Assembly (NCBI GenBank): GCA_002104905.1 | Contig: MCFE01000356.1 | Coordinates: forward strand, 23,931-87,930 | Direction: 5' to 3' | Origin: Basidiobolus meristosporus CBS 931.73 | Lineage: Eukaryota > Fungi > Basidiobolomycota | DNA length: 64,000 nt | In this document: positions 1-64,000 of the stretch, piece after piece | Layout: the number at the start of each line of letters is the position of its first letter | Position numbering within the stretch: position 1 is the stretch's first letter | Made by a program: the position numbers and the translations under genes | The notes under the pieces: model-generated | What the model saw: the letters and a program-made list of their open reading frames with translations, nothing else | Database searches by the model: none | What the model was told of the DNA's origin: nothing

Positions 1-417
1 GAGGAGCACCGCGGGAGCCGTAGCCAAGGTCAGAAGGAATGATCAACTTGCGCTTCTCACCGATGCACATGTTTTTCAAACCTTGGTCCCAACCCTTGAT
101 AACATGGCCTGCACCCAAAGTGAATACAAAGGGTTCTCCACGAGGGATGCTAGAGTCGAATTCGGTACCGTCAGCAAAGAGCTTTCCGGTGTAGTGCATG
201 GAAAGAGAGTCACCGTCCTTTGAGCGTCTATCACAATCGGCAACACGCTTCTTGATACCTAACCTGAAATTAGACACAAGCAACTATTTGGGCTTGAAGA
301 TGAACCGAACTTACCAATCTGCAAGTGCTTTGGAGCTTCTTTCAAAGCATCTGCCCCGATGAAGAGTAGGCAGGCGACTGCAAGGAAGTAAAGAACGAAG
401 CTAAGAGTACGGTTCAT
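1..417 (-). CDS. FPR2: FKBP-type peptidyl-prolyl cis-trans isomerase with signal peptide (FKBP2/Fpr2-like); 3' end runs off the window
   Basis: Manual translation: exon 1 417-315 [38 protein letters not shown] intron 314-259, exon 2 [37 protein letters not shown]...[41 protein letters not shown], which are classic FKBP motifs. Confidence 0.95.
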
Positions 418-644
418 GCTATAGAAATATAAAGAGCAGAGGACTTGTTGGTCACTAACTGGATTCTATATCAATATGCTGAGGGATTAATATACAGTGC
501 ATCACCCTACACGACAACGAAAAATCAGCCAATAGCTGATTGCTAGGTGGTATTTGCAGTAAATTTCAAAGATTGCCAACTCTACTATTCGTCAGTATAT
601 TTTCCAGCACCAAAGATTGCAACAAATTAGAGGAGAGCATGTGT

Positions 645-760
645 GAGTTTAATCACAATATGGTAGTGAGCATAGTCGAATTACTCAGTTCAATCACAAC
701 ATGGTAGTGAGTGTAGTTGAATTGTTGAGTTTAATCATGATATGGTTGTTGCATAATGAA
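645..760. repeat. Degenerate tandem repeat, about 3 x 41 bp, just downstream of the ATP10 stop
   Basis: Units gagtttaatcacaatatggtagtgagcatagtcgaattact (645-685), cagttcaatcacaacatggtagtgagtgtagttgaattgtt (686-726) and a partial third unit from 727. Confidence 0.8.
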
Positions 761-769
761 TGTGTTGGT

Positions 770-2007
770 TTACATTTTCTTGATGGATTTCCTTTGCTTG
801 TTTTCCTTGTCAAGCTCTTTGGCGAGACCTAACAGCGCCTCAATCTCTGCCGGTGTGGCCAGACCGTTTGCAGACCAGCGTACTTTGTGATTCGCATCGA
901 CAAGGAATGCCCATCCGAGAACTGCGTTGGTCACACTTAAGCGACGGCGAATCATCTCGATATTTTTATAATACATCACATAAGTCTCCTATATGCAGGC
1001 AGAGTTAGAGAGGATGGTATAGGAGACATACAAATTTCTACATACGTGGCGATCTTTAGGAATCAGTCGGCGCAGGTTGGGCTGGCTCACACGTAGGATA
1101 AGCCCCTTCAAAGGATTTTCCTGAATATTCATCTACGCAAGAGTTAGTGCCATTTTGCATTTGTCTGCTCCTTCCATGATACGGTACCTCCAAGAGTCCC
1201 ATGTTGGGGTTTTTGGCTCCGAATTCTTTTAGCCAGGGCTCGACGTAACTGCTAACATGAGCCTTCGAAGTGTGTAAGTTTGTTAATGCTTTGGATGGCA
1301 TTGCTAAGTCGACTTTACCTCCCCAAATCTGGTAAAGCAGAAGGTCACCAAACTGGTCTTCCCGCCAATCATTGTCATGGTTTCCACTTTCTTCTTTGCA
1401 AGACTTTTCCCGCGGAAATTAGGCATATACATGGCTTTCTGTTATGATGCGAGAACCAATATGTATCAGGCGCGGAGTGCGTACCCGGGAAAAATCCTTG
1501 AACTGTACCTCAGCCTTTATCAACTTGTTTGGTGCTTCGAATTTTTTTGTGCCAGTCTTCAAATCTAACAAACGAAGGTTAGAAACTTGTGGCGCCATAT
1601 CCCTGTTTTGTACTGGCGGACTTACCAATGAAATCTTTCCAGTAGGATTCAGTAATTTTCTCCGCCCTAAGCCAGCCCAACAATAAAGAATGGCGTTAGC
1701 TATGGAAGGTTTGGAGAGAAATGAGGCATTTCACTTACAGTAAGCGTCTTCTCTGTAAATGTTTGTCGTAATCGAGGTACTCGTCGCAATTGTCCTTAAC
1801 TCGCTCGAACCAGGTGCGGGTATCGATCTTGGGCGGCTCGTTCACAATTTGGACCTCAGTACCGGGCAATTCCCTCTTTTTCTTTTCCTTTTTTTGAGGA
1901 GGTTGCTCGGCCGGGGCTGTACTAGCATATCGAACCGGTAAGATTCTCAATCCATTCCCCAGCACGCTCAGTGACCTGAACCGCAGCACTTGCGTCAAGG
2001 AGTTCAT
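770..2007 (-). CDS. ATP10: Mitochondrial ATP synthase assembly factor Atp10 (multi-exon)
   Basis: Spliced translation joins ORF fragments 1735-2007, 1056-1301 and 770-979: mitochondrial presequence, DYDKHLQRRRLLAEKITESYWKDF, FEAPNKLIKAEKAMYMPNF, GWAFLVDANHKVRWSANGLATPAE, matching Atp10 family motifs. Confidence 0.85.
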
Positions 2008-2429
2008 GCTTATACTGTAACGCCAAGTATTTAGTATCCAGCAACCTTTGTAGGCTCAAAATCAAATTCTTCAAATAATTCATTTCTGGTGCAGATATGG
2101 TGATTGTGTATTCTAGGATAATTGTGATCCGAAATGGACAATATGAAGTCGGAGAATTCTCAGAATTGAACAGTCACTTCCTCGACATCACACAATCACA
2201 TCGTTGCAACATTTATCCGATCGCAATATGTTGACTTTTTCCAGAACTAATTAATTCACTGATCCCGAGATATTTCATCACTGAAAGCTGATGAGCTGAA
2301 CAGTGCTCCAATTGGCCATATTTCAATAGTCGTTCTCGTTATCGGCTGGAAATAAACCGTTACTCTTCCTTGATATACGCCTTGATACGTTCCATACTCC
2401 ACTTCATCGTCTTCGTTTCTGCTTAAACA

Positions 2430-4498
2430 ATGGAAAAGGCCATCTTGAAGGCGACGAATCGCAAGTGTGTTGAACCAAAAGCAAAACATGTTCAAAGTAA
2501 GCGTAGGCCCTATAGAATTTGTGCCACCTGCCTTTGCTAAAGCAAACTTTTAGCCCTTATCGCTGCCTCTTGGTCGGAAATCGATGCCCGGGAGATCTTC
2601 GGGCCTCTTTCTTCGCGTCTCCACGATTCTTCTTGGGTGGTTAGTGATTTGTATCCTTCTGATGGATTCTCTTTGGTGGATCTTGACCCAATTCACCTAC
2701 ATGTAGACCGTATTCAAAGCACTCATCGTAGCCCATCGTCTTTTGAGAGATGGCTGTTCGGAGCGTTTATATAACCAACTTTCCGTACAACCCGGTCTTT
2801 TCAATGTATCGGGATTTCGGGATAAATCCGGCACAAATGGTAAGATTCCCTAGGTTGCTGGTGAGACGATTCTCTAACTCAAAAACCTGAACTTTCCCAC
2901 TGCGAATTTTATCAGAGCAAACGAAAAACATTAGAAGTTATGCTGCATATATCGAGGAGAAAGTGCTTATCTATCGAGAGACAAAGAAAGACTTCACCCA
3001 AAGTAAAAATGGAGAAAACAGTAGTCTACGCAAACTCACTATCAGCCAGGGGCTATTAAAGGAAACTAGGTTGTTGCAACGACAAATCTCAACTCTGCTA
3101 AATTGTAACGTGAGTGGATTACTTCGCGTATGGTCACACCGTTTTGTACCCGGCTAAATACCACTCGTCTATAGTTTTACTTGGACGAAGTCAATAATGA
3201 AGTGACCTTGTCTGCGTACTGTTTGTTGATCAAGGATCTGCTCAAGTTATTCCAATGTATGAACGAGGCCGTTATCAACATACTCGGTAAATAATGCAAT
3301 ATGCCCGCCATCCCCACTGGTATTCTAATTATCCCATGTTAGAGCATTATTTCGAGATGGAGAAAATCGATGCGCGAAACTCACTTGAAGTCTACCGCAC
3401 CTTCACTCAATTAACAGAAAGGGTCTTGGATTATCTAAACACAGCACGTCGGATTCAAGGGGCTCTGGACGTAAATATCCCTACCTTGAAGCATGTACTA
3501 TCGTTTTCATCGTACCATCCATATCAGATCGAAATGACTGAGATTTTAATGTTCAGGCACCAGTCAGTTTAGCGCTCACACTAGAAGAATACCTGAACAA
3601 CCCGGATTTTGAAAATAACCGCAGACAGTATCTCGAGACCAAAAAGATCCCTCAGCAAAATCTGGATACCTCGAGAAGCGTAGAGACCACTGCTTCAGGT
3701 TAGTGACTTTGTACAGACCAAGCGTCGCCCGAGCTTTTTCTAATTGAAACATGGTCATCAGTCACCCGTTCTGACACCATATCCCCTACCACTCGGCTAC
3801 AGCCTCAATCCCAGCCCCAATTCCAGGCACAGCCTCCTTTGAACCAGACAGCGACTGCTCCAGTGGCCAAGGCAGGGCCAGAAAAGGAGTTGATAGACTT
3901 CTTTGCCAGCATCGAAGAAGATCCATCTGCGTTCAACAACACTATCAACATGAGCCAACCGTTTGGGACGATTAATCAGCCACCTTCATTTGGAACGCAA
4001 CAGATCCCATTCAACCAGCAGCCTTCACAATTCCAAGTCACTCCCCAGTATTCGAACACATACCAAGCCACTCCCCAGTACTCGAACACATTCCAAGCAA
4101 ACCAATTCCAGCAGGCACCTGTGACCCAAATCCCGCCCTCTAGCCCGAGCAACCCATTCCAAAAGCAATTCACCTCTCAAACTGTCCGGAGCCCGACCAA
4201 CCCATTCTCCTCGCAGACGGTCTTGGCACAAAACACCAATCTGCAAAGATCGGCCACCAATCCGTTTGCCAGAATGGCAGCCCAGCCCAATCCAAATGCA
4301 CTTGCCTGGAATCTATTCAACCAAGGGTCATCTCAGCATCCTAGCCAGGGTCTGAATCTTAATCAAAACCCAAACATGAACCCAAATCCGAATCCGAACC
4401 CAAATCCAAATCAGTTCCACCCTTCAATGAACAACGGCTTCCAGCCCCAACCGCCCAATGAGATGCAACTCTATCGGAATGCCTTTGGCAACGCGTAA
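2430..4498 (+). CDS. ANTH-domain clathrin coat assembly protein (AP180/Yap1801-like), multi-exon
   Basis: Exons MEKAILKATNRKCVEPKAKHVQ, TVFKALIVAHRLLRDG, LLKETRLLQRQI, LEHYFEMEKIDARNSLEVY; Q/N/P-rich tail with three NPF motifs. Confidence 0.9.
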
Positions 4499-4844
4499 CC
4501 TCCCCTCACTTCCACTTCTTCGGCTTCCCATGTCATGGAGCTTTAAATAAACTGTATAATTCGTGATTGGCGCCCATCCACTCTAACTATAAATACGACG
4601 CCAACCTCATGCCACATTTAGCAGTCAGTTCATTGGCTGGAGTGGATGGAAATTCCTATGGAAACTTCTCTGGAGATTTATTAAAGCAAAAAAATCGAAC
4701 AAAACTTCCAAGTAAAGCCAGCCACGTCGGGCAGGAATACATTGATGAAGCATAATGCAAAATTTACATTCAAAGCAAACAGATACAATGCCAGATTATT
4801 GGGTCTATGTACAGATTCTCCACCATAAGCTTGCTTTCAAACAG

Positions 4845-6371
4845 CTACTTTCGCGTCTCGGAGGTTTTCTTGCTCTTCTTACTGCGCTTTCTTCCGCTGG
4901 GTAATGACTGGGTCGAGTATTTGATACTAGGCACTTTGGGCGGCGGCTTGAAATAGTACTGCTTGTCCTTCAGTGTACATGATCTGGTTCCCTTCACCAA
5001 TGGCTTATATGTATCTCTTCGCTCGGGGTCGGGGTCGCTATTGACAGCGTAGTGCCATAGGTCTGCGAGTGGTTTACCACCAGCATCTTTTCCTTTACGA
5101 ACAACGTGTCCAAAGAAAGGATATCGATGCAAGCAGCGAGCAACATCTAGCTCGGTAAGTCGTCGCTTCTCATAGAATGCCGAGTAATCTGTTGCAATAG
5201 AGCTGAATATCTCCGAGGCACTTAACATATGCTTGCCTGTGAAAACAATCGCTGCTACGATATTGTCGATAAGCTCTTTCTGACTTGGGTCGATCTTTGG
5301 CTTGGGGGATTTCTCTGTCCTCGGCCGCTTTCTATCTCGAGTACACTCCTCAGAAGCACTGCTAAGGTCAGAGTCGGAGTTATCACTAGATTCCAGATCT
5401 GATAAGTCCATGTCTGATGAACAGTACGAGAGCTCCGAATCCGACGAACCATCAATTGGGTCATCGCTTCGGAGAGAACTGTTGCAAATACTGCTAGCTG
5501 GGCTGATGTTGCGGAACGCCTTAGACCTAGGGTTGTTCAATTCTGACTGAGACTTTTCGGGTCGCTTGCTCCCGTTCGTGGAGTTTTCCTTAATGATCTG
5601 AGGTGTCCGCAGTGAATCCTTGTCAGTCGAACAGCCTTTAGCATCGGCACTTTGCTCAGCTTCAGCTGTGGGTGCGGGGCTTCCAAAAGGCGGTGATGGT
5701 AGATAATCCAAGTGTGGAATCTGAAACCGATACCTTATCCCAGCAACATCGATGATGTTCCCGTTCATCAGCTTTTTGGAGCATTTAGCTTTAAACAAGG
5801 CTCCGTCAATGTACAACCCATTTGCTCCAATAACGTTAATTGTAAAGGCTCCACTCGTCTCTTCCCAACTAATAACAGCGTGCCTGCGGGAAACTTTCCT
5901 ATTAGACCCTCCAAGATTGATTGTTGCTGAGCGCCCACGGCCTAATGTTATACTGGAGGTATAAGAGCCAAAAATCACTTCGATTGAATCTTTCTCAGTA
6001 TCCTCGCAGCAGGGAAAATCACTTGGTTTCGTGTCATTCTTGGAAGATGCAATATCGGGTTGTGGAGTCTCCAATATAGATACTTTCGTCAGTTCGGCTG
6101 TCTCAGTCTTAACTGTGATTTCGGCAGGAGCGGAATCCTCCAGTTGCGATTTAACTGCTTCTAATACAAAGCTGGAGTGAGTAAAACTTCCTCGAGAAAC
6201 ATGATAAGCGTTATCGGTCTACCTTCATTATTGAAGAAATCAATAAAGCTTTCTCGAGTATCTTCCGAGTTAGCATCCTAAATATCGATGATAGGCGGTT
6301 TGAGCATTGTACTTCCTCGTATGATACGTGTTAATGAAGCAACCTACCAATAAAAGATCAGCAATCTTCAT
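4845..6371 (-). CDS. TOS4: FHA-domain transcriptional regulator, Tos4/Plm2-like (5' exons inferred)
   Basis: FHA motifs ITLGRG, SRRHA, GANGLYIDG; C-terminal VVRKGKDAGGKPLADLWHY...DPDPERR block typical of Tos4/Plm2. Two upstream GT-AG introns give the start MKIADLLL at 6371. Confidence 0.8.
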
Positions 6372-7161
6372 GAAGTTCAAACTATAAACTTAACGCGAAC
6401 TGTTGTGCGGGTATTAAGGTAGCAGTTGGTACCAATGTAGAGTAATACAGCTCAGATAAGTTACAAAAGAAGATAAAAATGAGTACGGTTTGCCAGGAGT
6501 TCTCAACTAAAACAGGTTAAAGTGGGAATTGAGGGAAATCGTGTAAAATGTTTAAGAGAAGGAAGAAAAAGTAGTCATTCAGAAGCCCGGAACACCTTTT
6601 TAGTTGGATACTCGCTTGTCATTCGATTGGCCCACAGTCTCCATGATTTCTTAACCTACTGATCCAGATTTTCAATGGGAATCCGAGTGGAGTCACGTGA
6701 ATTCTGGGATCAGACAAGGTTGCACCAATGATTCCAGGAGGAAGAAAAAAAGGGAAATTTAATATCGGAGTTATAGTTGATTTACAGATTGATATTGGAA
6801 TTATAGTTAATTCACGCTGATGTTACGTCAACTTGTCTCCACCAACGATTTAGTCGATATTTTTCGCGAGGCAACGCAATCACCATTGGCCATAAGTGGA
6901 GTCGATCATCTCTAAATTGGTGAGTGTCTCTCACGAACTTGATCTTGATTACTGGCTTAGAGTATTGGTTCGGAAGATCGATTCTCATCTTGAGAGTGTC
7001 GTGCTGGATGTAGCTACCCAAAAATTATAGCCAATCAGTTAGCAGTGGAGAGGAGTGAGGTAAATAGGAAACTGGATAATGCAATGTTGTTTTGACAAAG
7101 ATTGGTAGTGCTACCGGGCACAACCGGTTTCTATGCTTTTGAAAGACCGACCCATATAAAT

Positions 7162-8378
7162 ATGCCATTGGAAACGAACGAAAAATTGGTGGTTTCTTCA
7201 CGCTGGTTACAACCTAATCAGCCTGAACCCGTATCTTTCTCTTCCTTTGACTCTTTATTGCGAAAGCCTTGTCGACTTGAGTTTCCGTTTTTACCAAGAG
7301 CAGTACACATTTGGTCCAAAAAAACTGGGAATGAGCGATGGAGTTTTCAGTAACCACCCCTCGAGTGAAGCCTGTCTGCATAGTTCTGATCCATCTTCCT
7401 CTGACAATGAACTACATGTTCATGTAGGTGTTGATGAAGGGGTAAGCCTGTTGGAAAATGACAAGATGATTAGAATCCTATGCAGGAACATGGATGATCT
7501 TGAGAATAACGAGTCAATAGATTTCTACATATTCGGTAGTCCACTTGAAACCGTTCAAACGTTACGAGACCGAATAGAAAGTATCTTGCAAGAGAGAGTG
7601 TACTCACTCCAGAATATCTTCAACGAGCCGTTACTTTTGGAGGCAAACTTGGTTACTGCAGGATTTTCACCAGAAGATGTATTATTTTATCGTTTGACTG
7701 ACTCCTCCCAGTATTCAGAGCAAGGTATGTCAGACACCATTGAACCCAAACCCAATCTATGGCTGATTGGTGGCAATTAGGACGAGACCTACGAATCAAT
7801 ATCCGTGACCATGCTTTATGTACGATGACTTTCTATGGCAGTCAAACTCTATATGATGTCTACAAAGCAATTCAGGAGAAATACCCCAACTCGTTGAAGA
7901 CACTGGACATATGTGATGTGATATTGAGGGCTGACGAACGAGTTTTATCTGGTGAAGAGCTTTTCAGCTCGCTCGAGGGGAACTCAACGCTCTATATCGA
8001 GGTCAAGAGGTACGCAGGGATGATGAATTATTTTAGTCGAACACGCCTAGTAAGTCGCGATTGATTGGAATCACATTGATGTCGCAAGTGAAACTAATTG
8101 GTTTTGAGTAGTTGGATGATCCTCTAAGATATGTGTTCTACTCTATTGTGACTGCAGTCACCCTTGGCCTCTTCTTGGCACCGCAATCACAGTCTTCGTC
8201 ACTTAAACCTTGGCAATGGAGTTGCACGAGTCGCGTCTGGCTGTACCTGACATTCGTTTTCACACTGGCACAGGCTTGTGTTACCATTAAAGTGACTTCA
8301 AACCCTATGGTGCTAATTTCCTTAATCGTGGTAGGGAATGTGCTACAGGCGGCCCTCAGGGTCAAAGAGCTACAATAA
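7162..8378 (+). CDS. Hypothetical membrane protein with two possible ubiquitin-like/UBX-like repeats and a C-terminal hydrophobic region; exon structure and start uncertain
   Basis: Successive same-strand ORFs 7102-7353, 7247-7780, 7759-8064 and 8112-8378 with splice-like junctions; last exon has about 3 hydrophobic stretches. Confidence 0.45.
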
Positions 8379-8663
8379 CGGTCTCTACAGCCAAATGGCC
8401 GGCGTAAATAATGTGAATAGTTCGTTGAACGATTTGTTAATACCATTGAATACCCATGAGTTCTTGTAACCCGGAAATGGCAAAAAAAATCAATGTACTT
8501 TATTTTACGTTTCTATATCGGTGAGTCCTTTTCTCTTCACTTCTGAGCTAACATAAGCAAATCAATAAATCATTCAACTAGTGGCAACAGGTAAGGGGAA
8601 GATTGAGTTGTTCTAGCAATGAAAGAAATGTACAATGGAACCAATAAGTGTAGGAACAAACTT

Positions 8664-9506
8664 CTACTGGGCCTTGGGTTTGGGATATTCCTCCCAGGAA
8701 ACATACGGAATCAGACATAACAGATAGTGAAGCTTAGCTTTATGTCCTAGCGTTTCCTGACGATCAACCAAAATGAGTAGACACAGACAATAGAGCCCTG
8801 CCGATACCATGGCATGCCAAACGGCGTGGAATTGTGGGTTGAAAGGGAGTATTGTCGAATTCCCCAAAGCAGCAGCAACGTGACCGTTCAAATATCGGCA
8901 GAAGTTGAAGTCGGTGAACCAGATAAGCATTGCTGACACATACATTCCAATTCCCAATTCAAAAAGCCTCTTCACAGTGGGGGAGCCATGGCGTTTGCTG
9001 AGGTAGATTTTCAAAATCATGGCTCCGTCCGTCAGCTCCAAGCTTGCGAAGGTGAAGTGGAAGAAATAAAATTGGACCTTTCCGGAGAATAGGGACACGA
9101 CAGCGGTGACTAGTGCGGTGTAGACACCCAAGATAATTGGGAACCATCCACTGACATTCGGGTATTTGTTCTTAACCAAACAATAGAACAGAACAGCGGC
9201 AGTCCAGCACATTGGGAGCTCGTCTAGCATTTGTGTTTCGTATTTGAGGGTCCCATGGAACAAAAGGCTTCCCCAGCCAACAACGGAGATTAAGCGGAAG
9301 GCAAGGCGATACCTAAATTCTGACTTCGGATGTAGCCAGGCACCAAGTTCGCCTATCACGACCATGGCTAAAGACGAGAAGCTGTTGAACATTTCCGCGA
9401 CGTAATAGCTATATTCATAATTCGTCTCGCACCAGTCAACCGAGGAGGTGGCAGCCCCCCAGTAGCCAGGATAGCCGAGTATGGTACTTTCTTGAGACAT
9501 TGACAA
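8664..9506 (-). CDS. Alkaline ceramidase (Ypc1/Ydc1/ACER family, CREST superfamily), intronless
   Basis: GYWGAATSSVDWCETNY, AEMFNSFSS, GSLLFHGTLKYETQMLDELPM, HAVWH motifs; 7-TM hydrophobic pattern. Confidence 0.93.
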   Translation of the reverse strand: MSMSQESTILGYPGYWGAATSSVDWCETNYEYSYYVAEMFNSFSSLAMVVIGELGAWLHPKSEFRYRLAFRLISVVGWGSLLFHGTLKYETQMLDELPMCWTAAVLFYCLVKNKYPNVSGWFPIILGVYTALVTAVVSLFSGKVQFYFFHFTFASLELTDGAMILKIYLSKRHGSPTVKRLFELGIGMYVSAMLIWFTDFNFCRYLNGHVAAALGNSTILPFNPQFHAVWHAMVSAGLYCLCLLILVDRQETLGHKAKLHYLLCLIPYVSWEEYPKPKAQ

Positions 9507-10045
9507 AAGGACGAGATATTGGTGGTCAAGTTCTCCAGCTGTCTATTTTATACGATTGTCGCCTCGGTTCGGGACAATTGGTCGCATATGAAAAATGGAT
9601 CCAGAATTTTACATTTGGAAGTCAGGCAGTGATTCGGCATCACGAATACCAATTACCCGACAATCCCTGTTCTAAATGGAGGAAACAGTGACCGAGTGTG
9701 TGTGTTGAGTTAAGCGTTCGCGTTCTCAAGTCCAATCATGTGAATTCAATCTAAACGGGCCAAGATGCATACGAAATCTACTCCATTCCAGCCGAGACGG
9801 AAAGATATACTAAATTAATTAGTGATTCTGATGAAAATTTTCTTGGCCTGTTCCTGAATAGATTGCCATGGAATGAAGGTTTGACGATGAAGTGACTGTT
9901 TAAAAACAAGGGAAGCCTTTGAAAAGGGGGGATATCAGGAACGATTAGGGGAGTGACTGCAAAAGCGAAACCAAGTGTTCAAAAATGCTCTAACTTTCTC
10001 AAGGAGCTCCTTGAATTCCTTCCTTCTTTCACCGTCACGGTGAAT

Positions 10046-11954
10046 ATGAGTAGTGCTCTAAATTGGTCAGATCTTGGTCATACTCTGGTGGCTTTAACAA
10101 CCACACTAGGGGTGCTCGCGGTATTGGGAAACATCCTTTATCTGGTAAAGCATATTGGAAGTGTATTCAGTAGTGTGTGCTTTCAAAATAATCAGACTTC
10201 TCTAGCTACGAAAGTTTTTGACTGATCCGTTGCGGGAAATACCTAGCCCGAATTGGTATGAATTAGTATTGTTGGATACAAGAATATGGCTATACAAGAG
10301 ATTCTCAAGGGAAGAGATGAATTACAGCCATTTACACACTAGGCTTGGGCCCATCGTTAGAATCGGTATTGTTGTTTTTAACACGGTATTGAAGTCGGCT
10401 TAGTTTATAACTCTTCTTTTCCGGGAACCTACTTCCTAGGCATGAACAGAGTCTCGATTGCTGATTCAGTGCTTATTAAACATATCCTTCAAGACAAGCG
10501 TTTGAAGGCAAGAGAGTTAAAGTAAGTGTATCATCGGCAACAGACGTATGCATCCGTTAGGACTAATGGAGTAAATTATTCCGAAAGCTCGCACATGGGC
10601 GTGGTAAGTGACAGATTTTCTTAGGACATCGAATTTCTCCTCATGCTCCAAATCCATTTGAGTAGAACGAGCTACAATACATGTTTGATGACAAGTGCTG
10701 TTTACCAATCGAATCTCGGATAAGCACAGTAATTGATAGGCTGTTCAGCACTAAAGACACCTCGCATGCGATCATTGACCGGAGAGAGGTGATCAGTAAA
10801 TTGGTGTCTGACATCATCGTGACGGTTGTTCTTGGATTGGATTCTAAAAAGCTGACCAAGTATCGCTACGAATATATTGTCAATCTGATTCACGAAAGAA
10901 GGAAGTGGAAAAATATAGTAAGGCATATGAATCATTTGGTCAGGTGGCGATGTTAAAGTATTCTCATTGCTAGTTGCGCAGTTATCCAGCTCTTACCTGG
11001 ATTCCATATGCACCGATCGAAGCAACCTTCCGTACCTGTGATGAGGAGTTAAAGCGGGTAAATGGATTTTTCATAAAAGGCCGTGGATACAAACAAACAA
11101 ACAAACCAATGCACACTTTCTTGACAGAAAATCAAGGCTCTTGTTGACGAAGCCGAGCCGAGCCGAGCTCAGGCGAGGAGCATCATAAATATCTGCGTGG
11201 GGAGAGCTAAGTCCAAGCAAATCGAAAGCGACCAATTTACCGAGGAAATTCTGATGTTGATGTAAGAGCAGTCAGGATACCCTAACATGTGTTGCACCTC
11301 ACCCCTAAACCCTCACGCCAGGTCCAATATAGAGGACATCTTATCCATTAGTTTGGCCAGCGCCTTTGAATCGATTCTCCATGATCCAACGACGCTGCAT
11401 AAAATCGAGGAGCAAATCGCACTGATTATCAGCGACGAATACCAGAAGATAGACCTTTCGAGCTCCTCAAGGAAAAAAGTGACATTTGAAGAGAAGTGCA
11501 AGGCACATCTGCTGAATTTTGAACATCTCAAGTCCATAGAACAACTCCAAATGATCGTTCAAAAGGCAATGGACTCTGCCATGCCAAAGGACCTTCAAAG
11601 AACCACGAGCTATACACCATTTCCGGTCGGGAAATACCATTTGCCTAGAAATACCGAAATCCGAATCCCGTTCAAGGCATTAGATCTGCCATATCCAGCA
11701 AACCCCTCAGAGCCGACTTCACTAAGTTCAGCTGAACTTATGCATTGTTTAAGTCATCGGTAATAACCCTTTGTGGACTCCGCCATCCTAGTTAGCTAAC
11801 TGTTCATTTGTGTAGATTTGTGAGCTGCATTCTCCAGGATACCCTGGCTGGTCTCATCACCAGGTATCGCTTGGAGCCATACAGGAGTCATCATATTGCG
11901 GTGGGATATCGAAGATACATCAGATTCACCAGACGCACCAAGTCTTGCTTGTGA
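10046..11954 (+). CDS. Highly divergent cytochrome P450-fold protein (467 aa, 9 exons) lacking canonical catalytic motifs
   Basis: Exons 10046-10144, 10206-10365, 10440-10521, 10588-10603, 10666-10917, 10974-11057, 11128-11261, 11322-11759, 11816-11954 are all phase-compatible with no internal stop. N-terminal TM anchor, DPLREIPSP, HTRLGPIVRIGMNRVSIAD, J-helix ILHDPTTLHKIEEQI, VGKYHLPRNTEI, and terminal CLSHRFVSCILQDTLAGLITRYRL. Confidence 0.75.
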
Positions 11955-12193
11955 TTGTGCTCGTTGAGACCTGAATCGTGGCATTTATTTATTGAACCAA
12001 TTGCTGCAGAGAGCAGTGTCAACTGAGAAAGATCGGGAGATGGTGATTTGCTAGCTACACATCACGACCAATTAACCAGGGGAAACGATGGCCATTGGAA
12101 GATTGTGATTAATTCAATTGCTGCAAAAACCAAATAAATCATGGATTGCTCCTATTTTGTTCGGGCCAAACCTGTCTTGAACTAAAGCAAAGT

Positions 12194-13418
12194 ATGCAGT
12201 GTCAAGAGACAGGAAAAGCCAGTATACATTCCGGTCTAACTGCGGAGCAGTTAAAGAGCCTACAGTTGATATGGCTCGAACTCCTTCCGAAGCTTCGGGA
12301 GCACCCTCACAACCAAAACCAATCAGCTGAAGACTCTGGCTTGAGCAGCGTGGAGAAGGCGTTTTGGAAAATTGTCCTGTTTGACCATCCTGATAGTATA
12401 CTGCTTCGCTTCCTACGCGCGCGTAAATTCGATGTATCAAAATCGTGCGAAATGCTTCTGAACGCGTTGGACTGGCGTTTGGAGGAGGATGTCGAGAGTA
12501 TCATAGAAAAAGGGGAAACCGTTCTAAACCAGAGGCTGCTTCAAGATGGCCTGACTCATTTCCACGGCCGAGATCCTCATGGGCGCCCGTTGTGGTGAGT
12601 GGGTTTTGCACAAAAGTGGGTTTGCCTTTGGTAACCTTTTCCTAGTATAGCATATGTACACCACTGGCATCCAAAAGCTCAGAGCTTACAAGAGCTCAAG
12701 CAGTACGTTATTTGGACTTTGGAAACCGGTAGATTATTGCTTGATGACGATAAGGATGGGAAAGTGTCTGCTATCATCGACACTAGTGGATTTAACATGA
12801 GCAAAGTGGTAAGGTGGACAGTAGATGGAAAAGCAAATCTCGTGGTTAACTCAAATGGAGTGTAGGATTTCTCCGCGGCCAACTTTCTGGTCAGTTGTAT
12901 GGAAGCATACTATCCCGAATGCTTAGGCAACTTGTACATAGTAGAGGCACCCTGGGTATTTTCAGGTTTGTGGGTGGCGATTATTAGAGTGACACCTGTA
13001 CTAATCATGACTAGGTTTCTGGAAGATGATTTCGCCACTGCTTGATCCGGTCATCAAATCCAAGATCATATTTTGCAAGCGGAAGGAGCTGAGCAATTAT
13101 CTGGAACCAGAGCAATTGATGGAGGCGTTTGGAGGGAAGGATCCGTACAAATATCACTATATCCCGCCATCTGCCGAGGAACTTGGAACCTCCGTATCAT
13201 CCAAGGAGAAGTCGCAGGCGCATGAGGCTTTTTGGGAGGCTGGGAAAGCTTTTGCCCATGTCACTGAAAAATGGGCCAACAACCCAGCAAAATACGATCA
13301 GGAAAGACAAGATGCGGCTCGTGACCTGCGAAAGGCCGGTTTGAAATTACAGCCTTTTATCAGAGCCCCAACCTTCTATCATAGAATCGGAGCTATCCAT
13401 GAAAAAAGCGCACTGTAG
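12194..13418 (+). CDS. CRAL-TRIO/Sec14-family lipid transfer protein (Csr1/Sfh-like), multi-exon
   Basis: DHPDSILLRFLRARKFDV, GRDPHGRP, EAYYPECLG, WKMISPLLDPVIKSKIIF, FGGKDPYKYHYIPP. Confidence 0.9.
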
Positions 13419-14865
13419 CAGTGTTGGTAATAAATGGTAGATCCTGTGACTTGCTCACACAGATAATCAAGTGCCTGTTGTGAATGCTTAACCAGGGATA
13501 TCATACCTCTTGATCCGCATGACTCAAAAACCACCTTGACCTCCATATCAGGCTCATCCCAGATCTCATATCACACGATAAAAGTGTGGGAGCAGCAGCG
13601 TTTATTTGCATCTCCACTCGCGATGGATAGCGTGATAGTGGTAGATAAGATTTATTATCGATAGTTTCACAGCCTCACGCTACTCAATAAAGCCCGCATT
13701 CCATAAGCCGAAACAGCTGGATTCACACGGTTCGTGTCGTTCAATTAGTCTAAATATGTGGCTAGAATGGCGAATGAGCCCTAACTTGTATTAAGCAAAC
13801 ATCGGCTCCACTCTCGCACAAGCTCACCTGTCGCTGGGCAGCATCTAGTGATATTACTCGCCATTCGGAGAACCTGTCTCGGCTTGTATACAGAAATGTC
13901 TTGTTTGATCAATGATTGCAGCCTTGAAAATAGAAATATTTCGTTTGCTCGACGATTGTAGGCTCTGCTCTTATTATACCTTACACAACATAACATGACC
14001 CCAACGCACCCCATCGCACGTTGGAGCAGGCTAACCTAATCATATCGCTGGGTATCAGATGATCTAGACTCTTTTTTGTCCAATAAAGGCAATCCGACGA
14101 GAAGCCATCACGAGTAGCAATAATAGATTGGGATGCCTTTTTGAGATGACTAGACTGCCAAATGGTGGGCGGATCATGTTGTATGCATCAACTACCAAAA
14201 GGCCAAGTTGTTTACTTTTCTCAGTGCAGTGCTGATGGATCGTCCGCATCATCGTGTGAACTCTCAATGTGGTGTCATGTACAGCTATCTCTGGGGACGA
14301 GTGCCGTCTTCCCACCGTATTAGTCCAAACTAGCCATGTATGATCCGTGTATAATCCAACGCTACCCACCGCCATATTAGTTCGGTCCTCCGCTCCACCA
14401 CCAAACCCTTGAACTAAGGGATTAACTTCATTATACTAAATGCGGAACTCCCTCCGGTATCATCCCACGCCAATCCTGGAGTAGATGTCAGATATGACAT
14501 TGGTCATTTGATCCTCAAGCTATCTGTCGAATCTGTTGAACGGAACATACAACTTCAGTCATACCTTGCCGCTAAATTTAATTATGCAATGCTTAAGGGA
14601 ACCGCTTTAATCCAATCACAGCGCACGATCGAGGAGGGGAGAGGTTGCAATGATTGTCCCAAAATATAAAAGCGTACTTGGGCCGAGCAGAAGCCAATTC
14701 AAACCTCTCCCTTTGTCATCATCGGTTGTGTTGTCCTATTTTAATATAGCGCAGCCCTATCTCACAGCCCTGATAATCTTTGTTTGTTGGAAATCTCTTC
14801 TGCCTGGACATCCTAGTTTGGAGGAGTGAATGCCAAAACATCTTCTCTAAATCATTGTACAAATT

Positions 14866-17039
14866 ATGAGTCATTCAAACATCACTACTGGGCATCAGCA
14901 AAATTGTCAATTAGACTCACAATATCATTACACTTATTCAAGAGTTCAATCTACTGGCAATACACACAAAGCAGTCATTTACCCACAATCCACGCAGCAA
15001 CCTCATATAGTACAACCTAGTGGGCTTGCGGCTTATCAAGATCGAAAATTTCCTCAATTTATAAACAGCAACATGGAGTCTCTGCTATCCGTTATTGATC
15101 ATCCTCCACCCATTCCTATACATCACTCTCGGGTCATGAACGAAAACAATAATCCGTTCAGGCCTAACAATTCGAAACCCCCGACACATGTTATCCGGGG
15201 TCCTCAATATGACGATCTTTCTGGCTCTATCCCGGAGCGCACTTCGTCTGCAACCATGTCAATATCGGCTATCGTCGACACCATGTCCCCACCAATGATA
15301 AACAACTACTCGCCTAGCAGAAACTTGCCGGTTTCCTCGATGCTTTCTTCAAATTTGCCGATGCCCCAATCTGCTCACCCATACTACAGCGTTCCTTCTT
15401 TTCACCCTATCAATTCTCCTGATATCATCCAATATCCACAGAGCAGCATGCTGCCCACTACACCCATCACCGATAGTTACTATCACAGCCCACAAACTAG
15501 CCGGAAGCGAAAAGCCTCCTACAGTTACGAGGAAGCACACATGAATCAGAGTCTGAAAATCCAGAAGCGGATAGGCGATAGGATTTTGCCGGTGACCGAA
15601 AGCCATGGCTCGAACCCGCAAACATTCTTGTCGAATATGACAAAGATTACCTGCTGGCATGCTTCCGTAGCTCAGAAATCCTACGGCACTGAGAAGCGAT
15701 TCCTTTGCCCACCACCAGTAGTTACAGTTCATGGCTCGAGCTCCGCTGAGAAGCCTCAGTTGAGCATGTCGGTGATTTGTGAAGCTGGCGCCGGGCCTGG
15801 GCAATTAGAACAGAAAGCCATGCTGGATGAAAACCACAGTGGCACTTTTAAGTATCTGCATGTTAGTGGGACCGCCAAAGCTAAGCAATTTGCCCTAAAG
15901 TTGAAGGTAATTAACCCGGCAGATCGAAGCTCCCTACGGGTTGTGGTATTAACGTATTTATTTTCAACCCTTAGGTTTTCAATAACAAGAGCCCAATTCC
16001 CCACGCCACATTTGATTCCTCACCCATATCCATCATATCGAAACCATCGAAGAAAACCTCGAAAACAAGAAATGTTTCTTCTTGTATATTCTCCGGATCC
16101 ACTGTGTCCCTCTTCAACCGTATAAACTCTCAGACAGTTCGCACAAAGTATATGGGCATTGAGTCTGGAATGCTCTGCGCCAAAAACTCGACCTGGTCAG
16201 CATTCTCGATCACTCTTGTGGATTCCCCACCCTCTGATACAGGCAGACCCATGCTTAATTCCCCCATTACATATGGCTCACAAATCATTCTGACTGATAC
16301 TGCAACCGGTTTTTGCTCTGACCCCCTGATTATCAGGAAGGTTGAAAAAGGGAGAATTGCTCAAAATGCTTCAGGCCCCGTGAGCCAGATGCAGAAAGTT
16401 GCGCTACAGAAACTTGATGATACCGGTTCTGGTGTGATGATGTACCTCTCGGCTTCCAGCTCTCCCAGCGATCAACATGATGCTACCACTGGGTCCAACC
16501 CATTTCTCTCGTACAAGCGGGCCAAGGTTAATGCACACGGCATCGATATACTGGATCCTTCTAACCTCATCGAAGAGGTAGACGATTACTTATCATGGAC
16601 CATAGTAGGCATCTCCAAATTCGAATACAACTATCTGGAGAGCCTTGGTCCTACTACTCGGCCCATCACACCTTTCCCATCGTTGAGTTGCCCAGCAATA
16701 TACAAGCCTAACACCAATACGTTGGAGCTTACCATTCGTCATTTCCATGCACATGACCAGCCACTTGAGGTATGGCTTGGGAACCATGGGCCACTCGATA
16801 TTCGTATCATCTGGCCTTCAGTCGGCTCGGTGGTTATGAAGGGACATGAAACTGTTCTGGTTGCACATCTTCCCAAACACGAGGAGTTATTTGGGGCGAA
16901 TTACCGTCACCTCCATGAGCCATTTCTCGAGCTTCCGCTTCTCTTTGTGCGTGATGATGGTCTTGTATATAACGTATGTCAGTCTCTTCGCTATGAGCAG
17001 GAGCGGCATGGAAGACCCAAGTCGGTCAAAGTACTCTGA
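14866..17039 (+). CDS. CSL-family (CBF1/Su(H)/Lag-1; fungal Cbf11/Cbf12-like) transcription factor, 2 exons
   Basis: CWHASVAQKSYGTEKRFLCPPP, ISIISKPSKK and SLFNRINSQTVRTKY DNA-binding motifs; beta-trefoil region (SQMQKVALQ, WTIVGISKFEY); intron at about 15908-15973 restores the frame; long low-complexity N-terminus. Confidence 0.93.
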
Positions 17040-18000
17040 TGCTGCTTTGAGAGAGATTGAGGAGCCGGACCCCTCCGTGTACAGCGGCTGTAGTTATCAA
17101 ATCCCTAATTTTTGATTCACATTTGTGATAAGGACACTTTGTATGATTGTATTTAGATTTCCCCTATGATGCTCATAATAATAATACCATTGTTACTACT
17201 ACTATCGTTACTATGGAATCAGTCACCACACACACTAACAGTCCGCTTCTTTGCTATGTTCTACGGAGTCATCCAAACGTGAATTCAACCTATCCGATTC
17301 TGCCTTGCATCGAGCACGCAATATGTTCCGGAAAACGAGTTTTTCGGCCTCTGCCAATGACTAGATTGGGAATGTTACACGGTAGCGTGAAAGCCACCTC
17401 TTTATATCTATGACACTTCGGGATTTGATGGATGAAGCTGTACCACTTGAGAGATCCAAATAAGTGAGGACACTCTAGGAATGGCACGAGTTCAAAGAAT
17501 TCCACCCCTTCCTTTGAAGAGCTTGTGTACACCGAAATTCAAGTCCACTCTACTTGTCTCCCGCGTGTGGATCACTACACTAAAAGGAATCTTCCGCGAG
17601 AACACATGCGACTGAGGTTTGTATGGAAACCCGATTGGACTCGGATGATAGAGTGACACATTATAAATCCAGAGATAGGGAGATCGTTTTATCACCATTG
17701 TATCCAGGCTACAGTCATACCGCCTTTAGGTCAGGCGGACCTTCAAGGTTGCATGTCAGTGAGTTGCAATTACGAATATTCGTCTGACTCAACTTGGTAG
17801 GATATGTAACTTAATTTGCCGATGAATACATCCACTAACGAAGGTATTCATATTCGAATGGTTCGTAATTACTCGTAACCTACTTTCCCAACCTGTTAAC
17901 TTTACTACCAACCCACGTTTTTGTTACACTCGATAATATATGCGCACGAACTGACAAGCTGAGCAGCAGAGAAGGGATATATACATGGATCAGACAAGTA

Positions 18001-18808
18001 CTAAGGATTGCTCACATAGTTGGTGAGCGGAGTTCTCAGCAAGGATGCTGTGATATTTCTATGATATCCTGATGTGATACTCAAGGTCCGGAGTAACTTA
18101 TCTCGCAAAAGCTCGTCGCTTCCTTCATTCTGAAATGAACTATTCAGTATCTCTATTCCGTTCAAGAACACTCATGGCCAATGCATACCTGAAAATCGAC
18201 GTACATTAACGGGATATCGTACAACGCTCGAACACTTTCCTCTAGTTCAGCCCGCTCGAATGCGTACTGGGACACCTTGTTTGCTGTATGAGTTTAGTAT
18301 TGTCAACAGCACTTACGGCTATTTCGGCTAGAGGAAATATCAATACCATGAGTAGCGACTATCCAGACTCTTCCCAACAGGAACTCGGGATCTATTTCAA
18401 TAAGACATTCCTTCAGATTCACCAAGGATTCTCTATCCCTCATGTTGACCAATAGTACAATGAAATCTATCCGGGGTCGCGGGGTGAGGATCTCAGGTAA
18501 AGGCAAACTTTTTCCAAGGCGACTATCAAAGGTCATCAGGTGAGCAAATTCGGGCCAGAACTCTGTCCAGGGTCTATGCGAAGGGGATATTTACAGTTGG
18601 AGCGCAAGGTCGAAATTGTTTGGTCGCAACAACGTACTGCTGAACGTTTTTTTACCGGAGTTGGGAGAGCCTAGAAGCTACAAAGAGATCGTTAACTGGG
18701 AATCCAACTTAGAATCGAACATTGTTTCCCAACCAGAAGGCAGGCGCTTTTGTGGACATTTTGCGAAGGAAGCGAAGAGTATGGCGTGAGCAACGGTCTG
18801 GTAAACAT
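18001..18808 (-). CDS. CENPM: Centromere protein M (CENP-M) orthologue, 185 aa, 5 exons
   Basis: Exons 18808-18734, 18677-18595, 18522-18347, 18283-18189, 18129-18001 splice in frame. LRLGKSLPLP...RPRIDFIVLLVN...SL...IDPEFLLGRVWIVAT, LYDIPLMYVDF and KLLRTLSITSGY align with remembered human CENP-M (VHLAKSLPLP..RPRIDLIVFVVN...VDASFFLGKVCFLAT...YQSPLLYCDL...RLVRVLQICAGH). Confidence 0.88.
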
Positions 18809-19000
18809 ACTTCCCACCAGTAAACCGAATTCCCTATTAAAATGATTTCCAATGCTTGGTTATAGAAATGAAATAAAGCATATTGAAAATGATTGTTGAT
18901 TAGTCTGATTAAGAGGTGGGGCTTTTTTATTTGTATTAGATAGAAAAACAATAAGTGGACAATCAATCATGTGAATGTACAGGACAGAGCGGGTGTTTCT

Positions 19001-19925
19001 TTACAATCTATGAACCAACTCCTTCACCATTTCTTTGATTTGTTTTTCATTCAGGTACTCGGAATTCTTGACGGCGTTTGTCAACAGAATGATTCGTTGA
19101 GTGTCAGTGGAATTGACCCATACACGCCCGTTCATTCCAACCGCCGTTTCAAAGGGAAAATGTGAACCCAGAGCAACCAGCACAGGGCTTTTGGGGTTGA
19201 GAAGTCTATTATTCGAAAGTGGAGGTGGAGGTTAGCATGGAAGATAATGAATTGGCTGGCCATAAAAACCCATACTTTCTACAAAGACCGAGGGAGCATT
19301 TGAACATGTATCCATCCTTCAATTCTCCATAACCCTCGCCCTTACCGGTGGTGGGGTTAACACACTCGAGTTCGGGTTCCATATCTTTGTTGGCGAGTGA
19401 CACGCGGGCATACACAAGTGAGCCGACCTAAGAAGGAAATGCATTTAATCCTGGCTCACGACGTGATACGTTTCAATTCAAATATGAATGACATACGTTC
19501 AAATTTGGTTTGTTTCTCCTGGTTGCGCCTTCGAATGCCAGAGCCGGAAGCATGGCAGGTTGAGCTGAACCAATATCAACTCTGTATGATTCCGCGTGTT
19601 TCCCAGTAATAATTCCTATGACTGGCTCGCCAAGGGCAGGTACATACTATTTTCGTGAAGAGCAGCTGTTAATAAACCACGTGGTTCTTCCCCCGAGCAC
19701 TGCGAATGAACTCACTCTTTTTTTATTGTTGTCGACCCACCAACGGTTGCCAACGTTGTGATGCTGTAAGATGCCGGCGCTCACTGACACTACGGAGTCT
19801 TGAGCGTGAAGAAGACCTGGGCCAAGGCGTATGATTGGTTTTGCCTCATTCTCCTCTGAAGGCTCATTTGTGGGAATGATATCCCCTGGAAGAACAATCT
19901 TCAACTGTGTTTCCTCTGTGGTCAT
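19001..19925 (-). CDS. RRP40: Exosome cap subunit Rrp40 (EXOSC3), multi-exon
   Basis: IVLPGD, RLGPGL, AGIL, WVDNNKKR, ARVSLANKDMEPELEC, GELKDG, FETAVGMNGRVWV motifs. Confidence 0.93.
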
Positions 19926-20249
19926 TATGTATTAGTTGGTGGCCTTCGTTTTATGTGAAAGGGCTTATCTAGCTTGGTTGCGAGATTACCTTGACTTTTT
20001 TTTTACGAAGATTTTTTTCATTAAACTGAATTATAGTTATGCTTCTATGTCTCGTACGATACCAGCCTTGCCTATAATGCCTAATGAGCCCCTGGAGCCC
20101 AATCAGATCGTCTACACGTGATCCACACCCATGCCTAACAAATTCGAGAGTGAAAAAAATTAAGTATAAATTGAGTGCTGGTTTCTCAACCAAACCTCAC
20201 TTCGAATCTCATGGTAAGTAATCTACTCAACTAAGCATTTCCCATTTTT

Positions 20250-20337
20250 TCTTTGTGATGACACCATTGACCAATTCCACTGAACACCCCATGTGGATCA
20301 AATCAATTACTTATTAGTTTCAGCCTTGTCTGAAAGA
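20250..20337 (+). ncRNA. SNR41: Box C/D snoRNA, snR41-like (guide for 18S Gm1126, yeast numbering)
   Basis: Box C GTGATGA (20255-20261), D' CTGA (20280-20283), D CTGA (20330-20333), terminal stem TCTTT/AAGA. The 13-nt guide AGTTTCAGCCTTG is complementary to the conserved 18S CAAGGCTGAAACT, and the D+5 rule lands on the G of CAAG. Confidence 0.88.
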
Positions 20338-20470
20338 GCACTTTTTCGTACCTGCCACTGCCATGTTATACCTCATATTAATCAATCATCTTCAGGCAAA
20401 GCTCCATTGATCTCGTACTCACCGCATCCTGATGGCCTAAGTAACATTTGGTAAGTTGCTTTCCTGGTTG

Positions 20471-20564
20471 ATGACTCCGACGATGATAAACGTAGACGGG
20501 CGGACGGATATGCGTTTTTTAAAGGGAACGTGGTTATGTCGAATGTCTACTTCTGAGGGGTCAT
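20471..20564 (+). ncRNA. SNR70: Box C/D snoRNA, snR70-like (guide for 18S Cm1639, yeast numbering)
   Basis: 8-bp terminal stem ATGACTCC/GGGGTCAT, variant C box ACGATGA (20480), D box CTGA (20553). Guide GACGGGCGG (20495-20503) is complementary to the universal 18S CCGCCCGTC and is followed by a D'-like CGGA; internal GTAGAC/GTCTAC stem. Confidence 0.82.
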
Positions 20565-20655
20565 TGAAAATTCTTTTCTATTTCCTTATATTAATCGATT
20601 TATCTACCAGGCATATGAAGGAAATATTGTAAATAAATGTTTATTAAATTAATTG

Positions 20656-22371
20656 TTATTTTACTTTTGCAATTACTTTGGTTATGATATTCTTGATGGT
20701 GTTGGCAGCTCTCTCACTTTCCGTGAGGGAGTGTGCAGCACTTGGACAGAGCCTGATACTGGGCGTTGGTACTGATTTTTCCTGGCAGTGGACATACATC
20801 GAGCGAGTCAGTAGTACACCATTTTTGGCTGAATCATCTACAATATGTTGTAGGATTTTTTCTTGATGTTCGACGCTCAGATCAAGTCTATCAATCAAGT
20901 CAGATTGAATACGGATGTGAATGACCGGAGAATATTCGTGACCTTCCCCAAGCGTGATGGTAGGAATAGCGAGAAGAGCCTTGCGGAAAATAGAGATGTT
21001 GGCTCTTAGGGTCCCTATCAGAGAGGAGTCTTTTTGAAGTAGGCTTAAGCCTTTACGCGCACTCACTGCCAAAACCGCCGGTAACGAAGCCGAGTATGTA
21101 TAGCCCAATCCAGAGAGTCTTTGGTGATCAATGATTTCCCGACTTCCTACCGAGAATCCACCAGAGGAGGTGAGAACATGGCACATCGACCCAACAAGGA
21201 AATCAATTGCCTCGGTCGGTATACCAAAGTGCTCAGTCACCCCAGCACCACGCTTTCCAAGGACTCCTATGGATAAGCTTTCATCCAAAACGAGGCGGTA
21301 TTTGTATTTGTTTTTCAGCTCGATTAGTTTATCTAATGGCGCGATATCTCCGTAATTCATGTACAGCCCCTCGACAACAATGAATCGTCGCGACAGCGGG
21401 CGCTTGATGAGCTCTTTTTGAACGGTCTGTAAGACTCGCTCAAGATCTTCCATATCATTATGCTTGAAGTATTCGACCCTACTTCGGGATATTTGGACCC
21501 CTTTTTGTATCGAGAAGTTCACTCCTGCGTCGCATACAATAATATCTCCTCTTTTGGAGTAGGCGGGAATCACACTGGAGATGGTAGAGAATCCCTGTGA
21601 ATAGACGATGGCATCCTCCACACCCAGGAAGTTGGCGATGTCCTTTTCGAGTAGCTTGTGTACATCTAAGAGAAGGGGGAAGTGAAGATGTGAGTGAAAG
21701 CGAGGGTTGACGGTGCAAGAATTTATATCACCTAGCGTGCCGTAAAATCCTGGCGGTCCGCAGGTGCCAACACCATACTTTCTTAAGGCATCAATAGCCT
21801 CGGCCGTAATCTCTTCGTTAGCCATTAGGCCCAAAAAGTTGAATGAGGCGAGGTTGAGTACAATTCTGCCGTGTGCTAGCGTATGCCTTGGTCCAGAGGG
21901 GCTATAAGCAAAGGATAGGTGAGCAACTGTTCCATAGTAACCTGTCCGGAGAATAATTACCTAGCAATAACTGGAACTTTCTCTAGAACCGTTCTGTCAT
22001 ACTCCGAGAGTGTGGGAACCAGCGGCTCTGGTTGCCATTCTTCAACCAATTCCTCTACTTCCTGAATGAAGAGACATTCAAAGTGAATAAAAGGAATGCA
22101 CTCTTCCGAATACAGTAGAAACTACCTTCTTAGTTAGCTTTACATAGCTATTGTCTATGCGATACTTCTTGGCAAGTAAATAGCGAATGGTAAAGAAAAC
22201 CAGAAACAGCTCGAGGGCCACACGGAAAGGATCGTTTTGGTAAGAGCTCCGTAGGTATTGGACTGCGATAGTAGAGCCAGGAATATGGATATACAGCGCA
22301 TAAAGAGCAGACCCGAAGATGCTGAAGAGGTCGGTGACTGGCATGGCGGTAGAATTTGGTGCAACCTCCAT
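20656..22371 (-). CDS. LCB1: Serine palmitoyltransferase subunit Lcb1 (SPTLC1), multi-exon
   Basis: SYQNDPFRVALE, LNLASFNFLG, KYGVGTCGPPGFYGT, YSQGFSTISSVIPAYSKRGD, LVLDES, YTYSASLP. Confidence 0.95.
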
Positions 22372-23308
22372 GTTGAATAGAAATCGTGGAGAAGCTTTTG
22401 AATTGTTGGAAATATATAGTATCGGATCAAGACATGTTACCGAGTAGCAATAAAAACTTTTGTTGCATCATCTATTCTCCAAGAGCAGTGTATCGAGAAT
22501 TTCTCACCAAATGTTACTTCTGGGCGTCTGTCGTCGGTGTACCCTGCAGATGCAATTCTGCATTGGTCTCGGGCTTTAAGAGCCAGCGATCAAAGACTAT
22601 GTATATGTATCCGTTGAGTTGGTTCAGTGCAGATCTGAGCAAGTCACTCTGTCTATTCCTGATTTACCCTCCCCTCCTTACTCCATTTTTCCTGGGCGTA
22701 GTACAAACATAGCCTGCGGAACATTGAGGGCCTCGGAATAACTTCGCCCTCGGGTAAATGGCATCGCCTAGATCTGTTTAAATTTCTGCATACACTAAGC
22801 GATATTTAGGCTTCTTCCAAATACCAACTGTAATGGAGCATTGGTTTTGGAATTCTTAAGGTATATTCTGCTACCATCTTGCTGCTCTGTCGCACGTACA
22901 GTTGAAATCGGTAACCAGGTCTACCTAATCACGGTGGGTGCAAACAATGCAAACCATTGGTATTTTGGGTTGGAATGTAGTGTTGCTTATACAAAGTCAA
23001 AAATCATGCTCTTCAATCAGTAAATTAGCTACGTCATATTCCTAAACCAAATTTATGTACAACATAAACCAACTCGAGATTTGAACCAAAAATACTGCTG
23101 AATGAATGAGAGGCACTTCAGTTTAAGAAAATCGATTCCTTCAACGACAATTGCATTTTGTCATATCTTAACGCAGTAGCTTTCCGCAAATTTGCGGTTT
23201 GTCTTGTACCATTCTATTTACCCTTCTCCTTGTTGCCTTTTATTTGTTCTGTAAGTCCTTTTTCGAATATCTTCGGCAGACACGTTAGCTATTTGTTTCT
23301 ATTCTAAA

Positions 23309-25692
23309 ATGGATAGTCAACGTCGTTCTACACACAGATATAACCGGTCACGCTCACCGCCACGTTCCCATTCCAAACAACGTAGCAACAGACATGATCG
23401 TGAGGTGGGTAGCGATCTGACCAATTCTCCTCGTAAGCGTGAGCGAGATGGAAGCTCTTACCATTCAACCCGTTCTAGTTCCCGCTATTCCCCCGAACGT
23501 AAACATAGGCCCAGATCTCGTTCCAGACACTCTAGAGATGATCAGTCTAGGCGGAGACAACAAACTTCTCGGAGTGATCATTATTCGCCGCCAAAAGACA
23601 AGTACAATGAGCGCTCCGGTGATCGTAGAAGAAGCGAGCCACGTCAAAGAGGGAATGAAAGAGATTCACATGACAAGAAAGGCGACGACTCAAAAGAGAA
23701 CCTGGACAAGGAAAGCTCACAAAACTCGACAGCTCGTAAAAATCGTGACCGGAAAAAGGAGTCGAAAGATAAACCGGTACCAACGCGGTCAACAGAGAGG
23801 ACAGCCAAGAGGGCATCCATTTCCCCCAAGGAATATACCAGAAAAAGCACCAGGGAATACTCATCTAGATCAAGCAAGACAACTACTACCGAGACTTCTG
23901 AAAAGCGAGAAAAGTATGATTGCAAGGAGCAAACGGAGAGTTCACGTAATCGTAAAAAAAGGGGATCACCGCCAGCATCAAATCGAAGTCCGTCCAAGAG
24001 AGCCAAGCTTTCTGACAAGATAGAAGGGTCTGGGCTAGCATCGGGCGGCACAGCTTCTAACGACAAGTCCAAATCAGACAAAAGCGAAAGAAGCACAAAG
24101 GAAGATATCTACGAGAGATTGGAACAAGTTGGCGAAGGAACATATGGGTAAGTATCTGCGGTGTTAACTATATCCTATTGATATGCAACCTCTGTTCCTC
24201 ACCGACACCAAAACCATAGCAAGGTTTTCAAGGCACGGAATATCACGTCGAACACGGTGGTGGCTCTGAAGAGAATCAAAGTAGATTCGGAGAAGGATGG
24301 GGTAGGCTATCATATCCAGTTGGTACGAAAAACGTGTTCCTAATGATTGAGCATCGTACTCTAGTTTCCACTAACGGCGCTTCGAGAGATCAAGCTACTT
24401 CAAAGCTTGAGCCACCAGAACATTATCCAGCTGCCAGAGATCTCCTTTCATAAAGGTTTGTATGTATTCTGGACTGAGACACGCTGTGGTATACACATAT
24501 ATAAGCTGGCTCCCATACAGGATCCCTCTATATGGTCTTCGAGTACATGGATTACGACTTGACGGGCTTCCTTGCTCATCCCGGTTTGACGCTGAGCACA
24601 GCTCATATCAAGCGTATAATGGTTCAAATTCTACGTGGAATCAAATATCTCCACCAGAATGGCGTATTGCATCGAGATCTTAAAGGTAACGTAGGATGCG
24701 CAACCGATGAGTTCGAATGTTCTTAACCGGCTTTTCCCGTCAGCATCCAACCTGCTCTTAAACAAGCGCGGTCAGCTAAAACTGGCAGATTTTGGGCTCG
24801 CCCGCATATTCGAGAAATGCAAGAATAACCAATACACAAACCGGGTCATTACATTGTGGTACCGGCCTCCTGAGTTACTCTTGGGCGGGACCAAGTACGG
24901 CCCTGAGGTAGACATGTGGAGCGTTGGGTACATCAAATAGCCTTGACTCTGTGTGTAGGCGATGGTGTGATACTAACAGCCTGGTCTATCAACAGGTGCA
25001 TCATGATGGAGCTATTTCTTCGCAAGCCCTTGTTCCAAGGGAAGGACGAAATCTCGCAACTACAGCTGATCTACGATCTACTTGGTACGCCGACCCCTGA
25101 GAGCTGGCCTACAATATCGAAGCTTCCGTGGTACGCTCTAGTCAAGCCCAAAGAGGTGAAGAAGAGGCGATTCGAAGCTGATTTTCAAGAGTAATTTGCC
25201 TAAACACCCATGGATGCACCCGACTCCCATCTAATACATCGGTTGTTATTGTTTCATGCCAAACAGCCTTCTATCACCGGAAGCATTTAGCTTGGTTTCA
25301 TCTCTGTTGTCGATGAATCCGACTGAACGACCTTCGGCTGAACAAGCACTGCAACACAAGTACTTTACATCTGAGAAGCCAGGCCCTTGCGAATACAAAG
25401 AGTAAGCAAGTTCCTCAACATTGCACACCCCTCACCCACCTAACCCCTAGCTCGCAGCTTCCCCAAGCTGGAGGGCGATTGGCACGAGTTTGAAGCAAAG
25501 GAGATGAGAAAGAAAAATCAGAAGCAGAACCTTGATGACCTAGCGCCTCGCCCTTCGCACGTAAGCAAGACATCCCAAGATTCCTCGGAACAACGTCACA
25601 AACATCCCTACAAAGAACACACTCTCCACAGCCGATCCCCCAAATCAGCAGCCCACCAACGATTGGCTTACTCAAGAAAACAAGCAACGTAG
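23309..25692 (+). CDS. CTK1: CTD kinase Ctk1/Lsk1 (CDK12/13-like) with RS-rich N-terminus, multi-exon
   Basis: [57 protein letters not shown]; Arg/Ser-rich first exon. Confidence 0.92.
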
Positions 25693-25893
25693 TGCTCCTG
25701 GCCCACATTAATTCTGTAGCATATCTCTTGATCCCTTTTCTCAGTTCTAGCATCCCGCCATTTCAACCATCCAATAGATTACATGATGAGACAATATAGC
25801 ATTTACATATGAAATTTAGTAAATAGTTTTGTATCGTATACATAGACTGCGGGCATGGGTTTACATAGAGGGGTCCTTTAAATTAATGTAAAG

Positions 25894-26849
25894 CTAGGCG
25901 ATATTGGCCAAGTAATCTTTAACCTCGCTAACGGTTAGCTTTCTGAACTTGCGATGCTCCTCGGAGTCTCCGCCGCCAATAACCCCTATCTCGATGGAGT
26001 GCTCAGTCATCTCGCCCTCATATCCTTCTTTCAATGTGAGGATGGCAGTATGGATCGCGTCGTCTAATTCCATCTCCTCATTATATCTTGGTTTAAGGTC
26101 ATGTTACTCGGCGTTCCAAAATTTCAAACATTCTTGTATTATCGACAATGCATACCTCTTTTCAAGGAAGGTCTTGGCGTTGACCATGTTCTTGCCGATA
26201 GCGGTAGCCTTCCATGCCCAGTAAGAGCCCGAGGGATCAACTTGATAGAGTGAGGGGCCCTTTTCATCATAACCGGCGACCAGTAGAGACACACCGAATG
26301 GGCGTACACCTCTAATAGTGCGATAACAGTTCAGTAAATGTAGAAGAGCATGACTTGTACCTGAATACATACCCTCGTTGAGTGAACTCCTGCATCACAC
26401 CGGCAACATCCTTCACCAACATGGTGTTTGGTGGATCTTCTTGGTAAACCCGACGGTAAACTTGTGCGCTTTTTCTAGCTTTATTTACTAACACTCTAGC
26501 ATCGGGGCCCATACCCGAATATACTAGACCGACATTGGGGCATATAGTGGAGATTTTCTCCACAGTGGTGGAATCGATTAGAGGAGAGGCGGTTTTCTTT
26601 TCAGTAGCAATGACTATTCCGTTCGCGGCTATTCGAAACAATAACATTAGGATTGGTTGGGCAAAGCGGAAATGAATCTCGCATAGGTCTCAAACATTAT
26701 ACACAGAACGACCAAGAAGGGGGAATGAACGCACCTTTGATCCCGATACTAGTAACACCCTGAGCAACAGCGTTAAGAGCGTATTCTATCTGGACAAGCT
26801 TTCCAGATGGAGAGAAAGTGGTAAGGGAGAAACTGTAACGATCCGACAT
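25894..26849 (-). CDS. PRE8: 20S proteasome subunit alpha-2, multi-exon
   Basis: [84 protein letters not shown]. Confidence 0.96.
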
Positions 26850-27455
26850 AATGTATGGTTTTCTCGTCTAAATACTCAAAACCAACTATTATGAATACTT
26901 CACACCCTGCCACTCTACAAAACTCTTGAATTGCTAATACGCATTGCTACGATGATTACGTCTTACCCTCATGGTCCCCTGTTGTAGAAATTTTTTGGCT
27001 AACTGAATGAGTAAGATGTTGGGTTAGTTGGCTAAATGAAAATCAACCTTGTCAAGTGGAATGATTTTGGCAGATCGGGGCAGATTTGTGAGGATAACCA
27101 TGTTAATGAAATTAAACCTACGAAATCTTCCTGAAAAACCATAGGATTCAAATATGCTCGGCCATCCTGATCAGCCAATCCTTCAGGGCCAACTCATTGG
27201 CGGGTAGTAAGGTAGTGCCACGTATTAGGTGAATTAGGGTAATGCATCAGAACATTACTCGTTTATGCTAATATAATTTTGGTATCCTAATATGTGGAGT
27301 ACCAGTCCTTAATCTATCATTCCACCGACTTGAACTTGAGCTTAACAACCGTTCCTCTCCCCTTTTTATTTCAGTTCCAATTCACTTGCATAGAACCCTA
27401 GTGTACGTGCTCATCAAGTAAAAATCCCCATTTTCAGTGACTTGTGCATTTTCGA

Positions 27456-30400
27456 ATGAAGTTCAAGGAAATCAAACGTACATCAACTCTGGCCTGGAGT
27501 CCACATCAAAACCAGACCTTCATCGCGACTGGTACTGTGGCAGGTGCTCTTGATGCTTCTTTTTCCAGCACCACTGAGCTAGAGATTTTCAAGCTGGACC
27601 TCAGCGACAAGACTCCCGTGGTAGATGAATGGAAGCCAGAGGTTGTTATCAGTAGTGAGGCCAGGTATGCGTTGGTTGGTGTTCAGCTTTCGCCAGGGTA
27701 ATTCTAATCGGTCCCATTCTAGGTTCAACCGTCTTGCCTGGGGTGGTATAACCGAAGATAAGCCTCACGGCATTCTTGCTGGTGGTCTGGAAAGTGGTGA
27801 ATTAGTCTTATGGAACGCGGGTGATCTCATCCAGGGCTCAAAGTAAGTGGCAACGGATATCAAACACCGCTTTGCGCTCTATCCTAATTGCTCTTTAATG
27901 TCAATAGAGATTCGGAAAAAGCTCTATTGTTGCGTAACTCAAGCCACTCCGGCTCTGTTAGCGGACTGGAGTTCAATCCATTCCAGTCAAATCTATTAGC
28001 TTCCGGAGCTGGTAACGGCGAGGTAAAGCTCATTTTGGCATAATATTTAGTATGGAAGTGCACTAACAAGTTATCTATACTAGATCTTTATATGGGATCT
28101 GAGCAACCCAACCAAGCCTTATTCACCCGGACCACGCTCTCAAAGACTTGATGATATCACCAGCTTGTCTTGGAACAATCAGGTTCAACACATCTTGGCC
28201 ACCTCCTCCACCACAGGATATACCGTTGTTTGGGATCTGAAGAACCGCAGAGAGGTTATGCACTTGGCCTATCCAGGCATGTCAAATATGAGTGCGTTTG
28301 GTGGGGGAAGACGAGGAATCACTGCAGTTGCTTGGAATCCTGATAACGTAAGCACTTATATCTGGCTCACTTATAATTAACCACCTAATCGTCTTCACCC
28401 TTGATTTGCAGGCCACCCAGCTTGTAACAGCCTCTGAGGATGACAGCAACCCCACCATCATGATGTGGGATCTAAGAAACGCCCATGCACCCGAGAAGGT
28501 ATCAAGATTTTGTTGAAATCACACAATGCATCCGGATTATCTAACGCACGTCCACAGATCTTGTCTGGCCATACAAAAGGCATTCTTTCTTTATCGTGGT
28601 GTAAGATGGATTCTGATCTTTTGTTGAGTTCTGGCAAAGATTGCAGAACCCTCTGCTGGAATCCAAGAGTTGGTGAAGTAGTAGGAGAGGTAACAATTCG
28701 ATCGATATAGTTCGTACTTTCTTTCCCGGCCAATGCTTACCAGTAATTCTATTAGTTACCCCAAAGCTCAAACTGGACTTTTGATGTTCAATGGTGTCCC
28801 AGAAACCCTAATTTGCTGAGTACCGCCTCCTTCGATGGCCAGGTATTTGTCGTTTCATACGTCTGATGTTGTGGTGATGAACAGATTTTGATATTTTGCA
28901 TTCCGTATCAAGATTAATATCTTCTCATTGCAATCCGCCTCTTCTGAAGCTGCATCATTAAACAATGCACTAGAGGCTGAGCAACCCGGGGATCCTTTTG
29001 CTGCCCAAAGCAGTCCTACCACCACTGCACCATCATTCACGCTGAAACAGGCTCCAAAATGGTTTAGACCTCCCGTTGGTGCTACTTTTGCATTCGGTGG
29101 AAAGCTTGTAATGTTTAGGAATACACACGCTTCTCAAAACCCCGCCCCACAAATGGTAACCATCGCAGATGCTGTTACTGAGCCAGAGGTTGTTCAACGC
29201 TCGAAGGAGTTAGAGAATGCTCTTGAATCTGGAAATATTCAAGAATTTTGTGAAAAGCGTTCGCAAACAATGAATCAGAACGAGCAAGAAAATTGGAAGA
29301 TCCTGAGAATACTTTTCGAAAGCGACGCTAGAGATCAACTGGTCAAACATCTAGGTTTTGAGAAGGCGGAGCTTATCTCTCAAGTGACGGAGAAGTTTGG
29401 TAAACTGGATTTCGCAGATAAAGTCAGTGCCGAATCTAATGAAGTGTCCGCTGACAAAGAAGAGGCTTCTCCAGAGCTGAAGGCCAGTGAAACTACGGAG
29501 GCTTCAGCGGAGACCGTTCCAGAGGAGGATAAGCCCGAGGGCAAAGAAAGCGTATCAGAACTATTCTCCACCTCCGGTGGTGATGACAATGCTGCTCGCA
29601 ATGATTTCTTCAACGAACAGACTGAGCAGCCTGTTGACTCCAGTTCCTCGGAGCTCACCAAGAAAAAGCCAGTCGTGAAATCCCCATTCAAGATCAACCC
29701 GCAAGAAAACACTGACGTTGATCAACTCGTCACTCGCGCGATTACTTTGGGTGATTTTGAATCTGCGGTTAGAATTTGCCTGGAAGAAGATAGATTGTCC
29801 GACGCCCTTATTCTTGCTGTTTGTGGTGGTACTGAGTTATTGACTCGCACACAGGAAGCCTACTTCAAGCGTATGAGCAAAACCACTCCTTATATTCGCG
29901 TACTTCAAAGTGTGATTACTGGCGATTTGAACGACGTTGTGGAGAACGCTGACCTAAGCGAATGGAATGAGATTCTTGTCATCCTATGCACATATTCGCG
30001 TGCTGAGGAGTTTGCAGGGCTTTGCGAAAAATTAGGCCAAAGAATTGAAGCTGAATGGTTGAAGTTGGCCCAAGACAAAGACTCTGAGGAGACCCTCGGT
30101 GAGCTTAGACAGCACGCAGTTCTTTGTTACCTTGCAGCCGGAAATATCGAAAGAGTAGTTGACATCTGGATTGCTCAGTATAAGGAGATTGAAGCCTCAA
30201 CCATCAAGTCTCTTGAAAACAGTGAAGATGGCGAAAAGTCCGGATCAAGATATTCGTGCCATGCGACTCTGTTGCAGGATTTTATTGAAAAGATTTCCGT
30301 TTTCAAGAAGGCAGTAGAGAAGGAGGAGCCTACGGCCGATGCTGCTGAAGCTGATAGCAATGACGATCAAAAGCACACGCTCCCTACTCAAAAACTTGCT

Positions 30401-32203
30401 CCCTTGTATGAGAAGTATTTAGAATATGCAGAGCTAATGATATCTCAAGGACAACTCTCCACTGCTGTCAAATATATAAATCGTGCGCCCGATAACGAAG
30501 CTGATCATGGCGTTGGTCTCGAGAATTTCTACACTGTTCTCAGGGAGCGGCTCTATTATTCAGGCGTGGATGTTTCTGGTATGACTGCACCCCAGTTCCC
30601 CTTCGAGCCTGTCTTCATAGGTGGGGAGGGCGAATATCCTCAATATGCTGATACTCAGGTTGCTGAACCCCAACCTGAACCAGTCCCGGCCGTCAGCACT
30701 AATGCGAACGTTAATACTGTGCCTGCTGCCACCACAAACGCTGTACCTGGATCTCAAGTCCCGTCGGTTGATTCTGGATTCCAATCAGCACAACAATCGC
30801 AACAGCAGATGTACCATCAAAACCCATCCTACGGTAGCCAATATAATTATCAGACGCAAGCTCGACCATCAGCATATCAGCCTGGGTATGTTCCCCAGCC
30901 TGTACAGAACACAATGAACACCTCGACACCATACGATAGTTACGGCAATTCCACAAGTTATAACTCTGGTCCCTACGGCGGATATCAACAACAACAGCAG
31001 CAACCAGTCCAACAACCATTTGTTCCTGGCTACAATGCTCCTTCCACATACAACTCGGGCTACGCTACTCAGCCGCCCCAAGCTGCCCGTGGCCCATCAC
31101 CCTCGATCCCACCTTCACAACAACGAAATATTCCTGCCTGGAATGATCCTCCCATGCAAACATTGTCCACTCCCGTCAAGAGAAACCCAACACCCAAGGT
31201 GAATCCCATTACTTCACCCTTCCCCAATGCCCCTGGGGCCTCTTCACCCAACCAGCCTCCAGTATCACCACCCATGGGTGGCCGTACTCTCCCACCACCT
31301 CCGATGACCTCGCACTCAAATGCAGGCTTTCCAAATCAAACTTCTGAGCCTCAACCCCAACAGTTTGCAAGCAATAATCAAGCAAGAAACCCGCAACAGC
31401 CCAGTGCTATGTACGGAGCTCCCCAATACAATACAGCGGTTACTCCTGGAGTCCCTTCATCTGGCGTACCCGGTTACGGCAGTGGATTCAACAACGGCAT
31501 GAATAACGCGCAAGGAAGACCATACCAGCCATCTATGCCAAATGCTGCTTCCCAGATGGTACCCAACCCACCATCGGCAGCCCAACAACCGGCCCCTCCG
31601 GCCTCATTCAATCCACCCCAAAAGACTGTGTCTCCTGCGCCACAGGCTCCCCCGAAGCCAAAATATCGTAAGTACAGGAAATCAGTCTGACCACCAACCC
31701 TATCACAAGCTAAACTACTTTTTTGCTGCCCCTCAGCACCTGGTGATCGTTCCAAAATCCCAGCTGCCCATAAGCCGATCTTCTCCATGCTTAGCAACGA
31801 GTTGCAACGCATCAAGCAGAGTGCACCTGTAAGATAAGATTCATTTTTGTGAAGCAAGCTGGCCATGCATTTTCTAATCGGATGCCATTCAAGCCCAACC
31901 AAAAGAAGAAGGTGGATGATGTCGAAAAGCGGTTGAACAACCTGTTTGATGCTTTGAATTACGAGCAGCTCAACTCAGATGTGATCGACCAAATGCTTGC
32001 CCTGACCCAAGGTTTGTATTAGCACCCAGTGACCCACGCAAGCTCCATACATCTAACACCTTTGGACATTAGCATTGGAGATGCGTGATTTCAACACAGC
32101 CCAAAAGATCCATGAAGGCTTGGTAAAGTCCCATACTGTGGAACCCTGGATGGTTGGTGTGAAGTTCCTTATTGTGATGGTGCGGGAAAGCTGTGGCATG
32201 TAA
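27456..32203 (+). CDS. SEC31: COPII outer coat protein Sec31, multi-exon
   Basis: [32 protein letters not shown]40 repeats, [22 protein letters not shown]1 helical region, Pro-rich segment with WNDPP, C-terminal GDRSKIP...KRLNNLFD. Confidence 0.96.
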
Positions 32204-32431
32204 AGCTATCGCGCATGTATCGATTTCGCTTAGTATGATTATCCCAACTTCTCAAGTAGATATATATGTTGTTGAACTTTATATTTATCAGCAAAACACT
32301 AATAAATGTTCAGAGGGGCATCTCAAATGTGTACAAAATTAATGGCCGTTCCATTGGTGTATACATACATAGAGGGGGGGGGGAGTGAATTCTACAAACG
32401 GAGGGGGATGAATGCTACACTGGGTCGACGG

Positions 32432-33481
32432 TCATACTTTTTCGGCCGCGTCTTTGGATTTCATGAATTCCTTCTGTTTGGACTCTAAATCTTTGATGTG
32501 GGTGTAGTACGCACTACCGGCTAGAATGATGCCGATCCCGCAGATTCGTGAAGTGGTCAGAATCTCCTCGAAAAAGTATACGGCAAGGATGGTTTGTAGA
32601 ATCCCACGGACAGTCGACACGGTTATGTGTGCGACCGGCGTGGTTACCTTGATCTGCAAGAAGCCGGCAATGTTCGATAAGAATCCAAAGAATCCGGTAA
32701 TCAGTACGCCCACTATGAACGTTGAGACTTGCGCACGATTCTCTTGAGATCCGAATAACGAAAATAGGCCGGGGATTTCGCTATTCAGAAGGATTACAGG
32801 TACCAGAACGACCGCCGAAAGAAGAGTGTTGTAGTATACAAGCTCCATCGTGTTGTTATTCACAACCTCGAGCGACTTCTTGATGAGAATAGCATGGGTG
32901 GCAGTGGTTACACTGGAAATAACCCCGAATATGATCCCAGTAATGCAAGTGTTAAGGGAGTTCAGCTCTCCCAAAACCCCAATCAGGAAGCCACCACACA
33001 CCACAGCACACGCTGTGTTGACTGATGCTGAGCATCTGTTTTTGAGAACGATCCAACTCAGAATCAGGGTAAACGGCAGAGCCAGCGAGCGAACCACTTG
33101 GTAGAAAGACACGTCCAAATATTGTAAGCAAAGGGTATTGAAAGCGAGCCCAACCACATTGATGACGATCAATGGCATGAGTGAAATGCAGGTTCGGAAT
33201 TTCAGCTTGGGGATGACGAAAAGGTTAAAGGCGCCACTGACATGGAGGAGGCACACCACCAAGACGGTCTGAGCCCACAAGTAGGTTATTGGTACGGAGA
33301 TAACGTTTAAAACCCACTATAATTTGGGTGGTTGAGTCACAGGTCCTGTCAGTACACGAGTTTACCCACCTACTTTGTTGGTCAGAATCATCACAAGTCC
33401 GGTTGTTACGTAAAAGGACACCGAGAACGTGGTAAGTTTACGGTCCACCTGTTCGGCATCCTTGCTAACGTCGGAATCCAT
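32432..33481 (-). CDS. Nucleotide-sugar transporter (TPT/SLC35 family, GDP-fucose transporter-like), 2 exons
   Basis: ILTNK|WVLN, NTLCLQYLDVSFYQVVRSLALPF, YYNTLLS, QIKVTTPVAHITVSTVRG; about 10 TM segments. Confidence 0.85.
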
Positions 33482-34005
33482 TAAATTCGGAAGGTATATA
33501 AAGGGAAAGGCAGGTAAAAATGGTTAGAGGTAGAAGGATTAAAGGGCCCGTATACCACGAGAAAGCAAGCACGGGAAAATAGATGCCAAGGTGCAGATCA
33601 GAGGTCACCCATTGATTGTAAGCGCAGTAGATACAATGAGGTACACAATATCCAATAATTTGACCAATGATTCGTCCAGTATTGGATCCTCATTGTGTGT
33701 GAATGAAGTCAAGGGCGTCTTTTCACCTCAATGGTTTGCTTTGATGCCGTAGTTGGGTTATTATGGGAAGGTCATCTTATGTAGATCCAATTGGTTCATA
33801 ATGCCCAGGATTACCTAATGTCTTTGAAAGCGTTAAACCCTGATTCAAATGATAATCCTTGTTACACCACGGCCCGCAATTCTGGACATACATTTCATGC
33901 CATCCTCAATCCGGCAAGTGATGAAAAGAATATAAATGTTCTCGTTAATGCAATTCTGAATTTCATCCGATATCTATTCATTACTCCGTTTGTTTCCAAA
34001 CTTTT

Positions 34006-37000
34006 ATGAGCAATTCTAACACGGATACCTTGTCGCAAGGTTCCAGGAGCCGAAAGATGCCTCTTTTTGATTCGCCCAATACCTTATCTTTCTCGTCTAA
34101 CGAACTTGAGGTCATAGACTATAGTACGCTGGGCGTTCTTCGTGACCACAAGCCAAAGAATAAACCTAAGGGCAACCAGAAGCCTCGTCCAAAGGCCAAG
34201 AATCTACCCAACAAAGGCGGGGATTTGAAAGATAGCAAAGAGTTCAATGAAGACCACCATGCCGTTCCGTTCGATTACAGTACTCTAAATTCTCAGACCT
34301 CGCTCAGCCAATCGCCCAATATCAAGACCAGAAAGACCAATGCTCGCAAGGACAAAAAGGGGCTTAGCGGATTGGGTACAAATGTAGCCGGCCTCACGAA
34401 CGATACTATCCCGGTGCTAAATGAAAAGGACACCACGAAAACCCCAAAGAAAAAGAAAAAGGCTTCGACGGAGAAAAATATGCAGGAGGACCTTCACGAG
34501 GTTGAGGATCTCGCGCAATCCATGAGCAAAATCGATATAGCAGCCAAGCCTAACTCCTCTGGCCAACAAACCTCGGAGCTCCCAACAAAACTACCTTCAA
34601 AGCCTGAAAGCCAGAGCAGAGCTGCTCAATCCAAAACCCCAAAGAAAGGGAAGCAGACCCCACTAAAATCGAACTCAAAGAAGTCACTTGACAAACCTTC
34701 AGCCTCTTCCATAAGCGAGAAGTTGAAAGCGGAGGCGGCAATGGAGGTGGATGGGGCTGAAGTTATAGTGAAAGGTGAAAGCAGTCGAGGTGCTCCGAGA
34801 AAGAAATCCGCTAGCAAGCCAGCAGAGGATCTGGCAACTAAAGCTGAGAAAGAAGGGAATCGAAGCAAGAAAAACGAAACCAAAACACCACGCAAGCAAA
34901 TCCGGCAAAAGAAAGAAGCTGGAAGTAGCCAAACGCCGAAAGGTAGGAGCAGTAGTTGGGATCGTAATATCTTGTCGAGCCATCGAGATTTATTGTTTGT
35001 TGCCAATTAGCTGCTAGAAATGAGGAGTCCTCAAGCAAGCCAGTTGCCGATAAACCTTCAGGTAAAGCCTACTTAAATATCGATTCAAAGCTCTATCTAA
35101 TAATCAGACGATCGTCCAGCCACCGTTCAGAAACACAAGCAGAGGTCTGTGTACGAGAAATACTTGACCACCAAAGAATTGGCAGCTGGGTTGTCGCAGA
35201 ACACTATTTATCGTGGAAAATTGCGTATCAACAAGAGAAATCGCTCAGACGCTTACGTTATCTCCGACGCCTTTGACAACGATATTTATATCTGGGGCAC
35301 TAACCTCCGAAACCGTGCGCTGGAGGGAGACTCTGTTGCAGTCACTCTCTTGGAAGGGAGAAAGTTGGAGGATGTTAAAGAGCAGCGCGCCAAGCATGCC
35401 GAGAAACGAGGCCGTCAGTTGAATGACGGTAAGTGTGTTTCTTTCAGAACAACATCCATTGATCCCTTACTTAGATGTGTGAATAGAAGACGGCGGGAAA
35501 TTGCAATATGGCGAGGTTGTTTATATATATGAACGTGCCAATGGAAACCAGTACTCCGGAACACTGGTGCTTCAGAGGCCCAACGAAGCCAGTTCTCAAC
35601 ACAAAAAAGAGCTCAAATTCGTTTGGTTCATACCAACAGACAAACGCGTGCCGTATATCATAATCCCCATTCGAAACGTTCCAAAGGACTTCATCGCTGA
35701 CCCCGAGGCATACAGCAACCAATTACTGGTGGCTTCCATCCATGATTGGCCTGTCCATAGCATGCACCCCTTCGGGAAAGTTGTTCGCAAAATTGGGTCC
35801 ATCGGTAACCTTGCTGCGGAGACTGAGGCTCTTCTTGCGGACAACAATGTTCGCACTGAGGACTTTGGGCCCAAGGTAAAGGAGTGTCTGCCGAAGCTCC
35901 CATGGAGCATTCCCAAGAGCGAGTTCAAGGTGCGGAGAGATCTGCGACGTGAAAGAGTGTTTACCATCGATCCGGCCTCCGCAAAGGACTTGGACGACGC
36001 GGTTTCCTGTCGTAGGCTTCCTGACGGCAATCTTGAGATCGGTGTACATATTGCCGATGTAACCTACTTCGTTAAACCGGGAACTGCCTTGGACCGCGAG
36101 GCGAGACTAAGAGCAACCACGGTGTATCTTGTCGAGAAAGCTATACCGATGCTTCCTCATATCCTGTGCCAAGAGCTGTGTAGCTTAAACCCTGGTGTTG
36201 ATCGATTGGCCTTCTCTGTGATGTGGAAGATGTCACCCCAGGCGGAGGTACTAGATGTATGGTTCGGCAGAACCGTGATCAATTCTTGCTGCAGGCTCGC
36301 CTACGAACAAGCCCAAGAGGTCATCCTCGGGAAGCCTCTCGATCCAAGCATTACACTGTATGGCCAGCCAAAAGACGAGATCGAAACCGATATCAAGACC
36401 TTCTACCAGCTCTCGCAGATCATGCGTACTCGTCGGTTTGAGAGCGGCGCACTTTCAATCAACTCGATTAGACTTCATTTCGAGCTGAACTCAGACGGGA
36501 TTCCCACGTCATGCAACGTGTACGATATCAAAGACAGTAACCGTCTAATTGAGGAGTTTATGCTCCTTGCCAATATCAGCGTGGCCGAAAAAATATCAGC
36601 TGCCTACCCGGAACAGGCGTTTCTTCGTAGACACCCGTCGCCAGTTGAAAAGCGACTGCTTGAATTCACCAAGATCGCAGAAGAGCTGGGCTACGATATC
36701 GACATCGAGACAGCAGGAGCCCTCCAGAAATCATTGAACTCGATCGGATCGGTCTCCACCCAGCATGTTCTGAAAACGCTGTGCATAAAGCCGATGCAAC
36801 GGGCCAAGTACTTTTGTGCTGGATCCATAGAGCCAGAACGGTACCGCCATTATGCCTTGAATGTGCCGTTGTACACCCATTTTACGTCGCCCATTCGCCG
36901 ATATGCTGATGTGATTGTTCATCGAGAACTGCAAAGCGCATTGCTTGAGAAGGACCGATTCAACGAGTCCGCAGAGAAGATCGACGCAATTGCTAACCAC

Positions 37001-37720
37001 TGCAACAACAAGAAGGATTCGGCCAAAAATGCTCAAGAGACGAGCAGCCATATATACTTGGCAGTGTATTTGTACAACCTTACCCAGGCTTATGGGCCCA
37101 TCGTGTGCACCGCCATCGTCGTGGATGTGGTTGAAAATGGCTTTGATGTTTTGATACCCCAGTACGGGATTGAAAAGCGCATTTATCTCGACAAGCTTCC
37201 CATTGAGAATGCTACATGGGATTCGCAAAACAAAACCATCACGCTCAAGTGGAAGAAAGACACTCAGGTTGGTGCTGATCAAGACTCCGATGAGTTGCCA
37301 CTGGACCTCAGTATGGATGAGATTTGCTTTGAAGAAAGCAGCTGCGCCACTGCTGTTGAGAACGATTATTCGCATCTATCAAGTATGAATGATGCCGATT
37401 ATCTTGAGGAATGTTTCGACGACTCTGGGGAAGTACTTGTGGAAGACAATACTGACGAACTATACGAGAAATTGTCTGTATTTGAGCAAGGAGACAGCGA
37501 GGCTCAGCTACCATATGCCATTACTAAGCCCAAAGCACCTCAGAGCCAACTTCTACAGACTGAATTGAATTTCAACTTGCACGGAGACACCCAAACAATC
37601 AAGATACTTGGTCATGTCAATGCACTTGTCACCTCGGACATATCCGTTTCACCAGCAAACATCAATGTTTTGGCTGTCAACCCACTAGTTCCGTTGGACA
37701 AGACTGCCCTCTCGGACTGA
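34006..37720 (+). CDS. DIS3L2: RNB-family 3'-5' exoribonuclease Dis3L2 with Lys-rich disordered N-terminus, multi-exon
   Basis: GKLRINKRNRSDAYV, NRALEGDSV, FIPTDKRVP, FTIDPASAKDLDDA (catalytic Asp residues intact), LIEEFMLLAN, HYALNVPLYTHFTSPIRRYADVIVHR. Confidence 0.92.
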
Positions 37721-38139
37721 GCCTAAATCTGTGTCTCGAAACCACCGGCACTCAACGATGAAGGTCTTGTTCATGGGATTTGGTGGGGCCTGGCCACTCG
37801 ATGTTACAAGTTCGCAAAGCCTAGACTCAACCTAACTTGTATATTATGTATCTATCATATATTCTATTGACGTATTTTCCTTCAAGTCCCGCAACTTCCG
37901 AAGATATGTAAGTGTAGAGAATGATTATATACTATTCCCCTCACCTCTTCCGTCACCAACACCAACGCCAAATCCCTCCCTATTATCCTAAGAATCCATA
38001 AAAACCCGGCTACGGTGCGAGTTTATTTACCAAGCTAGTACTTCATCTTTGGCCATTTTGGTTTAGTGTGGATTTGGGGAGGAATATCGCCACTAAGCAT
38101 CATCAGCGAGGGTTAGTTACGCATCAAGCAGTGGTGAAT

Positions 38140-38388
38140 TCAGAAAGGCAACCTATCAAGTGTCTCCTCAGGGTTCACCGGCGTGATCTCAACACTGGGG
38201 TAGCCCGCGCATCTCAATGGCGAATCGTTAAGGTGATGTGGTGAGCATGATTATCTTGGCTGCACTTACTTTTTGAAAAGGCGCACGAATGGATTGCACA
38301 CGATCTGCTTTTGACTCAGTTGGCAGTGGTACTGGGTGATCTCGGAGATGACGCAATCGGCTGAGCTATCTTCGTGGATCTTGGTCAT
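38140..38388 (-). CDS. SOM1: Mitochondrial inner-membrane peptidase subunit Som1-like small protein (64 aa, 2 exons; absent from the ORF track)
   Basis: Exons 38388-38270 and 38212-38140 give MTKIHEDSSADCVISEITQYHCQLSQKQIVCNPFVRLFKKCAGYPSVEITPVNPEETLDRLPF; the C-x4-ITQYxC...CxPFxRLFxxC...EIT pattern is typical of Som1. Confidence 0.8.
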
Positions 38389-38668
38389 TCAGCAGGAAAT
38401 CAGGGGGAAAAGGGAGGAAAGCTTGTGAGGGGATGGAGGAGGGGGATGAAATACTGGATTCGACACGGAGGTCCCGTGGTTAATATTTATAGAAAAATTT
38501 TGCCCAAGTGCAGGCCATTTCAAGTTTATTAGTGGTGTTCTATGGTATTGCATTCATATACAGAGTGACGTGAGGTCACCGCTCCAGCAGTGCGTCAAGG
38601 TGGGCAGGGGGAATTAGGAAAGAAATATGACTGTAGAAGGGTGGGCTTGTTGCAGGCTTGTTGCAGGC

Positions 38669-41600
38669 TTATTGTTTGCTAAGTAACCACTCGACAACCT
38701 CGCCCAGGAATTCTAGCTCGTGAAGCTTGGCGATGTTTCTCAGTACCGTCAGTTGTTTGTTAAGCTCTTTACGAGACTGCGTGAGAACAAAGTTGCCAGA
38801 GCACTGGCAATATTCGGTCAGGTTCTCAGCCTTGACCAGACGGCATTTAGAGCATTTGAGGTCTTGCAATTGATAGGCCGTGGTTTTGCGTTGGATGTTC
38901 TCGACAAGGGCGTCTTCGATGACTGATTTGTCGTACTCTTGCCTGCAACCGGGGCAGAGCCAAGGCTGGGGCACGCCGTCGACCGGAAGCAGGTCGGGAT
39001 CTCGACAGAAATCGAAGTCCCTGCAATGGTTACAGTAGTCACAAATAAACTGCATGAGTTTGTATGATTCGCAAGGGTTTTGGAATTGCGCCTCGGTGCT
39101 GAACTCCCGGACCCCGATGAGATCGAGTAGGTTTCTACGGAGTATACGAACTTCTCTTTCGATGTCCTCGTCGAGACCAAACACTTGGCAAATGTATTTG
39201 ATAAATTCGAGGGCGGGGTTGGTGAGTTTGATGTACGAGCCGGGTAGTTTGGGGAATGGATCCTGGCCTCCTTGGGTCGCCTTAAAATTCTCAAACACCT
39301 CCACCACCTCCGGCACCATCTTGAGCAGGCGTCTGGTAAAGTAATGACTGATAAATTTCTTCTTGAAGTCTACGTCGACGTCGCTTCCAACGATGTACGC
39401 CATGTTGTTGTTATCCTTGCGCCGCTCCACACGATGCTTGTGGCACTCGTAGATGAATTCAGCTATGACGATCTGGAACTTCTCCTGGATCGCTACAGGA
39501 AGATAGTCCCTCATATTCCAATGCATCTCCACACTCGGCTCTCCACCCGCACTAGAGCCAATCTCTCCAGTGGTGATGATGCCACCGTAATTGGCAGAGT
39601 CCATCCACAGGGCGCTCTCCCAGAATTGCAGCGAATCGAAGTCAAGATCCTGGAAGAGCGGCTTCTGACGGATCGCATTGAAGATGTAGCTTCCATACAT
39701 GGTGGCGCTGCCCATGGATGTTTTCGGGGTCGCCAGGATCACCTTGGAGAGACTCGCGTAAACGATCTTGGAGCCAAGGCGCTTGAACTCTCCGGTCAGT
39801 TGAACAAACACCTTTTGCATCATCTTGTGGATCAGGCCGTACAGACATGGATCATGCAGCTTGGATCCGGTGTTCATGACCCAGCGGTAGAAGTGGAGGA
39901 TCATCATGTTGGCGAACCGGTTGTTGGTTTCAGCAAACTCGCGGCACCAACCCTTGATCATCGCCTTGAGCATGCCAAAGGTCTGCCCCGAAATGTAGCC
40001 GTCTCCATACGATACGCTGGACTCCACGTCCCCTGCCATGTGTTCATCAAGCGAGTGGGCAACCGAGTCAAACCCAGTCACCCCCATGCTTCCCTCCAGT
40101 TCATTGATGAGCCCGGATTGCAGGACGGTGTTGACCGCGAGGTTCCTGATGTCGGCCTCGATGCATACCGAGTTATAGGCCCCCGGGTTATTGATTTCCG
40201 GGTTGACGATCTCATCCAGGGTGTAGAGATTCTCATCCTGCTCCTTCCCGCCGAGGTCTGGCTTGGCCGAGGGCGACCACCACAGCACGAAGCCACTTTC
40301 TTTCAACCGACGAGCGAAAAACACATCCGCGAGAAAGATGGGCGCATCCACCTCGATGTTGCCAAGTGGGACATTCGCGTATCTAGCTAGCGAGATCCGC
40401 TCGTTCAACCAGCTTGACACATTAAGGTAGTGCGCCACCATTCTCCGCGCGGCATGTCGTTGCCAATCAAGTGCAGGGAAGATGTTGTCCTTCTTGTGCG
40501 AAGGAATACACACATGTGGGAAGTCGGAGAGAGCTCTGATCTTCTCGTTGAGCGTTTTATATTGCATGGGGGAGTGGAGGGCGATCATGGTGGAGCCGCG
40601 GTGCTCGTTGGAATACTGGATCAAGGTCTTTTGAATAGCCTGATACGCTTCCAATTCTCCAGGGAAGGTGGTCACATTGAACGAGAGGTCCTCGTGGTAC
40701 TTGAAGGCGCCGTTCATCAAGTTCGGGTCCTTGCTCAGACGTTGCGCAAGCCGATCTCCGTACAACTTGGCCAAGTTCGGGATTTGCCCCGCGGCCCTGT
40801 CCACAACAAAGAGACTCGCCTGGTTTGTCACAGTGGAAAACAGTCCAAATATGTGGCGATTATCCGAGTTGGCGTGGTAGATGTACAGGTAGTTGAGGTA
40901 ATCGTTGGAGCCCAGATAGGTGTAGTCTGGGTTCACCTGGCTCTGGATCTGGTACAAATCGTAGAGGCTCTTTTTGCTCTGAATGTTGCGTTCGGAGTCT
41001 TTGATGGTGCATACGATACCCAAGTGAAGCAGAACTCTTAGGGCCATAGGGACTTGCGTCTCATACACTCCCTCGATCGAAGGGTGGCTGAAGAATATAT
41101 GGATCGCCTTGGTATTGTTGCGATAGAACGCCTCTTCCATGTCGAATTCGTAGAGGTATTTCCGATGATGAGCTCGTGGCAGGATGCTATAGCTGCGTGT
41201 GCATCTGTACGAGCCATCCGGCAGATCCCCATAGTTCGCTATATCAACCCGGCTGTTCACATAGAACACGCGCGGGACTTTGATACGGATCGGCTGCAGG
41301 CGTTTATTCACCAGCACCCACAGGCGGAATTCTCCAGGCGCCTCTGTTTCCGTGATCTGCAAAACCTCCCAAATGTTGCTTTGCTGCTCCTTCTTTTCGT
41401 CAATCAAGAAATCACGAAGCAGCCCTCCTTTCTGCAGTTTGGTGATAGGACCGTTGGTCTCCGAGCGCTCCCGTTGTTTACGCTTCCGATTCCTCTGCCA
41501 CTTCCACTTTTGTTTCTGATATTGCAACCATCCTTCGTAATCCACAGTCATATCAGGTACCGGGCCTTCTGGTTCGGGCTCTGGCTCGGACTCTACTTCA

Positions 41601-44600
41601 ACGTCAGCATGGCCAGTGGAATTAGCAGCTCTGTGCTTGTTCTTGGTCACCACGGCCACGGATTTCTTGAATTTGCTGGACTCCGTCTCGCCAAAGTCTT
41701 CGATGTCGCCCACCGGTGCTGGTTTGGGAATCGCTTTGAAAGAGTCGGTGATGCGGTTTTGTTTGTATATGTCATCCTTGGCAGCAACCCTTCTGAGCAA
41801 CCAATCTGGGTGGCGAACTCGAGGGACAGGGTTGGTAACTTTCTGCATGGCAGCTGGAATGGTAATCAGCTTCTGAACCACCGAGGCAAAGCGGTCCAGG
41901 TAATAGGACCAATCCAATATGCTTCGGATGTCGAAGTCCTGAATGGAGTTGTCTTTGAGCCACTTCCGGATGTAATGCTTCTTAACCGACGTTTCAGCAG
42001 AGAAGATAGCAATAGGAATGGCTCTTTCGGAAACCGAGAGTCCAAGCGGCTTCTCCGAAATGATGAATTGACACGCCAGGCCTTTATCTTTCACCATCTG
42101 GTCACCCAAGAACTCCGCCAACCGTTTGGCAGTACTGATGGAGGTCGATTTCTGGTCACCGTAGTCCTCCAGTGTCTTGGACATGCTTCTGTTCTCGGCG
42201 ATGAGTTCGAAGAGCTCGTCGTCTGCAAGTGTGGCTGCTTTACTGTACAGCACGTCTAGCCACTGGTCGGCCACTTTAGCGACGGCAGCATAACATTCCT
42301 GGAGGGTGGAGCCTTCCAAGAAGATCTTGAAGATCTGCGACTGGAAAATCTTGATCAGTTTCAATTCACCTCTTCTCTTCACTTCGAACCCTTTCAATTC
42401 GGCCAATGAGCCATCATCATTGAAGACGGCGTAACGCTTCTTCAGCAGCTTGTCCTCTTCCTTGGAGGAGGGAAGGATCATGGCGCGGTATGGACCGTCG
42501 ACTTCGAAGAAGATACTGTTTTCATTCCGAACGGAGTATTCGAAGGTGTCCGGATTGACCAGCTCTTGGTATTGTTGATTGGTGAAGCGATCATGGACCA
42601 GATGGTTCAACATGACGCATGGGTAAGAGATGGGAAACTTCTTGCCATTCGTTAATTTGAAGGTGAAGTTCTCCGGGAATGTACTGGGGAGAATACACCA
42701 AATACCATCTGTATCCAACTCGAGTGGCCTGCCGATTTGCTCGACCAGCTGCCGGGCCATCTGAATGATTTTGGCTCCGGTGAGACACACCACGCCGGCC
42801 ATCTCCATGGAGTACCAACGAGATCCCTTTCTCATCACATATCCGTAGAAGGAGTTAAGGATACACTTGTGCGCAAGCTGTAAGGAGTCATAGAGCACGA
42901 TCATCTTCTTCGCCTCGTCCGCCTCCGCAAGACTGCCTGCTTTGTCTAGATTCCCTTTCCAGGTCTTATGCAGCCCTTTGTATTCGTATCTTCGGTCACG
43001 GAAACTTCTGACTGTGTTGACGTAGAACGGGTTTTCTCGCTGGCAGATGATCGCCTCCTTTTCAACCACCTTGGTCACGTGCATGCGTTTGTACACTTTT
43101 TTGCAATACTCCTTGACACGTTTTCGAAGGAGGGCGGTTTGCTCGGCGGGTGGCAGCCGGTTGTACGGCCGGGGTGGTTGGTTCGGGTTAGCCCCGGGGA
43201 ACGTCTCGCATTCCAGCTGATTCTTTATCATGTTCGTTTCGCTTCGCTTGGCGGGAAAATACTCTCCTCTCCACGACCACGTCAGCCTCCGATCGCAATT
43301 CTTGCCAGGCTGGTTGAAATCGCAGGATGCGCAGGTTCCTTCGTCAATGATTGCATCCGGTTGAAGTCTGTTTGTTAGGATGATGTTGGGGTACATAGCT
43401 GCTACATCCAAGTGATAGATTAACGGGGTTTCGTAGCGCGTGGGTGTCTCCTTGAGATTGATCAGTTTCTCGATGATGCTTTGTCGAACCTGGAAACCAG
43501 CCCTGGGGTTAGTAGCTGACAGCTTGATGGTTGAAAATACTTGGCCATCACCTCATCGTAGTTCGACACTTGGTCCAACGAAAGGTTGCCCTCCACTTGA
43601 ATACTGAATTTCAGCGCGGCATCCAACTCTCCTATCAGCTACGGACGCGCTCAGGGTTAGAACCGCTGCGATAACACGGGTGGCAGTACAAACTCACCTT
43701 ATCAATCGCCTCGGTGCCGACTTTGAAATTGACTGGAATGTCGCTACGGAAAACACCGGCCTCGAGGGCTTCTACGTGACCACCTACATACGTTTCGCTC
43801 TCGATCAGATGACTTTCGTAGAACTTTTCCAGCTTGTCCACATGCTTATTGGGCATGATGATGTCGCCTTGGTAGGCTTCAACCTAGAATACGAACGTGT
43901 CAGTAAAAGCCCCATTCGAGTCCCGGGATTTCAATCGCCTTACCATGAGCAGGACTTCGCAGAGAGTACCGGTTCCCTTCCGGAGCACTTCATCTGGGTT
44001 AAGCGGGATAATATTGCACAGAGAGAAAATGAACGGATGCACGTATTTCATGTACAGATAGTATGTGGCCACAGCATCTGACACGGAATATTCGGACAGA
44101 GTTTGTGGCTGCTCCGATGCAAACCGAGTCATATCCTCGGGGTCGATTTCAACGGGGTTATAGCCAAGCTTCGAAGTGGTGACGGCTTTCAGGCCTTGAC
44201 TTCCCACTGGTAAGTAACTATCACGCTTGACCCAGCGCAAGGCGTCCATGTGGATGGCGTATTTCGATTTGTATTCGTCCTGGTCGTCTTTGGCGAACCC
44301 GATTTCCTGGACAGGTTAGTTAGAACGGGTCTGCTCTGATGATGCCAGGGTGGATTTCCCATTACCTCGTACATGCTGATTCCATTGGCAAGCGCCCTAG
44401 TCTCTACGAAAGGCCAATCGAAGAAATCACCGTTGTACGTCACGAAGACGGTGGGTTTAAGCTCTTGGATGTGTTCGAAGAATCGTCGGATCAACGCTTC
44501 CTATCAAGAGAGTTAGCTCCGTCTTTGGAAACGAGAAACTGGGAAGACCGCATACTTCGTTAGGCTCATTGAAGATGATGAATGGCCCTTCAAACTCAGG

Positions 44601-46012
44601 TTTGGGTGTGTACTCGAAGTCATCAATGTCTTCGGATATAATCTCTCGGTTGGTGATAAGATAGCCCTATATGAGGAACTCGTCAATATATGTTCCGGCC
44701 AAGCGGTGGCTCCCGACTCTACCTGTCCGTCCACCATGTATGAAATCATCATGATGGAATCTATTGAAGCGTCTGGAAACTTCAGTGGCAGCTTTGTCGT
44801 CTCAATATCGTAGGCCAACACGACAGGTTCCGCACGCTTCACTTTGTCGAATCGCCTCTTGATTGTAATTTGCCCCGAGGTGGCTTTGACGTTGTACCAC
44901 AAACCTACTCGAATATCTATTTCATCGTTTGGTAAGAATCCGGCTCAACCAAGGCTCGCCATGATCTTACCGTTGTCGATCGCCACTCTTAAATAGTAAG
45001 GGATGTCATACTCGCGAATGTCGATCACATTGTCCATGACCTCCCTATTGATGCCCGCGGATTCTACTCCAAGCTCCTCGTAAGCCACCACATTCTTGGC
45101 CCTGCAAACGAGGGAAGTGAACTGGTTAGGGACAGACGTCTAATAAAAAAGCTTGGATTTCCATTACTTGTTGATCTCACTGTAAATATCGGTGGCCGTA
45201 TTGGTTTCCTGGTTCTTTTTGATGATCGGGAGAACGAACTTTCGAACACTGAGCAAATCTTGCACGTTCCGAAACGTTAGTCTGAGAAACGTTCGTTTGA
45301 GACCCAGGAGGTGATTTGGCTGCGACAATAGCATGAGCGATTGCGATTGCGATTCGGCATGGCAAAAGTGACTGGTACGAACCTGGTGCAAATCCTTTTT
45401 CTGTACTCGTTGGACCTTCTCGAGGATGTTTTCAAATTTACGCCTCAAGAACTCCTCCACCTCACCCTCCGTATCGGGCTAAAACGGGCTGGATTGGTAT
45501 CCGCACAGCATCAGAAATGGGGAAAGGTTCACCTACCTTGCAGCCGATCAGGAAATACGGGCTATATAGCACTGTACTCTTGAATGAATTACCGTCTTCT
45601 TCTAAAAAATACAAATCAACTCCTGCTCTTCCGGTAGGATGGTCCGAATCTTTGACCAAGGTCTTTGTGTCAAGTAGAGGGTTGGTTAACGAGGGTCAAA
45701 AACAAGATCCTTCCAAAGATAAGAACCAACCGCATGCATATTTATAAGCCAGCCGAGTTTCTCCGGGCCCTCCTGATACCGATAAAAGCCCAGCTTCTCG
45801 TCCAGAGCATCCACCTTCTTCACTTCCTCGAATCTATTCCCCAGACTCGACATCTCTAGGTCGACTTCTGTGGAGCTTTGGGGTGGGTTGTTTCCGGAAG
45901 TGAAACGGGGGTTGGAACTGGAGTTGGGATTGGGATTGTGGTCATTTTTCCGGAAGAATCTCTTTTTTCCTGGGCCAGAGCCGAAGGTTTTTCGATGATT
46001 GGAAGCTCCCAT
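38669..46012 (-). CDS. POL2: DNA polymerase epsilon catalytic subunit, multi-exon
   Basis: [46 protein letters not shown], CysX (CASCDFN..NC), [34 protein letters not shown]-terminal CysA/CysB zinc fingers. Confidence 0.98.
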
Positions 46013-46505
46013 TAAGCGTATGTTTTGAGGAGCTGTGTGTTGGAGCCTAGTTTAACGCTGGTGAACACTGTAGGTGTATGCGTGCGGGTGTATGTGTGGA
46101 GCGTAGTAGTTCTGAAATAGGGGAAGAGCACGCAAAAGCAATTAGCAAAATACACGAATATACAAGAACGTCACTTCGAGCGCTGCGAGTTGGAACCAAT
46201 TTCTTGGTGTGGTCGAGAGCCCCTTGTTGATCGGGTTTGTTTACTGTTTTGCTGATAAAATGTTTACATGGATATCCATCATCATCAGCTTGGATCCATT
46301 TGATGAGGTTGGCCATCCAGACGAAAATTTCCATTCGCTCGCATGATTTTTTATTCATTCACCATCTCATGTCGCAGAATGGCCGAGTTGAGATGCGAAT
46401 GACGGTGGTTCTCATTAGTTTAATAAATAGGGTGTGTAGGCGGGGTATATTAGGGCTAGGGTATACGGGAATATGGCATACATGAATACAATGGTATGTT
46501 TGAAG

Positions 46506-48422
46506 TTAATTATTCTCGAATTTGGGAAAGTCTCGAGGGTCCCAATTCTCGCGATCGCACACTACCAACGGCTCATACTTCACACCTTCCCCGGTAGGGT
46601 CGATCCCTTGGATGGCACACACTCGAATGGCATGAGATTTGAAAAACAGTTTGTATTTGAGGACTCCGCGAATGGTTAGCTCGTAGGGATGTCGAAGGAT
46701 CTGATACCTTCATGAAGCAAAGGCGTTAGTGATCTGGGTCGGAATGAGTGGTGAGCCAAGAGCTAGAACCATTTGTTCTCCGCCTCGTCGGCAATCCCCC
46801 CGGGATTTCTCAGCCTGATCTGAGCAGCAACGTTATCTACAGTACCACCAAGGCTGTTTCTTCGGCTAAATATGATTGGCTCGTCCAGGTGGTCTAAGTT
46901 ACCAAGATACTCCGCAGGATGGTTACCTACAGCGCCAAGCATTGATAAATACATCGCATGGGAGAATCACGTGGGCACTTACTTCGTTTCTCTTGCAGCA
47001 GGGTGCTTGCTGAGTTCGACATCACTCGAGGGTTCTGCGTGAAGTTGCTGCTTCTGATTGGGGTGGCAAAGATCCCAATATCTACCGTGGATATCTCCAC
47101 TGCCCAGATATTCCAATTCCTGCCCTTCAGATGGGCGTCAAACACAAGTTCTTTCTCAGCAGCAAGGACATTGGTGATCCCTATCAGTGATACATCTGTC
47201 AAAGGGATAGTGGAGAATGCGTATGTGAAACAACACACGATTCCGAACAGAATGAGGGACAGGGTGCCAAGGAGAGGATTTCGTCGTTGCCGACTGCTAC
47301 AAACAATCAGTGATTTCGTTCCGGAAAAAATAGAATAGCTGGATGTGCTTCGAACACTACCTCTTTCTCCTCCTTTTCGCCTCTGACGGATTCATCTTCC
47401 AGAACAATGGCAGGGTTTCATCGATATCTGACTGGATCCTTCCTGAGTGGTGGGAAGGTAAACCATAGGCCTGGGCTCGTCGCGAGAGGTCTTTGCCAGG
47501 TGTGATGGGCCTGTAACGGTAGTTGGGAGAACCGATGGGAGATCTGCTTCCTCTGCCATCGCTCTTCCACTTGGCTGAGAAGTACCCATCGTCCACCTCT
47601 GATTCAACGCTGGACCCAGAATCGTAAAACTGGTGCGAGCACCCTGCACCATTATAATCCGCAGACTTGAAGTATTCTGCATCAGACAAAAAAGGGGATT
47701 CGTTTTGTGACGGCATGGGAGTGCGTGGAGAAAATAGCGGCGAGTCTACTGGAGACTTGTGGTCGAATTTACCTCGTAAATGTGCACTCTTGCGGTTAGC
47801 AAGTCGACTCTGACTGCAATGCTTGGGATACACAAATTCCTCGTCAGACTCATCTATCCAGAGGGAAATGATAAATTCCGCGTTCATGATACTGGAGCAT
47901 GCCTAACCTATACCTCCAACGTCACTCATGTAGACGGTCATGCGGGCACCAAGGTTACCAGGGAAGAGAGCCGACGCCTTGCGCTCGTTGTGGGCCAACG
48001 ACGGGCGGGACTTTTTCTTCTCCCGACTTCTGCTATTTATTGATCCACAGTCATCCGACTAGAGCACCAGTTAACTCATTAGTTCGATGACGGAGTTGCC
48101 GTATTAGCCTTACCATCAGCGGCTTCTTGTTTCTTAACGAGCCGCGTGCTCTATTTTCTGGTGCATCGACTCTTTCTATACTCAACTCACGAGGCTGCAA
48201 GGTGTTCACCGAAGCTTTCGATCTAATTGCCCCCTTTTTATCGCCGTACAAGGACTCATTGGTAGTTCGAGGCTTCAACCCACCCCGCTCTTCGTAAGAA
48301 GTTGCTGCACTTTCAATATCGCTATTTGGATTTTGCTTGATGTTTATCGCTAAATACTTGGTCTGTGTAGATGAGTTGGGCTGCAAAGGAGGCGTTCTGT
48401 AAGATTCATGGTCGTTAATCAT
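46506..48422 (-). CDS. VAC7: Vacuolar segregation protein Vac7 (Fab1 kinase activator), multi-exon; true start uncertain
   Basis: After a disordered N-terminus and one TM segment: PLTDVSLIGITNVLAAEKELVFDAHLKGRNWN...DIGIFA, LGNLDHLDEPIIF, QIRLRNPG, WYQILRHPYELTIRGVLKYKL, matching the Vac7 lumenal domain. Confidence 0.82.
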
Positions 48423-49485
48423 GGTACTCTGCTAAAACCAACAGACTCTGTTAGCAACCTTTTGGGGTTCTTGCTATGTAAAAATATGGCGGCTTGCTCA
48501 TCTAGTTCGTGGTCGTCCAGGTCGGTGAGACGATCCAACATGTTTCTTCTCTAATGTGAAGCAGTTAGAAACCAAAGATAGCTATTTGCCAACCAATTCT
48601 CGTCCAGCTTGAAGTAGAGCTATGGGGAAACTGAAGTGAGGTGGCGGAAGAGACGAAGGAGAGACAGTGCATACCACAGTATTTTAAGTAGATTGGTTAT
48701 TAATCTGCATTAACGGTTTGAAAGCTGCATGGTAGGTAGCATGATGATGGACCTGGAAGCATCACACATCACACATCACAAATCACACCACCTGGCACCT
48801 GGGCTATTAACTTGAAATGGCCATATACAATGCTGTGTCTATTGGCGAGAATCTATTCGAGACCAGAGAATATGGCCGTCACACACACACTTCACAGCAA
48901 TATCACACCGGCCAATCCGTGATTGTCAGGAGGGGAATTAATGAGAAATAACATGGGCATCTGAATGAGCGATAAAAGGCCATGCATCAACCCTGAGACC
49001 CCTGATCTGAATTGCTCACAGCGGGTGTGGTGCGACCGAAATCAGGACAGGCGGTGGAGGACGAGATCGGGGAACTCACCCTAAGTGGAACTTAAGCTTC
49101 TTGCCGTATCGTACATAATGAATGCAAAACTCTGACCAACATTTGGTATGAAATCAGCTCGAGCAAATCAACGAATGATATCCCGTGATGCGCTGAAGCT
49201 CAGGAAAAAAAATCAAAAAAAAACTTCGCCTGGCCACTAGCACTTCAGAGACATCCCGAAAAAAAGAATTTTTGGGCGATTCCTCTTACACTTGGATAGT
49301 GTGTTGTTTCTGTACGGCAGCCATTCTTCACGTATCACTGCGCTCTTATTGAAGGCGAAGCTTACCCTTGTCTTTGGAAACAAAACTTTCTTATTTTTTT
49401 GTAGAGTTCTGGCTTTACATTAGATTCTTTTGTTGATATCATTTTTACATATATTTATTTCATATCGTACGCATAGATTTTCACC

Positions 49486-51703
49486 ATGCCTGCTATTGAT
49501 TCGAGAAACCTCCCTCTGACCGAAGAAGACATTGACTTTTCCGACATCGAGGCCAAATATGCTTTGGCAGAGGAAAAGGGCTTTGACAACATAGTCATCG
49601 TGGACAACGTCCCCAAAGTCGATGAGTCCAAAGAGGAAAAGTTGCTTAACGTCATTAGAAAGATCTTCAAGTCTGCTGGTCTCCTCTTGAATGAAGGCGC
49701 CATCATCATGCCCAAGAGCAAGGATGAAAAGACTGGCAAGACCTCCTCCAAGGGATTTTTGTTCATCGAATTTGAAAATGCTGAGCAAGCAGCCCAAGCT
49801 ATCAAGCACCTTGATAACTACCGCATGGACAAGACCCATATCCTCGCCATCAACAAATTGACCGATATCCAGAAGTATTCCGAAGTTAGCGAAGAGTTCG
49901 TGGAGCCTGAGATTGAGGAATTCACTGAGCAAGAGCACTACCGCTCATGGCTCGCCGACTCCAAGGCTCGTGATCAATGGGTTATGTATAGAGGTGAGGA
50001 GGTCAGCATTTTCTGGAACAGAAAGACTGAGGCTCCTGACCATGTTCATAGCAGAACCAACTGGACTGAAACCTATGTCCAGATGGTCTCCACTCGGAAC
50101 TTACCTCACTACCGTCCATCGTCAGGGTGTCGCCCTTTGGGGTGGTGAGAGCTGGGGCAAGATTGTTCGTTTTGTTCACCCTGGCGTTAAGCTCATTGAT
50201 TACTCCCCCTGTGAGAAATACCTTATCACCTGGAGTAACGAGCCTATCGTCTTGACTGATTCGGCCAACGGAACTCCATTCGGACCCCAGGACGAAGGCA
50301 ACCACGCCTTGATTTGGGATATCAAGACCGGTGCTCTCCTCCGTTCCTTCCCTAACTTGCCATCTGCTTCCGAGAAATCTGGTCCCACCAAGATCAGCTG
50401 GCCCATGTTCAAGTGGTCTCCTTCTGACAAGTTCTTTGCTCGTGTTACCCCCGGGCAGATGATCTCAGTCTATGAGGCTCCCTCCATGGGTCTTGTTGAC
50501 AAGAAGAGCATGAAGATTGAGGGCGTTGTCGATTTCGAATGGTGCCCCGTGTTGGACAAGGAGAAGAAGGACGCCCAGGAAATCCTCTCCTACTGGACTC
50601 CTGAGGTTGGCAACCAGCCCGCCAGAGTGACCCTTGTCAACTTCCCTGGCCGCCAGATTGTTCGTACCAAGAACCTGTTCAACGTTAACGAATGTAAGAT
50701 GTTCTGGCATCCTCGCGGCAAGTTCCTCTGCGTCAAGGTTGATCGCCACACCAAGACCAAGAAATCGAACTTCACCAACTTGGAGATCTTCCGTGTTGGA
50801 GACAAGGACATCCCCGTCGATGTCGTCGAGGTTCCAGACACCGTCCTTAGCTTTGCTTGGGAGCCCGCTGCCGAGCCCCGCTTCGGTATCATCACCTCCT
50901 CAGACTCCAACACCACCGCTGCCAACCAATCCGGCGCTGGTACCACCGCCACCACCCCTAGAACCAGTGTTAGCTTCTACAACATGGAGAAGGCCAAGGG
51001 CAAGTTTGCCACTGGAGGCTTCAAGCTTATCAAGACCCTTGAGCGCAAGACCGCCAACGCCCTCATCTGGTCTCCTCGTGGACGCAACGTGATTTTGGCT
51101 ACCCTTCGTTCTCAAACCACCTGGGATCTGGAGTTCTGGGATATGGACTTCGAGCCATTGGAAGCCAAGAAGGAGCAAAACGGTGCCAAGAACGACCCCG
51201 CCGCATACATGAACCTTCTGTCCACTCAAGAGCATTACGGTGTGACCGACATCGAGTGGGATCCCACCGGCAGATACGTCATCACCAGTGCCAGTATGTG
51301 GAGACACACCATGGAAAACGGCTTCGTTGTTTGGGACTTCAAGGGAACCATGCTCTACAAGAAGGTCCTCGACAAGTTCAAGCAAATCTTGTGGAGACCT
51401 CGTCCCAAGTCTTTGTTGACCGCTGAGCAAAAGAAGAAGATCCGTAAGAACTTGAAGGAGTACTCCCGCGAGTTCGAGCAAGAGGATCTCTCCTCGGAGA
51501 ATGCCGTGTCCGCCGCCGTCCTTGCCCAAAGACGCAAGCTCATCGACGAATGGCAGACTTGGAGAAGCCGCGTCGAGGCCGAGTTGGCACAAGAGAGAGC
51601 GGCTGCCGGGCAAACCAGCGTTGCCCAAGACAGCAACACCGAAGTCATCGAGGAATGGATCGAGGAAGTTATCGAGGAGACTGAAGAAGTTCTTAACGAA
51701 TAA
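49486..51703 (+). CDS. PRT1: Translation initiation factor eIF3 subunit b (Prt1); +1 frameshift at about 50083 in this sequence
   Basis: RRM (DNIVIVDNVPKV...KGFLFIEF), WTETYVQ|WSPLGTYL, beta-propeller repeats, DIEWDPTGRY, KKIRKNLKEYS; two overlapping ORFs joined by a 1-nt shift. Confidence 0.93.
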
Positions 51704-52362
51704 ATTACAGATGTCTATGATTACATATTATGCAAATAAATTAATATCCCTTGTAATGAGCATTCAAATGTCGCTGTTGTGGTTCACGGTCGCTGAGAGG
51801 GTGGATTTGGGTACGTCACAATGTTGCCTCAATCAGACCTCCATCGACCCCACTCCGCCGTGTCACAGGACTAGGCAGTTTAGCCAGGCACTTCATTGGT
51901 ATATTACCGTGCTGGCGCTTTTTGGTAGAATCCATCAAAACATTGCCACATCGAGGGGCCAAGATCAGTATCATCCAACACTTAAATATCAATCGTCGGT
52001 GGTAGAAAATCATTAATGTGAATGATGGAAGTGTATATCTTCCCCCGAGCCAATCACCGACCCCGATGGCCGAAATGTAAACAAACCTTGGAAGCCAAGG
52101 GTGCCCCATGACTTGGTAAAAAAATGCAGCTCCTAGGAGGAACCAAGTTATTTTGTACGTACAAGATCAGCAGTACAGCCAATAGTATCCCGCTCCGCCG
52201 CCAATACACGTCTTACTTCAGCGGTTGGCCAATGAATGGTGTGTGGAAGAGTCCCTGTTACCGACCCTACCACTTCCTTTATAACCGTTGTTTCCGCCCG
52301 CTCTCCCCTATCGACGCTTCCTCAAAATTGATTACATTTTACCAGGTGACAACTGCAGTTCA

Positions 52363-53722
52363 ATGTTTGCTCAGGTGTGTGATTCTTTGTCTGTAACCGT
52401 TTCCATCTCTCCCCGCTCACCTTTTTACCTGAGTAGACTCGTGCTCGTTCCTCCATAAATGTCCGCAAGTCGGTCACCAACGACGAAAACAGCGCGGTCC
52501 CTACCAAACCCGGTAACACCAAACTCCCCCTTGGTGCCAAAACCCACAAGAATATCCCCCAAGTGAATCCTGGGGGCTTGAAGGCCAAGCTCGTAAGCAA
52601 AAACGAGGGACTTGGCCGCAGGAGACACGCCCTGGGCGATGTCAGCAATGTTGCGCCTCAAGTGGTAAGCCACGATGTCGATACCTGATGCCTACACAGT
52701 ACCTAAAATACTCCCGACCATTCTAGAATGCGGGTGTCAAGAAACTAGGAAAACCAGCAGTCAGTAAGGTGAAAACGGAAATCAAGTCTACCGGGCTCAG
52801 AGTGAAGAAACGTACCGTTGCTACCGCTCCAGTGGCAAAGGCCGTTGAGGAACCCAAGGAAGTGCAAGAAATGGAGATCGACCAACCAGAGATCAAGCAA
52901 GATTGGGATGATTTGGACGCCGAAGATGAGTACGACCCTCTGATGGTGTCGGAGTACGTTCAAGAGATCTTCGAATACCTGAAAGAGATCGAACCCCAGT
53001 TCATTCCAAATCCAAATTACATGGAGATGCAGAAGGGGTTGGCATGGAAGATGAGAGCCATTCTGGTCGATTGGTTGATCGAGGTTCACGAGAAGTTCCG
53101 GTTGCTGCCGGAAACCCTGTTTCTCGGAATTAATCTGATTGACCGGTTCCTCTCGTTAAGAGTGGTGTCTTTGAACAAGCTGCAGTTGGTTGGTATCACT
53201 GCCATGCTGATTGCATCCAAGTACGAAGAGATCTTCGCCCCATCCATCGAGAATTTCATCTACATGGCCGATGGCGGTTACTCCGAAGACGAGGTCAAGA
53301 AGGCCGAGAGATACATGTTGCAGGTTATCGAGTGGAACATGAGCTATCCCAATCCCCTCAACTTCCTTCGTCGTGTGTCCAAAGCCGACAGCTACGACGC
53401 ACAAACCAGAACAATTGCAAAGTATCTGATGGAGGTGGCCTTGATGGACCACCGTCTTTTGCATTGCCCCCCGTCACTGACCGCAGCCTCCGCCATCTAT
53501 CTAGCCAGATTAATGCTCAAACGTGGTAGCTGGGATGCCAATTTGACTCACTATTCAGGCTACAGTGAGGAGCAGATGGAAGAATGCTGCAAACTAATCC
53601 TGGACTACCTCTCCAAGCCAACGAAATACCAATCCCTGTACAACAAGTACAACCAAGAGAAATACCTCCAAGTGAGCAAATTCGTACAGCACTGGGTCGC
53701 CAAAAATACCAAATCCAATTAA
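52363..53722 (+). CDS. Mitotic B-type cyclin (Clb/Cdc13-like), multi-exon
   Basis: MFAQ|TRARSS...NDEN, destruction box RHALGDVSN, cyclin box MRAILVDWLIEVHEKFRLLPETLFLGINLIDRFLS...KYEE, LNFLRRVSKAD. Confidence 0.94.
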
Positions 53723-53859
53723 TCCCTCGAAAAAGTACATATCATGATTTTTGTATATATCATTTCAATAAATATCCCTGGCTTAGTTGAACTACACTGC
53801 ACGCGTCTTTATCTACATCATTAACGTATGTACATCAAGCCTCTATTTCTCAAAAATCC

Positions 53860-55175
53860 CTACCTTTTCCGCCGCATCATGGATCTGGTGATACGACCGT
53901 CGCCAGCCTTGTGAACCACCAGCTCCTTGGCTATCCGGCCTACTCCCCGGCGGATTTTTCTGTATTCCTTCCGCAACACCTTCATTCGTCTGGAGATCTC
54001 CTTCAGTGTCATGGATTCGTGCTGCTCAACAGGCTCGATTTCGTGTTTGTTGCCGGAGTCAGTTTCGGAGGTTGCACTTGAGGTACTTTTCTTCCGCTCG
54101 GCAGGAGACGGAGGCGAAATAGGATTCTTCTGTTTACCTGACCCTGAGGCAGTTCCCTGCCCTCGGCCATGATGGTTTCCCGAATCGTCGCTCTCGCCAG
54201 TTTTCTTTCGTTTCCGGCCGGAGCTTCTCGTCTGTTCTTGTGGAGATTTTTTGGGCGGGGTTTGGGCGTCAGAATCCCCATTTGGCAGGCCTGCTTTCTC
54301 TTGGTCTGAAGGTGGGGTGCTAGGATGTGGTGCTACGGGAGGAATGGCTTTGTCTTTTCCCCACAGTTTCCACATGAATTTCTTGCCGAGCTCCCCGGTT
54401 TGTAGATACTTCAGGGCGATCACGACCCCAGGGTCACGTAGGAAAGACCGGTGGTCGGTAAACTCGTTAAAAGGATCCTCTCCAGGCTGGAAAAGGGTGA
54501 GCTCGCTGATCTTACATATGGAACTACAGTGTACCAAATTCGTTAGTTGTCTCGAACCCTGGAAGAGAAGGAAAGCCCTAGTACAATTTGTTATCTTCAA
54601 AATATCGTACTAAACATTCGTCACACTCTAGCTTCCGAGAAACCATGCTACGGTCTATCTCACTGGGTGGAACAACCTGGTTTCGTTTAGCAGAGTAAAC
54701 ATGGGGGAACACAAGTGTATCGGTTCCTTACCATAGCCGGCCACCAATATTCCGCGCTCTCGTCCAGTGGGTCCACAAACACAACTTCTCTTCCCTTGAA
54801 GCGCGTGGTCGCCCTCTGTTTGTCTGGCTTTGCATTTGTCGTAGGTTTGGTCGAGACATCGGCTTCTAGGTTGAAGCTTACATACATATATCCATCAGTA
54901 CCAGTTAGAACACAAATGGCTGAGGCGAGCGATAGATACTTTATGTAAGGAAGGGTGGGGCTTCTCTTCTCCTCTTTCAGATATTCGGTTTCCTCTTGGG
55001 CCACTTTCTCGTCTTTCGCTGGTTGGAATCTCTGTTCGGGATACTTCTCTTCCGGAAAGGGTTTTTCTGATAGTAAGGCCTGCAGGTGACCCAAGCGGGG
55101 AAAATCCTTGTCAGTATTTGGATAAGCTCTATAAGTCTGTGTGGAAAAGGTTCTAATATACCGAAGGCATCGCAT
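53860..55175 (-). CDS. Hypothetical nuclear protein with PWWP-like domain (YWWP variant); 5' end uncertain
   Basis: Spliced FKGREVVFVDPLDESAEYWWPAMVVPPSEID...CLVRYFEDNKFSICKISELTLF, followed by a basic low-complexity tail (RKRKK) and a coiled-coil-like end. Confidence 0.65.
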
Positions 55176-55680
55176 GCGTTTCCATAACTATACTGCTGAG
55201 TCTACTGTGGCTGACTTACGTGTAAGACGAATATTAAGCAACTGGGTTGGTTATGGTTGTCATGCAGACGAGGTTTCGAAAGCAGGAGTGATTTATTATG
55301 TGGTGGATATATATGGGCTCCTGGTTGCTCGAACGTCAAAGGCTAGTGGCGAAGTGAAGAGTGACAGCTAATGAATGTACAATTAGAGTTCAAAATTGAA
55401 GGTCCACCTTAATATATGCCACCAAAGAATGTCTGGTGATTGGTTACTGGGTGTATGATCCTTGCGAACCATGTAAGGCTGAGTGGGCAATCTGATGCGG
55501 AATCCCCGAAAATATCCCTCTTCACTAGAAACACCTTGATTCAGCCAAAATACGCCTCTCCACTGGAGACGAATTATACGAATTCAGGCCATTCCATTTC
55601 TCCATCATTTTCACGCATTCCACTACAATCATATTCCGGGTAGGATTGACAAGTAGTCATGAAAGACACTGTTGATGGCC

Positions 55681-56718
55681 CTAGTTAGCTGAATGATAAG
55701 GCGGGCATATGTCCACTGTTGCATATTCCGGTGGGGCGGTCAAGATGTTTTCGTAGCTTGGTAGTCCGTTGTCATCCTCTAGGACAAAGGGTGACAGGTG
55801 TACCGGGATTCGGATGATTATCACTTTTCTGTTCTGCTCGTCGTCCATTAGGATGATGGTGGCATCCAGTGTATGTTTGATCTGAAAGAAAATGGTGCTG
55901 CAGTCTAACTGCACATATTCCAGCGACTTTGGAACGTACAGACGCAGGGTCTGTTCCAACAGTTCAGAGGTGGCTGCTGTCCAGGGGCTGGAGATCCTGG
56001 CAATTTGCTGCGTATATGTAGAGGACCAGCCGTTGTGGGTTCGATATTTTATGTCCTCGTTGAGAGAAAGAGTGATCTTGGTCACTCGCAGGTCATCGAT
56101 GAGTGGCTTAAGCCCTATCCGTACGGGGAGCTCATCCCCCAGTCTGAACCTCGAAGAGGGAGCCAGTATGTAAAAGCGAAGTTTCCTCTCCAACTCCCCG
56201 GTTTTCACCAAGGCCTGTTCCGTCTCTATAGGTACAGAGTGAAGAACGAACAGAGACTCGGTGTCGTATAAACAACGACGAATTCCCGTCCGGCTGACCT
56301 TGGCGCAGAAGGTGTATTGAACGTAGCCATATTTAGTGAATACAGTATTTGGGAGATTCCTATCCAAGAACAGCTCGAAGTGGTACTTGTATCGACCGTG
56401 ACCGAACAACCTCGGCTCCCCACTCAGCCCAAGGAATTGCCACCCCTTGGAGATCAGGGTGTTCTGGAAGTGGATGGAACCTAAATGAAAAGAGCCAGCT
56501 TAATCCGGGATTATCCTGATAAATGTCGGCCTGCCATTACCATTCTCTTTCCCATTGATGGTAACTACGCCTTCAAAGGTGAGATCAATCGTCTTGATCT
56601 TCACCGCTGAGTGGACAGTCAATAGAACATACCCTCTGACTATGCGGCCCGTAGTTATCCCACTGAAGAAAACATACGGATCGTCCAGCACTATCTTCAA
56701 TGAATCCCGCTTAAACAT
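55681..56718 (-). CDS. Alpha-arrestin (ART family), 2 exons
   Basis: RGYVLLTVHSAVKIKTIDLTFEG, GRYKYHFELFLDRNLPNTVFTKYGYVQYTFCAKV; C-terminal PY motifs LPSY, PPEY, PPY. Confidence 0.88.
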
Positions 56719-57459
56719 TTTGCTGATCACGACCAGACCTGTGGTCCAGATATATAACGCATCTAAGCAACAATGGGCCTCATCTCATCTCCTGATTGTT
56801 CCGCTCACTCTAGTGCAACAGATGATTGAAACCAATCCAAATTAGTCACAAGTCGGATTTGTCAGAAACATTTGAGAATCACTGGTTCATCCTGCCTTCC
56901 AGTGGGTTGCCAATCTAGCCTACGTATACCATTACTACTGCAGTTCCTCACAACCATTCTTCTGTAATATGACTGTGTACGTATTTATTAATGGCACATA
57001 ATATGGCCGAGTACGTGTTTATTGATGGAAGTAACCTTTATGCAAGCGAAACATAGCAACCAATGCTTCCCATTGCACACACCGTTGTAAATCATATTGT
57101 TGGCTTTGTCTTGGGTGATTTTGAGATGTTTCGTTCCATTTTATCAGTCTTGGATCTGATTGCACTAAGCCCCTATCTTCGTATTCCAAATAGCGGGCCT
57201 CATGCAGTAATGAACTAATACCCTAATGCTGCAAATGCTCACTATAAATCCCAAAGATTTATTGCAAGTCATGGCTCCCATGATGGATTTACGGGCATCA
57301 AATGTTAACCTGGGGATACCTTGACAATTTTTTATTGCGAATTTACACCCAAATCACTTAACACCTCAAGAATCTATCTAGCTTATTGATAAATTATGAT
57401 TCATCTGCTCAGGATCTACTTGGCATATTATTAGCAAGCTCTTAGAATTGTTGTTGCCT

Positions 57460-57632
57460 GTTGTAAAACTCTAAGAGAGCATTGGAAGTGATTTGGTGAA
57501 CTTGCAGAACTGCACAGTATTCACTTTTTGTGCTGGTGAGCTCAAATAAAGTGTGTGTACCATTGATAGAGCTTTGTAAAAGTAATGACTTGCATGCTTC
57601 AAGAAAGGCTTCAGAAGGTTGTCTGCAGGATT
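57460..57632 (-). repeat. Truncated inverted LTR remnant of a related copia family
   Basis: On the minus strand it ends ...caccaaatcacttccaatgctctcttagagttttacaaca, resembling the U5 end of the adjacent LTR (ctccaaatcacttccaatatctccaagactcttacaaca); the rest is dissimilar. Confidence 0.55.
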
Positions 57633-57983
57633 TGTTGTAAAAAATTCGTATTTTCCACCTAAATATTCACCTAACTTAGTCACTCAGATCATCACCTTCA
57701 AATCCTAGAGAATACTGACCAAATTCCTTGTCGGGATTTACTTAGAATATTCTCACCAAAATACCAGGTACCCAGAACATGAAAATTCTCAAAGTTGTCC
57801 AAACAGCCCCAAACTTTGCACACATGTTCTTGGGACCTTCCTTAACCTATTCTACGTGTTTGTAATGCCAAGACCATGTAAAAGTATAAATACTACTTTT
57901 ACATTCAATAAATCATTAAGTGAAAACCACATAATCTACTTGTTCTCCAAATCACTTCCAATATCTCCAAGACTCTTACAACA
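57633..57983 (+). repeat. 5' LTR (351 bp)
   Basis: TGTTGT...ACAACA direct repeat of 61971-62319; contains TATAAA and AATAAA. Confidence 0.93.
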
Positions 57984-57987
57984 GGTT

Positions 57988-60900
57988 ATGAGCCCCGAGC
58001 TGTCACTCTCTGCAATGTCTACTACTGCTATTACTGGAATTTTTCCCTTTGCTGAAAAGTTGGATGGATCTAACTACCAAGTGTGGAAGGTGAAGATGAA
58101 GATGCTCCTACAAGAAAGAGGCCTTTGGGATATTGTCATGGGAGAAGAATGCCCTCCTAAAAACGTGGGAGAGGAAGCCTTGAAGTACCAGAAGAAAGAA
58201 CAAAGTGCCTTTAACTGCATTTGCCTTAATGTCAAGGACAAATTGCTAATTCAATGCTCAAGAGCAAAAACGGCAAAGAATGCCTGGAAGGCATTAGAAG
58301 ACACCTACCAGTCATGTTCAGCTGCCAAGAAATTGTATCTGAGAAGAAAATTCTTTACTACAAAGATGCTGCCAGGAGAAGAAATGAAAAATCTAATTAA
58401 CAGAATTACCCTGCTGGTAGATGAGATGGAATCTGTGGGCATACCAACTACTGATGAGGATGTGATAGTTACCATCCTGAATAGCCTGACAGACGAGTTT
58501 CAGGGCCTTGTATCAGCCCTAGAGTCCAGAACTGAAGATTTGACCTTAAATTACGTATATGGAAGGCTCCTGGATGAAGAATTAAGAAAATCAAGTGCCA
58601 ATAAGAAGGAAGAAGAAAATGCTTTAATAAGCAATGATAACCAACAAAGGAGGTACCCAAGACCCTACAAAGGCAACAACAACCTATTTTGCAACTACTG
58701 CAAAAGGAAAGGACACACATCAGACAGGTGCTTCAAAAAGAGAGATTATCAGCAAAAGAAGCCTGAATATGGAAATGCTGCAACAACTGAAGATAGACTA
58801 TTCATATCTGCACTAAATATGACCACAAACAAGGATTCTCAGACGTGGTATATTGACTCTGGAGCTTCTCAACACTTTACACACCAAAAAGAACTTTTTA
58901 CCCAATATCAAGAAATTCCAATTAAGAAGGTTTTCATGGGTGACGATAGAACACTTGATGCAGTGGGAGAAGGAACTATCCAAGTAAACCTTAGAAGCAG
59001 TGAAGGAAGCCATACACTGACCTTTAAAGAAGTACTCTATGTACCAGAAATAGCCAAGAACCTACTCTCTGTAAGCAAGGCCACAGCAGAAGGACTCAGT
59101 TTCAGTTTTGACAATTCTGGATGCAGGATCACTGATCAAAATGGTGCCCATATTGCTTCGGGCATCAGAGATCAGAATCTATACAAGTTGACTTATATTC
59201 CATCATATCTGGAAGCCAATATAAGTAACTTAAATGAAGAAACACCAATGCTTTGGCACAGGAGATTTGGACACATCAATTTTGATTATTTGCGTAAAAT
59301 GATCAAAGATCAGCTAATTTCTGGAGTGAAAATTGATCCCCCAGCTAATTTGGAGCACTGTGAAGCCTGCATATATGGGAAACAAGCCAGACAACCGTTC
59401 AAGAGCTCTGGGTTAATCAAAACTAAGAAAAAATTAGATCTAATTCACTCAGATCTGTGTGGACCTATGCAAAATTTATCCTTAGGTGGGATGAAGTATT
59501 TAATCACTTTTATTGATGATTATACAAGATACACATGGGTCTACTTCATGGAGAGAAAGGAAGAAGCTCTGTCTAAGTTCAGGGAGTTTAAAGCCATGGT
59601 GGAGAGAGAAACTGGTGAAAAAATCAAGAAAATACGCTCTGACAATGGTGGAGAATATACCTCAAAACTCTTCATCCACATCTGCAAAATTCATGGGATA
59701 AAGCAAGAGACTACTGTACCATACTCCCCACAGCAAAATGGAGTAGCAGAACGAGCTAACAGATCAATAATTGATATGGCAAGATCTATGATCCATGATC
59801 AAAAATTATCCTATGATTTTTGGGCGGAATCAGTTGCCACTGCTGTTTACCTTAAAAATAGGAGTTATAACAGAATACTTTGTGATTCTACTCCATTTGA
59901 AGCATGGTATGGATACAGACCAAGTGCAGAACATCTAAGAATATTTGGGTGTACAGCATATGCCAAAAAACTGGCCAGAAATCAGTCCAAATTTGAGCCA
60001 AAAAGTGTAAAATGCATATTTTTGGGCTACTGCAATGAGAGTAAGGCATACAGACTCTACAATACCAAAGCAAAGAAGCTGATCAAGTCCAGGGATGTGT
60101 TGTTTGATGAAAATTCAAAATTTTCACAAAAAATGACATCAGATGATGACGAAAATTTGATCTCAAGTCCACCAATTGTCAGGATTGAATCAGAGCAAAA
60201 CAATGAAAATTTTTTCACTCCAGAGGACTCTACAACCGTGGTTCAGCCAGAATCAGTGCCCAGGAATATCCCAGAAGTGATCATTCCAGTATCAAATGCC
60301 TGGAGATCAAATCGGACAAGAAATAGCCCAAATTACTATATTAATGAGGGTACAAACTTAGCCTATGCCTATTCAGTCCATATTGATGAACCCCAGACTG
60401 TAAAAGTGGCCCTAAATAGCCCTCAGACAAAGTTTTGGAGATCTGCAATGACTAAGGAATATCAGGCCCTGATGGAAAATCAAACTTGGGACTTAGTCAA
60501 ATTACCAATCAACCAAAAATCAATTTGATGCAGATGGGTATTTAAGACAAAATACAAGGCTGATGGTACAATTGAAAGATACAAAGCAAGACTTGTAGCC
60601 AAAGGATACTCTCAAACAAAAGGACTTGACTATACTGAGACCTTTGCACTGGTAGCCAAGTTTAATTCCATCAGATTAATATTGGCTATTGCAGCCAAAT
60701 ATAAGTTTTTGATTCATCAAATGGATGTAAAAACTGCATTTTTGAATGGAGAACTTGATGAGGACGTGTATATGGACCAGCCTGATGGGTTTGTTGACCA
60801 AGATAACCCCCATTTGGTCTGCAAGCTTAAAAAGTCACTCTATGGTCTCAAACAATCACCAAGAGCCTGGAATTGCAAGATAGATTCTTATTTGGAATCT

Positions 60901-61959
60901 TTGAGTTTCAAAAGGAGTAATGCTGACTATAGTATATACTATAAGCCAGATAGAGCAAATCCAGTTCTATTAGCTCTATATGTGGATGATCTTATTATAG
61001 CCGCCAATAACCTAGAAACATTGGAAGAGACTAAATCCAGCCTATCTAAGGAGTTCAAGATGCCTGATCTAGGAGAACTTAGTTACTACTTAGGGATTAA
61101 GTTGTCCATAGACAGAAGTACCCAGACTATTACCCTAAGCCAATCCAAGTATATTCAAGATATACTAAAGAAGTACCAAATAGAAGACTGTAAACCGGCA
61201 GCTACCCCAATGGAGACAAACCTTAACTTGGTCAAAACTCAACCAAATCAAGAGAGCTTGGTGCCATCTGAAAGCCCTGACTTTCCTTATCAATCTATGG
61301 TTGGCAGTCTGATGTCTATCATGCTTGGAACACGTCCAGATATCTCATATTCAGTGGGAGTTGTCAGCCAACATAATCAGAACTATGGATCTGATCATAT
61401 TGCAGCAGTTAAGCGGATTTTTAGATACCTAAAAGGAACTGCTGATATCTGCTTAAGATACACTTATAAGGATTTAGGACAGGATCTTATGGGATACTCT
61501 GATGCTGATTGAGGACAAAATTTGGAAGACAGAAGATCCACCACAGGATACACCTTTCTTTACTGTAAAGGAGCAATTTCATGGAATTCAAGAAAGCAAC
61601 CAACCGTAGCACTTTCTACTACAGAGGCAGAGTATATGGCAGCCTGTGAAGCTACAAAAGAAGCAATGTGGTTAAGAAAGCTCTTTACAGATTTAGGCCT
61701 ATGTCAAAAAACGCCTATTACTTTATTTCAAGATAATCAAGGATGTATACAATTAGGTAGAAATCCAACTTTTCATGCTAGAGCCAAGCACATAGATATT
61801 AGACATCATTTCATATGTGAAGCTATAGAGAATAGCTTAGTTAGCTTAGTTTACTGTCCTACAGATGAAATGATTGCAGACATATTTGCCAAATCATTAG
61901 CTAGAGACAAGTTTGAATATCTTAGGTCAAAATTAGGACTAGTCAGTATGAACATTTAG
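57988..61959 (+). pseudogene. Copia gag-pol polyprotein with TGA stops at 60526-60528 and 61510-61512
   Basis: KLDGSNYQVWK (gag), CNYCKRKGHTSDRC zinc knuckle, WYIDSGASQH protease, LWHRRFGH, HSDLCGP/SDNGGEY/QQNGVAER integrase, [30 protein letters not shown] RNase H; the three ORFs are all in one frame. Confidence 0.95.
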
Positions 61960-61970
61960 CTGAGTGGGAG

Positions 61971-62319
61971 TGTTGTAAAAATTTGTATTTCCACCTAAAT
62001 ATACACCTAACTTAGTCACTTAGATCATTATCTTCATATCCTAGAAAATACTGACCAAATTCCTTGTTGGGATTTACTTAGAATATTTTCACCAAAATAC
62101 CAGGTACCCAGAACATGAAAATTCTCAAAGTTGTCCAAACAGCGCCAAACTTTGCACACATGTTCTTGGGACCTTCCTTAACCTATTCTACGTGTTTGTT
62201 ATGCTAAGACCAGGTAAAAGTACAAATACTACTTTTACAATCAATAAATCATTAAGTGAAAACCACATAATCTACTTGTCCTCCCAATCACTTCCAATAT
62301 CTCCAAGACTCTTACAGCA
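61971..62319 (+). repeat. 3' LTR (349 bp)
   Basis: About 94% identical to the 5' LTR by manual alignment (about 19 substitutions, 2 single-base indels). Confidence 0.93.
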
Positions 62320-64000
62320 ATTTTAACCTAAGATATTTAAGCTTGACTCTAGTTAATGGTTTGGTAAATATGTCTGCAATCATTTCATCTGTAGGACAGT
62401 AAACTAAGCTAACTAAGTTATTCTCTATAGCTTCACATATGAAATGATGTCTAATATCTATGTGCTTGGTTCTAGCATGAAAAGTTGGATTTCTACCTAA
62501 TTATATACATCATTGATTGTCTTGAAATAAAGTAATAGGTGTTTTTTGCCATAGGCCTAAATCTGTAAGCAGCTTTCTTAACCACATTGCTTCTTTTGTA
62601 GCTTCACAGGCTGCCATATACTCTGCCTCTGTAGTAGAAAGTGCTACGGTTGGTTGCTTTCTTGAATTCCATGAAATTGCTCCTTTACAGTAAAGAAAGG
62701 TGTATCCTGTGGTGGATCTTCTGTCTTCCAAATTTTGTCCTCAATCAGCATCAGAGTATCCCATAAGATCCTGTCCTAAATCCTTATAAGTGTATCTTAA
62801 GCAGATATCAGCAGTTCCTTTTAGGTATCTAAAAATCCGCTTAACTGCTGCAATATGATCAGATCCATAGTTCTGATTATGTTGGCTGACAACTCCCACT
62901 GAATATGAGATATCTGGACGTGTTCCAAGCATGATAGACATCAGACTGCCAACCATAGATTGATAAGGAAAGTCAGGGCTTTCAGATGGCACCAAGCTCT
63001 CTTGATTTGGTTGAGTTTTGACCAAGTTAAGGTTTGTCTCCATTGGGGTAGCTGCCGGTTTACAGTCTTCTATTTGGTACTTCTTTAGTATATCTTGAAT
63101 ATACTTGGATTGGCTTAGGGTAATAGTCTGGGTACTTCTGTCTATGGACAACTTAATCCCTAAGTAGTAACTAAGTTCTCCTAGATCAGGCATCTTGAAC
63201 TCCTTAGATAGGCTGGATTTAGTCTCTTCCAATGTTTCTAGGTTATTGGTGGCTATAGTAAGATCATCCACATATAGAGCTAATAGAACTGGATTTGCTC
63301 TATCTGGCTTATAGTATATACTATAGTCAGCATTACTTCTTTTGAAATTCAAGGATTCCAAATAAGAATCTATCTTGCAATTCCAGGCTCTTGGTGATTG
63401 TTTGAGACCATAGAGTGACTTTTTAAGCTTGCAGACCAAATGGGGGTTATCTTGGTCAACAAACCCATCAGGCTGGTCCATATACTTGTCCTCATCAAGT
63501 TCTCCATTCAAAAATGCAGTTTTTACATCCATTTGATGAATCAAAAACTTATATTTGGCTGCAATAGCCAATATTAATCTGATGGAATTAAACTTGGCTA
63601 CCAGTGCCAAGGTCTCAGTATAGTCAAGTCCTTTTGTTTGAGAGTATCCTTTGGCTACAAGTCTTGCTTTGTATCTTTCAATTGTACCATCAGCCTTGTA
63701 TTTTGTCTTAAAGACCCATCTGCATCAAATTGATTTTTGGTTGATTGGTAATTTGACTAAGTCCCAAGTTTGATTTTCCATCAGGGCCTGATATTCCTTA
63801 GTCATTGCAGATCTCCAAAACTTTGTCTGAGGGCTATTTAGGGCCTCTTTCACAGTCTGGGGTTCATCAATATAGACTGAATAGGCATAGGCTAAGTTTG
63901 TACCCTCATTGATATAGTAATTTGGGCTATTTCTTGTCCAATTGGATCTCCGGGCATTTGATACTGGAATGATCACTTCTGGGATATTCCTGGGCACCAA
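62320..64000 (-). mobile_element. Second copy of the same copia family in inverted orientation (RT-RNase H region), truncated at the 3' LTR of copy 1 and running off the window
   Basis: Reverse complement of about 60250-61933 with scattered substitutions; shares both TGA stops and has extra stops near 62500-62512. Confidence 0.95.

Follow-up and report, generated by a model that had tools for sequence, protein, structure and literature searches.

The gene at positions 10046-11954 on the forward strand of the window, the 64,000-nt stretch of Basidiobolus meristosporus DNA that was analysed and to which all coordinates refer, is an intact, selected descendant of a cytochrome P450 of the fungal microsomal type (class II), and its product is now probably an ER-anchored, non-catalytic P450-fold pseudoenzyme without heme-thiolate chemistry. 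Comparison with two relatives from Basidiobolus ranarum, P0001 (encoded at locus L001) and P0005 (encoded at locus L002), shows at the sequence level a selected P450-derived family that lacks any heme-thiolate signature.

Structure of the gene

The window has a G+C content of 46% and is eukaryotic DNA. The window gene comprises nine exons with a combined length of 1404 nt, corresponding to 467 codons and a TGA stop codon, with no internal stops or frameshifts; the structure proposed in the first-pass annotation, with nine exons including a 16-nt microexon and an uninterrupted product of 467 aa, was rebuilt exactly. All eight introns are of the GT-AG type, have GTA-type donors and are 56-74 nt long, and none of the 16 splice sites is damaged. 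When P0001 and P0005 were mapped back onto their loci, each gene proved to be split into nine exons, placed as in the window gene. The joined 467-aa model was used in the alignments, in hhalign and for the substitution counts, and the database, family and atlas searches were carried out with single exons or with the B. ranarum proteins.

The N-terminal part of the gene encodes the membrane anchor and the hinge typical of microsomal P450s. Exon 1 (10046-10144; 99 nt, as in both B. ranarum genes) contains the start codon and the transmembrane (TM) anchor, aa 13-31 (10082-10138), which is the single strong N-terminal hydrophobic segment with a mean Kyte-Doolittle value of 1.9. Exon 2 (10206-10365; 160 nt in all three genes) carries the proline hinge DPLREIPSP (10224-10250) and the start of GPIVRIG, and aligns with SPLRTIPGP...YGPVVRLGPN of the fungal P450 P0008. 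The GPIVRIG/MNRVSIAD block spans 10347-10465 and ends in exon 3 (10440-10521, 82 nt), which contains MNRVSIAD and the beta-1/B-helix region. The microexon, exon 4 (10588-10603), has a counterpart at the same place in B. ranarum, 16 nt long in the orthologue at L001 and 19 nt long in the paralogue at L002, and this element of the initial model is thus borne out. A 43-nt version of exon 4, beginning at the in-frame acceptor at 10561 and adding nine residues, was rejected: it leaves an intron of 39 nt, shorter than all others of the gene, while the orthologous exon is 16 nt long and the preceding intron, intron 3, measures 66 nt in both the window gene and L001.

The central and C-terminal parts are encoded by the remaining five exons. 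Exon 5 (10666-10917, 252 nt) covers the D/E-helix region, including a strongly conserved VLGLDSKKLTKYR block (10828-10866), and is 62% identical to P0001, while exon 6 (10974-11057; 84 nt in all three genes), which covers the F/G region, is the most conserved exon with 68% identity. Exon 7 (11128-11261, 134 nt) extends from the G-helix up to the start of the I-helix. Exon 8 (11322-11759, 438 nt) contains the strings SNIEDI (11323-11340), KAMD (11563-11574), LPRNTEIRIP (11641-11670) and SSAELMHCLS (11725-11754). Exon 9 (11816-11954, 139 nt) encodes an L-helix remnant (…LAGLITRYRLEP) and ends with the stop codon TGA.

Relatives and gene order

When 1.84 billion cluster representatives were searched exhaustively by phmmer with exon 8 as query, only two true relatives were retrieved, both from B. 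ranarum: P0001, a protein of 514 aa with 51% identity, and P0002, a protein of 411 aa with 47% identity, of which P0005 (518 aa) is the longer isoform. The B. ranarum relatives are annotated as "hypothetical protein" in NCBI and as "Cytochrome P450" in UniRef. Amino-acid identity is 51% between the window protein and P0001, 40-42% between the window protein and P0005, and 47% between P0001 and P0005.

No relative was found in a metagenome scan with the exon-8 alignment, and no related locus was found when exon 8 was compared to bacterial and archaeal genome contigs, a prokaryote-only collection. In a word-index search the whole of P0001 matched only itself, and its residues 25-135 yielded 43 candidates with the self-match only; the only additions from the family profile were fungal P450 fragments from the N-terminus and a single canonical P450 (E 2.1). 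This profile search missed even P0002 and P0005, so that blanks from the word index count as weak evidence. The family, with three members, all from Basidiobolus, is so far known only in this genus.

Gene order in the window is FHA, ceramidase (reverse strand), the window gene, a CRAL_TRIO gene and a CSL factor with LAG1-DNAbind, BTD and TIG domains, the last three on the forward strand. The same order of ceramidase (reverse strand), P0001 gene, CRAL_TRIO gene (forward strand) and then a CSL-type transcription factor is found at L001, which identifies P0001 as the syntenic orthologue of the window protein. The P0005 gene belongs to another block, paralogous to the first, where it faces a ceramidase head-to-head and has a CRAL_TRIO gene nearby, two genes further on. 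The ceramidase of the window is an alkaline ceramidase of 278 aa (Pfam PF05875, E 1.7e-52) encoded by a single exon on the reverse strand at 8667-9500; it is transcribed divergently from the window gene, the two start codons being 545 bp apart. Downstream, a CRAL/TRIO (Sec14-like) lipid-transfer gene with Pfam domains CRAL_TRIO_N and CRAL_TRIO occupies the approximate ORF bounds 12146-13418 on the forward strand.

Descent from cytochromes P450

The descent of the window gene from P450s is established by profile comparison. Alignment by hhalign of the three-member family with P0008, a canonical fungal P450 of 521 aa (Pfam p450 E 5.5e-71), gave a probability of 96.1% (E 3.4e-9, score 73.5) over 338 collinear columns reaching from the hinge to past the K-helix, compared to scores of 16.4 for the reversed control and 20.7 for the best of 40 column shuffles. 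The window protein alone matched P0008 at 87%. The family could also be aligned with a profile of 81 bacterial P450s, collected by a heme-loop DNA pattern, over 306 collinear columns (P 1e-3) with a score of 34.2, against 19.7 for the best of 30 shuffles, and hosted hhalign gave an E of 6e-4 for the P450 comparison.

The prediction that the orthologue P0001 has a P450 fold is supported by the ESM Atlas. On the basis of Atlas features, all 30 of the nearest clusters of P0001 were p450 clusters (score 0.97), with fungal CYP53-like clusters first, and exon 8 of the window gene alone likewise gave 30 p450 clusters out of 30 (0.93). The single-sequence Atlas model of P0001 (pTM 0.63) was closest to P450 models, with a TM-score of 0.65 both ways over 421 residues. 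AlphaFold2 runs on six- and seven-row family alignments, from which P450 rows were kept out lest the fold be forced, yielded pLDDT values of 36 for P0001 and 39 for P0005; the evidence for the fold consists of the Atlas ESM model of the orthologue and the profile alignment.

In Pfam searches P0005 reached 21.8 bits over profile positions 7-310 of PF00067 and just missed the cut-off of 22.8, and no p450 match was obtained for P0001 or for seven exon and ORF pieces of the window, including a 158-aa ORF covering exon 8. PDB sequence searches with the family profile, tried at E up to 10, and with P0005 returned no P450, and none was retrieved by phmmer. The P450 scaffold that the first-pass annotation had recognised is thus seen by hhalign, both with the family and with the window protein alone, and in the Atlas model of the orthologue; the fold match that it had anticipated was obtained from profile alignment and the orthologue model, but not from Pfam, PDB profile or phmmer searches with the window exons and P0001.

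Loss of the catalytic signatures

Motif positions were set by profile alignment to P450s, which places SNIEDI on AGxxTT of the I-helix, KAMD on ExxR of the K-helix and SSAELMHCLS on the Cys loop. The I-helix motif AGxETT is replaced by N-I-E-D-I-L in the window protein, N-I-E-E-T-L in P0001 and N-T-G-E-N-L in P0005, the acidic residue of the acid-alcohol pair alone being kept as D or E in all three. The ExxR motif, represented by E-T-L-R in the alignment, reads K-A-M-D, K-S-M-D and R-G-V-D, a charge swap common to the three proteins. The H/R region of the C-helix falls in an alignment gap, and the heme-propionate contacts are missing throughout the family. Instead of FxxGxRxCxG, the Cys loop has the sequence …AELMHCLSH… in the window protein and …TEFAHYTSQ… and …TEFTNYTSQ… in the B. 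ranarum proteins, and a scan of all frames of the window, L001 and L002 revealed no canonical heme motif. The erasure of AGxET, ExxR and FxxGxRxCxG, originally noticed in the window protein, therefore holds at the places where it had been noticed and extends to all three members. The shortening or absence of the B'/C region and of the PERF meander could be verified as well: the B'/C region is shorter in the window gene than in P0008, and in the meander, where PERF is absent, a stretch of 10 residues present in both B. ranarum proteins is missing.

The statement that only the Cys of the heme motif had been kept was upheld in part. Cys 418 is present in the window protein (TGT at 11746-11748), but it is not conserved, the corresponding residue being Tyr in both B. 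ranarum relatives (TAC and TAT). Since P0005, the outgroup to the pair formed by the window protein and P0001, also has Tyr, this is likely to be the ancestral axial residue, and the Cys of the window protein is probably not a relic but a secondary change from TAY to TGT by a single transition.

Within the family, exons 5 and 6, spanning the E, F and G helices, are the best conserved (62-68% identity). Also well conserved are an insert peculiar to the family, located between helices J and K (…VTFEEK.K.HLL…), the LPRNTE(I/L)RIP segment and the L-helix.

Selection and rate of evolution

Synonymous divergence is saturated across the family pairs, with dS estimates of 1.3-3.8 or non-computable, while dN is 0.37-0.45; for the window gene and P0001 dN is 0.37 and dS exceeds 1.3. 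Nucleotide identity between these two genes at the first, second and third codon positions is 0.64, 0.74 and 0.43, respectively. The third positions of the window gene are as diverged as those of the neighbouring ceramidase, in which third-position identity is 0.46, and orthologous introns of the window gene and L001 align no better than 57-74%. Changes specific to the window lineage, counted at sites where both B. ranarum genes agree, amount to 0.28, 0.18 and 0.54 at the first, second and third codon positions, a pattern that matches the P0005 lineage. This bias to third positions points to purifying selection on the window copy itself, in which 141 of the 219 residues common to both B. ranarum proteins are retained. 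The comparison therefore supports purifying selection on the window gene as opposed to pseudogene decay, and the earlier suggestion that selection keeps the gene intact is strengthened by a dN of 0.37 at saturated dS and by the third-position bias.

The constraint on the window gene, as read from these substitution patterns, is real but moderate. The nonsynonymous rate of the gene is about threefold that of the ceramidase (dN 0.37 compared to 0.12). The window copy has 78 unique replacements and its orthologue 43, a rate about 1.8 times higher (relative-rate chi-square 10.1), and relative to both B. ranarum genes it has undergone four in-frame deletions or truncations (of 9, 10 and 10 residues, and a shorter C-terminus), all length changes being multiples of three. 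The faster rate together with these deletions suggests that constraint may be somewhat relaxed in the window lineage.

Comparison with known systems

The family shares with fungal microsomal (class II) P450s, represented by P0008 and CYP53-like clusters of Ascomycota, the TM anchor, the (S/D)PLRxIP(G/S)P hinge, the GP(I/V)VR(I/L)G...VS..D block, the collinear order of the D to L helices and the predicted fold of the orthologue. Unlike these enzymes, it has no AGxxT, ExxR, PERF or FxxGxRxCxG, its members do not share an axial Cys, the B'/C region is reduced in length, a conserved insert is added between the J and K helices, and the PF00067 score is below the threshold. The I-helix is likewise modified, lacking the conserved Thr, in CYP74 allene oxide synthase, CYP8A prostacyclin synthase and CYP5A thromboxane synthase, all of which retain heme, the Cys ligand and its loop. 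An altered I-helix is thus common to these enzymes and the Basidiobolus family, but the Cys ligand and its loop are kept only in the former.

A P450 fold without the axial Cys is known from the actinomycete proteins DesVIII, EryCII, AknT and TylMIII, which have no heme-ligating Cys and are inactive as P450s; their role is to stabilise and allosterically activate a partner glycosyltransferase (PMC3391682). These bacterial proteins are soluble, are about 400 aa long and have an extra N-terminal helix rather than a TM anchor; their genes adjoin that of the glycosyltransferase in antibiotic clusters, and the structure of EryCII has been solved (PMC3391682). The Basidiobolus family resembles them in having a P450 fold without the axial Cys, which is replaced by Tyr in two of the three members and present in the window copy. 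Comparison of the family profile with PDB sequences at E up to 10 revealed no sequence link to EryCII or DesVIII, and no glycosyltransferase gene lies beside the Basidiobolus genes, whose neighbours encode ceramidase, CRAL_TRIO, FHA and CSL proteins; the heme site was accordingly lost independently of the DesVIII/EryCII family.

In full-text literature searches, neither a eukaryotic P450-fold family without the Cys nor the Basidiobolus family was found to be described. The first-pass annotation had proposed an undescribed fungal pseudoenzyme family, and this stands insofar as no paper was found and the three members share the losses; the Cys-less P450 fold as such is known from bacteria (PMC3391682). 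What is new is the eukaryotic, membrane-anchored version of a kind of protein already known from bacterial DesVIII/EryCII. Surveys of P450s usually set aside sequences without ExxR or the Cys loop, and in a study of the Conidiobolus CYPome sequences without ExxR or CxG were treated as fragments or pseudo-P450s (PMC6032100); here such a sequence belongs to a selected, intron-conserved gene family.

Alternative interpretations

It could be supposed that the family still consists of heme enzymes with Tyr or Cys as the axial ligand, performing oxygen- and reductase-independent isomerase, peroxygenase or catalase-like chemistry in the manner of CYP74 and CYP8A, which do without the I-helix Thr. The axial position is occupied only by potential iron ligands (Cys, Tyr and Tyr), the L-helix behind it is well conserved, and the acidic I-helix residue is D or E in every member. 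However, Tyr and Cys are separated by one transition (TAY/TGT), so that in three sequences their occurrence has little statistical weight; all three proteins lack the Phe, Gly and Arg of the loop, as well as the ExxR pair and the H/R contacts of the C-helix, whereas CYP74, CYP8A and CYP5A keep the Cys, the loop and ExxR; and the window copy has a deletion of the meander. The isomerase/peroxygenase type of enzyme, which had been put forward initially as one option, is weakened, since such chemistry needs a thiolate-ligated heme and the Cys is specific to the window copy. Retention of heme catalysis is for these reasons considered unlikely.

The window copy by itself might instead be a recently inactivated, decaying pseudogene that is still open by chance, only the B. 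ranarum genes being functional. Its evolution is faster than that of the orthologue (78 against 43 replacements), it carries the four in-frame deletions or truncations, and no public product was matched to the locus, an exact look-up of the neighbouring ceramidase protein giving no record; a search for RNA sequencing runs likewise listed none. Yet 1404 nt have remained free of stops and frameshifts with 16 splice sites intact, every length change is a multiple of three, and lineage-specific changes are concentrated at position 3 (0.54) rather than position 2 (0.18), as in the P0005 lineage, all of which makes decay a distinctly improbable explanation. An ordinary P450 with a wrong exon model, or a chance resemblance to P450s, would fit the missing Pfam p450 matches of the window exons and P0001 and the PDB profile search without a P450. 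This explanation is extremely improbable: exon 8 is a single ORF, uninterrupted between the I-helix and the Cys loop, which leaves no room for a hidden exon that could supply the motifs, the heme motif is absent from all frames of three loci, and the B. ranarum models, which were annotated independently, agree with the window gene in structure and in the motifs lost; the homology to P0008 is significant and far above the shuffles, and Atlas features and structure agree with it.

Possible function

The interpretation preferred here is a non-catalytic P450-fold pseudoenzyme. The window protein has retained the N-terminal anchor, the hinge and the scaffold of helices, and the elements of a heme-thiolate monooxygenase were lost in all three members. 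The protein would reside in the ER membrane, would not bind heme through a thiolate and would not hydroxylate substrates, and the role of the window gene is probably non-enzymatic. The former substrate cavity may bind a hydrophobic ligand, or the protein may stabilise or regulate a partner enzyme, as DesVIII and EryCII do for glycosyltransferases; a role as a lipid sensor or scaffold, suggested in the first-pass annotation, is pure inference. The best conserved parts are the E, F and G helices and the J-K insert, not the heme core, a pattern that fits a shift of function to the distal, membrane-facing side.

A heme-free role, if true, would provide a eukaryotic example of the P450 scaffold reused without heme-thiolate chemistry, and the family would lend itself naturally to asking which parts of the fold are needed once the heme site is lost, conservation having moved to the E, F and G helices. 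The scope of this is modest, comprising three genes of one genus.

A ceramidase gene occupies the same head-to-head position beside the family member at all three loci, despite saturated synonymous divergence, which makes a link to sphingolipids worth testing, although as a lead only. The three intergenic regions between the ceramidase and P450-like genes share a single 8-mer among promoter words, which was taken as chance, and the adjacency may be mere inheritance from the duplicated block. It is doubtful that the family constitutes a group of heme-free ER proteins whose cavity binds a sphingolipid or other lipid and which regulate or escort the divergently transcribed alkaline ceramidase; should this partnership prove real, it would represent the first eukaryotic counterpart of a P450 of the DesVIII/EryCII type turned auxiliary subunit.

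Gene order and block duplication

The genome of B. ranarum contains two copies of a block comprising an alkaline ceramidase gene (minus strand), the P450-like gene and a Sec14-like CRAL_TRIO gene (both plus strand). One is located at the syntenic locus L001 (1875-7279) and the other at the paralogous locus L002 (5688-14643), and the same order and orientation occur in the B. meristosporus window (8667-13418). In L002 the P450-like gene is separated from CRAL_TRIO by Far-17a/AIG1-like and Ser_hydrolase genes. The two B. ranarum blocks are the products of an old segmental or whole-genome duplication, because their ceramidase copies share 72% identity and synonymous sites between them are saturated. 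In both the window and L001, CRAL_TRIO is followed by a CSL-type transcription factor gene, which in the window lies at 14866-17039 on the plus strand and has LAG1-DNAbind, BTD and TIG_SUH domains.

An exact match to the 278-aa protein encoded by the window's ceramidase gene (8667-9500, minus strand) is absent from the public gene-position index, and protein searches returned no protein from the window ceramidase/P450-like locus, so the public annotation of the B. meristosporus genome may be lacking or different here.

Possible and annotated isoforms

An in-frame alternative 3' splice site is present at position 10561, upstream of the 16-nt microexon of the window gene (region 10561-10603). 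Its use would extend this exon to 43 nt, adding nine residues, and possibly yield an alternative isoform; this form is disfavoured, since the remaining intron would be only 39 nt.

For the B. ranarum paralogue, K7432_004617 (L002:8001-10134), two isoforms are recorded in GenBank, one of 518 aa and one of 411 aa starting within exon 3, which suggests that transcript evidence went into the annotation. If so, this would be indirect evidence for expression of the paralogue.

Follow-up and report, generated by a model that had tools for sequence, protein, structure and literature searches.

A CENP-M gene of the early-diverging fungus Basidiobolus meristosporus with a P-loop-like motif in its predicted amino-terminal exons

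CENP-M and related pseudo-GTPases

Human CENP-M adopts the fold of a G domain and bound no MANT nucleotide when assayed (Basilico et al. 2014, PMC4080450). It has been assigned to the class i pseudoGTPases, in which, as in the psGD of AAGAB, the G fold serves purely for protein-protein contacts and nucleotide is not bound (PMC12490416); for CENP-M, the absence of nucleotide binding has been shown for the human protein. Within the CCAN it seems to act constitutively, as a wedge among CENP-I, CENP-H/K and CENP-L/N (PMC9235857). The study that described the human protein also reported that distant CENP-Ms keep a P-loop (eLife 3:e02978, Fig. 3 suppl. 1E; PMC4080450) and proposed that the GTPase motifs decayed stepwise after a Q61L substitution (Basilico et al. 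2014, PMC4080450). The G domain of the dynein light intermediate chain (LIC) is likewise a Ras-like pseudo-GTPase scaffold, from an unrelated family, and its nucleotide binding differs by lineage, as GDP is bound for stability by the human LIC and no longer by its fungal counterpart (Schroeder et al. 2014, PMC4359372). This lineage difference was shown biochemically for the LIC, whereas the biochemistry of CENP-M is that of the human protein only.

The record for fungi is uneven. According to Basilico et al. 2014 (PMC4080450), CENP-M had not been detected in the genomes of fungi, and a 2022 review (PMC9252888) still describes it as 'lost in fungi', yet it is listed for Mucor circinelloides in a table of a 2020 review (PMC7729030), and UniRef already labels proteins of Basidiobolus and Paraglomus as CENP-M. 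Fungal CENP-M is thus known from databases and from part of the literature; our literature search found no paper naming CENP-M together with Basidiobolus.

The CENP-M gene of B. meristosporus and its product

The gene studied here lies on the minus strand of the window, by which we mean the whole 64,000-nucleotide stretch of B. meristosporus DNA that was analysed, and it is a genuine CENP-M, as an earlier note on this DNA had named it. Exon 3 alone (58 aa) matches Pfam PF11111 (CENP-M) with an E-value of 4.2e-12 and 46.2 bits, the gathering score of the family being 25. An exhaustive HMMER search with this exon retrieved about 30 CENP-M relatives and, at 100% identity, the public protein P0001 ('hypothetical protein K493DRAFT_55443 [Basidiobolus meristosporus CBS 931.73]', 137 aa), which itself scores 76.9 bits against the family. 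The Basidiobolus ranarum orthologue P0036 (180 aa, 76% identical, annotated start MTTIPLLTPYSSLPSQNLHKNACILLVGAPDSGKRSFGSIL) reaches 94.3 bits. The family-invariant SLPLP and RPRID are present as LGKSLPLP and RPRIDF. The invariant columns of the alignment are L59, P60, L61, P62, R68, D72, S85 and G103, the first six being unchanged in 17/17 non-vertebrate CENP-Ms.

The spliced model comprises five exons of 75/83/176/95/129 nt joined by GT..AG introns, giving an open coding sequence of 558 nt and a predicted protein of 185 aa that begins MFTRPLLTPYSSLPSQNVHKSACLLLLGSPNSGKKTFSSTLL. Exon 1 (18734..18808, minus strand, as are all features of the gene) carries codons 1-25 (MFTRPLLTPYSSLPSQNVHKSACLL) and breaks off within the first half of strand 1, with ...SACLL at the donor. 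Intron 1 (18678..18733, 56 nt) runs GTTGGG...TGTAG; its donor is off-consensus, and reading through it leads to a stop. Exon 2 (18595..18677) lies directly 3' of the ...TGTAG acceptor and carries codons 26-52 plus 2 nt (LLGSPNSGKKTFSSTLLRPNNFDLALQ); it spans the P-loop and helix 1, together with the last part of strand 1 before them and the first part of the following strand after them. The P-loop peptide stands at the very start of this exon, where 18677..18645 reads CTT CTA GGC TCT CCC AAC TCC GGT AAA AAA ACG for LLGSPNSGKKT, and the spliced peptide across the junction is ACLLLLGSPNSGKKTFSSTLL. The P-loop-like motif itself (18645..18671) is G28-S-P-N-S-G33-K34-K35-T36, that is, a GxxxxGK with Lys at the position where a canonical Walker A has Ser/Thr. 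Intron 2 (18523..18594, 72 nt, GTAAAT...GATAG) contains an in-frame ATG at 18536-18534. Exon 3 (18347..18522) encodes the conserved core of CENP-M, with LGKSLPLP at the G3 position, including the Leu at Ras Q61, and RPRIDF; after intron 3 (18284..18346, 63 nt, GTATTG...ACAG), exon 4 (18189..18283) contributes ..ANKVSQYAFERAELEESVRALYDIPLMYVDFQ with a shifted NKVS at the G4 position. Intron 4 (18130..18188, 59 nt, GTATGC...TTCAG) is followed by exon 5 (18001..18129), which encodes the C-terminal helix, is identical to the public model and ends in the stop TAG at 18003-18001. The coordinates, exon 2 start and peptide given in the earlier note proved exact when the minus strand was read with this five-exon model.

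The fold and the family membership of the N-terminal part were assessed on the B. ranarum orthologue P0036 rather than on the B. meristosporus protein. An AF2 model of P0036 built from a 35-sequence alignment (pLDDT 85.7, pTM 0.82) places a strand at residues 21-28 (ACILLVG), the P-loop motif in a loop at 29-33 and a helix at 34-42, with a mean pLDDT of 95 for residues 21-40. The top seven PDB matches of this model are all human CENP-M (including 7qoo, 7xho, 4wau and 4p0t) with TM up to 0.87, the best being 7pkn_M (TM 0.84/0.87, rmsd 2.0 A); in the Foldseek search Rheb, Rab1A, Rab35 and KRAS follow after CENP-M with TM 0.5-0.6. A profile of nine non-vertebrate CENP-Ms matches 4p0t with an E-value of 8e-43 and Rab1/Rab3 with about 1e-4 to 1e-3, the Rab matches spanning the half from strand 4 to helix 5. 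The orthologue is thus predicted to have a CENP-M-type fold, similar to a small GTPase without strand 2 and switch I. This is also the fold of human CENP-M (4P0T/4WAU; chain M of 7QOO, 7PKN and 7XHO), another member of this Pfam family, which shares SLPLP, with Leu at Ras Q61, and RPRID with the B. meristosporus protein, although overall identity between the two is only about 29-30%. A third solved 'Centromere protein M', PDB 9okb_J (also 9okd, 9oke, 9okk and 9okl; 180 aa), is divergent, matches the non-vertebrate profile with an E-value of only 2e-8 and has no P-loop. Searching the ESM Atlas with P0036 returned CENP-M clusters first and Ras-family clusters after them; rank 2 by language-model features (0.93, 175 shared) was a cluster of ~197-aa proteins, mostly from Promethearchaeota (Asgard archaea), which may be small-GTPase-like and is mentioned here as a lead only.

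In the window, the multi-exon gene of the exosome subunit Rrp40 (19001-19925, minus), whose pieces match Pfam Rrp40_N and KH_6, precedes CENP-M on that strand at a distance of about 190 bp. The order Rrp40, then CENP-M, is common to B. ranarum (locus L001, 2845-3755, then 4001-4838), again on one strand. Convergent on the 3' end of CENP-M is a 311-aa open reading frame (16104-17039, plus) with matches to BTD (beta-trefoil DNA-binding; E 8e-17) and TIG_SUH (E 1.5e-8); it represents the C-terminal portion of a transcription factor of the CSL/Su(H) type. Farther away, at 56001-64000, the G+C content is 0.41 and then 0.375, compared with 0.44-0.52 elsewhere in the window.

The P-loop-like motif and the remaining G motifs

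To our knowledge, the Ser/Thr that follows the P-loop Lys coordinates Mg in every working P-loop GTPase. The B. meristosporus motif, GSPNSGK-K-T, departs from G1 (GxxxxGK[S/T]) at exactly this residue, where it has Lys. Taking K35-T36 as the GK[S/T] register was rejected, as the Gly position would then be K34. The switch I Thr of G2 is absent: in the P0036 model helix 1 (34-42) is followed, after only some 7 residues, by the strand at 50-56, which leads into SLPLP and is the equivalent of strand 3. In all aligned CENP-Ms the loop from helix 1 to strand 2 and strand 2 itself, which carry switch I, are missing, the same deletion that has been described for human CENP-M (PMC4080450). At G3, L-G-K-S-L replaces D-T-A-G-Q, so that neither the Asp nor the Gly of DxxG nor the catalytic Gln is present; the residue equivalence follows the human protein, where L52 corresponds to Ras Q61 (PMC4080450), and the hydrolysis-dead Leu at this position is invariant in the aligned CENP-Ms. 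At G4, THANKVS offers an NKxS displaced by two residues and without the Asp of [N/T]KxD, and it is conserved in no lineage of the alignment outside Basidiobolus. G5 was not found in B. meristosporus CENP-M, which has YVDFQNEG at the SAK position. Even at E<=10, Pfam gave no match of P0036 to Ras, Arf or Roc, its best match to an NTPase family being of the Walker-A type with an E-value of 0.27. Adenylate kinases have P-loops of the form GxPGxGKGT. The resemblance of the B. meristosporus motif to these (GxPxxGKxT) was treated as the coincidence of a short motif, as no kinase family match supports it.

What links the protein to Rab1, Rab3 and Ras is the G-domain fold, with a Foldseek TM of about 0.55-0.6, and the GxxxxGK backbone, whereas the Ser/Thr after the Lys, the switch I Thr, DxxG, NKxD, SAK and strand 2 are all lacking. 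Compared with human CENP-M the difference is of another kind, as VGTEDALLQQ stands there opposite LGSPNSGKKT, without the second Gly and the Lys. The motif occupies precisely the junction of strand 1 with helix 1, where the human protein reads LLVGTEDALLQQL. A chance origin was rejected, since GxxxxGK arises anywhere in 0.65% of shuffles of B. meristosporus CENP-M and relatives keep the motif at the corresponding place.

This conservation extends well beyond the genus. GxxxxGK is kept in 12/17 non-vertebrate CENP-Ms in an alignment that included the spliced model and every retrieved non-vertebrate CENP-M with an N-terminus. Besides B. meristosporus, the sampling covers B. ranarum, three Paraglomus proteins, the chiton Liolophura, the snail Littorina, the annelid Lamellibrachia, the cnidarian Actinostola, the hemichordate Ptychodera and seven metagenomic proteins. 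The homologue sets came from a word-indexed search with P0001 (2 proteins), a non-vertebrate profile, A2 (12 proteins), and a mixed profile, A1, which returned mostly vertebrates. G28 is invariant in 17/17 non-vertebrates and in vertebrates too, while 15/17 non-vertebrates have K34 and 13/17 have G33; among the 185 columns of the non-vertebrate CENP-Ms they rank 1, 14 and 21 by conservation, respectively. Of the 12 holders, 10 have H, K or R directly after the Lys, one has Q and one, P0023, has T, with GKH[R/K/Q] in the animal CENP-Ms and GK[K/R/T][T/S] in the fungal-type group. The motif is broken in vertebrates (GTEDALLQQ), Paraglomus (GPPSVEKAK and similar), Littorina (GAEGTSK) and P0154 (GVGT). 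In a maximum-likelihood tree, built without P0022 and P0035, which are partial or have an aberrant C-terminus, and also without the fragments P0003, P0006, P0009, P0027 and P0033, Basidiobolus, Paraglomus, P0023 and P0155 group together with support 100/98. Since this clade contains both keepers of the motif (Basidiobolus, P0023, P0155) and losers (Paraglomus), the loss in Paraglomus is independent of that in vertebrates.

The sole retrieved CENP-M with a canonical Walker A is P0023, a metagenomic protein of 234 aa on a JGI contig of 938 bp, which reads GMPKSGKTT and has sub-threshold Pfam matches to Arf (1.8e-4), MMR_HSR1 and Ras. Among the CENP-Ms retrieved, it is the most promising candidate for retained nucleotide binding. 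Another residue, R54 (QLRLGKSLP), four residues before SLPLP, is kept in 16/17 non-vertebrates and is His in the three aligned vertebrates; its loss in vertebrates partly parallels that of the P-loop, while Paraglomus keeps the Arg without a P-loop.

The B. ranarum P-loop reads GAPDSGKRS, so that G28, P30, S32, G33 and K34 are retained in the two Basidiobolus species, with K35 replaced by R and T36 by S. Silent sites of the two genes are saturated (pS 0.80), with pN 0.14 overall, and both Gly codons of the P-loop differ synonymously. Extra constraint on the P-loop between these two species was rejected (pN 0.20 compared with 0.14 overall); because its pN is not below the overall value, the comparison shows purifying selection on the motif and not a special constraint.

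These results bear unevenly on the earlier note. Its Walker-A-like GxxxxGK stands, kept under purifying selection in close and distant orthologues, as the orthologue alignment it had proposed brought out with the 12/17 count and with B. ranarum among the holders. Its account of the other motifs, with G3 replaced by LGKSLP, G4 at best ATHANK and G5 not evident, agrees with the alignment as well. Its view of the protein as a special intermediate in this lineage does not hold, given how many non-vertebrate CENP-Ms share the motif. The stepwise loss of GTPase motifs that it put forward fits descent from a working GTPase, but had already been proposed by Basilico et al. 2014, who described the same phenomenon in distant CENP-Ms, with the P-loop kept and the other G motifs lost. 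As both the P-loop relic and its stepwise loss were published in 2014, the B. meristosporus finding confirms and extends that work and overturns nothing. It does differ in two respects. The B. meristosporus case is fungal (Basidiobolomycota), and the loops of the distant CENP-Ms were called 'canonical' or 'substantially conserved', whereas B. meristosporus and most holders of the motif have a basic residue in place of the Ser/Thr.

Possible roles of the retained P-loop

The reading that we favour, and hold to be reasonably probable, is that B. meristosporus CENP-M is a nucleotide-independent scaffold with an inherited P-loop. CENP-M is the pseudo-GTPase subunit of the inner-kinetochore complex CENP-H/I/K/M, and its GxxxxGK backbone would have been inherited from a Rab/Ras-like ancestor. 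This backbone would represent the ancestral condition of CENP-M in opisthokonts; most invertebrate and fungal-type CENP-Ms would have preserved it, and two separate losses would account for its absence from vertebrates and from Paraglomus. Canonical Mg-GTP binding was probably lost before the split between fungi and animals, which would explain the basic residue at the Ser/Thr position and the missing G2-G5 in both lineages. Because the motif is non-canonical, switch I, DxxG, NKxD and SAK are missing and Leu replaces the catalytic Gln, the protein most likely stabilises the CCAN in the manner of human CENP-M, as a wedge whose action is constitutive and independent of nucleotide. Its P-loop was probably kept for shaping the turn between strand 1 and helix 1, and perhaps for a positively charged surface, with no GTP switch. 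Both the absence of Mg-GTP binding and the scaffold role are what we infer for the B. meristosporus protein.

Three observations count against a mere relic. In the non-vertebrate CENP-Ms the motif residues rank among the most conserved columns, a basic residue nearly always comes next, and P0023 combines a canonical GKT with sub-threshold Arf and MMR_HSR1 matches. The first two could reflect selection for binding phosphate, a Mg-free nucleotide, a phosphorylated partner or DNA. Perhaps the P-loop has a reduced function, with Mg-free binding of some phosphate-bearing ligand by the non-vertebrate CENP-Ms, that of B. meristosporus included; the charge of the metal would be supplied by the basic residue that follows the Lys. 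Candidates for such a ligand would be a nucleotide serving as a permanent structural cofactor, free phosphate, and the phospho-groups of DNA or of a partner, and its binding would stabilise the protein or the CCAN without switching. This would fit the place of G28, G33 and K34 within the top 21 of 185 columns, the H, K or R that follows in 10/12 holders, and the retention of the motif between the two Basidiobolus species despite saturated silent sites and synonymous changes in both Gly codons; the dynein LIC, with GDP bound in human and not in fungi (PMC4359372), would be a precedent by analogy. Against it stand the lack of any base-recognition motif (NKxD, SAK), of switch I and of DxxG, and the NTPase-family Pfam matches of P0036, which are no better than E 0.27. 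Human CENP-M, moreover, works without nucleotide (PMC4080450). Vertebrates, Paraglomus, Littorina and P0154 have also each lost the motif on their own while retaining the gene, and such repeated loss without loss of the gene argues that it is dispensable. On balance we regard a reduced function as possible but rather unlikely. Its most specific form appears more doubtful still, namely that GxxxxGK and an obligatory basic residue form a Mg-independent phosphate site in non-vertebrate CENP-Ms, holding a nucleotide or docking a phosphorylated CCAN partner or DNA. If true, inner-kinetochore assembly would include a ligand-dependent step outside vertebrates that was lost in vertebrates and Paraglomus.

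Alternatively, exons 1 and 2 could lie outside the mature protein, the 137-aa public model being correct and the P-loop untranslated or a decaying relic. The deposited P0001 begins MTFDSRLGK, from the ATG at 18536 inside intron 2, and so is without exons 1-2; the first 52 codons, with strand 1, the P-loop and helix 1, are missing from it. The off-consensus GTTGGG donor of intron 1 would also agree with the shorter protein, and the splice sites of the longer model are predicted ones, with support from comparison with B. ranarum. That comparison speaks against the shorter model on several counts. Exons 1-4 of the B. ranarum gene (locus L001) measure 75/83/176/95 nt, the same lengths and positions as in B. 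meristosporus, whereas the introns differ in length between the species and align at only 43-62%; intron 1, at the same position, is 66 nt long in B. ranarum and aligns at 52%. Exon 1 has pN 0.124 against pS 0.709 and encodes a near-identical peptide in B. ranarum, exon 2 has pN 0.205 with saturated silent sites, and the first 52 codons together give pN 0.166 against pS 0.82. No ATG was found in intron 2 of the B. ranarum gene. Equal exon lengths, diverged introns, low pN at saturated pS and the lack of this ATG together argue that exons 1-2 are coding. The N-terminal peptide can moreover be aligned with every full-length CENP-M, and without it the modelled fold would lose its central strand 1 and helix 1. 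An untranslated P-loop is accordingly a highly improbable reading, and use of the acceptor at 18677 as the start of exon 2, as first proposed from the letters alone, is supported by the comparison with B. ranarum, as is translation of both exons.

A working GTPase switch, and with it the nucleotide-sensitive kinetochore assembly that had been suggested for this lineage, is scarcely conceivable, as only the GxxxxGK string speaks for it and it finds no sequence support because Lys stands for the Ser/Thr, switch I and strand 2 are deleted, LGKS replaces DxxG, the Leu at Ras Q61, a hydrolysis-dead substitution, is invariant, and NKxD and SAK are absent, the aligned CENP-Ms being without these motifs altogether.

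What is new here, then, is a fungal addition to the CENP-Ms that bear a P-loop, a corrected, predicted full-length gene model for B. meristosporus CENP-M, and the observation that the P-loops of non-vertebrate CENP-Ms, judged from their aligned residues, are systematically non-canonical at the Mg-binding position. CENP-M is the textbook class i pseudo-GTPase, and the B. meristosporus locus adds to it a full-length, early-diverging fungal member. Outside vertebrates, keeping the P-loop is the usual condition rather than an exception, and the systematic basic residue in place of Ser/Thr places the loss of canonical Mg-GTP binding probably before the split between fungi and animals.

Follow-up and report, generated by a model that had tools for sequence, protein, structure and literature searches.

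The minus strand at positions 18001-18808 of the DNA analysed here, a 64,000-nucleotide stretch from Basidiobolus meristosporus (the window), raises two questions: whether the gene at this locus encodes an orthologue of the kinetochore protein CENP-M, and where its coding sequence begins. The gene was assembled by reading the minus-strand frames together with GT..AG splice sites, and it consists of five short exons:

18808-18734, minus strand: exon 1, with the ATG at 18808 and 25 codons; it covers the 'LTPYSSLP' motif at the N-terminus and the beginning of the first strand.
18677-18595, minus strand: exon 2; the remainder of the first strand, followed by a degenerate P-loop, GSPNSGKKT (18645-18671), and by the first helix.
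18522-18347, minus strand: exon 3; the conserved CENP-M core LGKSLPLP...RPRIDFIV...FLLGRVWIVATH, followed by the donor GTATTG at 18346.
18283-18189, minus strand: exon 4; ANKVSQYAFERAEL...YDIPLMYVDFQ, included in the public protein ORX90868.1.
18129-18001, minus strand: exon 5; the C-terminal helix region, with the stop codon TAG at 18003-18001, also included in ORX90868.1.

The CDS is 558 nt long and encodes 185 aa. The four introns are 56, 72, 63 and 59 nt long, and each of them is GT..AG. An in-frame stop is located 18 codons upstream of the exon 1 ATG (18808). The ORF track exposes exon 3 only (18303-18536, 77 aa, minus strand). The splice-site reading therefore bears out the preliminary description of this DNA, which had proposed five short exons, one of them visible as an ORF, and a product of 185 aa.

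The family assignment is carried by exon 3 and by the public protein from the same locus, ORX90868.1 (137 aa). Against the Pfam family PF11111 (CENP-M), exon 3 alone scores 47.6 bits (E 1.6e-12) and ORX90868.1 scores 76.9 bits, covering profile positions 47-169 of 174. Both exceed the gathering cutoff of the family, which is 25 bits. In a search of all PDB chain sequences, exon 3 matches human CENP-M only (4p0t, 7qoo and others; E 7e-10). ORX90868.1 likewise matches CENP-M chains only, aligning to human residues 47-165 with an E-value of 9e-18; in this alignment, exon 5 corresponds to human residues about 140-165. Exons 1, 2, 4 and 5 are too short to score alone, and individually they gave nothing against Pfam and PDB. 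PF11111 is the sole significant family and the PDB matches are all CENP-M, so the identity proposed in the preliminary description is correct. The PDB also holds a divergent 180-aa chain named 'Centromere protein M' (9okb_J; also 9okd, 9oke, 9okk and 9okl), and this 9okb_J chain matches ORX90868.1 weakly (E 0.006).

An exhaustive HMMER search found 117 relatives of ORX90868.1. Among them are proteins that bear the name CENP-M in Paraglomus, Dimargaris, Dissophora, Gamsiella, Exaiptasia and cat. The nearest relatives include proteins from Calcarisporiella, Paraglomus, Dimargaris and Mortierellaceae, several of which already carry the CENP-M name in UniRef or NCBI; the Basidiobolus protein is only about 35% identical to its nearest family relatives. 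Exact look-ups of the exon 3 ORF and three neighbouring ORFs gave no match, nor did a metagenome scan. A word search that used exon 3 (77 aa) as the query also gave no match, under a 135-aa length limit that left out the 137-aa public protein.

The locus is already covered by public records. Window positions 10656-32371 are 100% identical over 21,716 bp to contig MCFE01000356.1 of assembly GCA_002104905.1. This contig also encodes the B. meristosporus CBS 931.73 protein that a search with the neighbouring serine palmitoyltransferase exon retrieved. In GenBank, the CENP-M gene is ORX90868.1, 'hypothetical protein K493DRAFT_55443'. The same 137-aa product is UniProt A0A1Y1XYP9, and UniRef100_A0A1Y1XYP9 is named 'Centromere protein M'. 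The preliminary description had called the gene hidden, a claim that does not hold in view of these entries; the CENP-M identity of the B. meristosporus locus is both correct and already known. The public gene (13836-14371 of the retrieved contig record) corresponds to window positions 18536-18001, and its sequence is MTFDS followed by exons 3, 4 and 5, with a stop identical to that of the 185-aa model. The exon 3/4 and 4/5 junctions were therefore arrived at independently and are the same in both models, including the GTATTG donor at 18346. The two models differ at the start:

18523-18536, minus strand: public start, with the ATG at 18536, inside intron 2 of the 185-aa model.

In ORX90868.1, the five intron-derived residues MTFDS stand where the 185-aa model has 53 residues. 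Exons 1 and 2, which are absent from the public protein, encode the first strand, the first helix and, between them, the loop GSPNSGKKT.

The five-exon structure was assessed with a family profile built from 70 full-length relatives, with ORX90868.1 left out. This profile was scored on the 74 stop-to-stop pieces of window positions 17900-19000 on both strands. The five top-scoring pieces are exactly the five exons, collinear and covering profile positions 8-187: exon 1 (positions 8-37, 11.1 bits), exon 2 (33-58, 10.0 bits), exon 3 (55-121, 75.4 bits), exon 4 (117-148, 19.0 bits) and exon 5 (139-187, 22.7 bits). The sixth-ranked piece scores 1.6 bits. For exons 1 and 2 the scores are low, at about 10 bits each, with E-values of about 1e-3 and 2e-3, respectively, when corrected for the 74 pieces. 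When cut at the proposed junction, exon 1 scores 8.3 bits and exon 2 scores 9.7 bits, compared with maxima of 3.2 and 3.1 bits in 500 composition-preserving shuffles of each. The relatives were chosen through exons 3-5, a choice that has no bearing on the matches of exons 1 and 2. Collinearity was assessed exon by exon, and on this basis the predicted protein appears collinear with CENP-M over its full length of ~180 aa, including the N-terminal strand, loop and helix. The five-exon CENP-M gene is confirmed, and the junction between exons 1 and 2 is the only part of it that we infer.

For this junction, we prefer a donor GTTGGG at 18733 and an acceptor at 18678, the same as in the earlier 185-aa model. 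The predicted product reads ...SACLL|LLGSPNSGKKT across the junction and keeps the G-x4-GK spacing of the family. The exon 2/3 junction is also a predicted one. Three other arrangements were rejected. An exon 1 that begins at the ATG at 18759 (13 aa) has no profile match. Moving the donor to GTTCGA at 18720 and the acceptor on by 7 nt places a 3-residue insertion inside G-x4-GK, and the pieces of this version sum to 16.5 bits before any insertion penalty, compared with 18.0 for the chosen junction. A longer exon 3 with a donor GTAAGT, a 33-nt intron and 10 extra residues conflicts with both the public model and the family spacing.

Could the 137-aa model nevertheless be the true product, starting at the ATG at 18536, with the upstream 'exons' as unused remnants? 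It is the model deposited in GenBank, and all candidate donors of intron 1 (GTTGGG, GTTCGA and GTTGGA, in window positions 18678-18733) are atypical, with T at +3; six other local introns that we inspected in the CENP-M gene and LCB1 start with GTA or GTG. This feature of the donors may be why exons 1 and 2 were missed in the public model. However, a 137-aa product would be without positions 1-46 of the PF11111 profile, which comprise the P-loop together with the first strand and first helix. The match to ORX90868.1 begins at about residue 45-58 in most full-length relatives, which indicates that the public protein is without about 50 N-terminal residues. In addition, two open and spliceable upstream pieces match precisely this missing region, in order, and no family member has an equivalent of the MTFDS start. 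We therefore regard the 137-aa product as very unlikely and favor the five-exon gene. The corrected gene start is the only new element here and a small one: the 185-aa model would restore the N-terminal 53 residues. Alignments, structure predictions and CCAN models that draw on ORX90868.1/A0A1Y1XYP9 would be better served by the 185-aa model; beyond such housekeeping, the significance is slight.

The restored region contains the G1 loop GSPNSGKKT, in which both glycines and the lysine are kept and a lysine takes the place of the Mg-coordinating Ser/Thr. No DxxG or NKxD motif was seen in the 185-aa translation. That an ordinary Ras/Rab-type small GTPase has been taken for CENP-M can practically be dismissed: CENP-M does have a G-domain fold and the Basidiobolus copy does keep G-x4-GK, but the Ras, Rab, Arf and Roc Pfam families match neither ORX90868.1 nor any of the exons at E <= 1, the best Pfam match is PF11111, the PDB matches are all CENP-M, and the Ser/Thr of the Walker A motif is replaced in a protein in which the other two motifs were not seen. 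Among the CENP-M relatives, 40 of 116 have G-x4-GK with the same spacing as in Basidiobolus, and in 35 of these 40 the residue that follows is other than Ser/Thr, in most cases Arg, His or Lys. The form G....GK[KR]T occurs in several of the fungal relatives. The GSPNSGKKT loop is of a type that is normal for the CENP-M family outside vertebrates. Retention of the P-loop in distant CENP-M members was stated by Basilico et al. (2014; PMC4080450).

[quoted passage not shown] By analogy, the Basidiobolus protein would be a single-domain scaffold subunit with a small-GTPase fold that does not switch. It would bind the CENP-I orthologue and stabilize an inner-kinetochore (CCAN) module made up of CENP-H/I/K/M. 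We infer the loss of GTPase activity, the CENP-I binding and the kinetochore localization in Basidiobolus from the human protein. Judged from its sequence, the locus very probably is a B. meristosporus CENP-M gene whose ~185-aa product has a small-GTPase fold and most likely serves as a non-switching scaffold for a CENP-I orthologue. The glycines and lysine kept in the P-loop make some nucleotide binding possible. If so, CENP-M of the Basidiobolus type would stand, as a living intermediate, between an active GTPase and the pseudo-GTPase of humans, and kinetochore assembly would depend on its nucleotide-bound state. We consider this very unlikely, and a non-switching scaffold remains our preferred reading of the protein.

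On MCFE01000356.1, the public gene order is LCB1, Rrp40, the 137-aa gene with the CENP-M hit and a CSL/LAG1 gene. The last of these encodes a CSL-type transcription factor (LAG1-DNAbind, BTD and TIG) at window positions 14866-17039 on the plus strand, convergent to CENP-M. Its public model of 428 aa corresponds to window positions 15637-17039 only. An open reading frame begins with an ATG at 14866, so the 5' end of this public model, too, may be incomplete. In B. ranarum, the closest LCB1 orthologue (72% identity) lies on contig JASJQH010001809.1 at 2229-4846. Rrp40 and CENP-M were not detected downstream of LCB1 on that contig, so either the LCB1-Rrp40-CENP-M order is not conserved there or that LCB1 is the other paralogue. 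Elsewhere in the window, two ORFs encode Ty1/copia-type reverse transcriptases, at 60682-61512 (plus strand) and 62741-63610 (minus strand), with Pfam RVT_2 scores of 192 and 204 bits. They run in opposite directions with about 1.2 kb between them and have one identical peptide stretch in common; a single retrotransposon family may thus be present here in inverted or nested copies.

The presence of CENP-M in early-diverging fungi is on record. The preliminary description had suspected that comparative surveys list it there, and this is indeed so. In Dataset EV1 of van Hooff et al. (2017; PMC5579357), CenpM is listed for Mucor circinelloides, Phycomyces blakesleeanus, two Mortierella species, Conidiobolus coronatus and Spizellomyces punctatus, and also for Capsaspora, Salpingoeca, Dictyostelium, Acanthamoeba and Aurantiochytrium. 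In Dataset EV2 of the same study, the CenpM profile correlates best with that of CenpI (r = 0.756). The reading that early-diverging fungi retain an animal-like CCAN with CENP-M, as drawn in the preliminary description, had already appeared in print in 2017 (van Hooff et al., Dataset EV1). A 2020 review table has a CENP-M entry for M. circinelloides (PMC7729030), and neither CENP-M nor Basidiobolus comes up in the main text of the Navarro-Mendoza 2019 preprint. Basilico et al. (2014; PMC4080450) stated that most fungi have lost CENP-M. The wording of a 2022 review, in which CENP-M is 'lost in fungi' (PMC9252888), is imprecise. A zoopagomycete-grade fungus with CENP-M fits the published picture, in which CENP-M was lost later, within Dikarya.

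Human CENP-M (4P0T, 7QOO; PMC4080450) and the Basidiobolus protein are both about 180 aa long with one G-like domain. The two are collinear over human residues 47-165 (E 9e-18) and have the motifs LPLP, RPRID and F(L)LG+V in common. They differ in the P-loop: the Basidiobolus protein has both glycines and the lysine (GSPNSGKKT), whereas human CENP-M is without the two glycines (PMC4080450). B. meristosporus itself is absent from the species set of van Hooff et al. (2017); the CenpM proteins of early-diverging fungi in that set are members of the same family from the same region of the fungal tree. On visual comparison, the N-terminal motif L[ST]PY..LP is common to Conidiobolus CenpM and the Basidiobolus protein, G-x4-GK[KR]T is found in Mucor and Conidiobolus CenpM as well as in Basidiobolus, and the block YAF.R.E...YDIP is shared with Mortierella CenpM (van Hooff et al., 2017).
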